IMG/VR virus record: IMGVR_UViG_3300022697_000367
Span: 1 to 38,835 of that record
DNA length: 38,835 bases
Reading direction: 5' to 3' (one strand)
DNA from: a virus
Lineage: Duplodnaviria > Caudoviricetes
Under the pieces are notes generated by a model that was not told the DNA's origin, did not search any database, and saw nothing but the letters and a program-made list of their open reading frames with translations. Of the stretch, positions 1 through 38,835 are shown piece by piece. A program made the translations under genes and the position numbers. Every line of letters starts with the position of its first letter. Positions within the stretch are counted from its first letter, which is position 1.

Positions 1-1
1 T

Positions 2-173
2 TATAAGCTGTCAGTTAGTATGGGATATATGAAAAGGCGGGAAAAGCCGGGAAAAAGTGGTCTAAAGTGGGATATCTAAAGGGGTTTTGGGGTCAGGCGA
101 ATTTTTTTTATCCCAAAGTAAATGCAACTTGGAAATGGGTAAAACAGGGGTGTTTGTTGCAATTAGTTTGGGA
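2..173. repeat. Left end (attL) with transposase-binding sites
   Basis: Copies of consensus TCCCAAACTAAnTGCAAC: 8-25 (reverse, degenerate), 111-128 (forward, tcccaaagtaaatgcaac), 156-173 (reverse, gttgcaattagtttggga); begins TATAA at 2-6. Confidence 0.85.
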
Positions 174-178
174 TATTT

Positions 179-742
179 TTATGGGCTGAAAGCACCTTTC
201 TCGGTGCGAACGGCATTTTTTACAGTTTCAGCCAAAATCCAGCCCTCAGCGTATATTTGTCCATCATCAAGGTACGCAAAAACTTTGGTCCAGATTCCAA
301 AAAACAAACCAGACCGGTCGATAATTTCCAATCTTGAGCCTGGAATGTTGACGGCGGAAAGGTTTCGCATAAGCTGGGCTTGATTTGCGGGAGACTCGGG
401 CCTTTTTAAAATGACGATGTGTTCATCATTGATGACCCAGTAATCCCCACTGAATGCGAGACTAAAATTAGTTTCGACTTTTTCTGCTTTTTCGGTTTTT
501 TCTACTTGTGGGGAATCTGTTGAAGAAAAAATGCCAGTAGCAAGGAGAAGAATGAAAAGTACAACAAGAGAGCCAAAAAAACAAATTAAAGAACGGTAAC
601 CTGATTGGGCCTTGGGCAGTGGCGACTCGCCGAAATACGCATCGGCTTTAGGATCGGAGGGGAAAGAGTGGCCGCATTTTGGACAGGTTTTGGAGTTATT
701 GGAAACAATATTTTCGCATTCGGAGCAATATATCAATGTCAT
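179..742 (-). CDS. Zinc-ribbon plus single-TM membrane protein (possible lysogen-expressed accessory gene)
   Basis: N-terminal CxxC...CxxC, hydrophobic segment LICFFGSLVVLFILLLATGIF; directly downstream of and co-oriented with the repressor. Confidence 0.8.
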   Translation of the reverse strand: MTLIYCSECENIVSNNSKTCPKCGHSFPSDPKADAYFGESPLPKAQSGYRSLICFFGSLVVLFILLLATGIFSSTDSPQVEKTEKAEKVETNFSLAFSGDYWVINDEHIVILKRPESPANQAQLMRNLSAVNIPGSRLEIIDRSGLFFGIWTKVFAYLDDGQIYAEGWILAETVKNAVRTEKGAFSP

Positions 743-757
743 GATTTAACTTCTGCG

Positions 758-1438
758 TTAAATTTGCCTGCCAAACCAGACGACGCGCCCAACGACTTCC
801 AATAACCCAAGTTGGTCGGGGCCGATAGTAAATTTTTGATAAGCCGGGTTATCGCTTTTAACTACCAGTTCCCGGCCCATCATCCTCTGGATCCGCTTAA
901 TTTGAAGCGTGAATTCATTCTTGATGCAGTAGATACCATCGTCCCGGACCTCATTGACCGCCGTATTTAACAGCAAAAGATCATCTTCATGGATAGTGGG
1001 TTCCATCGAATCTCCGACAGCGGTGATCAGCACCAAGTCTTTAGGATCCGCGCCCAGCTTATTTTTTACCCATTCCCTCTTGAAGGCCAGGTGGTCAACG
1101 ACCATTTCATTTTCGGCAATGGCCCCGTGTCCGGCGCTGGCCTGGATATTGTATTTCGGAACGTAGAAATATTCATCCCGAGATTTAATCCCATTATAAG
1201 TAGGACTCTCTTCAGAAACACCACCTTCCCGCCGCATAGGGCCTTCGCCGGTCAGAATCCAATCCATTGAAAGTCCGTAGTTTAAGGCTATTTTTACAGC
1301 CCAATCAGAAGGGAAAGTTTTTCTCTGTTTTGCGCCTGTGATGCTGGCGTCCCTAATTCCCAGAGAGTAAGCAAGCGAACTCTGCGTTTTAATATCGGTG
1401 CTTTTTCTAATTCTTTCCCAACAAGATTCAAAATCCAT
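758..1438 (-). CDS. Phage CI-like repressor (HTH plus S24 autopeptidase)
   Basis: N-terminal CI-type HTH ending WILTGEG; S24 motifs GDSMEP (Ser) and IKR (Lys), C-terminal VVGRVVW. Confidence 0.95.
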   Translation of the reverse strand: MDFESCWERIRKSTDIKTQSSLAYSLGIRDASITGAKQRKTFPSDWAVKIALNYGLSMDWILTGEGPMRREGGVSEESPTYNGIKSRDEYFYVPKYNIQASAGHGAIAENEMVVDHLAFKREWVKNKLGADPKDLVLITAVGDSMEPTIHEDDLLLLNTAVNEVRDDGIYCIKNEFTLQIKRIQRMMGRELVVKSDNPAYQKFTIGPDQLGLLEVVGRVVWFGRQI

Positions 1439-1533
1439 AGATTTTTACTTTAAAATTTAAATTTTTAATTTAAAGGTAAATTTAAAGGAATTCTCGTTAC
1501 TATTAAACTCAATAAATATAATAACTTACACGA

Positions 1534-1563
1534 TTTAAGTAAAATATTTTACTTAAAGGTAAA
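1534..1563. promoter_or_regulatory. Probable operator region
   Basis: Perfect 24-bp palindrome tttaagtaaaatattttacttaaa (1534-1557) overlapping dyad tttac-N6-gtaaa (1548-1563), just upstream of the early -35. Confidence 0.6.
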
Positions 1564-1570
1564 TATTCTG

Positions 1571-1599
1571 TTGACAATAATTTACGGTTTAACTAAAAT
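1571..1599 (+). promoter_or_regulatory. Early lytic promoter (Pe-like)
   Basis: TTGACA (1571-1576), 17 bp, TAAAAT (1594-1599). Confidence 0.85.
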
Positions 1600-1639
1600 A
1601 ATTGTCAGTAACAAGTACTTGTTATGTTTGGTTGCTTGC

Positions 1640-1668
1640 AGATTATAGGAAAACCGCAAACCGTTCAA
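1640..1668 (-). promoter_or_regulatory. Probable repressor promoter (Pc-like), facing Pe
   Basis: Minus strand TTGAAC (1668-1663), 17 bp, TAATCT (1645-1640); an overlapping TATAAT at 1647-1642. Confidence 0.55.
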
Positions 1669-1719
1669 TATCTATTTTATCGGTTCTCCTGACATAAAAC
1701 CTCGTAAATCAGGACTTCA

Positions 1720-2139
1720 ATGTCAGATCAACTCAACCTTTTCAACCGCACCTCACTAAACCCGGTTTCACGGGTTAAGGAAGCCATGCGTCAAGCCATA
1801 AAAAGTAGCGAGCTTTCGCGGGAGCAGGTGGTTGATCGGATGAACGAACTGGCACGGGTCGAGGGAATTACCACGGGCAGACGGGCCAAGGCAATCTCTA
1901 TCGATACGATGGAAAAATGGTTATCGCACAGTGCCGAGCATCTCATCCCCTGGAAGCTCCTGCCTATTTTCTGTCACGTCGTTAATTCAATTTCCCCCTT
2001 CAAACCTCTCCTGGCCGCGCTGGGTGCAAGCGTGATCGATAAAAAAGAGTGGCTGATGCTGGAATGGGCCAAGGCGGAAAAAGAGAAGCGGGCAATCCGA
2101 AGAAAACAAAAACTTCTCGAAGGAAAAATGGATTTATGA
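1720..2139 (+). CDS. Early regulatory protein (CII-like HTH)
   Basis: First gene after Pe; helical, basic; typical position and size in Mu-like prophages. Confidence 0.7.
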   Translation: MSDQLNLFNRTSLNPVSRVKEAMRQAIKSSELSREQVVDRMNELARVEGITTGRRAKAISIDTMEKWLSHSAEHLIPWKLLPIFCHVVNSISPFKPLLAALGASVIDKKEWLMLEWAKAEKEKRAIRRKQKLLEGKMDL

Positions 2140-2360
2140 AGCGAAAAAATAAAATCCCGTCCAAGCCGGAAAGAAAATCTCTTGAGATTCAGTTCTGGTT
2201 AAAAAAGCGCCTGATTTCCCAGAGGTACCTGGCTAAAAAAATAGGGGTTCACGAAAGCATTGTTTCCCTGGCTATCGCAGGAAAAGGAAACAGCCGACGT
2301 GTGCTCGAACGCTTGAAGAAAATCGGCGTGCCGCAAAAATATTTAGGAATTAAAAAATGA
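2136..2360 (+). CDS. Ner/Cro-like HTH regulator
   Basis: SQRYLAKKIGVHESIVSLAIAG HTH; ATGA overlaps with both neighbours; start moved to ATG 2136. Confidence 0.8.
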   Translation: MKRKNKIPSKPERKSLEIQFWLKKRLISQRYLAKKIGVHESIVSLAIAGKGNSRRVLERLKKIGVPQKYLGIKK

Positions 2361-4522
2361 CCACAATCCCGGAAAAGCTCACGGCGGCGCAAATTGCTGA
2401 GACCCTGAAAATCTCCATACAAGGGGTTCACTGGAAAGCTAAGAAGGATCTATGGGGATTTACTACTGAAAAATCACCAGGGCCTGGCGGAAAAAAACGC
2501 CTCTACCCCTTCTCCTCCCTGCCGCCGACGATTCAGATCGCGATTCAAAAACATTACGCACCGGAACCGGTACCGCCAGTGACCGGGCATTTGCCTCTCC
2601 CCGCCGAAATAACCGGGCTCCCAACATCCCGGCCCTTCGCGGCGGTGGAGGGGCGTCTCCCTCAATACGCAGACACCATCGCCCGCGCCCGAGCCGATCT
2701 CGTGGCTCAATATCTTAAAGCCAAAGAAACCGGTAAATCGAAAAAACAAAAGAGCGCGGATATCGTCAGAAACTTTCTAGCCGCTTTCAACTCCGGCGTA
2801 ACCTTCCCCCAACTGTATCAGCCTTTGAGCACGGTATCCCGATCAACTCTGGAACGCTGGCGTAAAGACCTGGAAGAAGCCGACTACGACTACCACGTGC
2901 TCGCGCCTAAATGGGGCAAGCATCGGAGCGGAATCACAAAACTTACCGAACGTGAATCGCGGATCTTGTTCAGCCAGGTCTTTCACCAGCACCGCGTGAA
3001 AACCGGAACCGCGATCACCGTCACAAAATACATTCTTGAGTTGGACGGGTTGCCATCGCCCTCCAGCCCAGCCACCATGCGTCGCGCCATCGATCAGTTT
3101 AAAAGACGCCATTTCGATTTATGGACCTTCTATAGGGAAGGTGAAAAAGCGCTTGTCGACAAGGTGCTCCCATATATAGAGCGCGATGATTCACTGATCG
3201 ATGTGGGCGACGTATTGGTGGCTGATGGTCACCGCTGTAATTTCCGCGTGAAAAATCCGTGGACCGGCAAGCCCTGCCGCCCGATGCTGGTCGGTTTCTA
3301 CGATTGGAAATCGCGGGTCCTTGTCGGCTGGGCAATATCCCTGGAAGAAAATACCCAACTCATCACCTCCGCATTACGCAACGCTATCATTCGCCTGGGT
3401 AAAATTCCAAAGATCGTCCTGCTCGACAACGGCGCGGCCTTCAAATCAAAAGTATTCACGGGAGATATCGACCTGGAACAAAGCGGCATTCGCGGCATGT
3501 TCGCCCGCCTCGATATCAAGACCGTTTTCGCCTGGCCCTACAACGCACGGTCGAAGCCAATAGAAAGATTCTTCGGCGATTTCAGCAATCAGTTTGAACG
3601 CTACATGCCGTCCTTTTCAGGGGCTTCCATAGCAGACAAACCCGCCTCCCTGATGCGCAACGAAAAGCTGATGCAAGCCTTTTACAAAGAGAACGTCATG
3701 GAGATTCCGCAGGTCTTAGCGGCTTTGGAAAAGTGGTGGGACTTTCACGCATGGACCCAGCACCCGACGTTGAAGGGCCAGCAAAAGGGCGAGGTGTTTC
3801 AAGCGGGGCGCGGACCCGGCGTAGACGTAGGAAAACTAAACGAACTCATGATGGATAGAAGGATCAAGCGGCTCACTCAAAACGGAGTTAGTTTTCTCAA
3901 CGGCTATTACTTTCATGAAGCCCTCTACGGCCTGCGCGAACAAGTTGAAATTCGGTACGACTTTTCCGACATTTCATTAATTCACGTCTATGCGAAAAAT
4001 GGCGATTACATTTGCCGCGCCGACCGCAAGGACAGCGTTCATCCGATGGCGGCTTTACTGGGGAAAGCCAAAGATGAGGAAGAACTTAAATATCAAATTG
4101 GTCAGCATCGATCCCTGAAAAAACAAACCACAAAACTCGCACGGCAAGCCTTGAAAACCACGGGAGATATGAACATCATCGACTCCCTGCCGTGGGACAA
4201 GTTGGTCCCGCTCTCGCCTAGACTTCCAGAAAAAATCGAACAGATAGAAGCCGAGTTCACCGGACCCAAAGCGATGGCGGCCGTGCCGATCATCGAAGCG
4301 GAAAGCTTTGCTGAATTGCCGGAACCGGAAACCCAACAAACCAAGGCCGAGGTGATTCCCCTCTTTGCCACCGATGTTGATTATTACAGCCACCTGGCAT
4401 CCCTTGCCCAGCCGCTCAGTGAATCGGATATCCGGTTTTTGGAACAGTTTTACAAGACCGAAACAGGGAAAACATTTTTGGAAATGGATGGTCCTTTAAA
4501 AACCGCCACGGGAGGAGAGTGA
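2357..4522 (+). CDS. MuA-like DDE transposase
   Basis: N-terminal Mu DNA-binding domain; catalytic motifs VADGH, LLDNG, SKPIER; C-terminal V.IRYD.SDIS.I.VY domain. Confidence 0.96.
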   Translation: MTTIPEKLTAAQIAETLKISIQGVHWKAKKDLWGFTTEKSPGPGGKKRLYPFSSLPPTIQIAIQKHYAPEPVPPVTGHLPLPAEITGLPTSRPFAAVEGRLPQYADTIARARADLVAQYLKAKETGKSKKQKSADIVRNFLAAFNSGVTFPQLYQPLSTVSRSTLERWRKDLEEADYDYHVLAPKWGKHRSGITKLTERESRILFSQVFHQHRVKTGTAITVTKYILELDGLPSPSSPATMRRAIDQFKRRHFDLWTFYREGEKALVDKVLPYIERDDSLIDVGDVLVADGHRCNFRVKNPWTGKPCRPMLVGFYDWKSRVLVGWAISLEENTQLITSALRNAIIRLGKIPKIVLLDNGAAFKSKVFTGDIDLEQSGIRGMFARLDIKTVFAWPYNARSKPIERFFGDFSNQFERYMPSFSGASIADKPASLMRNEKLMQAFYKENVMEIPQVLAALEKWWDFHAWTQHPTLKGQQKGEVFQAGRGPGVDVGKLNELMMDRRIKRLTQNGVSFLNGYYFHEALYGLREQVEIRYDFSDISLIHVYAKNGDYICRADRKDSVHPMAALLGKAKDEEELKYQIGQHRSLKKQTTKLARQALKTTGDMNIIDSLPWDKLVPLSPRLPEKIEQIEAEFTGPKAMAAVPIIEAESFAELPEPETQQTKAEVIPLFATDVDYYSHLASLAQPLSESDIRFLEQFYKTETGKTFLEMDGPLKTATGGE

Positions 4523-4890
4523 TTATGTTTAGAGACCCAGTTAAATATATCTTTATTGCGCTGGCCCTTAAAGCGGTAACGATCCTATTTCTTATTTTTA
4601 ATGTCGAAGCGCGAGGTGAGGAACCCATCCTCATTTCCGTGCCGGAACAAGCCCATCAAATCGAAGTTAAACCCCTTTTAAACGGTCTTATTCAGATCGC
4701 ATACGACACCGATCAAAACGGCATCGCCGATCAATTCACCGTAACCCGGCAGGAAAGTATCCATCCATTGTTTTACGCACGGGACGCTAACGAGGATGGT
4801 AGTTGGGAAATAGTTTTTAAGGATATCTCGGAAGACGGGATCAATGGCAACGAAGAAGAGTATTTAAGAATTTTACCAGCGGGAAAATAA
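4519..4890 (+). CDS. Putative exported acidic protein with DxDxDG-like loops
   Basis: Hydrophobic N-terminus ending VEA; DTDQNG, DANEDG, SEDG motifs; GTGA overlap with transposase stop and GGAGG RBS. Confidence 0.7.
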   Translation: MIMFRDPVKYIFIALALKAVTILFLIFNVEARGEEPILISVPEQAHQIEVKPLLNGLIQIAYDTDQNGIADQFTVTRQESIHPLFYARDANEDGSWEIVFKDISEDGINGNEEEYLRILPAGK

Positions 4891-4893
4891 AAA

Positions 4894-4922
4894 GGCCGGC
4901 GTCGCTGTAACGACAACCGGCC
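4894..4922. terminator. Hairpin before MuB (minus-strand terminator or regulatory stem)
   Basis: ggccgg..gtcg-ctgtaa-cgac..ccggcc preceded by an A-run. Confidence 0.45.
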
Positions 4923-4955
4923 CGATATACAAAAACCACAAACGGAGCCTACCAT

Positions 4956-5669
4956 ATGAATACTAATGTCGTCAAAACCAAGAACGTGCAAGCGTTCTTT
5001 TCCGGACTCGAAATCCTAAAAAAAGGCGTCAAGGGCCGAATGGGAATGATGCTGATTTTCGGTCCGCCAGGAACAGGGAAAACCTTCATCACCCAAAAGC
5101 AGGCGATGGAAGACGACACCGTCTACGTCCGTTGCCGGTACATCGATAAACCCAAAAGCCTTTTGCACTCCATCGTTGCGGAACTGGGTGAAGAGCCGCG
5201 AGGTTTTACGTCCAACCTATTTAACCAGGCCCTGGAACAGTTGATGATGCATCCGCGCACCTTGATTCTTGATGAAGCCGACTACATGGTGCAAGCGGGA
5301 ACCATCGAAATCATCCGCGATCTGAACGATATGGCTAATACCCCGATCATTATTTCAGGAATGGGAAATATCGACAAAAAGCTACAGCGGTTCCCCCATC
5401 TTGTGGATCGCATCCGCGCCATTGTGCAATTCAAACTGTTTGACCTGGCAGAAATCAAGATGCTGGGCAAGCAGGTCTGCGAGGTAGAGATCGACGACAA
5501 AGGTTATGAATACATCGCAAAGATTGGGCAAGGAAAGTTCCGCGTCACAAACGATCTTTTTGATCTGGCTGAACGCTTGCAGAAGCGGACTCCTCAAATC
5601 AAGGTGCTCAGCGTCGACCACCTGGCTCCCGCCTGGGAAAAAGAAAAGCAACGGGAGCGGCGATCATGA
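4956..5669 (+). CDS. MuB-like AAA+ transposition ATPase
   Basis: Walker A GPPGTGKT, Walker B LILDEAD, IRDL.D motif; follows transposase. Confidence 0.93.
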   Translation: MNTNVVKTKNVQAFFSGLEILKKGVKGRMGMMLIFGPPGTGKTFITQKQAMEDDTVYVRCRYIDKPKSLLHSIVAELGEEPRGFTSNLFNQALEQLMMHPRTLILDEADYMVQAGTIEIIRDLNDMANTPIIISGMGNIDKKLQRFPHLVDRIRAIVQFKLFDLAEIKMLGKQVCEVEIDDKGYEYIAKIGQGKFRVTNDLFDLAERLQKRTPQIKVLSVDHLAPAWEKEKQRERRS

Positions 5670-6190
5670 GCAAACCTTCAGGAAATTTAAAGCCAGTCGT
5701 GGATTTTCTTTGCAGCACTCGAAAAATAAATATTACCGCCGAATTAGTTGCTGCGGAAACGGAACTCGCACAAAAATCTGTGCTCCGAATCATGCGCAAG
5801 TTGACCAAAGATGGTTATCTGTACTTAGTTGACCGTGGAATATTGCATGAGAATAAAAAGGGTGGAGTCCATCGAAAGAACCCAACCTGGAAGATCGTTG
5901 ATAAAAAATCCCTGCCCGCCGCATTAAAGCCAAAAAGAAAGAAAGGTATCCGAGACCAAATCTGGAAGGCCATCCGCATTAAAAGAATTTTCAATGTCAA
6001 TGAAATTATGAAACTTGCTGATGCAAAAGAATCCACGGCAATGAACTATATAAAAATCCTTGCGCGCAACAAATATGTGCGTAAGGCGGGCCAGCGGGCG
6101 CAACGGGAAGGGTGTCACTGGCAACTGATCCGCGATGACGGCCCCGAACGCCCTGCCCTTAAAGAGTATCCGGAGGTGACCAATGACTGA
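5666..6190 (+). CDS. Tandem winged-helix DNA-binding protein
   Basis: Two wHTH-like segments, QIWKAIR...F and W.L..D.GP..P motif typical of the gene after B in Mu-like phages. Confidence 0.75.
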   Translation: MSKPSGNLKPVVDFLCSTRKINITAELVAAETELAQKSVLRIMRKLTKDGYLYLVDRGILHENKKGGVHRKNPTWKIVDKKSLPAALKPKRKKGIRDQIWKAIRIKRIFNVNEIMKLADAKESTAMNYIKILARNKYVRKAGQRAQREGCHWQLIRDDGPERPALKEYPEVTND

Positions 6191-6506
6191 GACTTGGTTG
6201 AAACTTCTCAAACAAAACCTTCAGCAAAAAAGCGCTAAAAAAGTCAGCAAGGAAATCGGGTACTCGACGGCGACTATCAACCTCTGCATCAACAACAAAT
6301 ACAAAAAACCTGAAAAAGTTAAAGAGCGGGTCATGGCAATTTATGGCAATAACGGTAAGGTCCAGTGCCCGATCCTAAGTGAAATCACGCCGCAACAATG
6401 CGCGGATCATCACGACCGCGCTAAAAAAGTGGGTCTCCGCGTCGGCAACCCGGACACCATGCGGCTTCACAGATCCTGCCTTCAATGCCCCGTGAGAGGA
6501 GGTTAA
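6183..6506 (+). CDS. HTH plus Cys-cluster early protein
   Basis: KVSKEIGYSTATIN HTH; CPIL...C...CxxCP. Confidence 0.75.
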   Translation: MTETWLKLLKQNLQQKSAKKVSKEIGYSTATINLCINNKYKKPEKVKERVMAIYGNNGKVQCPILSEITPQQCADHHDRAKKVGLRVGNPDTMRLHRSCLQCPVRGG

Positions 6507-6508
6507 TC

Positions 6509-6673
6509 ATGATTGTTGCTGACAGCCTTCTGGAACGGTTTACCGGCGAGTACCTGCAAAAAAGCACAAATGAGTGGGGAATGACCCTTCAGGAATATAT
6601 AGATTTCAAAATGGAATGCGAACGGGAAGTCAACGAAACTTTATTAGAGGTGAATAATGGCGAAGAAAAATAA
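6509..6673 (+). CDS. Small acidic hypothetical protein
   Basis: GGAGG RBS, ATG 6509, fills the operon gap. Confidence 0.6.
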   Translation: MIVADSLLERFTGEYLQKSTNEWGMTLQEYIDFKMECEREVNETLLEVNNGEEK

Positions 6674-7208
6674 AGAGGAAATCATCAGTCTGGAAGAGGC
6701 CAAACAGGCAATGGGCGAAATCAATAAATACGACAATAAGCTCGCCAGGTATTACCTGCAGGAAGCCAATGCCGTCGCCAGTCTCCGGTCTCGGTACCAC
6801 ACAGGAGCCGTCAACGCGGAACGGCAGACGCTGGAAGGCCTTAAAAGGGAACGCGTGAAACAGCTTGAACAATTCGCCAAAAAGAATCGGAAGGAATGGG
6901 ACGGGAAAAGCGTGCAGACGCCCTTCGGAGCGTTCGGGTTTCGCAAAGGCCAGCCCTGCGTGGCGTTGATAAAAAAGGTTTGTAAAAACATGGAGGAAGC
7001 TCTGTCGAAAGTAAAGGACCTGCTTCCTGGTTACGTCAGGATGAAACAGGAAATTGATAAGGAACAAATTCTCATCCATTACAAATCATTAAACAGGGAA
7101 ACCCTTGCCGAATGCGGACTCAAGATCGACCAGAAAGAACCCTTTTTTGTGAAAACCTTGGCCACCGAAAAGCTGGAAGAAGCATCCAAGAAACTCAAAT
7201 CCGCCTGA
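6657..7208 (+). CDS. gam: Mu Gam-like host-nuclease inhibitor
   Basis: Coiled-coil N-half, KSVQTPFGAFGFRK, YVRMKQEIDKEQI, G..I.Q.E.FFV motifs. Confidence 0.85.
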   Translation: MAKKNKEEIISLEEAKQAMGEINKYDNKLARYYLQEANAVASLRSRYHTGAVNAERQTLEGLKRERVKQLEQFAKKNRKEWDGKSVQTPFGAFGFRKGQPCVALIKKVCKNMEEALSKVKDLLPGYVRMKQEIDKEQILIHYKSLNRETLAECGLKIDQKEPFFVKTLATEKLEEASKKLKSA

Positions 7209-7215
7209 TTCAAAA

Positions 7216-7250
7216 CTCCTCCCCTTGCCAAGGGGAGGCCGGGAAGGGTG
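7216..7250. repeat. BoxC/REP-like extragenic palindrome, copy 1
   Basis: cctcccctt-gcc-aaggggagg followed by G-rich tail ccgggaagggtg. Confidence 0.6.
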
Positions 7251-7263
7251 AAAGGAAAAATCC

Positions 7264-7452
7264 ATGCAGTGCAAACATTGCAAAGAAAACGATTTTGAAT
7301 ACCAAATTGAAGATTTTCAGGAAGGCATCGGCATGACCGTTATTGAGATTCAGATCCGTTGCCGTCCCTGCGGCGCGATGCATTTGAGAAAAATCCACTG
7401 GGCCGATTTCGACTGCGTCCCATTGCCTAAAAAAGAAATGGTTTTGCAATGA
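7264..7452 (+). CDS. Small zinc-ribbon protein
   Basis: CxxC...CxxC; AAGGA RBS; ATGA overlap with next gene. Confidence 0.7.
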   Translation: MQCKHCKENDFEYQIEDFQEGIGMTVIEIQIRCRPCGAMHLRKIHWADFDCVPLPKKEMVLQ

Positions 7453-7823
7453 ACAACGCTCGCCCCGATTATTCAAACATGACTATGTCCGAGAGAGAAG
7501 TCTGGGCAGTGCTTGGTTTGATTCATGGCAAAGCAAACGCTATCAGCCATAAAGACCTTGCGCACAAGACAAATAAACCAGAACGCAAAGTCCGCAGCAT
7601 CGTGGTGTCCCTGATCATCAAGCACAGGTTAGTCATTTGTTCATCATACGATAGAGAAAATGGCGGCTACTATCTTCCGGAAACAGGTGATGAGGTTCAA
7701 GAGACATGCAAAAAACTGCACGGCCATGCGCTCGGGATTTTATTCAGGGAAAGCGTTATAAAAAAAATCAGCCTTGCAGAATTGCTCAAACAATATCAGA
7801 AAGAGATTCCATTCAGTGATTAA
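7449..7823 (+). CDS. Winged-helix protein
   Basis: G..NAIS..DLA......ER.VR..V..L......ICS......GYY motif. Confidence 0.8.
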   Translation: MNNARPDYSNMTMSEREVWAVLGLIHGKANAISHKDLAHKTNKPERKVRSIVVSLIIKHRLVICSSYDRENGGYYLPETGDEVQETCKKLHGHALGILFRESVIKKISLAELLKQYQKEIPFSD

Positions 7824-7955
7824 TCAATTTTCCCCGGTCCTACCCCTTCGGGGCATGAAGGCAACGGAGAAGATATAACAGGGGCGGGGAGGTCCCGTCG
7901 CTTGCTCACAAAGGCTTTTGTTCCGGTAAAACAAACCGGATCGGGAATTTAAAAT

Positions 7956-7989
7956 CCCTCTCCCTCGGGGAGAGGGCTGGGTGAGGGTG
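7956..7989. repeat. BoxC/REP-like extragenic palindrome, copy 2
   Basis: ccctctccc-tcg-gggagaggg followed by ctgggtgagggtg. Confidence 0.6.
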
Positions 7990-7995
7990 GTTTAA

Positions 7996-8259
7996 ATGAA
8001 CTGTAAGAATTGCGGGTGCGAAAATTTCTTTTGGCGAAGCGAAATACTCCCAAACGACAATGACCCTCACGCCCTGGTATCTATCCATTGCTCCCTTTGC
8101 GACCGCATGTACCAAGCCTGTATTCCCCGGGAAAATTTCAAGCTCATGGAAAAGGGCAATCCAAAAGGTGAAGGCCCAAGACATCCGAAACAGGAAGAAC
8201 TGGTGTCCCCGGAAGAGGTTCGCGAATTTACAAATTCATTCCAAAAAAAACTGAAATGA
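7996..8259 (+). CDS. Zinc-ribbon protein
   Basis: CKNC...CSLC, same layout as 7264-7452. Confidence 0.7.
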   Translation: MNCKNCGCENFFWRSEILPNDNDPHALVSIHCSLCDRMYQACIPRENFKLMEKGNPKGEGPRHPKQEELVSPEEVREFTNSFQKKLK

Positions 8260-8351
8260 CCGGGAAAGAATTAAATATTGAACCGTAGAGAGCGCAGAGA
8301 AAACCTTATGCATTGCAATATTAAAAAGGATCCCCACCGGAGGGGGCTCCG

Positions 8352-8576
8352 GTGAACATATAATTCGGTTATACATGGCCCGCTTTTGTTGCCAAAAAAA
8401 AGATAGTTACTCGGCGGGACTGGAATGACTCCTACGCGAAAGGCTGCAAAGAGCATGTGGAGCACGTTGCGTACGACAAACAGGCCCGGTTTGGCGGCAA
8501 GCCTATCGGTATCTTCACGCTCAGTGAACCGGTGGTGAAGCAAAGCACACTCGAAATGCCGTTGTCAGTTTATTGA
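8352..8576 (+). pseudogene. ASCH/PUA-like gene with premature stop, truncated
   Basis: Manual translation from GTG 8352: MNI*FGYTWPAFVAKKKIVTRRDW...AYDKQARFGGKPIGIFTL...MP; TAA at 8361-8363; not in the ORF track. Confidence 0.7.
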
Positions 8577-8622
8577 ATTTTTAAGGAAGCTATCGAGCGG
8601 CTGGAAAAGTTAAAGGAGGAAT

Positions 8623-9069
8623 ATGGCTACCAATAGTCAGCTTGCAAAAATCCACATCGCTAAAAAGGAAATGGGGTTGGATGACGACGATTACCGGTTT
8701 TTCCTGAATCGAATAACGGGAAAAGAAAGCGCAAAGCTCCTTTCGGATCGGGAGGCTGATGCCGTCATCGATGAATTTAAGCGCCTGGGCTGGGTGCCGA
8801 AGAAACGCAGGACGCAGACCGGAGACGGCAGTCCGAAAAAATTGAAATACGAAGATCTGGCTAACCGGATCGGCATGGCCTCGCCCAAACAACTGCGAAT
8901 GATCGAGGCGATGTGGATGACCGGGTCGAAGATCCGCGAAAAAACGCCGACCTCGCTGAGAAGTTTCTTAAATAACAAATTCGGAATTTCTCACCTGCGA
9001 TTCATCGAGGACCATCAGGTTGGTAAAATCGTCAGGTCCATAAAATCCATTAACCAAGGGGAAAAATAA
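8623..9069 (+). CDS. gemA: GemA / Mu gp16 (DUF1018) family protein
   Basis: QLAKIHIAKKEMGLDDDDYR..L...TGK.S...L motif. Confidence 0.92.
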   Translation: MATNSQLAKIHIAKKEMGLDDDDYRFFLNRITGKESAKLLSDREADAVIDEFKRLGWVPKKRRTQTGDGSPKKLKYEDLANRIGMASPKQLRMIEAMWMTGSKIREKTPTSLRSFLNNKFGISHLRFIEDHQVGKIVRSIKSINQGEK

Positions 9070-9293
9070 TGGGAAACCAGCATCAGAAGATAAAGGGATA
9101 TAGGGAATTAAATGAAGAAGAAATCGACTTGATGAACGAAGCTAAGGAACTTGCGGAAAAACTCGATGTGCTAGTTCATAAAATTAAACGCCACCCCGAC
9201 ACAGATCAGCGCTGGGCGAGTATCGGAATGACGGATCTGCAAAAAGGATTCATGTCCTTGATTAGAAGCGTCGCCCGGCCGACAACGTTTTAA
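9069..9293 (+). CDS. acb2: Acb2-like anti-CBASS cyclic-nucleotide sponge
   Basis: NQHQKIKGYRELNEEEIDLMNEAKEL...RWASIGMTDLQKGFMSLIRSVARP closely matches the Acb2/T4 Vs.4 family as recalled. Confidence 0.88.
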   Translation: MGNQHQKIKGYRELNEEEIDLMNEAKELAEKLDVLVHKIKRHPDTDQRWASIGMTDLQKGFMSLIRSVARPTTF

Positions 9294-9320
9294 TTGAAGT
9301 ATATAACTGGGAAAATAGAA

Positions 9321-9752
9321 ATGGTGAATAAAACTACATCTACATTTTTTAAATATTTTTTTAAACTTCTGAGCATTGGGATTGTGACCTACGTATTTCT
9401 GCTTATTCATTTTTCCGCCGAAGCCGCTCCCCATCTGCACCTGGAAAAAGAATATCAAAATGCCTGGTGCGCCGCGCATGGCGGGGTCACCGAATACGTT
9501 TTAGATGACCAGACCCGCGTGGATTGTCTCACCGAAGAACATGCCATCGAGTTTGAATTTGCCGAAGATTGGGCGCAGGCCATCGGCCAGGCGAGGTTTT
9601 ACGCGGTAAGTACCCGTAAAAAACCGGGGATCGTTTTGATCATCGAGAGCTAAGAAGATTACCGTTTTCTTAAGCGGCTTAAAACCGCTATTCGAGGGGA
9701 CCGAAAAAAGTGGACCGTGTGGATCGTCACGCCTGAAGCCCTTAAAAAGTGA
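9321..9752 (+). pseudogene. Signal-peptide/TM-bearing PD-(D/E)xK-like protein interrupted by in-frame TAA
   Basis: EY.L.D.TRVDCLT...AIEFEFA..WAQAIGQ...Y motif; TAA 9651-9653, then 32 more in-frame codons (EDYRFLKRL...WTVWIV) to TGA 9750-9752. Confidence 0.75.
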
Positions 9753-9758
9753 TTTTAA

Positions 9759-10010
9759 ATGCCCTGTGAACGAATCGAAATCAACGGAGCTTTTGGTTTT
9801 GCCTGCACCCGTGGCAGACGGAAACCAAAACGTTATAAGTGCAAAGATTGCAATTTCAAAAAAGACGCACCTTTCCTTTGCGATTGGGAATTAATATCCG
9901 GAAAGGATTGCGACCGCCCGTGTTGTGCCCACCATTGTGAAGAAGTCGGATCGGATCGCCACTACTGCCCCCAGCATCAAATTACGGCGAGACAGAGAAC
10001 CCTTTTTTAA
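9759..10010 (+). CDS. Cys/His-rich zinc-finger protein
   Basis: CxxC..LCD...CD.P.C..H....D.HYCP.H pattern. Confidence 0.75.
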   Translation: MPCERIEINGAFGFACTRGRRKPKRYKCKDCNFKKDAPFLCDWELISGKDCDRPCCAHHCEEVGSDRHYCPQHQITARQRTLF

Positions 10011-10022
10011 TTAGGTGAAGTG

Positions 10023-10434
10023 ATGAGCAAATCAAAAATCGAATGGTGTGATGAAACATGGAATGTCGTCACGGGGTGCTCACACGTCAGTGAGGGTTGC
10101 CGGAACTGCTACGCCGAACGGGGATGGCCGCGCCTGGCCGATGCATATCGAGTGGGTGCGGGAAGTCCGCGATCAATGCAAGAAAGCCGATGTTCCCTTT
10201 TTCTTCAAGCAGTGGGGGAAATGGCGACCACTCATTGCCGGGGAACCTGGAGTAATTGAAAAAGCCATTCTAATGTCCCGAGATGGCATGAATTTAAGAG
10301 GGCTCGGCGCTGGGAGCTTAACCAACGAATTAGTATTGATGAAGGATTGGGGCGACTGCTGGAATATTCGTCCCGGAAAGAAAAAATCTGGAAGGTATCT
10401 TGATGGCCGCGAATGGAATGAGTTCCCGGTTTGA
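10023..10434 (+). pseudogene. Gp37/Gp68 (DUF5131) family gene with internal deletion and frameshift
   Basis: N-terminus [26 protein letters not shown] in one frame; C-terminus PMH.EWVR..RDQC....VPFFFKQWG...GR.LDGREWNEFP in another, joined near 10125-10140. Confidence 0.88.
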
Positions 10435-10460
10435 TTTTTCTGCGGCCTCTGCGGTGAAAA

Positions 10461-10637
10461 ATGAACAATAAAAATATTAAAGAATCTGACGTTAAGGCTC
10501 ATCTCGTTGCTCACGGGCAAAATATGCGAATGACCCTATGCGGCGTGAAAGGTGAGTTGAGCTATCGAGATTTAAGAGCGATTTTAATTTTAGTGAAGGT
10601 TTTAAAATTTAATTCAATTTTAGAGAAGGCAATTTGA
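10461..10637 (+). CDS. Small hypothetical protein (58 aa)
   Basis: Manual ORF, GGTG RBS, TGATG coupling to next ORF. Confidence 0.5.
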   Translation: MNNKNIKESDVKAHLVAHGQNMRMTLCGVKGELSYRDLRAILILVKVLKFNSILEKAI

Positions 10638-10807
10638 TGAAATATTCGCCCAAAAAATTAGAACAATTAGAAGATGCCAGGACAGACCTATACGTGCACG
10701 GTTTTCTAACTGACACCGAATCTAAAAAAGTCCAAAAAAGAATTCAAAATTGGGCTAAAAAACAAGGGGTTGACCTGCAAATACAGCCTCAATTATCGAA
10801 AAAATAA
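10637..10807 (+). CDS. Small hypothetical protein (56 aa)
   Basis: Manual ORF MKYSPKKLEQLEDAR..; TGATG and TAATG couplings on both sides. Confidence 0.65.
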   Translation: MKYSPKKLEQLEDARTDLYVHGFLTDTESKKVQKRIQNWAKKQGVDLQIQPQLSKK

Positions 10808-11097
10808 TGAAATTCTCAAAACTCAGTGTGGGTATTCTTGTCGTTTTATCGAGACGGGAATTGGACCGCGTCGGGATTCTAAAAGAAATGAACAAAAAGA
10901 CCGGTCGTGAGCCGTCCTTAAGCTCTCTCTTCACGTCTTTGCCCCAGTTGCTGAAAACGGAATTGATCTCCGTCCGGTCGGACCGTAGCGCTGGGTTGAT
11001 GGGAGGAGTCGTTGAATACTACGCAATTACCGAGCGGGGGCATCAAATTTTAAAATCAATAAAATCTGGATTACTGAAACGGGGGAAAATAGGTTGA
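10807..11097 (+). CDS. PadR-like winged-helix regulator
   Basis: SLFTSLPQLLKTELI...YYAITERG pattern. Confidence 0.75.
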   Translation: MKFSKLSVGILVVLSRRELDRVGILKEMNKKTGREPSLSSLFTSLPQLLKTELISVRSDRSAGLMGGVVEYYAITERGHQILKSIKSGLLKRGKIG

Positions 11098-12146
11098 ACC
11101 AATTAACGCTGAACTTCGGAGATATCGCGTTAAAGCGCGTCGGGCATGGGTTTGAAGCTGGCCACAAAATGGCCTGGCTGGTGGAAAATATCTGGGCGCA
11201 AGCGGGAACGGGGATACTTGCCGGACCGCCGAAAACCGGAAAGACCTGGTTGATCATCGACCTCGCGGTTTCCATCGCCTCCGGGACTCCGTTCCTGGGA
11301 AAGTTCCCGTCAACCCAAGGCCCGGTGATTATCTATTCGCCCGAAGGTCCTGAAAGTTGTTTAGACGATAGAATCCGGCAAGTGGCGGCTCGGCGCGGCC
11401 TGGATCACACCGAACTCGAAATCTACACAATCAAAGCGCATGACCTGGCCCTGGATGTTGCGACTGACCAGCGAACGATTATCCAAGCCGTTGAATCTAT
11501 CCGGCCTGCCCTCGTTATTTTTGATCCCCTTGCTGAATGCTTTAAGGGCGATGAAAATAGAAGTGATGACGTGAAGGTTGCGACAAATTTTTTAACGAAT
11601 CTAGCCCGTCATCACGGAACCGCCTCCATTATCACGCATCATATTGTCAAGACAGCAGGCGGTAAGCAGGCGGGAAATCAAATGCGCGGATCAGGCGCAT
11701 GGTATGCGTTCGGCGACTCCTATCTTTTTCTCGATCCATTGAAAAATGAAAAGATTCAAATGAAAGTTGTTCAGCGTAATGGCAAACGCGCCGACACATG
11801 CATCCTGGAACTTTCCGAACAAGATTCCGCCACATCCTACTCCGTCACTCACGGGCAGAATGAGGAACCCAAAAAGGAAGACCTGGGGAATCTCATTCTT
11901 AAGCAACTCCTTAAATCAGAGTTACCTATGAGCCAGAGAGACCTTCGTCTGCGGTTGGGCGGCTCTAACGGCAAATATAACGGGGCATTGACAGAGTTGA
12001 ATAAAGCCGGATTGATCAGCAATATCGATAAGGTGGGCTGGGAGTTGACCGAAAATGGAAAGAAAACCGCCGAGGACCTGAAAGGCGATCCGGTCCGCCA
12101 TTCGCCTATAGGCACAACCCGGACCGGACCGGTCGAAAACCCATGA
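11094..12146 (+). CDS. AAA_25 RecA/RepA-like ATPase (helicase-like) with C-terminal wHTH
   Basis: WLVE..W, Walker A GPPKTGKT, LVIFDPL, DEN, HH..K, RGSG motifs. Confidence 0.88.
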   Translation: MNQLTLNFGDIALKRVGHGFEAGHKMAWLVENIWAQAGTGILAGPPKTGKTWLIIDLAVSIASGTPFLGKFPSTQGPVIIYSPEGPESCLDDRIRQVAARRGLDHTELEIYTIKAHDLALDVATDQRTIIQAVESIRPALVIFDPLAECFKGDENRSDDVKVATNFLTNLARHHGTASIITHHIVKTAGGKQAGNQMRGSGAWYAFGDSYLFLDPLKNEKIQMKVVQRNGKRADTCILELSEQDSATSYSVTHGQNEEPKKEDLGNLILKQLLKSELPMSQRDLRLRLGGSNGKYNGALTELNKAGLISNIDKVGWELTENGKKTAEDLKGDPVRHSPIGTTRTGPVENP

Positions 12147-12571
12147 ATTTACGCACGAAAATCACCTCTATCCACCAGCTTCCAAAGCGGTTTCGGCCCC
12201 TTGCTGAAAAAATCGGCCTGGAAAACGCCCTTTTTGCGATTCAGGAATTGGCTCCCAGGCCGGAGCCAAAGTTTCATTGGGTCGATGAAATCACCTCTCC
12301 TGAGCATTTCCCTGAAGGCATCTTTCGACAAATGGCCCACCTGATCGGCGTCGAAAATATCCTCACTTTGATGCACACGTTTGAGGGCGAAACGATTTAT
12401 TTCCGGAAAATTAAGGACACCTTTCTCGGTTTATGGCACTCAAGGCTCCGTGGAAAATGGAGGAAGCATAATATTAAAGCCCTTGCTCACGAGTTCGATG
12501 TTTCAGAGCAAACCATCCGCCAGATCGTGAACGACCACGAAGATCAAGCCGACCTCTTCCCTATAAAATAA
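12143..12571 (+). CDS. Mor/C-family transcription activator
   Basis: IG.E..L.L...F.GE.IYF and C-terminal N..ALA.EF.VSEQTIRQIV HTH; last gene before lysis. Confidence 0.88.
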   Translation: MNLRTKITSIHQLPKRFRPLAEKIGLENALFAIQELAPRPEPKFHWVDEITSPEHFPEGIFRQMAHLIGVENILTLMHTFEGETIYFRKIKDTFLGLWHSRLRGKWRKHNIKALAHEFDVSEQTIRQIVNDHEDQADLFPIK

Positions 12572-12577
12572 ACCACC

Positions 12578-12651
12578 CATTCCGAAGATAGCTTCAGAAG
12601 CTACATTCAGAAGATACCTTCCTGGAGCCTTTCTTCCCGCGCGCGTAATCT
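12578..12651 (+). promoter_or_regulatory. Probable activator-dependent late promoter with 13-bp tandem repeats
   Basis: cattccgaagata/gcttcagaagcta/cattcagaagata/ccttcctggagcc, then TAATCT at 12646-12651 with no consensus -35. Confidence 0.6.
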
Positions 12652-12820
12652 GTCCCCTCAAATAGAGTTTAGTTTTTTAATTTAATTGAGGGCCGACCGG
12701 TGAAAGCGCGCTTAAACTATTTCACTCCACAAAGGGGATGGGACTCGCAACCCCTTCCCCTCCCCTTCCAGCCCTGGCCCAGAGCCGGAGCGAACGCGCC
12801 ATGTCCTGCGAGGAATAAAA

Positions 12821-13153
12821 ATGCCATTACGAATTAAAGGCGAAAAAAAGAAAGCAAGAGTTTTTGGGATAAGCCCTGAGATGGTTCTCGCTTCAGTGGT
12901 CATTGGGTTTATCTGGATGGAGCTTTTCCCTGGCGTTGATTGCGTTGTCACCGAAGGAACTGGAGGAAAGCATGGAAGAGGGTCCAGGCACTATGTCGGC
13001 CTCGGTAAGGATTATCGTATTTGGAACCTTCCCGACCCTTTTATGGAAAGCGCCAAAAAAGCAACTAAGGAAATTAAGCGCCGCCTCGGTCCTGATTATG
13101 ACGTGGTCCTTGAAAAAGATCACATCCACGTTGAATTCGATCCCAAATATTAA
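12821..13153 (+). CDS. Endolysin, peptidase M15-like
   Basis: H...S.HY.G...D and DHIHVEFD zinc-peptidase motifs; first late gene. Confidence 0.85.
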   Translation: MPLRIKGEKKKARVFGISPEMVLASVVIGFIWMELFPGVDCVVTEGTGGKHGRGSRHYVGLGKDYRIWNLPDPFMESAKKATKEIKRRLGPDYDVVLEKDHIHVEFDPKY

Positions 13154-13164
13154 GGAGAAAAAAA

Positions 13165-13350
13165 ATGATCGCATGGCTTAAAGGAAAAAAAACTTACATC
13201 GTGGCGGGGTTAATGGTCCTTGTCACTCTAATTCAGACCATCACTGGCGAAATGGGCCTTGCTCAATTTTTTATGAGCGAACACGTCCAGACTCTTATTG
13301 AGGCCGCTGGACTGGGGACGTTGCGAGCTGGCATCGGAAAGCGGTCTTAA
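13165..13350 (+). CDS. Holin
   Basis: LKGKKTYI, two hydrophobic segments, basic C-terminus; follows endolysin. Confidence 0.75.
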   Translation: MIAWLKGKKTYIVAGLMVLVTLIQTITGEMGLAQFFMSEHVQTLIEAAGLGTLRAGIGKRS

Positions 13351-13354
13351 GGCT

Positions 13355-13570
13355 ATGTGGTCGACGGTAGGGGCATTGGTTTTGGGTCTTGGCTTCCTTG
13401 GTTGGATTTATCGCCAGGGCATGAAGAGCTTATGGCTCCGGCTCTTTAAAGATGAGAAGAAAAAAATCAAAAAAATCCATGAGGAGTGGAATGAGATCGA
13501 CGCGGAATCTAAAAAGAAACGCGATCAGATTGCTGACGATCCTGATCATGACCCTGGCGCTAACTGGTAG
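13355..13570 (+). CDS. Probable i-spanin (Rz-like)
   Basis: N-terminal TM then charged coiled coil; overlapped by a lipoprotein gene. Confidence 0.6.
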   Translation: MWSTVGALVLGLGFLGWIYRQGMKSLWLRLFKDEKKKIKKIHEEWNEIDAESKKKRDQIADDPDHDPGANW

Positions 13571-13760
13571 TGCCTGCCCTATAAAGCACAACTTTCCGGA
13601 TCTTAAAGTTCCGGAGAAGCCTAAAGGTCTCTTCACTAAAGAGGGGGACCGTTGGTACATCACTAGGCCAAACTTCATAAAACTGAATGCGTATAACGAT
13701 GCCCTGCTGGATCAAAACAAAAAGTACCGCCGTGAAATTGAAATCATCAACGGGGACTGA
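13491..13760 (+). CDS. Probable o-spanin lipoprotein (Rz1-like)
   Basis: Signal peptide ending LALTGSA-C, Pro-rich mature start; start codon uncertain (13452/13479/13491). Confidence 0.6.
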   Translation: MRSTRNLKRNAIRLLTILIMTLALTGSACPIKHNFPDLKVPEKPKGLFTKEGDRWYITRPNFIKLNAYNDALLDQNKKYRREIEIINGD

Positions 13761-14150
13761 ATGGATCTCGATGTCATAAAAGTTGCGGTCCAAATTTTAA
13801 TCCCTTTCGTGATTTTATTTCTAGGGACCATCATCGCGGTTTTTCGGTACTTCCTGAAACGGTTTACCGATGATATCAAGCGGGAATTCGTTCGGCTGGA
13901 AACAAAGATTGAGGAAAACGATAAAAAGGTCAGCGAGGTCGAGCGAGCTTTCATGGCGTTCCAGGCGCAACTGCCAAAAGAATATGTTATGAGGGCGGAT
14001 TATATTCGCGTCACTGCAATTTACGAGAAAAAAATAGATAGGTTGGCGGAATTGATTGGGGCGTTGGATGGAACCCTTCAAGGTCAAAAAGCTGAGTTGA
14101 AACTTCTTTTGGTTAAAATTGGAGATATCGATGCAAAACCAAAAAAATAA
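13761..14150 (+). CDS. TM plus coiled-coil protein (Mu gp25-like position)
   Basis: N-terminal TM, LPKEYV.R.DY motif. Confidence 0.7.
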   Translation: MDLDVIKVAVQILIPFVILFLGTIIAVFRYFLKRFTDDIKREFVRLETKIEENDKKVSEVERAFMAFQAQLPKEYVMRADYIRVTAIYEKKIDRLAELIGALDGTLQGQKAELKLLLVKIGDIDAKPKK

Positions 14151-14421
14151 AATCCGACGAGGCGAAATCCTTCGCGCCCTGTACCGGAACATGCCTCACC
14201 CGATTTGCGACAACGTGTTTGCGGAGGTCTTCACGGAAGACACGCCGAACTACGTCATCACCCAATTGAAGTATCTGGAACAAAAGAAATACATCAAGCT
14301 TGAAAAAGTCGATGAAGATTTTTCCACCGCATCCTGTGTCGCAAATATTCTCCCTGCGGGTGTTGATCTTTTGGAAGGCTCCATCCCTTCCGATCCCGGC
14401 ATCACCTGCCCAAAAATCTAA
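14131..14421 (+). CDS. Mu gp26-like winged-helix protein
   Basis: RR..ILR.L...L.YLEQK.YI...G.DL.EG....PGI motif; GGAG RBS. Confidence 0.75.
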   Translation: MQNQKNKIRRGEILRALYRNMPHPICDNVFAEVFTEDTPNYVITQLKYLEQKKYIKLEKVDEDFSTASCVANILPAGVDLLEGSIPSDPGITCPKI

Positions 14422-14981
14422 TGCCAAACAGAAAACATAGCAAGGTGACGAAGCTGGATCCCGCGATCCGCAGGACCGTTGATACGTTGATCATTGATGG
14501 AGTCACCATTGAAAAAATCGTTGCCCACCTAGAGGAACTGGCAAATCAAGGTGTCATTGCCGACTGCGAGGTCCCCAGCAAGTCCAGCATCGGTCGCTAT
14601 AGCAAAGGGTTTGTTTCACAGTTGGAGCGCCTGGACCTTGCGCGTCAGCAGGCAAAGGTGATCGTCGACCGCGCCCAGGGAGACGGCCTGGTTATGGAAG
14701 AGGCGGCGGCCAACCTGATCATGAATGAAATCATGAAAATCCTCCTGCCAGAGGATGGAGAATCTATAAAGCCAAAGCAGGTAGGCTCCATCGCTTTGGC
14801 TATTTCAAAACTGCAAAGTTCTTCCGCCACTCGTGAACGCGTAAAGATCGACGTGCGTAAAGACATGGCCGCGATTGCAAAAAAGACGGCTGGAGAAGTC
14901 GGCAAGATGGCAAAAAAAGGCGGGCTTTCGAAAGAAGCGGTTAATGAAATCAAAAACAAAATTCTAGGGATCACCGCGTGA
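14421..14981 (+). CDS. Terminase small subunit (DUF3486, Mu gp27-like)
   Basis: SKV..L, SKSSIGRY, GLS.E....I...ILGI. Confidence 0.88.
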   Translation: MPNRKHSKVTKLDPAIRRTVDTLIIDGVTIEKIVAHLEELANQGVIADCEVPSKSSIGRYSKGFVSQLERLDLARQQAKVIVDRAQGDGLVMEEAAANLIMNEIMKILLPEDGESIKPKQVGSIALAISKLQSSSATRERVKIDVRKDMAAIAKKTAGEVGKMAKKGGLSKEAVNEIKNKILGITA

Positions 14982-16474
14982 ACCCGCAAGAGCTTAATAA
15001 ATTAAAAGAAGCCGGGATTCTTCTCCCCTACCAGCAAAAATGGGTTCAGGATAAATCAAAAATCAAGATCGCGGAAAAATCGCGCCGCATTGGTTTGACC
15101 TGGGCAGAGTCCGCAGACGATGTGCTTCACGCTTCGTCTAATGAGGGGTCTGACGTTTGGTATATTGGTTATAGCAAGGACATGGCCCTGGAGTTTATTG
15201 GAGATTCTGGCAACTGGGTTCGGCATTACAACTTTGCGGTCAGTGAGATGGAAGAGGTTCTAATAGAAGATGAGAATGAAGACAAGGCCATACTTTCTTA
15301 CAGGATAAAATTCGCATCCGGTTATCGCATCACGGCGCTTTCGAGCCGCCCGACCAACCTGCGCGGGAAAAAGGGGCGCGTGGTCATTGATGAAGCCGCA
15401 TTCCATGATGACCTCCCTGGGTTGCTCAAGGCGGCCATCGCGTTTCTCATGTGGGGCGGTGATGTCCGAATCATAAGCACCCACTTCGGTGATGACAATC
15501 CCTTCAATGATTTGATCGGGGAAATAAAATCCGGCAAGAAAAAATACAGCCTGCACCACATAACTTTCGATGATGCGCTAAAAGACGGACTTTATAAACG
15601 TATCTGCCAGGTCCTAAAACGCGAATGGTCCGAAGAATCGGAAGCTCAGTGGAGGCAGGAGATGATCGACCTCTACGGGGACGATGCGGACGAGGAGCTT
15701 TTTTGCATTCCCTCTAAAGGCTCTGGGATTTACTTTCCCCGCGCCCTGGTGGAATCCTGCATGTCCGATGAAATTCCCGTTCTCACCTTTAAATGTAAAC
15801 CGGGCTTTGAACTACTACCCGATCAGGTGCGCTTTCAAGAGGCGCAAGACTGGTGTGAAGAACATCTAAAGCCGATCCTCGATGAACTGGATCCCCACTT
15901 CAAAACTTTTTTCGGGGAAGACTTTGGGCGGTCCGGCGACCTCAGCGCTATTAAGCCGTTGCAGGAGTTGCCTTCGCTTTTATACCGGGAAATCTGTTTG
16001 ATTGAATTATCCAACGTCCCCTTTAAACAGCAAGAGCAAATTTTGTTTTACCTGGTAGACCGTCTTCCCCGGTTCACGGGCGGCGCTTTGGACGCGCGCG
16101 GCAACGGTCAATACCTGGCGGAAGTCGCCATGCAACGTTACGGCGAGTCGCGGATCCATCAAGTCATGCTTTCCCTTCAGTGGTACGCCGAGCACATGCC
16201 GAAGTACAAGGCCGCGTTCGAGGATAAATCCATCCTGATCGCAAAAAGCGCGGATGTTTTGAATGACCATCGTGCCGTCCGTATGGAAAAGGGTGTGGCG
16301 AAAGTCCCGGAAGGAAAAAAGACAAAAGGCAAGGACGGCAGTCAGCGTCATGGAGATACAGCCATCGCCGGAGCGTTGTCCTGGTACGCGGTCAACGAAA
16401 TCGACGGCGGGGAAATTGAATATCAGTCCACCGGCGTAAAGCGGGAAGCCATCTCTTCAATGAGTAATTTTTAA
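14978..16474 (+). CDS. Terminase large subunit (Mu gp28-like)
   Basis: LLPYQ, EKSRRIGLTW, VIDEAAFH, G.DFGRSGD, HGD.A.A. Confidence 0.96.
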   Translation: MNPQELNKLKEAGILLPYQQKWVQDKSKIKIAEKSRRIGLTWAESADDVLHASSNEGSDVWYIGYSKDMALEFIGDSGNWVRHYNFAVSEMEEVLIEDENEDKAILSYRIKFASGYRITALSSRPTNLRGKKGRVVIDEAAFHDDLPGLLKAAIAFLMWGGDVRIISTHFGDDNPFNDLIGEIKSGKKKYSLHHITFDDALKDGLYKRICQVLKREWSEESEAQWRQEMIDLYGDDADEELFCIPSKGSGIYFPRALVESCMSDEIPVLTFKCKPGFELLPDQVRFQEAQDWCEEHLKPILDELDPHFKTFFGEDFGRSGDLSAIKPLQELPSLLYREICLIELSNVPFKQQEQILFYLVDRLPRFTGGALDARGNGQYLAEVAMQRYGESRIHQVMLSLQWYAEHMPKYKAAFEDKSILIAKSADVLNDHRAVRMEKGVAKVPEGKKTKGKDGSQRHGDTAIAGALSWYAVNEIDGGEIEYQSTGVKREAISSMSNF

Positions 16475-17958
16475 TGGCCACTAAAGCAAAAAAACCCTCC
16501 AGTAAAAAGGCTAAAGCGGATACGAATGAAATTTCAGCCGTCGCGTCCGAGGATCTTTTTGAAACATTCCTCGGAAACCTTTTACCCAACCCCGACCAGG
16601 TAGTTGACCGGGAATCGCAAGGATTGGGCCTGCAGTTGTACGAGCAGATGGAGGATAAGGACGGCCACATTGCCACGGTTATCCAGACGCGCAAACTGGC
16701 TGTCATTGGCAGGGAGTGGGAAGTCCTGCCCGCTTCAGACAGCGCTGAGGATGAAAAGAAGGCAGAATTTGTCGAGCAGGTTTTTAAGAAGATGAGTTTT
16801 GATGCGGTCCGCCTGGCGCAGATGGACGCGCTCATGAAAGGCTTCGCGGTCTCGGAAATCATTTGGGAGCTATCCGAAGGGCAAATCTGGATCAAGACCT
16901 TCAAACACAGAAAGCCGTGGCGGTTTGTTTTTGATGTGGATCGTCAGCTTCGCATGCTGACGGACCAGCAAATGGTTGAAGGTGAAAAAGTCCCGATGGA
17001 CAAGTTCTGGATTTATACCTTTGGCGAGCGTTATGAAAACCCTTACGGAAAACCGCTCGGACAAAAACTGTTCTGGTCTTACCTGTTTAAGAAAAACAAT
17101 ATTAAGTGGTGGGCGATATTTAATGAAAAATTTGGTTCGCCGACGCCTGTCGGGAAGTACCGGCCTGGGACCCCTAAATCTAAACAGGATCTTCTTTTAA
17201 GCGCTATTAAATCCATGCAACAGGAAACGGCGGTCGTGATTCCTGATGACATGGCGATTGAGTTTTTAGAGGCGGCCCGGAAAGGTTCTTTCGATACCTA
17301 TAAAGGATTCCTGAATTGGTTTGAAGAACTGCAGAGCAAAATTGTTCTGGGTCAAACTCTAACGACCCAGCAGGGTGAAAACGGAGCCCGGTCCCTGGGC
17401 GAGGTTCATGATGAGGTACGCCAGGACATTCTAAAGGCCGATGCCGACAGCCTGATGGAATCTCTCAATGATGGCCCGGTCAAGCTTCTTGTCGATTTAA
17501 ACTTTCCCGGAACCGTGGAATATCCACAAGTCTGGATCCGAACGGAATCAGAGAAAGACCTCAAGCCCCTTGCCGAACGCGACAAGCTCATCACTGAAAT
17601 GGGATTTGAGCTTGATGAGCAATACATAAAAGACACCTACAGCGTCGAGGTGAGACGAAAAAATCAGCCTAGAGAAAACCCTGATCCCGATAAAAGTGAA
17701 TTTGCGGAATCTGACGACCAGGACAATCTGGATCCTTTCGTCAACCGGCTGTTAAAGGAAGCCGGGCAGGACGCGTTGATTGACCCCATTAAAAAACTTC
17801 TGGATGAATCGGAATCGCTGGAGGAATTCCGCGACAACCTGGCAGTCGCCTTCAATGATATGGACGTGACTGACCTGGGAAATATTATTCAGCTTGCGTT
17901 GCAGGCGGCGGAACTGGCGGGCCGGTTTGAAGCTTTACCGGGGGAGGAAAAAGAATAA
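16474..17958 (+). CDS. Portal protein (DUF935, Mu gp29-like)
   Basis: W..F.EKFG.P...GKY, SK.VLGQTLT, G.VH.EVR.DI..AD. Confidence 0.95.
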   Translation: MATKAKKPSSKKAKADTNEISAVASEDLFETFLGNLLPNPDQVVDRESQGLGLQLYEQMEDKDGHIATVIQTRKLAVIGREWEVLPASDSAEDEKKAEFVEQVFKKMSFDAVRLAQMDALMKGFAVSEIIWELSEGQIWIKTFKHRKPWRFVFDVDRQLRMLTDQQMVEGEKVPMDKFWIYTFGERYENPYGKPLGQKLFWSYLFKKNNIKWWAIFNEKFGSPTPVGKYRPGTPKSKQDLLLSAIKSMQQETAVVIPDDMAIEFLEAARKGSFDTYKGFLNWFEELQSKIVLGQTLTTQQGENGARSLGEVHDEVRQDILKADADSLMESLNDGPVKLLVDLNFPGTVEYPQVWIRTESEKDLKPLAERDKLITEMGFELDEQYIKDTYSVEVRRKNQPRENPDPDKSEFAESDDQDNLDPFVNRLLKEAGQDALIDPIKKLLDESESLEEFRDNLAVAFNDMDVTDLGNIIQLALQAAELAGRFEALPGEEKE

Positions 17959-19172
17959 TGGCTCTGGCATTCACAAAACTCCCATTCACAGAGGCCAGCG
18001 ATTTCCTGCGTCAGAAAGTCAGGCTTCCAACCCAAAGCTGGAGGGATATCCAGCGTGGAATGCACTCGCAGGCGTTCGTCATCGCCGGGGCCATGAAAAC
18101 CGAATTGCTGGAAGACATGCAGTCCGCAGTCCTCAAGGGAATTGAGCAAGGGACCACTCTCCAACAATTCAAGAAGGATTTTAACGGCATCGTTAAAAAG
18201 CATGGTTGGACCTTCAAGCAGGATCCGGGTTGGAGAGCGGGTGTGATTTACAACACCAATATGCGCACCGCTTTTGCGGCGGGCGCGGAAGCGCAAATGC
18301 AACGGACGAAATCCCGCCGACCCTATGCCCGGTACATCGCAGGTTTGTCGGCGGAACCCCGCGCCGAGCACCTGACTTGGCATGGAACCATTCTGCCACT
18401 CGATCATCCCTGGTGGTCGACGCACACGCCTCCCAACGACTGGGGCTGTAAATGCAAAAAGGTGAGCGTGTCCCAGCGTGAATTGGATCGAGACGGATTG
18501 GAAGTTTTAAAAAACGCGCCGGACAACGGATCGCGGCAAGTCACGGATCCGATCACCGGTAAAAAACAAAGCCTTGAAAACGGTCTGGGGTTGAGTTGGG
18601 ACTACAACCCTGGGCAAGCGGCATGGGGTCAGCAATTTGCAAAACAACTGGCCGACAAATTAGTCTCCGGAAAACTAGTGGATATGGATAGCCGGGGACC
18701 TGGGGACTTTAATCGGCCTGCCAGCGTGTCTGTTGATTCGGCAAAAGCCACACCGGTCAGCCGCACTAAATCAGAAAACGAATTAAGGCAAGTGTTGAGG
18801 GATTCTATTGGCGGTGAGGAAAAGACATTCATAGATCCATTGGGCGAGTTTGTGAACGTCAACCAAGGCATCGTCGATCACATCCTGGAAAAACCACAAT
18901 CCCGGTTCGACGGTCGAGAGCAGTTCTTCCCGTTGATTCCTGAAGTCATTGAGGACCCCTTTGAAGTTTGGGTAGGGTTTGCCAGAAGCGAAAAAACCGG
19001 TCAGGTATTTTTGCGCAAGCGGTATATCAAATTCATTCAGTTAGACAAAAAAAGGACATTTGGTTTGATTGCGGAAGTCAGGAACGGGATGTGGGTTGGT
19101 TTCGACTTTTTTAGAGGTCGACCTACAGCGGCGAAAAATTTAAGGAAGGGATTGTTGGTATGGGGAAGGTAA
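17958..19172 (+). CDS. MuF minor head protein with C-terminal PBECR2-like nuclease domain
   Basis: MuF motifs IYNTN.R.A, R.EH..WHG, PPN.WGC.C, WDYNPG; C-terminus R..F.PLI.EVIEDP.EVW...RKRYI...R.G.LVW.R. Confidence 0.9.
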   Translation: MALAFTKLPFTEASDFLRQKVRLPTQSWRDIQRGMHSQAFVIAGAMKTELLEDMQSAVLKGIEQGTTLQQFKKDFNGIVKKHGWTFKQDPGWRAGVIYNTNMRTAFAAGAEAQMQRTKSRRPYARYIAGLSAEPRAEHLTWHGTILPLDHPWWSTHTPPNDWGCKCKKVSVSQRELDRDGLEVLKNAPDNGSRQVTDPITGKKQSLENGLGLSWDYNPGQAAWGQQFAKQLADKLVSGKLVDMDSRGPGDFNRPASVSVDSAKATPVSRTKSENELRQVLRDSIGGEEKTFIDPLGEFVNVNQGIVDHILEKPQSRFDGREQFFPLIPEVIEDPFEVWVGFARSEKTGQVFLRKRYIKFIQLDKKRTFGLIAEVRNGMWVGFDFFRGRPTAAKNLRKGLLVWGR

Positions 19173-19292
19173 ACGGCTTGCCTGTGGACTCTCACGCCGA
19201 CCACGGCACCCGCCGCAACGTATCGGAGCGTGGTCCACGTTGTGCGAGGTTTGAACGATGTTCGACATTCGGGATGCCAGCCCCGAACCTAT
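19173..19292 (-). ncRNA. Candidate structured ncRNA convergent on muF
   Basis: Dense complementary segments directly downstream of a near-consensus minus-strand promoter; 3' end not defined. Confidence 0.55.
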
Positions 19293-19298
19293 GAAAAA

Positions 19299-19327
19299 AT
19301 TATACCTCGAAAGCCCGTTTTTTTCAA
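19299..19327 (-). promoter_or_regulatory. Antisense sigma70 promoter
   Basis: Minus strand TTGAAA (19327-19322), 17 bp, TATAAT (19304-19299). Confidence 0.75.
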
Positions 19328-19339
19328 TTCGGCGAATTT

Positions 19340-19470
19340 GAGGCAAGGAAGGGATTAAATTTCGGCGGAATTGGCATTTAACGACCATTTAAAAGTTAAA
19401 AACAGTTGGAAAATCGACCCTTAGGCCGCGTTCAGGGGAAAACGGCTTAAAACGCGAATTAGGGCCTCAT
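19340..19470. other. Candidate strong gyrase site (SGS-like)
   Basis: Non-coding tract spanning the genome midpoint (~19406) with short A/T tracts alternating with GC blocks at roughly helical spacing. Confidence 0.55.
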
Positions 19471-19495
19471 TCGTAAACTGGAGAATTTGAAAGTT

Positions 19496-19969
19496 ATGGC
19501 GGGACCGGGATTCACAATCGAGATCGACGACAGCCGGTTGAAAACTATCCTGAAAAAGCTGGATAAGAAGGTCCGGAATTTAAAACCGGCCTTTGAGGAA
19601 ATCGGTGAATTGTTGGTCACCTCGATAACAAAAAACTTTGAGGTCGGCGGTCGGTACAGCGTTCCGGGTACCTGGCGTGGAGGGTCAAACAAGTGGCAAC
19701 CCTTGAGCCCAGCGACATTAAAAAGAAAACGCGGTAACAAAATTCTAATTGAAACAACAAACTTACTGAACTCCATCAACTGGCAGGCTGACATCGATTC
19801 GGTGGAAGTGGGAAGCAACCGGGTCTATGCCGCGATCCATCAGTTCGGTGGCAAGGCAGGGCGTGGGAGAAAAGTGACGATTCCCGCCCGGCCCTACCTC
19901 GTGGTTCAGCAAGAAAATCTGGATGAAATCACCGACATCCTCGGGGATTATCTGCTGGGAAAAATTTAA
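19496..19969 (+). CDS. Virion morphogenesis protein (Mu G / gp31-like)
   Basis: W.PLS.AT, L..T..L.NSI, VGSN.VYAAIHQFGG, IPARPYL. Confidence 0.92.
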   Translation: MAGPGFTIEIDDSRLKTILKKLDKKVRNLKPAFEEIGELLVTSITKNFEVGGRYSVPGTWRGGSNKWQPLSPATLKRKRGNKILIETTNLLNSINWQADIDSVEVGSNRVYAAIHQFGGKAGRGRKVTIPARPYLVVQQENLDEITDILGDYLLGKI

Positions 19970-19982
19970 GGAGAAAGATTTT

Positions 19983-21089
19983 ATGGATAGCTGGATACCG
20001 ATTTTTAGAAGCGGAAAACAAACCGACAGCCAGGGCCGCGAGCATGATGGATCCGAAATGATCGATAAGGCGGTTGCCAATTTCGACGCTAAAACCCACG
20101 AGCCACCGGTCACCATCGGTCACCCTAAAGACAACGCCCCTGCCTTTGGCTGGGTCGAAGGCTTGAAAAGGCAGGGTGAATTTCTAATGGCGAAATTCAA
20201 GGACCTGCAACCGGAATTCGTGGACATGGTCAAGCGCGGCCTGTTCAAAAAGCGGTCCGCTTCTTTTTACCCCGATGGATCCTTGCGCCATGTCGGGTTT
20301 CTCGGAGCCGCTCCGCCTGCGGTCAAGGGCCTGCCTGACGTGGCCTTTAAGGATCGCGAGCAAATCACCTTCGAGTTTTCCGCCCACGATTCGCATAAGT
20401 TCGGAGTGATCGGCAGGGTTCTTAGGAGCCTTCGTGAAATGTTGATCGGCAAGTTCGGCGAAGAGACGGCCAATAAGGTCGTCGACAACTTTGATATTGA
20501 TTTTTTAACCCAACCCGCAGAATCGGAGGAAGTTATCGAAGAGTTTTCATCCGCGCCTGCACAAAAAAAACAGGAGGAAGGCAAAATGACCCAGACATTC
20601 ACTGAATATGATTTGAAACAGGCAAAGGAGAAAGCGGCCCAGGAAGAGCGTAAAAGTGCAGAGTCCGAATTCGCCGAGAAGGACAGGAAAAACCAAGACC
20701 GCATCGATGCCCTTCAAAAGGAAAACGAAGGTCTTAAGGAAGGTAAACGAAAAGAATCTATAAAGAACTTTACCGAAGGTCTGAAGAAGGAAGGTAAATA
20801 TCCTCCCTCCTGGGACAAGCTGGGCTTACCTGGTTTTATGGAAAAGCTGGACGGCGAGGAGCCGGTCGAGTTTTCCGAAGGTAAAAAACAGACGCCGTTG
20901 GATTTCATGAAAGGGTTTTTAGGAGAATTGCCGAAAACCGTCAACTTCAAAGAAATCTCCGGTGGCACCGGGCCGGAAGCGACGGACGATCACGAGCCGC
21001 TCATCAGGGATTTCATGGAAAAGAATAATGTCGATTATAAAACCGCCGCCATCGAGATCTCGAAACTACGCCCGGAACTTTTTAAATAG
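19983..21089 (+). CDS. Prohead protease/scaffold (Mu I/Z-like)
   Basis: WI.IFR.G, P..IGHP, PA.GWV..L, KKRS.SF, LRHVGFLGA.PPAVKGL; AAGGAG RBS before ATG 19983. Confidence 0.92.
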   Translation: MDSWIPIFRSGKQTDSQGREHDGSEMIDKAVANFDAKTHEPPVTIGHPKDNAPAFGWVEGLKRQGEFLMAKFKDLQPEFVDMVKRGLFKKRSASFYPDGSLRHVGFLGAAPPAVKGLPDVAFKDREQITFEFSAHDSHKFGVIGRVLRSLREMLIGKFGEETANKVVDNFDIDFLTQPAESEEVIEEFSSAPAQKKQEEGKMTQTFTEYDLKQAKEKAAQEERKSAESEFAEKDRKNQDRIDALQKENEGLKEGKRKESIKNFTEGLKKEGKYPPSWDKLGLPGFMEKLDGEEPVEFSEGKKQTPLDFMKGFLGELPKTVNFKEISGGTGPEATDDHEPLIRDFMEKNNVDYKTAAIEISKLRPELFK

Positions 21090-21112
21090 GGGCTCAGAAA
21101 AAACCAAATAAA

Positions 21113-21128
21113 GCCCGTTTAAACGGGC
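21113..21128. terminator. Perfect 16-bp palindrome after protease gene (hairpin or binding site)
   Basis: gcccgtttaaacgggc. Confidence 0.35.
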
Positions 21129-21161
21129 CTTAATAATTTACTCAATGAGGAGAACAACAAA

Positions 21162-21524
21162 ATGATCGGACCCAATTCGATTTTAGAAAAAGAGTTTGTT
21201 GCGGACGGCGCATTAACCAAATACCGGGTCGGGAAGAAGGGAACCAATGAGGATGACGTGTCTCAGGCGGCAGCCGCGACTGACAAAATTCACGGAATCA
21301 TTCAACACGATGCGGTGGATAACGCCCGCGTCCGGCTCATGGTGATGGGTATTTCCAAGGTGGAATTCGGCGGGACGATTGTCCAGGGGGACCTTCTCAC
21401 TTCCGACGCAAATGGAAAAGTGATCGCAACCACAACGGCCTTGAATCGATGCATCGGCGTTGCCATGTCGGACGGTGTTTTGGGTGATATCGGCACAGTG
21501 ATGATTAATCCAGGATTGCTCTAA
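21162..21524 (+). CDS. Capsid cement/decoration protein (DUF2190-like)
   Basis: Gly/Ala-rich, G.I..GD.LTSDA.GK, IGVA motifs; precedes capsid gene. Confidence 0.85.
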   Translation: MIGPNSILEKEFVADGALTKYRVGKKGTNEDDVSQAAAATDKIHGIIQHDAVDNARVRLMVMGISKVEFGGTIVQGDLLTSDANGKVIATTTALNRCIGVAMSDGVLGDIGTVMINPGLL

Positions 21525-21592
21525 TAAAAAGGCTTCCGTTTTTAATTTAAGATTTTCTTAATTCAAGAAAAAAATAAAAGGAGAATTTTACC

Positions 21593-22528
21593 ATGCCAGA
21601 ACCTTCCCAGGTCCACATAGACAGGGCTTTGACCAACATGAGTCTGCAGTACAAAAACGAGGAGTTTATTTGGCCGATGGTCATGCCGGTTGTGAAGGTC
21701 GGAAAACGGTCGGATAAGTATTTTAAATACGACAAAGATCAGCGGTTCCGAATCGTCGATGACAAGATCGGCCCCAAAGGGCTGGCCAATGAAGTCAATC
21801 TGGAAGTCTCCACCGATAACTATTCGGTTGCCGACTATGCCCTCTCGGATTATGTCACCGGTGAAGAAGAAGCGAATGCTGATAGCCCGCTGGCTCCGCG
21901 CGCCGACGCCAACGATTTAATTAATGAATTGCTTGAGCTTGGTGCTGAAAAGCGCGTCGCGGATATCGCATTTAACGCGGCCAACTATCCTGTGGGCAAC
22001 AAGGTCCAGCTTTCAGGGACTTCCCAATTTGGCGGGTCTGCCGATGATCCCATCGGAAATATCCTCACCGGATTGGACGCTTCCTTCCTGCGGCCCAATA
22101 CCATCATCTTTGGTAACAACGTCTGGACCAAGTTCCGCCAGTTGCCTGAGATCCTCGATGCGGTCAAGTCTTCCACTCGCCAGCAGGGATCTAATGGCGG
22201 TATCGCCAACCGATCTGAAATTGCCCAGTTGTTCGACGTTGACAGGGTGATTGTTGGACGTGGACGTTACAACACGGCCAAGGAAGGGCAGGCGGCTAGT
22301 TATACCCGGCTTTGGGGAAATCACGTTGCCATGCTTCACGTTAAGCCCCGGCCAACAATCCGGAGCGTGACCTTCGGTGTGACTTTCGTTGAAACCATGA
22401 AAAAAACCGTTCGTTCCTTTGATGAAAAGCGCGGCCTGAAAGGCGCGACCTACATCAAAACCGGTTGGAATTCGGACCATAAGGTGATCGCGGCCGACAC
22501 CGGGTATTTCATCGAGGACGCGATATAG
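21593..22528 (+). CDS. Major capsid protein
   Basis: D.ALTN.S..YKN..FI...V.P.V.V, PN.II.G..VW..F..P, G..I.DA C-terminus. Confidence 0.92.
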   Translation: MPEPSQVHIDRALTNMSLQYKNEEFIWPMVMPVVKVGKRSDKYFKYDKDQRFRIVDDKIGPKGLANEVNLEVSTDNYSVADYALSDYVTGEEEANADSPLAPRADANDLINELLELGAEKRVADIAFNAANYPVGNKVQLSGTSQFGGSADDPIGNILTGLDASFLRPNTIIFGNNVWTKFRQLPEILDAVKSSTRQQGSNGGIANRSEIAQLFDVDRVIVGRGRYNTAKEGQAASYTRLWGNHVAMLHVKPRPTIRSVTFGVTFVETMKKTVRSFDEKRGLKGATYIKTGWNSDHKVIAADTGYFIEDAI

Positions 22529-22605
22529 CGTAAACCCCAGCGTGACGCTGGACCCAATATTAAACATTAGACCTCCCTTTTAATGGGGAGGTTGTCGAGG
22601 TGACC

Positions 22606-22899
22606 ATGAAAATAAAAGCAATCAGCCACATTTCCCATGACGGGAAAATGATCGAACCGGGAAAGACGGGTGAGGTTTCCGATGCCGTGGGCAAGCACCT
22701 GGTTAAATCCGGATCCGCCGTCGAGGTAAAAGAAAAGTCTGGTGGAAGCGGCGGCGATAAAAAGCCCTACACAAAAGAGGGGTTGATGAAACTCTCCGAC
22801 GCGGAACTTGCGAAGATCGGAAAAAAGCTCGGCGCCAAAGAAACCATCAAGGAAAAACTGGTGGATGAAATCATCGACTTACAGAAAAAGAAAAGTTGA
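22606..22899 (+). CDS. Small head-associated protein with C-terminal helical domain
   Basis: HDG...PG N-domain, linker, K.EL..I..KL.DEI tail; RBS lies inside hairpin acctccc/gggaggt (22571-22592). Confidence 0.7.
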   Translation: MKIKAISHISHDGKMIEPGKTGEVSDAVGKHLVKSGSAVEVKEKSGGSGGDKKPYTKEGLMKLSDAELAKIGKKLGAKETIKEKLVDEIIDLQKKKS

Positions 22900-22902
22900 T
22901 CG

Positions 22903-23337
22903 ATGTCTTACTCGACCCTTGCCGACATTCAAAAAAAGATCATCAACGATGAAATCATCGAGTTGACCGATGACGACGATACCGGGTCCGTTGACCAGGT
23001 GAAAATCGATTCCGCCATCGAGGAGGCCGATGAAAAGATCGATTCGTATGTTGGCAAAGTTAAGTTGGTTCCCCTTTCGCCGGTTCCTGGAATCATTAAA
23101 AATATTTCAGTGACCCTGGCGATCTGGTACCTGCATGAGCGCCGTGGTGTTTCTAACGATGTTCGTGAAAAGGCTTTTAACTCCGCGTTAAAGGCCCTTC
23201 AAATGATCGCTGAAGGCAAGGTCACTCTGGGGGACGATGAAGCCACCGCCGCTCCTGAGACCACGGAAGGCGGTCCGGCAAGCTCCACAAAAGAGGAAGA
23301 CCGTTTGTTCACTAAAGACACATTGAGCGGATTTTAG
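22903..23337 (+). CDS. Head-tail adaptor (DUF1320, Mu gp36-like)
   Basis: Y.T..D, ELTD, AI..A...IDSY, PL..VP, L..IA.GK..LG. Confidence 0.92.
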   Translation: MSYSTLADIQKKIINDEIIELTDDDDTGSVDQVKIDSAIEEADEKIDSYVGKVKLVPLSPVPGIIKNISVTLAIWYLHERRGVSNDVREKAFNSALKALQMIAEGKVTLGDDEATAAPETTEGGPASSTKEEDRLFTKDTLSGF

Positions 23338-23339
23338 TC

Positions 23340-23783
23340 ATGGGCCTTCTCATTAAAACCATTGAGGATCTTGTTTTGACGGCGTTGGACGCCGCACCGC
23401 TCAATTCCTACTGTAAAAAGTTCGAGCGGTACGACGGGCAGTTTTTGATTGAGGATGTCAAGGCGTTCAAGGGAACTCTTCCCGCCTGCTTTGTGACCTA
23501 CACCGGTGACCGCTTACTCGAAAATACAGCGCTAATCCGATACACCGTGGATATGTCCATCAGCGTGATCGTCGCGGCAAAAAACCTGCGCGGGGATTTT
23601 AAAGCAAAAACAGGAAACGTGGGGGCTTATCAAATGCTGGAGGACGTTAAAGCGCTTCTCCATCTTAATAACCTGCAGGACCCGAATATCGTCGGGTTGG
23701 TTTTGCAACGGCGGATTCCGCTGATAGACACAAAAACCCTTGCCGTTTTCGGAATGGATTTCAGTTTGCAGTTTATCGACTAG
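23340..23783 (+). CDS. Tail terminator/neck protein (Mu gp37, DUF1834-like)
   Basis: IED, Y.GQF, PA..V.Y.G, GAY.ML..V..LL. Confidence 0.8.
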   Translation: MGLLIKTIEDLVLTALDAAPLNSYCKKFERYDGQFLIEDVKAFKGTLPACFVTYTGDRLLENTALIRYTVDMSISVIVAAKNLRGDFKAKTGNVGAYQMLEDVKALLHLNNLQDPNIVGLVLQRRIPLIDTKTLAVFGMDFSLQFID

Positions 23784-23851
23784 CCGGCCCAAGGCCGGAG
23801 TGGATTCGCGGCCAACGCTGCGGGCCGCTAAAACAAATCACCATATTTGTA

Positions 23852-23875
23852 GTGGCACAGGCTTTCCAGCCTGTG
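23852..23875 (+). repeat. REP-like element
   Basis: GTGG tetranucleotide then perfect hairpin cacaggct-ttcc-agcctgtg. Confidence 0.65.
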
Positions 23876-23891
23876 AAAATCGAGGTTAATT

Positions 23892-24014
23892 ATGAAAAAG
23901 GAAAACACATTCATGATGAATGTCCGCAAAGGCGGGGTGACGGTTGTTAAACCAAAACCGAAAAAACCGAGTCCCGCTCCTGATAAGGATCAAAAAATTA
24001 AGGGAGGTAAATAA
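23892..24014 (+). CDS. Small basic protein (40 aa) before tail tube
   Basis: Manual ORF MKKENTF...GGK with GAGGT RBS. Confidence 0.55.
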   Translation: MKKENTFMMNVRKGGVTVVKPKPKKPSPAPDKDQKIKGGK

Positions 24015-24019
24015 CAATC

Positions 24020-24985
24020 ATGGTGATGCTTAAAAAGAGATCCATTGTACTCGCAAAGGTGGAAGTGACTGAAGGTGTGGATCCCACGCCGACACCAGCC
24101 GCTAATGCGATTCTTATAAGTAATGCCAATGTCAAGGTCACTGGGGAGCCTCTAAAAAGGGATTTCGACCGGTCTTCTCTTTCACCCTTGCCCCACGTGA
24201 TTGGCCTGCGAGAAGTCGAGGTCACTTTTCAAACCGAGCTTAAGGGAAGCGGCACAGCCAATGCCGGTGGAGCGACCGATATCCCGGAGATCGATCCGCT
24301 TTTTCAGGCTTGCGGATTAGCGGTCGCATTAACGGCCGAGACAACCGGTGGTGCGGGCGATGGAAAGATTGAGTACGATCCTGCGTCCGATAGCCTGAAA
24401 ACCATCACGCTGTATGTTTATAAGGACGGGATTCTTCATAAGATTCACGCTTGCCGCGGGTCCCTTTCGTTCGACGCTGAAGTCGGTAAATTTGGATCAA
24501 TCAGTTGGACATTCAAAGGGTTGTATGTCCGGCCAATCGATGCGGTTCTTCCCGCTGGCGCAGTTTTTAATCCCCAAAAACCACCGGTCTTTTTAAACGC
24601 CAGCCTCACCCTCGGCGGTTACGCGGCGATCATTCAGGCTTTCACCTTCGATTTAGCCAACGATATCCAGCGGCGGGATGACGCTAACTCCGCCGCAGGC
24701 GTGATTGGCTTTGTGATCGTCGAGCGCGACACCCAGGGAAGCCTCAATCCGGAAGCGGTGACCGAGGCGACGCATCCATTCTGGGGGGATTGGGAGACCG
24801 CTGTGGAGAAAGCCTTCACCATGACAATCGGAAGCGTGGCCGGAGCCAAGATCGATATCACCGCGCCAAAGGTCCAGGCCAGGGAAATGAACTGGGCCGA
24901 CCGTAACTCGGTCCGTACTTATGAGATTCCACTGACCCTGGCTCAAAACGCTGGCGACGACGAAGTTAAATTCAAGTTTTATTAA
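24020..24985 (+). CDS. Major tail tube protein (non-contractile)
   Basis: AKVE.T.GVD..P, EL.GSG, L..ACG, F..DL.N, R...GS motifs; no sheath gene adjacent. Confidence 0.88.
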   Translation: MVMLKKRSIVLAKVEVTEGVDPTPTPAANAILISNANVKVTGEPLKRDFDRSSLSPLPHVIGLREVEVTFQTELKGSGTANAGGATDIPEIDPLFQACGLAVALTAETTGGAGDGKIEYDPASDSLKTITLYVYKDGILHKIHACRGSLSFDAEVGKFGSISWTFKGLYVRPIDAVLPAGAVFNPQKPPVFLNASLTLGGYAAIIQAFTFDLANDIQRRDDANSAAGVIGFVIVERDTQGSLNPEAVTEATHPFWGDWETAVEKAFTMTIGSVAGAKIDITAPKVQAREMNWADRNSVRTYEIPLTLAQNAGDDEVKFKFY

Positions 24986-25042
24986 AAAAGCAGACCGGAG
25001 GCCGGAGACGGCAGACCGAACAAAACAACGAAAGGGAAATTC

Positions 25043-25456
25043 ATGAACAGAATCATAGCCATCGATCCGGATCAGACACATCAATACGTTCCAAAAATTG
25101 CACGGGATTGGCCGGTGGAAGATCAGCCCGTATTTATACTTAAGGCTTTAAAGGCAAAAGACGCTGCCCGCCTTGAAGACGGGATGGCCGATGCCGTTAT
25201 TAATAAAAAAGAAAATGACAACACGACAATGCGGATTTATAGCGGCACGGCAGTTATAAATGCTTTAAAAACCGGTTTAGTCGGATGGCAAAACTTTAAG
25301 GACGTTAATGGCAATGACGTTATTTGGCGTGAAAATAATGGGGTTCCCAGGAGCGAAAATTTTGATTGCATCCCGGCACAAATCCGTAAGGAACTCGCCG
25401 AAGCCATCACCGAGGGTAATTTTCTAACGGAGCAAGAGGAAAAAAACTCCGAATAG
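25043..25456 (+). CDS. Tail assembly chaperone (G-like)
   Basis: Between tube and tape measure; GW.NF.D..G; ends EEKNSE over a slippery site. Confidence 0.85.
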   Translation: MNRIIAIDPDQTHQYVPKIARDWPVEDQPVFILKALKAKDAARLEDGMADAVINKKENDNTTMRIYSGTAVINALKTGLVGWQNFKDVNGNDVIWRENNGVPRSENFDCIPAQIRKELAEAITEGNFLTEQEEKNSE

Positions 25457-25761
25457 CGGTTGCCGTTGATCAATCAGGCATCCGCTGCAGTCTATGCGCT
25501 CACAAGGACTGCGATGGAAAGAAGGGCGTAAGCTGGTTTGAATTGGATGGGGAAGATATTAAACAATGCCCGTTAACTTTGATTACGAAAGAAACAATTA
25601 TATTTACGAAATTATACACACACTATAAAAATGGTTTTCTCCCTGCAACGGGAGGGATCCTCGAACAAACGGTTCAATTTCTCCTGGCGATGGAAGTGAT
25701 CGATAAAGCCGTTCAAGATAATAGGGAAAAGGAAGAAGAAAGGAAAAAGAGACTTGGCTGA
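25441..25761 (+). CDS. -1 frameshift extension of tail chaperone (GT-like)
   Basis: A AAA AAC at 25441-25447; -1 frame open (KLRIAVAVDQSGIRCSLC...) through to TGA 25759-25761. Confidence 0.85.
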   Translation, partial: KKLRIAVAVDQSGIRCSLCAHKDCDGKKGVSWFELDGEDIKQCPLTLITKETIIFTKLYTHYKNGFLPATGGILEQTVQFLLAMEVIDKAVQDNREKEEERKKRLG

Positions 25762-28468
25762 AACCGTTGCAGAACTCAGTATCGTCATCCGTGCAAGGAA
25801 TGCTGCGAATGCTGTGCTGAAAAAAATTGGTAAAGATTTTGGCGGGCTCATCAAGCAGGCGCAAAAATACCGTGCCGAGCTTGCAGACGTCGGCAAAAAA
25901 CTGCTCCTTGTAGGCGTTGCGGCTTCGGCCCTGTTTATTGGTTCCGCTGTAGTTTTCAACAATCTCGAGCAGGAAATGGCCAATGTCCGGAAAACCACGG
26001 GGTTGACCCGCGTAGAAATTTCCGGCCTGAAAAAGGAATTTATCGACCTTTCCAAGCGCATCCCGGTATCAGCCAGGGAGCTGGCCTCCATTGGAGCCAT
26101 CGCGGGTCAATTGGGAATTCAGGGCACGAAAAATATTCTTTCTTTTACGGAAACCGTCGCCCAGTTTGCCACTGTTACCGACTTTACCGCCGAAGAGGCC
26201 GCTGAAAACCTGGCCCGGCTTTCAAACATTTTAAAACTGCCTATCAGGGATGTTAGAAGGCTGGCTGGCGTTATAAATGAACTGGAAAACACGACAACCG
26301 CGAAAGCTCCGGTAATCGCTGATTTCATGCAAAGAATCGCGGTTTCCGGTAGACAGATAAATCTCTCGACACCGGCGATCGCCGCGTTGTCCGCAACTTT
26401 GGTTGACCTTGGGTTTAAAGCGGAACTGGGTGGAACAGCCGTGAGCGCGACATTCACAAAGATGATTAGCGACGCGGATAAGTTTGGCAAGCAGATGGGA
26501 TTAACCGCTGAAGAGTTCCGCGCCAGCCTGGAAAAAGACGCCATCGGAACAATCATCAAATGGGCGGAATCCATTCAAAACCTTCCGACTGAACAGTTGA
26601 TAGCGCAGTTTGACGAAGTTGGAATTAGCGGGACCAGGGCCTTGCAGGTATTTGGGGCATTGACCAAGGGGTCGGAAAAATTAAAAAAGAATGTTAAAAC
26701 CGCCAACGATGAATTCAAACTGGGAACCTCTTTGTTGAAGGAGTTCTCAATTTTTATTGCTACAACATGGAAACAAACGGAAATTCTAAGGAATAAAATT
26801 TCAGCCCTGGCAAATTTCATCGGGAAAACCTTGAACCCCGCCTGGCTAAAAGCCGTCGAGATCGGAGGGCAGGTTACGGAATTTTTCGATGCACTTGATG
26901 ATAGTACAAAACGAAACATCGTCACGTTTGGATTGTGGGTGACTTCGATGGCCCTGGTTATTGGTTCTTTTTCCCTGGTCGCTACGGCAATTGTGCCCCT
27001 GGTGATCGTCCTCGGGGCTTTGGGCGTAGCGGCGACTCCGATCGCGGTGGTTTTAGGTGCAATCGCCCTCGTCACCGCCATTGCAGTTAATCAATTCGTC
27101 AATTTGGGAGAACAGTCGGACAAGGTGAAAAAAAAGTTGGAGGGTCAGGAGCGAGCTCTAAAATTTTTAACGGATGAGGGAAAAAAACTCACCGCACAAT
27201 ACTTGGCCGTTACAGATAGTCAAAAGGCGGTGGGGGTTGGATTGGATAAAACCACCAACAAATTAGCTAAAGTCAATAAAGCTTTTGCCACCCTCGATCT
27301 GGATTCTGAAAAATCGATCCGCGACCAAATCAAAAAAATCAATGACGCACTTGAAACGTTGAGAGTATCAGGCGTGGCCAGTGTGAATGAACTGGACCGC
27401 GCGGAGGCGAGAGCGGCAAATCAAACCAGGGAGCTTTTTAAAGCACTGGACCCTGAAAAAGTAGAAATGGTGAAAACCTCTTTTGAGAAACTAACGTCTG
27501 CCCTGGGTGAAATGGATCAGGCTCAATTACGCGTTTTGAACAGTCAAAAAGAATTATTGTCCCTGCAAATCGATGCGGCGCAAAAAAGAGTTGACGGCAT
27601 CCTCGGAATTATCGCTGTTGAAGATGAATTGGCGGGATTTAAAAAAGAAATCGCCGACCGGGGATTTTCTGAAGAGTTTAAAAATTTCAGGCTGATCGAG
27701 GGTCTCCAGAAAAATTTAAAAAATATAAATAGAGTTGATGGAGAGGAAAGAATTACGCAATTAAGAAAGATAGCTGATGAGGCTAAGTTGGCGGTCGGCA
27801 AATTTAAAGACGGTAGCTTCTTAGAAACTGCGGCAATTAAACTGGTCGAAGATGCCTTAAAGCGCTTATCTACTGAGCTAAAAAAACAGGGAAATATTAA
27901 TCCGGGGAGAAAGATCAGCCTCCAACTTAAATCGGCAGAAGGCGTTGTTCAGGATCTTCGCGATGAATTTAAAAGACTCAGCGAGGAAATTGCTAACATC
28001 GAGGCCGTTATTCGCATCACTAATCAGGAACAACTCATCGCTGAAGCTACCCGGTTGAGAAGCCAGATCGAGGACAAGTTTTCCACGGCAATCGTTCAGG
28101 ATGTCATCATTCGCCAGCGGTTTGAAACGACCGGCCAATCGATTAATTCCAGTGTTGGCAGGACCAAAAATAGCACGGGCGATCTGCCGGGATTTAATCT
28201 GAAGTCACTATTTCAGGAGCAAAACTTCCCCTCCTTCGCCAAGGGCATCCGGTTTGTGCCACGCGACATGACGGCCAATATTCATCAAGGGGAAGGTGTG
28301 TTGACGGCGCAGGAAAATCGCGAGTTTTTAGGCGGTACGATTGGCAGTCGGACTATTTCATTTGGCGACATTAATATCTATCCCGCTACAAGCACTGAAG
28401 CGCCGGAAGTGACCGCGCGAAAGATCCGCGCAGAACTGCAACGCATCGATGAACGGCGGAGTAATTAA
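25754..28468 (+). CDS. Tape measure protein (TP901-like core)
   Basis: MANVRKTTGL, ELA.I.AIAGQLG, E.GGTA.S, hydrophobic mid-segment, FAKG..VP.DM.A.IHQGE.VL. Confidence 0.93.
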   Translation: MAETVAELSIVIRARNAANAVLKKIGKDFGGLIKQAQKYRAELADVGKKLLLVGVAASALFIGSAVVFNNLEQEMANVRKTTGLTRVEISGLKKEFIDLSKRIPVSARELASIGAIAGQLGIQGTKNILSFTETVAQFATVTDFTAEEAAENLARLSNILKLPIRDVRRLAGVINELENTTTAKAPVIADFMQRIAVSGRQINLSTPAIAALSATLVDLGFKAELGGTAVSATFTKMISDADKFGKQMGLTAEEFRASLEKDAIGTIIKWAESIQNLPTEQLIAQFDEVGISGTRALQVFGALTKGSEKLKKNVKTANDEFKLGTSLLKEFSIFIATTWKQTEILRNKISALANFIGKTLNPAWLKAVEIGGQVTEFFDALDDSTKRNIVTFGLWVTSMALVIGSFSLVATAIVPLVIVLGALGVAATPIAVVLGAIALVTAIAVNQFVNLGEQSDKVKKKLEGQERALKFLTDEGKKLTAQYLAVTDSQKAVGVGLDKTTNKLAKVNKAFATLDLDSEKSIRDQIKKINDALETLRVSGVASVNELDRAEARAANQTRELFKALDPEKVEMVKTSFEKLTSALGEMDQAQLRVLNSQKELLSLQIDAAQKRVDGILGIIAVEDELAGFKKEIADRGFSEEFKNFRLIEGLQKNLKNINRVDGEERITQLRKIADEAKLAVGKFKDGSFLETAAIKLVEDALKRLSTELKKQGNINPGRKISLQLKSAEGVVQDLRDEFKRLSEEIANIEAVIRITNQEQLIAEATRLRSQIEDKFSTAIVQDVIIRQRFETTGQSINSSVGRTKNSTGDLPGFNLKSLFQEQNFPSFAKGIRFVPRDMTANIHQGEGVLTAQENREFLGGTIGSRTISFGDINIYPATSTEAPEVTARKIRAELQRIDERRSN

Positions 28469-28848
28469 TGGCCCTCGGATTCTATTTCCCCACAAAGGCT
28501 GCGCCAACTTCTTCCTGGCTGCCAGTGAGCGGACCTGAGTTTCCTTTGGAAACTCCGGTGGACTACCCGGAGCAATTGATCGGGGAAACCGCTGGAGGGA
28601 CCCTCTACGTCCAGGACAAGGGGCCAAAGCGGGAAACGTTCGACCTGGAATTTCTACTGATGTCCAAAGCCGACAGGGACAATGCCCTCGTTTTTTTTAA
28701 CGCCGTTAAAAAGGCCTTCAATGCTTTTGAATATGAGGACGGCAACGGAACCTTGCACAGCGTCCGCTGGGTGAATCTGTTCACGTTCCGCAAAGACCGC
28801 CCGACTTTGTATTCCGGGGAAATCCTACTCAGAAAGGAAACGGCATGA
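28468..28848 (+). CDS. Distal tail-like protein
   Basis: Follows TMP; T.GG.LYVQD.G, F.Y.D..G....VRW. Confidence 0.7.
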   Translation: MALGFYFPTKAAPTSSWLPVSGPEFPLETPVDYPEQLIGETAGGTLYVQDKGPKRETFDLEFLLMSKADRDNALVFFNAVKKAFNAFEYEDGNGTLHSVRWVNLFTFRKDRPTLYSGEILLRKETA

Positions 28849-29144
28849 TCGACTGGGGAAAAGCAAATCCGGATGATTTTTCGCTCCAAGTTGAAAGCGA
28901 GTCCATTAAGGAAGTAGGCGAAAACTATATTTTTCCGGTCAGGGTTTATCACAAAGAAGGGGATTTTGCTTTTATAAAGTCGATCCCCATCCGTGCGGAA
29001 TTTTACCGTGAGTTAAAAAGTACCAAGGATTGGAAATCCGCGTTGACAAAAATATTTCAGCAACGAGTTAAAGACGAAATCATTACCCGGACAAAATTCG
29101 GGCGCATCCCGATAGAAGATAAAATCGCCTGGATCGAAAAATAA
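28845..29144 (+). CDS. Hypothetical protein in tail operon
   Basis: ATGA overlap, AAGGA RBS, charged 99-aa ORF. Confidence 0.65.
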   Translation: MIDWGKANPDDFSLQVESESIKEVGENYIFPVRVYHKEGDFAFIKSIPIRAEFYRELKSTKDWKSALTKIFQQRVKDEIITRTKFGRIPIEDKIAWIEK

Positions 29145-29147
29145 ATC

Positions 29148-32100
29148 ATGCGAACCGACTTCACCACATCTTTTGCTACGGAAAAGGATAAAAAGGCCCA
29201 CGGGCCGGTCACGTTGATGAAAATCGACTGGCCTGCTATCGGCGGATTGCCTGCCCTGACCCTTCGCTTGGCCGACCGGGGATCCGATGCCGATAACGGC
29301 AAGCTCACGATCAACGGGACAGACTGGTACGCGGTCATCCTGAACGCGGGGGATCTTGACCGGCTGGTGAGCGCGGGAAATTTTTCCGCCAACTCCGTCG
29401 CCGATCTCAAAGTGACGCTCACTAATTTACCGACCGCCTTGTTCAGTCCGGCAAAGCCGTTCAGCTACGTTTTTAAGGACCGTCCACCTGAAGCGGCCAC
29501 AATAACCGTGTCGCAGTGGTTTGAAGGTTTGTTGGAGTCGGATATCGCCCCGCTTTTTGTCGCCAGAATGGAAGATCCCGTCCGTTTCGATGAATTGACC
29601 TGTTCTTTCGACCTGGTTGATATTGCCGGATCCAGGGGAAGTGTGGCCGTGGGCAGCCTGATCAACTTAACCGATTATCCCGACGCGCCTGAATCTTCCA
29701 TAGGCAAGATGAAACCTATTGTCATTGGCCAGGTGGAAGACGCACCATCAATTTTGGTTAAAGAAGCGGCGGAGACGATAATTACTTCCGTTGTCGCTCC
29801 GGGAGATGCGACTTTGACCGTTGCGGACACTGCCGCTTTTGCCGCATCCGGCACGTTGAAACTCAACGACGATGAAGTCGCGTATACGGGCAAGACGGCC
29901 ACGACCTTCACCGGCTGTACCGGCGTCAACGAATTTCATTTCGCTGATGATGTGGTTTTGGAAAAGATCACCGATCACCGCTACTTGTTCAGCGATCCGG
30001 CGTATGCCATCAAACAAATCAGCGGCGTTCAGGTGGACGGCCAACCGGCAGATGCGGGAGATTACAGCATCGATCTTCCCAATGGCGAGGTGGTGTTTAA
30101 TAAGAAACCGGAGAAAGCGGATTCCCTGGATACTAAATTTCTGCAGGCGCAGTTAGATGCCATCGGAACGGGCAATAATGCGGTCGATCCTTTGAGCGCA
30201 ATCGATGCGGACACTCGAACCACTTACGCAAAAATCAACCAGACCAACAACATCCTTTCCCTGAAACAGACCACCGTCATGCCCGCCATCGGCGTGATCG
30301 GAAAGGTTAAGTTATTGGTTCACCATTTTCTGGAAGAAAAGCTTCCTAACGACAGCCTCTCGGTCGATATCGTCGGTATCGGTCAGGTGGGTGTTTTGTC
30401 CCCGCCTGCGCTGGATGACGTTGCGAGTTCAGGAAACCTGACCACCGATTTCACGCATTCTACGTTGGACAATATTGGAGTTGCGCTCGATGACATTAGC
30501 CACCAACACGACGTTGCGTTTACCCAGGATCAAATTGTCCATAATCCAACTGGAGGTCTTGGGTTTGTTGATGTTGGTGTATTGTCAAGCGGGCAACAAA
30601 TATTTTTTAAAGATATAACGTACGTCAATCAAACAGGAGACAGCGCAAATTACACATTCACGGTCTCTGCAAATCAGCCAGCTTCCTTCTCCGGCGACGG
30701 CAATGTCCAAATATATATTGATTCAACCAACGAACTGATTTTTTCAAAAACTCAGTTTGAAACAGGCGGGTCTCAAATCTTTGTGAACAATACTGCCGCA
30801 TCGGTTTCAGGAAGCCCCGGAGCATCTTTACGTCTGAGAATAGTTTTCAACGCACCTTCTTCTAATTTTGGCTCCTCTGATTATAACCTGGCTGGTTTTA
30901 CGCGCACCACCTTCTCCACTAACAGCGGCAATACCGATGCTCAACTGGCAGGAAAAGCGGCGACCAAAACTGGCGGCGTTTCCACTGCGGGCAGCGTGAT
31001 CCCAATCGATGGAACCGCTGAAAAGTCTACATTATCAGTCACCGATTTCATCGACATCACCAGCCAGGTCGCAGGTGACTGGGCGTGGTTCACCAACAAG
31101 GAAGTGCAGGTCAAATACAACGGGACTTCCGATGGGCGCACGGCGTTTATCATTCATGTGGCGTTCGAGATCGAATATGCCCGGCGTCGGTTGAGTTTCA
31201 CGGACAAAGTCACCGCTTTAGTCCAGGGCGTGAAAGACGACGGCACGGGAACCGTCACGGGTACCGCAAACGCATTGATCGAACGGCCCGATCACGTTTT
31301 CAAATGGTCGATACTTAACCTTCTAAGCTTGACCGCCACGGATATCAATACGGCATCGTTCACCCAGGCGGGTACGGATTTTTTGGGAGCCATCACGGGT
31401 GGCTATAAGTTTGCCGGAATTATCCAGGGCAAAACAGAGATTAAAAATCTGTGGCGATCCTGGGAAAAAAACTGCCGGGCTTATTTCTTTTGGGATTTGG
31501 GTAAAGCTAAAATTCAGTTCCGTCCCTTGAATCAGATCACCCTGCCGTTCACGGCCGACAAAACCATTCCCTCCAACATGATCCGCCTGGATGGAAATGG
31601 CCGCGCCATGATGTCCTGTGAGCGCACTCCAAACCGCAACATCGTTAACACCATCGATCTTCGATATAAACGCGATTGGGCTTCCGGGGAATACAGTTCG
31701 GTTGAAACCGGGAGCGATGCCGATTCCATCACCCGTTATGGACGCCGGGAAAAGCTGGACGACTTTGAGTTCGATTGGTCCCGCGTTCAAGTGCAGGCCG
31801 CCGACCTTACGGCTTTCTTTCTGGCCCAGCACAAGGAGCCTTCCGACGTTCTGGAGTTGGAGTTGTTTTTGGACAATGTAGAACTGGAGCGCGGCGATCT
31901 TTTAAAAATCAGTCCGCCGACTCATGAGAATGCGAACCTTCCAGCCCTTGTCCTGGGAGCGGGAAGAAAAATCGGATCGGGACGCGGAAGTCGCATGGAT
32001 TCAATTCCGCTAACCATCATGCTGCTGACTGTTTTTTTGTGGAAAGCCAACTTAACCGGCACAGCCACCTTAACCGCAACGCTTACATCAAATAGATTGC

Positions 32101-32228
32101 TGGCCGCGCAATTATCGGGGTCATCGTCCCTTTCAGCAACACTTTCAGTATTTACCGACAGTGGTGAGGGCGGTTTCGGCGTGCAACCTTTTGGAACGTC
32201 AAAATTTGGCGGGGTTGTTCTTTCATAA
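29148..32228 (+). CDS. Tail tip / hub / host-specificity protein
   Basis: 1026 aa; PIV.G, E...YTGKT.TTFTGCT, N.I.L.Y...SI.RYG, LE.GD hub motifs. Confidence 0.82.
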   Translation: MRTDFTTSFATEKDKKAHGPVTLMKIDWPAIGGLPALTLRLADRGSDADNGKLTINGTDWYAVILNAGDLDRLVSAGNFSANSVADLKVTLTNLPTALFSPAKPFSYVFKDRPPEAATITVSQWFEGLLESDIAPLFVARMEDPVRFDELTCSFDLVDIAGSRGSVAVGSLINLTDYPDAPESSIGKMKPIVIGQVEDAPSILVKEAAETIITSVVAPGDATLTVADTAAFAASGTLKLNDDEVAYTGKTATTFTGCTGVNEFHFADDVVLEKITDHRYLFSDPAYAIKQISGVQVDGQPADAGDYSIDLPNGEVVFNKKPEKADSLDTKFLQAQLDAIGTGNNAVDPLSAIDADTRTTYAKINQTNNILSLKQTTVMPAIGVIGKVKLLVHHFLEEKLPNDSLSVDIVGIGQVGVLSPPALDDVASSGNLTTDFTHSTLDNIGVALDDISHQHDVAFTQDQIVHNPTGGLGFVDVGVLSSGQQIFFKDITYVNQTGDSANYTFTVSANQPASFSGDGNVQIYIDSTNELIFSKTQFETGGSQIFVNNTAASVSGSPGASLRLRIVFNAPSSNFGSSDYNLAGFTRTTFSTNSGNTDAQLAGKAATKTGGVSTAGSVIPIDGTAEKSTLSVTDFIDITSQVAGDWAWFTNKEVQVKYNGTSDGRTAFIIHVAFEIEYARRRLSFTDKVTALVQGVKDDGTGTVTGTANALIERPDHVFKWSILNLLSLTATDINTASFTQAGTDFLGAITGGYKFAGIIQGKTEIKNLWRSWEKNCRAYFFWDLGKAKIQFRPLNQITLPFTADKTIPSNMIRLDGNGRAMMSCERTPNRNIVNTIDLRYKRDWASGEYSSVETGSDADSITRYGRREKLDDFEFDWSRVQVQAADLTAFFLAQHKEPSDVLELELFLDNVELERGDLLKISPPTHENANLPALVLGAGRKIGSGRGSRMDSIPLTIMLLTVFLWKANLTGTATLTATLTSNRLLAAQLSGSSSLSATLSVFTDSGEGGFGVQPFGTSKFGGVVLS

Positions 32229-32249
32229 AAATATAAAACAAGGCTCGAT

Positions 32250-32681
32250 ATGGCGTCACTATCCAATTACCTAGAAAACAAAATAATCGACCTTATTTTT
32301 AGGTCTGCGACTTTTGCTAAACCGACAGTTTTGGCAATCGCCCTTTTTACCTCCGGCCCCACCGATGCGGGAGGTGGAACTGAAGTTTCAGGCGGTGGGT
32401 ACGTCAGACAGACCTTGAACCCTTCCGATTCTAACTGGAATGCGACACAAGGGGGAACCTCTGGCGTTTCTACCGGCACGTCTGGGTCCACAAGCAATGC
32501 CCTGGTTATCACTTTTCCAACGCCGACCGCAAGTTGGGGTCTGGTGACCCATATAGGTATTTTTGACGCTGTGGCTGGAGGAAATTTATTGTTGCACGGT
32601 CCATTAACCACCGCGAAGCAGATCGAAATTGGAGAGGTTACTAAACTCAGCGCAGGGGATTTGGTAAATATTTTAGCTTAG
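32250..32681 (+). CDS. Tail fibre-associated structural protein
   Basis: SNYLE, ALFT..P.D.GGG.EVSGG.Y.RQ, ITFP..T..WG..TH.GI.DA..GGN.L. Confidence 0.82.
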   Translation: MASLSNYLENKIIDLIFRSATFAKPTVLAIALFTSGPTDAGGGTEVSGGGYVRQTLNPSDSNWNATQGGTSGVSTGTSGSTSNALVITFPTPTASWGLVTHIGIFDAVAGGNLLLHGPLTTAKQIEIGEVTKLSAGDLVNILA

Positions 32682-32692
32682 AAAGAGGTTTT

Positions 32693-33568
32693 ATGGCCAA
32701 CACAGTGACTCCAAATTTTGGGATTAAAAAACCCGCCGCTGGCGACATTAACTGGGATGACGAATACGCTCAGTTCGCCGACCTGGTGGATTCCCGCTTG
32801 ATGATGACCGGAATGAAAAACGTCATTATCAACGGCAACTTGAATATTAATCAGCAGGAGGTTTCTGGCACGGTTGTCCTTTTGGCGGGAGTTTACGGCC
32901 ATGATCGCTTTAAAGCGGGATCTTCCGGTTGCACTTACACATTCGCCACGTCGGCAAATGTAACCACCATCACCATTACCGCTGGGTCTCTTCAACAGGT
33001 GATTGAAGGAGTCAACCTGTTTAGTGGCACTTACGTTCTTTCCTGGGGAGGAACCGCGCAGGGGAAAATCGATGCCGGGGCTTATGGTTCAAGCGGGATC
33101 ACCGGAACCGCGACGGGCGGCACAAATATGACAGTCGAGTTTAATTCCGGCACGTTGAGTAAAATTCAGTTGGAACCCGGTACAGTGGCCACAGGGTTCG
33201 AGCCCCGATTACTTTCAATAGAACATAGACTTGCCTATTTATATTTTGAAAGGCTTAGTTTTTCTGGAAGCGTATCCAAACCAGTGGGTGCAGGAATATA
33301 TTCCACCACCACTGTTATTTTTTGCCCTGTTTTTTTCAATGAAAAACGAACGGATCCGGCAGTTTCAATTGGACAGACAGGGACGGGGGTAATATTTAAT
33401 GGCTGGACTGGAGGGACTACTGTTAATGGGAGTTCTGAGGCTATTGGTAATGCGGGCCTCAATAGTGCGCGGTTGGATATTACAACGACGGTTCGTACTG
33501 CTGGGGATGCCGCCGTCATCTTTAGTGCCGGGAATGGTGCTTACATTGACATCAATGCGGAAATATAA
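32693..33568 (+). CDS. Tail fibre / receptor-binding protein
   Basis: TPN.G..KP anchor, KN.IINGN..INQ, QLE.G.VAT.FE.R, C-terminal AEI. Confidence 0.82.
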   Translation: MANTVTPNFGIKKPAAGDINWDDEYAQFADLVDSRLMMTGMKNVIINGNLNINQQEVSGTVVLLAGVYGHDRFKAGSSGCTYTFATSANVTTITITAGSLQQVIEGVNLFSGTYVLSWGGTAQGKIDAGAYGSSGITGTATGGTNMTVEFNSGTLSKIQLEPGTVATGFEPRLLSIEHRLAYLYFERLSFSGSVSKPVGAGIYSTTTVIFCPVFFNEKRTDPAVSIGQTGTGVIFNGWTGGTTVNGSSEAIGNAGLNSARLDITTTVRTAGDAAVIFSAGNGAYIDINAEI

Positions 33569-33570
33569 AA

Positions 33571-33864
33571 ATGTATAAATTAATGAAAAGCGGGGTTTTA
33601 AAAGATGGAAGAATTTTTATACCCAACAATCCAAGGTTGGGCCTTTGGCAAGAGTATGAGGCTTGGTTTTCTGAGGGGAATTCTCCTCTTCCAGCCGACC
33701 CAACCCCTGAGAAAACACAGAAAGAGAAACACAGGGAAGATCCGGAGATGCCTTCGGTGCAAGAAGTGATTGAAGCGTTGTTTGAAAAGGAAGAGGGCGA
33801 CCCTCAACCTATGAACGCTCTTTTGGCAAGATACAGCAGAGTTAAAACTCGGAATAATAAATAA
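33571..33864 (+). CDS. Tail fibre assembly chaperone-like protein
   Basis: MYKL...FIP..P....WQEY.AW..EGN.P.PAD; follows fibre. Confidence 0.8.
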   Translation: MYKLMKSGVLKDGRIFIPNNPRLGLWQEYEAWFSEGNSPLPADPTPEKTQKEKHREDPEMPSVQEVIEALFEKEEGDPQPMNALLARYSRVKTRNNK

Positions 33865-33980
33865 ATTCATAAGTGGTCGTCGATGGGTGATCCGGGGAAA
33901 AAAATATAAAAATACAAGGAGGACCTTTAAATGGGCCTTTGGCGCATGGACATTTTCAACATAAAAAAAGGCGGTGAATT

Positions 33981-34430
33981 ATGGCGGGTTTGACTAATAA
34001 AGGGAAATTCAGAATTTTGGAAAAATATTACCGCGGCGGGGATACGTTCAATGCGGCTCTGGTCACATCCGCTGCTGCTCCAGGGCCGGACATCAATATT
34101 TTAAGTGAACTCACGGAGATCGCCGCCGGAAACGGATACACCACCGGAGGGATAGCCTTGACGGGAAACGCAACGGACTTTGATGTCATAACGGAGGATG
34201 ACGTTAATGACCGAGCCTTTATTCAGATAAAGGACCTTATCTGGACCGCCGCTGGTGGAAATTTGCCGACATCTGGTAGCGGCGCGAGGCATTTAGTATT
34301 GACCGATAACAACGTCACTATTGGGAGCCGTGAGGTAATCAATTATTGGGATCTTGCCGCCGACAGGGTGGTATCCGACACTCAGGGCTTAACGATTCAA
34401 AATCCGGAATTTCGATTAAACGAAGTATAA
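33981..34430 (+). CDS. Structural protein, second fibre-adaptor-like gene
   Basis: EI.AGNGYTTGG..L, D..WTA.GG; beta-rich, loosely similar to 32250-32681. Confidence 0.75.
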   Translation: MAGLTNKGKFRILEKYYRGGDTFNAALVTSAAAPGPDINILSELTEIAAGNGYTTGGIALTGNATDFDVITEDDVNDRAFIQIKDLIWTAAGGNLPTSGSGARHLVLTDNNVTIGSREVINYWDLAADRVVSDTQGLTIQNPEFRLNEV

Positions 34431-34450
34431 AATATTTGAAAGGAAATATT

Positions 34451-34834
34451 ATGAAAGCCATCACGTTTCGAGGGGAAAAAATGCCCTCATGGGTAAAAGG
34501 AATCAGGAAAAACGACGACGCTATTCTGGTGGATCCCGATATTGCTTATCCCGCCTTCATGAAAGAACTGGAAATGCAGGCAACGCAATTTTCGCTGCAG
34601 ATAGCCAGAAGGTGTATCAATATGCACCTGCTTGAGTTGGTTGGGCCAGGAATAACAGTCAATTTTTCGGAAAAGCATAAAAACCCGGAAAATCGGAAAT
34701 GGCGTTTATCAAATTTCCCTGAAGGCTCGAATCCCGGTGAAAACGCGCAAAGCGTTCCCGCTGATTTTAGAACGCGCTACTGGGAACCCTTAAAGAAAAA
34801 AAGAATGCTTGCGAAGGCGCAGAAACCTGCTTAA
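34451..34834 (+). CDS. Hypothetical protein
   Basis: AAGGA RBS before ATG 34451; 127 aa. Confidence 0.7.
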   Translation: MKAITFRGEKMPSWVKGIRKNDDAILVDPDIAYPAFMKELEMQATQFSLQIARRCINMHLLELVGPGITVNFSEKHKNPENRKWRLSNFPEGSNPGENAQSVPADFRTRYWEPLKKKRMLAKAQKPA

Positions 34835-34881
34835 TCGCGTAACCCTGTAAATCAAAATTTATCTAAAGTGAGGGAAAAGAT

Positions 34882-35118
34882 ATGACAAGAATGGATCAGC
34901 AGCAAGCGGTTAAACAAGTCGAATGGCTGGCTGAGATAAGAACACAGATAGGAGAGATTGAAAGGGCTTCTAAGCGAATCGACACGGCAAGAGCTCAGAT
35001 TGTTCGGTTGAAGGGAGTTGTTAAAGGTAAGGGGGCAACGGCGGACGACCTTGGTACGTATGACCACTTTTTAGCCCAAGCTAAAGCCACTATTCAAGCC
35101 GAACTTGACAAATTCTAA
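34882..35118 (+). CDS. Small helical hypothetical protein
   Basis: GAGG RBS; abuts the next gene. Confidence 0.7.
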   Translation: MTRMDQQQAVKQVEWLAEIRTQIGEIERASKRIDTARAQIVRLKGVVKGKGATADDLGTYDHFLAQAKATIQAELDKF

Positions 35119-37353
35119 ATGACTGTTTTTATCCAGGAAATAACAGTTGCAAATAATGCCGCAGAAGAGAGTGGCGCCTCTGGAAATGTAGGTCTATCCA
35201 GTAGTGACCTGGAATTTGCGTATGAGGCGAGTACTGTAAAAACGGTCGGGCTACGGTTTACGATGGTGACGATTCCTCAGGGCGCAACTATCAACTCTGC
35301 CTTTATCCAATTCGAGGCAGACGAAAATCAGAGCGGGACAACGGTTAATATTAGATTTTTCTGTGAAGATATCGACGACGCGCCTATTTTTACGACCACG
35401 AATTCCGATATAACCGCCCGTACAAAGACGACAGCTTTTGTCGATTGGTCGAATATAGCCGCGTGGACTTTGGGTGATAGAACTGCCGTTCAAAAAACCC
35501 CCGATCTGAAAACAATTATTCAAGAAATTGTTGATCGAGCATTATGGGTGAGCGGCAATGACTTGGTTATTATTGTACCAGATAATGGTTCTACTGCTAG
35601 CACTCGAAGGACAGCGGAACCGGACTCGGCTAGCGGCAATGGCAGTCCGCCCGAAATAACCATTGATTATACGGTAGGCGGCGGAGGCATAATGGTCGCA
35701 CCGGCTACGGCATTTTCAGTTGCTGGTAAAGTTGACCCATCGGCTATTCTTGGAGGTTTTTCGATAACGCCTGTAATCAGTAGCGTTGTCAGTTCGAGGG
35801 TGGATCCTTCGGTTATTCTTAGTGGTCTAAATTTTACTCCAAATCCCTCTTCGGTGATTGCCGGGAAATTGGACCCTGCAGTTCATTTGGGTTCTATAAA
35901 TCTCACCCCGTTATTCGCTAGCGGTATTTCAGAAAAAGTCGACCCTTCTAGTATTCTTGGAGCCCTTTCGATTGCCCCTTCTTTTGCCAGCTTAATCGCT
36001 GAAAAAGGCGATCCCTCCATCGTTTTGGGAGGTTTGACACTTTCTCCAAATTTTGGGGAAATGATTGCTGGTCGCGTGGATCCGAATGTTATTGGCGGTG
36101 ATGGCATTATAGTCTCTCCAGTTCCAGGTTTAGCTGTTTTGAGTAAGCTGGATCCGAATATAATTTTTGGGCCGATTTCTATTATCCCGATCAATGGATT
36201 TGCAACCGTGGCCAAGGGTGAGCCTTCCGTGATTCAGGGAGCAATTTCTATTGCCCTTTCTTTTGGCAGTGCATTAACTGAAAAAATCGACCCTTCAATC
36301 TTATTAGGAGGTTTGACACTTTCTCCAAATTTTGGGGAAATGATCGCGGGTCGCGTGGACCCTTCCATTATTCTTAGTGGTCTAAATTTTATTCCAAACC
36401 CCGCTTCAGTGATTGCAGGGAAATTGAATCCGGAAATTCAATTAGATTCCATAAATCTCACCCCGTTATTCGCAAACTCCATTTCGGGAAAAGTCGATCC
36501 ATCAATTATTCTTGGAGGTTTTTCGTTCATACCCGGAGTTGGTAGCGTTGTCGTGGGAAAAGGCGATCCCTCTATCGTTTTTGGAGGTTTGACACTTTCT
36601 CTAAATTTTGGAGAAATGATTGCTGGTCGCGTGGATCCGAATGTTATTGGCGGTGGTAGTTTGACAGTCACTCCCGTGGGAGGATCAGTTATTTCTGGGA
36701 AGTTGGATCCGAATATAATTTTAGGGCCGATTTCTATTATCCCGATCAATGGATTTACAACCGTGGCGAAGGGTGATCCTTCAGTGATTCAGGGAGCGAT
36801 TTTGATTGCCCCTTCATTTGGCAGTTTATTCACTGGAAAAATCGATCCTTCAATCTTATTGGGAGGTTTGACGCTTTCTCCAAACATCAGGGAAGTTATC
36901 GCGGGTCGCGTGGACCCTTCCATCAATCTCAGTGGTCTAAATTTTGTTCCAAACCCCGCTTCAGTGATTGCCGGGAAATTGAATCCGGAAATTCAATTAG
37001 ATTCCATAAATCTCACCCCGTTATTCGCAAACTCCATTTCGGGAAAAGTCGATCCATCAATTATTTTTGGAGGAGTATCTATAGCTCCTGTTGTTGGTGG
37101 CGCTATTGTCGACGGCGTGGATCCTTACATAGTTCTGGATGGATTGAATATCATTCCTAATCCGGCCGTTGTTCTTGCCAGGAAATTGGACCCTGCCGTT
37201 TTTATTGGAATCATTGTTGACCAGGGAGAAGCCACGCTTGTTATTTCCGATACGCCGTTGGTCACAATAAAAATTACTGAAACACTTTCCACAAATTGCA
37301 CCCTTGCGGAATTTTTGGCGAATAGGATAAAGATCACCGAGGAGGTTCTTTGA
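35119..37353 (+). CDS. Fibre-like protein: N-terminal beta-sandwich plus ~21 tandem 23-aa repeats
   Basis: GLRF..V.IPQGATI.SA..QF, TPDL.TIIQEIVDR..W.SGN, P...IDY domain; xDPS...G.....P repeats. Confidence 0.85.
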   Translation: MTVFIQEITVANNAAEESGASGNVGLSSSDLEFAYEASTVKTVGLRFTMVTIPQGATINSAFIQFEADENQSGTTVNIRFFCEDIDDAPIFTTTNSDITARTKTTAFVDWSNIAAWTLGDRTAVQKTPDLKTIIQEIVDRALWVSGNDLVIIVPDNGSTASTRRTAEPDSASGNGSPPEITIDYTVGGGGIMVAPATAFSVAGKVDPSAILGGFSITPVISSVVSSRVDPSVILSGLNFTPNPSSVIAGKLDPAVHLGSINLTPLFASGISEKVDPSSILGALSIAPSFASLIAEKGDPSIVLGGLTLSPNFGEMIAGRVDPNVIGGDGIIVSPVPGLAVLSKLDPNIIFGPISIIPINGFATVAKGEPSVIQGAISIALSFGSALTEKIDPSILLGGLTLSPNFGEMIAGRVDPSIILSGLNFIPNPASVIAGKLNPEIQLDSINLTPLFANSISGKVDPSIILGGFSFIPGVGSVVVGKGDPSIVFGGLTLSLNFGEMIAGRVDPNVIGGGSLTVTPVGGSVISGKLDPNIILGPISIIPINGFTTVAKGDPSVIQGAILIAPSFGSLFTGKIDPSILLGGLTLSPNIREVIAGRVDPSINLSGLNFVPNPASVIAGKLNPEIQLDSINLTPLFANSISGKVDPSIIFGGVSIAPVVGGAIVDGVDPYIVLDGLNIIPNPAVVLARKLDPAVFIGIIVDQGEATLVISDTPLVTIKITETLSTNCTLAEFLANRIKITEEVL

Positions 37354-37649
37354 TGCCAGTGAATTTCTACGATAAAGGCGATGTGGTTGTGGTTTCGGCG
37401 GCGTTCACCGATAGGAATGGCACTCTCATTGATCCCGCAACGGTGACGTTTAAGATCAAGGATCCTTCCGGGACCACTACCGCGTATATTTTTGGTACCA
37501 ACGGGGAATTGGTAAAAGACTCCGTAGGTAATTATCACGTCGATGTTCCTGTGAGTCTTGAAGGTACTTGGCAATACCGGTATGAATCGACGGGGACGGG
37601 TCAGGCGGCCGAAGAGGGGCAGTTTAAAATCAAGCGAGGATTCTTTTAG
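37350..37649 (+). CDS. Small Ig-like structural protein
   Basis: F.D..G.L.DP.TV...IKDP.G, G.YH.D, G.W.YR..TG; start 37350 or 37353. Confidence 0.75.
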   Translation: MMPVNFYDKGDVVVVSAAFTDRNGTLIDPATVTFKIKDPSGTTTAYIFGTNGELVKDSVGNYHVDVPVSLEGTWQYRYESTGTGQAAEEGQFKIKRGFF

Positions 37650-37650
37650 A

Positions 37651-37727
37651 GAGTAGGCCGGGCGGCAGCAACCGCCCGAACCGACCTGTGTGACCAGGCC
37701 ACGAGATAAACCCGCTACTCAGCAACG
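37651..37727 (-). ncRNA. Candidate structured sRNA/leader upstream of com
   Basis: gagtag/ctactc outer stem enclosing two hairpins; minus-strand extended -10 just upstream; strand of function uncertain. Confidence 0.45.
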
Positions 37728-37733
37728 GGCGGC

Positions 37734-37742
37734 ATTATATCA
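37734..37742 (-). promoter_or_regulatory. Extended -10 antisense promoter
   Basis: Minus strand TGaTATAAT, exact TGnTATAAT consensus; no -35. Confidence 0.55.
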
Positions 37743-37749
37743 GGTGGTC

Positions 37750-37896
37750 ATGGAAAAAATCTACGAGGTGAGGTGTAATTTTTGTGGACGATTATTATTC
37801 AAAATTCGAGGGTTTTTAAAGGTCCTTTTGCGACGGTTTAAAGAGCATTGTATCGAGGTCAAATGCCAGCGTTGCAGGACTGAAAATCAAATCTAA
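37750..37896 (+). CDS. com: Com-family zinc-finger translational regulator
   Basis: EVRCNFCGRLL...IEVKCQRCRTEN; directly upstream of the DNA modification gene. Confidence 0.88.
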   Translation: MEKIYEVRCNFCGRLLFKIRGFLKVLLRRFKEHCIEVKCQRCRTENQI

Positions 37897-37904
37897 AACA
37901 CGAA

Positions 37905-37933
37905 TACCTCCGAGTATCGATCATTCGGAGGTA
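37905..37933 (+). promoter_or_regulatory. RBS-sequestering hairpin of the methyltransferase gene
   Basis: tacctccgagt/attcggaggta 11-bp stem (one G.U) containing GGAGG, ending 5 nt before ATG 37939. Confidence 0.8.
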
Positions 37934-37938
37934 CTTTT

Positions 37939-38709
37939 ATGCGTAGTTTTATTGGATGGGTTGGTGGAAAATCCCGCTTGGCCGGGGACATCGTTAAACT
38001 CTTTCCCGAACATAAAACCTATGTGGAGGTGTTCGGCGGCGCTGGATGGGTAATGTTTAAGAAAGATCGAGAAGCCAGCCAGGTTGAAGTTTACAACGAC
38101 CTGAACGGCGCCCTGGCCAACCTTTTCCGCGTGGTGAAGCACCGGCCATCGGAGTTGGTCGAGGCGTTGAATTTGGTCCTTTATTCTAGGGAAACGTATT
38201 ACAGGTTTTTGAAAGAGATCGATCACCCTGGTGAGGATGAAATCCAAACAGCGGCCAGGTTTATTTATTTAATCAGGAATTCATTTGGATCGCGCGTGGC
38301 AAATGGATGGGGATATGCTAAGACTCGAAAGCCACGTACCATTACGGACCTCGCGTTTTTAAATGAAATTCAGGAGCGATTGAAATCAGTTTTCATCGAC
38401 AACCGTTCTTTTGAAAAAGTGATCAGTGCCTTCGACTCCAGGGACACTCTCTTCTACCTGGATCCACCGTATTGGATAGTAGGGGATAAGTTATATCAAC
38501 ATTCGCTTTCCACGGCTGAACATGAGAAGTTAAGCAGAGTTTTGCAGGATATTAAAGGTAGGTTTGTCCTTAGTTATAATGACGTTGCTCACATCCGTGA
38601 TCTTTACCGTGGTTTCAGTATTAAAGTCACTAAGGAAATTCATTATTCCCTGAATAATCAAAGGGATACTGCACTGAAGAAATCAGAGATTTTAATCACG
38701 AATTATTAA
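37939..38709 (+). CDS. Dam-like (D12 class) DNA adenine methyltransferase
   Basis: W.GGKS, EVFGGAG, EVYND, FYLDPPY, LSYND, E.LI.NY. Confidence 0.95.
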   Translation: MRSFIGWVGGKSRLAGDIVKLFPEHKTYVEVFGGAGWVMFKKDREASQVEVYNDLNGALANLFRVVKHRPSELVEALNLVLYSRETYYRFLKEIDHPGEDEIQTAARFIYLIRNSFGSRVANGWGYAKTRKPRTITDLAFLNEIQERLKSVFIDNRSFEKVISAFDSRDTLFYLDPPYWIVGDKLYQHSLSTAEHEKLSRVLQDIKGRFVLSYNDVAHIRDLYRGFSIKVTKEIHYSLNNQRDTALKKSEILITNY

Positions 38710-38764
38710 TTATTTAGTGGATAGCAAAAATTGTGCCTAGCAATTTCTGTACCGCGTTTTTTCA

Positions 38765-38810
38765 TCCCAAACTAACTGCAACTTTTTCCCAAACTAAATG
38801 CGACGTTATA
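38765..38810. repeat. Right end (attR) with two tandem transposase-binding sites
   Basis: tcccaaactaactgcaac (38765-38782) and tcccaaactaaatgcgac (38787-38804), 22-bp period, followed by gttata. Confidence 0.88.
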
Positions 38811-38835
38811 GTCATTGAACCCGTTTAGATTGTTC

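Follow-up and report, generated by a model that had tools for sequence, protein, structure and literature searches.

The window, the whole 38,835-nucleotide stretch of DNA analysed here, carries on its plus strand a portal gene (16474..17958; PF06074) coupled to muF (17958..19172), which encodes a 404-aa minor head protein with a C-terminal PBECR2 domain (Pfam Phage_Mu_F and PBECR2; phrog_220, "minor head protein and DNA pilot"). The MuF domain occupies residues 53-167 (18114..18458; PF04233, E 1e-15), and the C-terminal extension that a preliminary description of the sequence had likened to PBECR2 was identified as such by Pfam profile search at residues 282-402 (18801..19163; PF18810, E 5e-22), scoring 78.8 bits against a curated cut-off of 27.1. 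The next late gene, gene G (tail completion/neck; 19496..19969, plus strand; PF05069, phrog_26), starts at the ATG at 19496, as had been proposed. Three features of MuF polymorphic toxins, namely a MuF domain, an adjoining portal gene and a C-terminal extension, are present in the window.

Conservation among 119 RNA-bearing loci points to H308, R320, D383 and R396 as putative active-site residues of the window's PBECR2 domain. H308 is the His of the N-terminal helix (helix 35-42 of the AF2 model), matching the definition of the PBECR2 family; that definition expects a Ser or Thr in the C-terminal strand, where the window has D383 instead, and the residue at this position is T in 87, D in 19 and N in 8 of the 119 homologues. 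The catalytic roles of these residues are putative. The AF2 model of the domain (pLDDT 88.8) gave only weak structural likenesses, the top six VIA-align rows being CdiA-CT, colicin E5, colicin D and BrnT (Z 3.9-4.7), with CdiA-CT, colicin E5 and colicin D the best of these (Z 4.2-4.7). Foldseek returned no match to the model at E<=0.001, a sequence search of the PDB found no significant relative (best E 0.22) and PADLOC gave no match, and the domain is treated here as a predicted BECR-type RNase. Iyer et al. 2017 (PMC5512222), in the parts that deal with these domains, describe the same domain in the same fusion to MuF and consider the fusion protein probably packaged and injected; section 19 of that paper suggests mRNA or crRNA as targets, and RNA binding by inactive versions.

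No conserved small immunity ORF was found downstream of muF by comparison with relatives and by a PHROGs search, in keeping with the earlier view that no credible small ORF follows the gene. A 44-aa plus-strand ORF (19160-19294) meets an early stop in two close relatives (L001 and L164), an 82-aa minus-strand ORF (19388-19140) is broken in L230, L164 and L001, and neither has a match in PHROGs. Small-ORF immunity was rejected on these grounds.

The predicted RNA and its predicted promoter

The tract behind muF is predicted to encode, on the minus strand, a non-coding RNA of about 120 nt in a window-type extended form (19174..19292), the 5' end of which was placed from the -10 box and the 3' fold boundary from pairing of the tail. 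The core of the RNA family (19180..19251, minus strand) was matched by covariance model R1 with 39.5 bits and E 0.002, the window itself being among the 62 seed sequences from which R1 was built. The tract had been called GC-rich, which holds for 19180-19219 (0.725) but not beyond, where the fraction is only 0.5-0.55.

The fold is well supported by comparison of homologues as a kissing-hairpin knot, in which two hairpins are joined by a loop-loop kiss. Hairpin P2 (19215..19245; 19245-37 with 19221-15, with a 3-nt bulge GAU) shows covariation and contains a mini-stem, P3 (19236-34 with 19227-25), with the loop CCACGC; hairpin P1 (19180..19207) pairs GCCGUGG at 19207-01 with CCACAGGC at 19187-80, with 95% of cells paired and double changes in 6/7 pairs. 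The covarying kissing helix (19193..19232) joins CACGC at 19232-28 to GCGUG at 19197-93; it supplies three of the eight best pairs in the structure-blind covariation test, 95.5% of its cells are paired and all 5/5 pairs show double changes. A further 5' hairpin, P0 (19267..19288; 19288-81 with 19274-67, loop UGGC at 19279-76), is restricted to the extended subfamily, and 6 of its 8 pairs show double changes among 17 sequences. Its loop is complementary to a 3' tail, GCCG (19174..19177), in a second long-range pairing for which the cognate score was 11.3 and the non-cognate score 9.2 (0/10000 permutations, relatedness not corrected). In the extended subfamily the fold stops at the muF stop codon, and the predicted RNA is complementary to the late mRNA between the two genes.

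Structure-blind covariation measured against a tree-aware null in 74 sequences gave 8 pairs at E<=0.05, of which 3 lie in P2, 3 in the kiss and 1 in P1, while 1 closes the P1 loop. Among 62 sequences, 25 of 26 pairs show double changes. Shuffle controls of the fold reached it in 0/500 cases on four measures and in 1/500 on a fifth, and pairing was 82% in the fold versus 32-54% in slid controls. Single-sequence folding of the tract was no better than that of shuffles in four folds (z -0.1 to -0.7). Rfam 15 yielded two chance matches (E 0.85 and 8) over window positions 18900-19700, and none in 10 homologous loci.

All base strings quoted in the preliminary description occur where it had placed them, and three of its pairings, cacgc/gcgtg (the kiss), caacgt/acgttg (P2) and ttcggg/cccgaa (P0), are backed by homologues. 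The gtggac/gtccac helix was rejected; 69/500 shuffles score as high, and its pairing in the core set is 34.8% with an uncertain register. A proposed pseudoknot (19205-11 with 19272-78) fared no better, with 88/500 shuffles as high, and gaccacg/cgtggtc is incompatible with the homologue-supported fold. P1, P3 and the pairing of the P0 loop with the 3' tail had been missed.

A sigma-70 promoter is predicted on the minus strand at 19299..19327 (TTGAAA-17-TATAAT, 11/12 consensus). By count alone such a site is at chance level in the window, with 2 promoter-like sites versus 2.1 expected, and it is taken as real because its position is conserved in homologues. Across the family the promoter is of the type TTGACA-17-TATAAT and abuts the 5' end of the RNA motif; a fixed promoter matrix scored 10.7 bits on the minus strand, 3.2 on the plus strand and 2.8 on shuffled sequence, and the minus score exceeded the plus score in 76/78. 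The evidence of G·U wobbles for strand, earlier judged mixed, favors the minus strand family-wide by 127 to 44, and a descriptor score of at least 70 was reached among 172 loci by 95 on the minus strand, 12 on the plus strand and 3 shuffled, with two loci (L010 and L044) scoring high on the plus strand only. An A-run terminator was found in just 11/119 loci and a general intrinsic terminator was rejected; since terminators are rare, read-through into muF is possible. Transcription of the element from this convergent promoter is likely and would yield a small RNA. The homologue in RcapMu does not figure among the 422 sRNAs in a published list for R. capsulatus SB1003, whether sought by sequence motif or by the presumed tags of neighbouring loci.

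Distribution of the RNA and the PBECR2 domain

R1 gave 96 matches, all but one of them (95, with 33 outside the seed) downstream of a PBECR2 gene and on the minus strand, and none (0/50) in MuF loci without PBECR2, a comparison that ties the RNA to the domain. The host-promoter-driven, structured minus-strand RNA associated with PBECR2 that had been postulated is therefore upheld by comparative evidence, with the kissing-hairpin knot in place of the pairings first proposed for it. Among 180 loci, 136 were classed as RNA-bearing, 19 as RNA-less and 25 as not classable; R1 misses Lys-type and some extended RNAs, which were classed by descriptor, by a general kiss test or by eye. R1 gave no match for RcapMu or MMP17, and none in the L230 genome at E<=0.001; in the L230 locus, whose protein is 74% identical, the kiss is imperfect and R1 matches weakly, with 19 bits. 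A strict DNA pattern found 1 locus and looser patterns found 38 and 4; 11 of those from the looser patterns pass R1 at E<0.05, and 10/11 of these pattern-found loci have PBECR2 in the flank, the eleventh (L323) being apparently the same locus as L233 with the domain beyond the flank.

The putative catalytic set is retained in 133/136 RNA-bearing loci and lost in 16/19 RNA-less loci, or in 5/7 RNA-less lineages, with the rule for Lys-type domains framed after the alignment had been inspected. Among the RNA-less loci, L113 and L221 keep His and Arg, and L239 misses Thr alone. JBD25 and Mu, examined afterwards, are RNA-less too, and JBD25 is without the Lys/Arg/Thr set. The identity of the RNA is correlated with that of PBECR2 (rho 0.39, 0/500; 35 loci) and not with that of gene G (rho 0.09, 139/500; 35 loci), and the motif appears to track the domain, not gene G. 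In 7 loci with insertions the RNA is retained at 155-1578 nt from the muF stop. The module occurs in the cultured phages Thermus Riverbug, RcapMu, Leptolyngbya Lsp-JY19 and Meiothermus MMP17. A conserved knotted element with a predicted promoter of its own, directly behind a PBECR2-tipped head-protein gene, is common to many Mu-like phages, and the RNA family, which appears widespread and undescribed, seems to come and go with the putative active site.

The window holds a single R1 match and no tandem array. In a few homologues there are second copies of the RNA, which are diverged and have their own promoters. The second RNA of L149 is identical to the RNA of L167, although the two domains are only about 26% alike; the converse is seen in L086. 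In L183 there are two PBECR2 cassettes with a separate RNA behind each, and L367 and L379 have copies of the RNA without an intact PBECR2 gene. Some phages thus appear to hold a second RNA from a distant PBECR2 subtype, in the manner of orphan immunity genes.

Possible functions and related systems

The RNA is, on balance and with some reserve, probably an antitoxin of the virion-borne BECR RNase that stands in place of the usual immunity protein. Of the four roles suggested at first (antitoxin, substrate, partner or antisense silencer), the orphan second copies and the paired cassettes make antitoxin or immunity the best fit; antisense silencing agrees less well with an element that lies beyond the ORF and withstands insertions of 0.15-1.6 kb. 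MuF-PBECR2 would be made late, packaged and injected, as the MuF literature suggests, and the RNA would be made in lysogens and in freshly infected cells because its promoter requires just host polymerase. The folded RNA may bind and inhibit the RNase in trans in a subtype-specific manner, possibly as a substrate mimic; it would shield the producing cell until lysis, render lysogens immune to injected RNase and keep the attack brief in a newly infected host. A pure antitoxin forbids loci with an active domain and no RNA, and the two RNA-less loci that keep His and Arg speak against it; it also predicts intermediates with an inactive domain and the RNA, and none is clear among the 136 RNA-bearing loci.

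The absence of such intermediates agrees with a different, and in our view unlikely, role of the RNA as cofactor or dedicated substrate of PBECR2, which would bind or trim it; the effector would then be the ribonucleoprotein or the trimmed RNA, acting for instance as a decoy against RNA-based defences of the host. This would predict co-loss and co-evolution equally well, the 3' end of an RNA that has no general terminator could arise by cleavage, and the RNA targets and RNA binding suggested in section 19 of PMC5512222 are in line with it; but the foreign-subtype extra RNAs with their own promoters (L149, L086) and the RNAs without an intact PBECR2 gene (L367, L379) are better explained as immunity, and alignments of the RNA show no variable unpaired stretch that could serve as a guide. 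Slightly less likely still is control of a type I-like kind, whereby the convergent promoter, through antisense pairing or transcriptional interference, keeps leaky muF or late transcription silent in lysogens, while the fold does no more than stabilise the RNA. Its convergent orientation, strong conserved promoter and want of a general terminator would suit this, and loss of the element after the domain turns harmless is expected as well; however, the extended-subfamily fold reaches no further than the stop codon, the element is retained where inserted genes separate it from muF by up to 1.6 kb, selection on the tertiary kissing pairs is strong and foreign-subtype copies would be unable to silence via complementarity.

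The location within the late operon would also allow a plus-strand cis element of the late mRNA, active in processing, attenuation or gene G translation and cut or bound by PBECR2 as by RegB in T4. Watson-Crick covariation is strand-symmetric, 44 wobble cells favor the plus strand and L010 and L044 score high there only, but the G·U and descriptor counts (127:44 and 95:12), the conserved minus-strand promoter abutting the 5' end of the motif and the failure of RNA identity to track gene G make this quite improbable. Most improbable of all is that the tract is a gene for a tiny immunity peptide or chance GC-rich sequence, for which the single-sequence folding (z about -0.4) and the ORFs of at least 30 aa startable near the stop in 82/119 loci might be cited; it is largely refuted by the breaks in both small ORFs of the window in close relatives, by kissing loops that vary by single bases (6 vs 7 nt) and by covariation far above controls.

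The antisense RNAs of type I toxin-antitoxin systems are small and convergent at the 3' end of the toxin gene, and the predicted RNA resembles them in this position; it is unlike them in that it would target a virion protein of 404 aa, needs no overlap with the ORF and is under selection for a tertiary fold. Like the type III systems ToxIN, CptIN and TenpIN, as defined in the relevant parts of PMC12283969 and 10.1101/2025.04.15.648962, the module pairs a knotted RNA with an RNase, which the RNA is here predicted to inhibit by direct binding. The antitoxin pseudoknot of type III systems has a counterpart in the covarying loop-loop pseudoknot, although with another topology (kissing hairpins); moreover, the RNA is a single copy and not tandem repeats, lies downstream on the opposite strand with its own promoter instead of upstream, co-transcribed and terminator-separated, and faces a BECR/PBECR2 domain fused to a virion protein instead of a ToxN-like toxin. 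AbiF/RCd22 and AvcID likewise combine a prophage toxin with a structured ncRNA, which there neutralises in cis and in trans (10.1101/2025.04.15.648962, in its account of these systems). AbiF differs in having a Cas13-related toxin and an upstream, co-transcribed RNA of two motifs plus a terminator, and no Abi_2/AbiF Pfam match was found in the window, nor an abiF motif from Rfam in the window or 10 homologous loci. MuF polymorphic toxins (Jamet et al. 2017, PMC5576092) share with the module the MuF N-terminus, the C-terminal toxin domain, the setting in temperate phage head modules, a partner directly behind the toxin gene, and extra cassettes and orphan partners; there a small immunity ORF follows 89.4% of 191 toxin genes, whereas the partner in the present case is a non-coding element of the other strand.

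Literature searches gave no report of an RNA with PBECR or MuF, and PBECR combined with small RNA returned 0. The parts of PMC5512222 that deal with these domains mention no RNA partner or immunity, and its main text uses 'noncoding' 0 times. Main-text passages of Weinberg 2017 show no Mu or kissing motif, and six of the supplementary files of PMC10690425 contain no PBECR or MuF term; others (files 1, 2 and 4) may hold the motif as an unnamed candidate. The activity of PBECR domains has only been predicted, with no regulator in the portion of the literature covered, and MuF proteins with a C-terminal extension but no immunity ORF were previously unexplained; the RNA family would supply the missing partner. 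It is quite possible, though somewhat less likely than not, that this is the first polymorphic-toxin system with an RNA immunity factor, a subtype-specific kissing-loop RNA against a virion-delivered BECR RNase, and that phages and hosts collect foreign copies of this RNA as orphan immunity. The RNA antitoxin would then form a class of its own, with no relationship to ToxIN, AbiF or AvcID, in many bacterial phyla. If true, the range of RNA antitoxins would come to include toxins of the BECR fold and toxins delivered by virions. The module allows a direct test of RNase injection by phages and of self-protection, which the module-bearing cultured phages and the natural RNA-less controls JBD25 and Mu make easy.

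The MuF protein and its PBECR2 domain

The window, a virus record of 38835 bases, has Mu-like gene content (Mu transposase, AAA protein, Gam, GemA, Mor and portal). Its nearest named relative among the matches listed is L230, a muF locus of a Nitrospinaceae MAG with 74% identical MuF, and this sequence likeness therefore suggests a Nitrospinota host. An AAA_25 ATPase gene (11094-12146) lies ahead of mor and a D12-class adenine methyltransferase gene (37939-38709) at the right end.

The muF gene (17958-19172, plus strand) encodes a Phage_Mu_F domain (aa 53-167) and, as the preliminary description held, a C-terminal PBECR2, a predicted BECR-fold RNase domain (aa 282-402). AlphaFold2 modelled the final 135 residues with confidence (pLDDT 88.8); the model's closest structural neighbours were CdiA-CT, colicin E5, colicin D and BrnT, at low Z (3.9-4.7), and Foldseek returned no match at E<=0.001. 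The putative catalytic H308 is present. Residue 383 (19104-19106) is Asp in place of the family Ser/Thr, and a variant active site is possible; RNA-bearing homologues have Asp here in 19/119 and Asn in 8/119.

A predicted structured RNA on the minus strand

The predicted RNA (about 120 nt, minus strand, 19174-19292) lies directly behind muF. All sequence strings quoted for this tract in the preliminary description are where it placed them, and its claim that no immunity gene follows agrees with both small ORFs across the tract being interrupted in close relatives and lacking a PHROG match. The claim of structure held among homologues, where pairs covary, but not for the tract by itself, whose single-sequence fold is ordinary (z -0.1 to -0.7). 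Neither the gtggac/gtccac pairing nor the knot of 19205-11 with 19272-78 was better than shuffles.

At least about 300 loci were drawn from viral, metagenome and genome collections, with PBECR2 in 59/72 of the first MuF C-termini scanned. Filtering and de-duplication left 172 downstream regions, and 81 were aligned by a sequence-only HMM. The proposed covariation check (G-test with APC correction, 74 best sequences, 40 tree-aware null alignments) gave eight pairs at E<=0.05: three in hairpin P2, three in a loop-loop helix joining two hairpins (the kiss), a single P1 pair, and the pair that closes the loop of P1. A second, independent alignment (MAFFT, 62 sequences), whose shuffle control ignores relatedness, had 82.3% of cells paired against 32-54% in slid controls; 25/26 pairs had double changes, and the kiss was paired in 95.5% of cells. 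The window falls in an extended subfamily whose members have a further hairpin, P0, at the 5' end (17 sequences; 87.2% paired, double changes in 23/29 pairs); its kiss is only 58.8% paired because MAFFT misregisters it there. The tail directly behind the stop codon complements the P0 loop (11.3 vs 9.2, 0/10000 permutations, 22 sequences, kinship ignored).

Strand evidence from G.U wobbles, earlier thought mixed, favours minus among homologues (127 cells vs 44), and a structural descriptor score >=70 was reached in 95 of the 172 regions on minus, 12 on plus and 3 when shuffled. The count of promoter-like sites is at chance level, so the proposed minus-strand promoter (19327-19299) draws its support from homologues, whose upstream columns on that strand read TTGACA-17-TATA(A/T)T. 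With a fixed sigma-70 matrix the minus strand scored 10.7 bits; plus reached 3.2, shuffled sequence 2.8 and the position at +300 nt 2.4, and minus was ahead of plus in 76/78 loci. In 72/78 the distance from the -10 box to the modelled 5' end is 3-8 nt, an end that was placed knowing the promoter. Among extended-subfamily loci, 22/23 have their best -10 box 123-145 nt from the stop, several scoring weakly. An A-run terminator occurs in only 11/119 loci, so the 3' end is a predicted one. Alongside these strand and covariation data, we regard a cis element on the plus strand as highly unlikely, and a peptide-coding or chance origin of the tract as scarcely credible.

Between the promoter and gene G (start 19496) the window has a 165-nt AT-rich stretch (19330-19495) with no folding signal; many homologues have a comparable stretch ahead of the protease gene, and it may be a late promoter region.

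Association and co-loss with PBECR2

Model R1, a covariance model of the RNA core, gave 96 matches at E<=1 among 243 sources; 95 were on the minus strand and followed a PBECR2 gene; 62 of these belong to the seed and 33 do not, with near-duplicates among them. The suggested comparison with MuF loci lacking PBECR2 yielded 0/50, and in short-MuF controls the next gene was <=25 nt away in 9/12. In 7 loci with intervening genes or IS elements the RNA is still present, 155-1578 nt from the stop. At L233:3269-3985 an inserted ORF, which we take to be RelA/SpoT-like, separates muF-PBECR2 from its RNA. RNA-first scans gave 11 copies that the model confirmed, and PBECR2 lies in the flank of 10 of them. 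Thirty whole genomes held 20 RNA matches, four of them new: two behind PBECR2, and two (L367 and L379) keeping fold and promoter without an intact PBECR2 gene. Across 35 loci where PBECR2 and gene G flank the RNA, its identity tracked PBECR2 (rho 0.39, partial 0.38, 0/500) and not gene G (rho 0.09, 139/500).

Conservation across 119 RNA-bearing loci was 96% for H308, 100% for R320 and 99% for R396. We classed 180 loci as RNA-bearing (136), RNA-less with the next gene coupled (19) or unclear (25). The putative catalytic set was kept in 133/136 RNA-bearing loci, under a residue rule for the His-less Lys-type clade written post hoc with the alignment already seen, and lost in 16/19 RNA-less loci, 13 of these 16 in a single clade. 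Of the three RNA-bearing loci counted as misses, L214 has a frame break, and L288 and L296 were missed by the pattern. On the tree, RNA-less loci fall in seven lineages, five with His/Arg/Lys loss; L113 and L221 are exceptions, RNA-less with His and Arg kept, and L239 lacks Thr with His and Arg kept. Cultured phages, called afterwards and by eye except for Riverbug (E 0.3), fit the co-loss pattern. JBD25 has a 1-nt gap and no residue set, and in Mu F overlaps G; the residues are retained in RcapMu, RR1-B, Riverbug, MMP17 and Lsp-JY19, whose spacers show both fold and promoter. Hairpin P1 of RcapMu apparently extends over the muF stop.

The Lys-type clade, with Lys...Arg/His instead (L040, L062, L064, L066, L068, L071, L082, L288, L296, L357), carries an RNA variant in which a distinct kiss covaries; several loci have an A-run behind the stop, likely a minus-strand terminator. 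Degenerate stand-alone PBECR2-like ORFs without the His/Arg pattern (L383 in G048, L386 in G039) had no RNA match.

Proposed mode of action, novelty and extra RNA copies

The pairing of this predicted ncRNA with a predicted RNase is a real and widespread module, apparently undescribed. We lean towards a mechanism in which the RNA, produced by host polymerase in the lysogen and during early infection, would bind and block the MuF-borne RNase. Several points weaken this reading: the RcapMu copy does not appear among the 422 R. capsulatus sRNAs tabulated in the supplement of PMC5546546, the RNA is absent from two loci that look active, no locus that is clearly inactive still has it, and the kiss is imperfect in L230. 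That the RNA is instead a cofactor or substrate of PBECR2 we consider doubtful, and action by antisense or interference improbable.

RNase blocking would resemble the action of type III antitoxins (PMC12283969 and the AbiF preprint), but their defining ToxN-like toxin, tandem repeats and upstream co-transcription are missing here. MuF polymorphic toxins (PMC5576092) share the window's layout, whereas their immunity ORF is absent here. Judged from sequence, the module would belong to the RNA-antitoxin kind as a novel form. The RNA had no Rfam match; the portion consulted of a 2026 BECR classification preprint (10.64898/2026.08.28.747851) mentions neither RNA antitoxin nor ncRNA; and no description of the module came up in the open-access literature covered, which included PMC10690425 except for three of its supplementary files. 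MuF genes with another long C-terminal extension and then a small ORF (L043, L049, L053, L054, L069, L073) have the classical toxin-immunity layout; they gave no RNA match, and the extension had no Pfam match in the three scanned.

Second RNA copies and double cassettes match what is seen for orphan immunity genes and toxin-immunity cassettes. L149 (1762-2057) has its own RNA and a second copy identical to that of L167, with a promoter at each, although the two loci's domains are only about 26% alike; L086 (1908-2081) has the reciprocal pairing. A long inverted repeat and a duplicated promoter lie between the L149 copies. In L183 (1477-2468) there are two PBECR2 cassettes with a separate RNA behind each, and an IS lies within muF. 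By eye, L294 seems to have two Lys-type RNAs directly behind the muF stop. The copies without an intact PBECR2 gene, L367:1440-1610 and L379:1450-1680 (G019:C43), flank a gene pair, presumably HicAB-like. One is preceded by just the last PBECR2 codons; the other lies behind two CRISPR-like repeats, which resemble type I-E, inserted in a gene G remnant.
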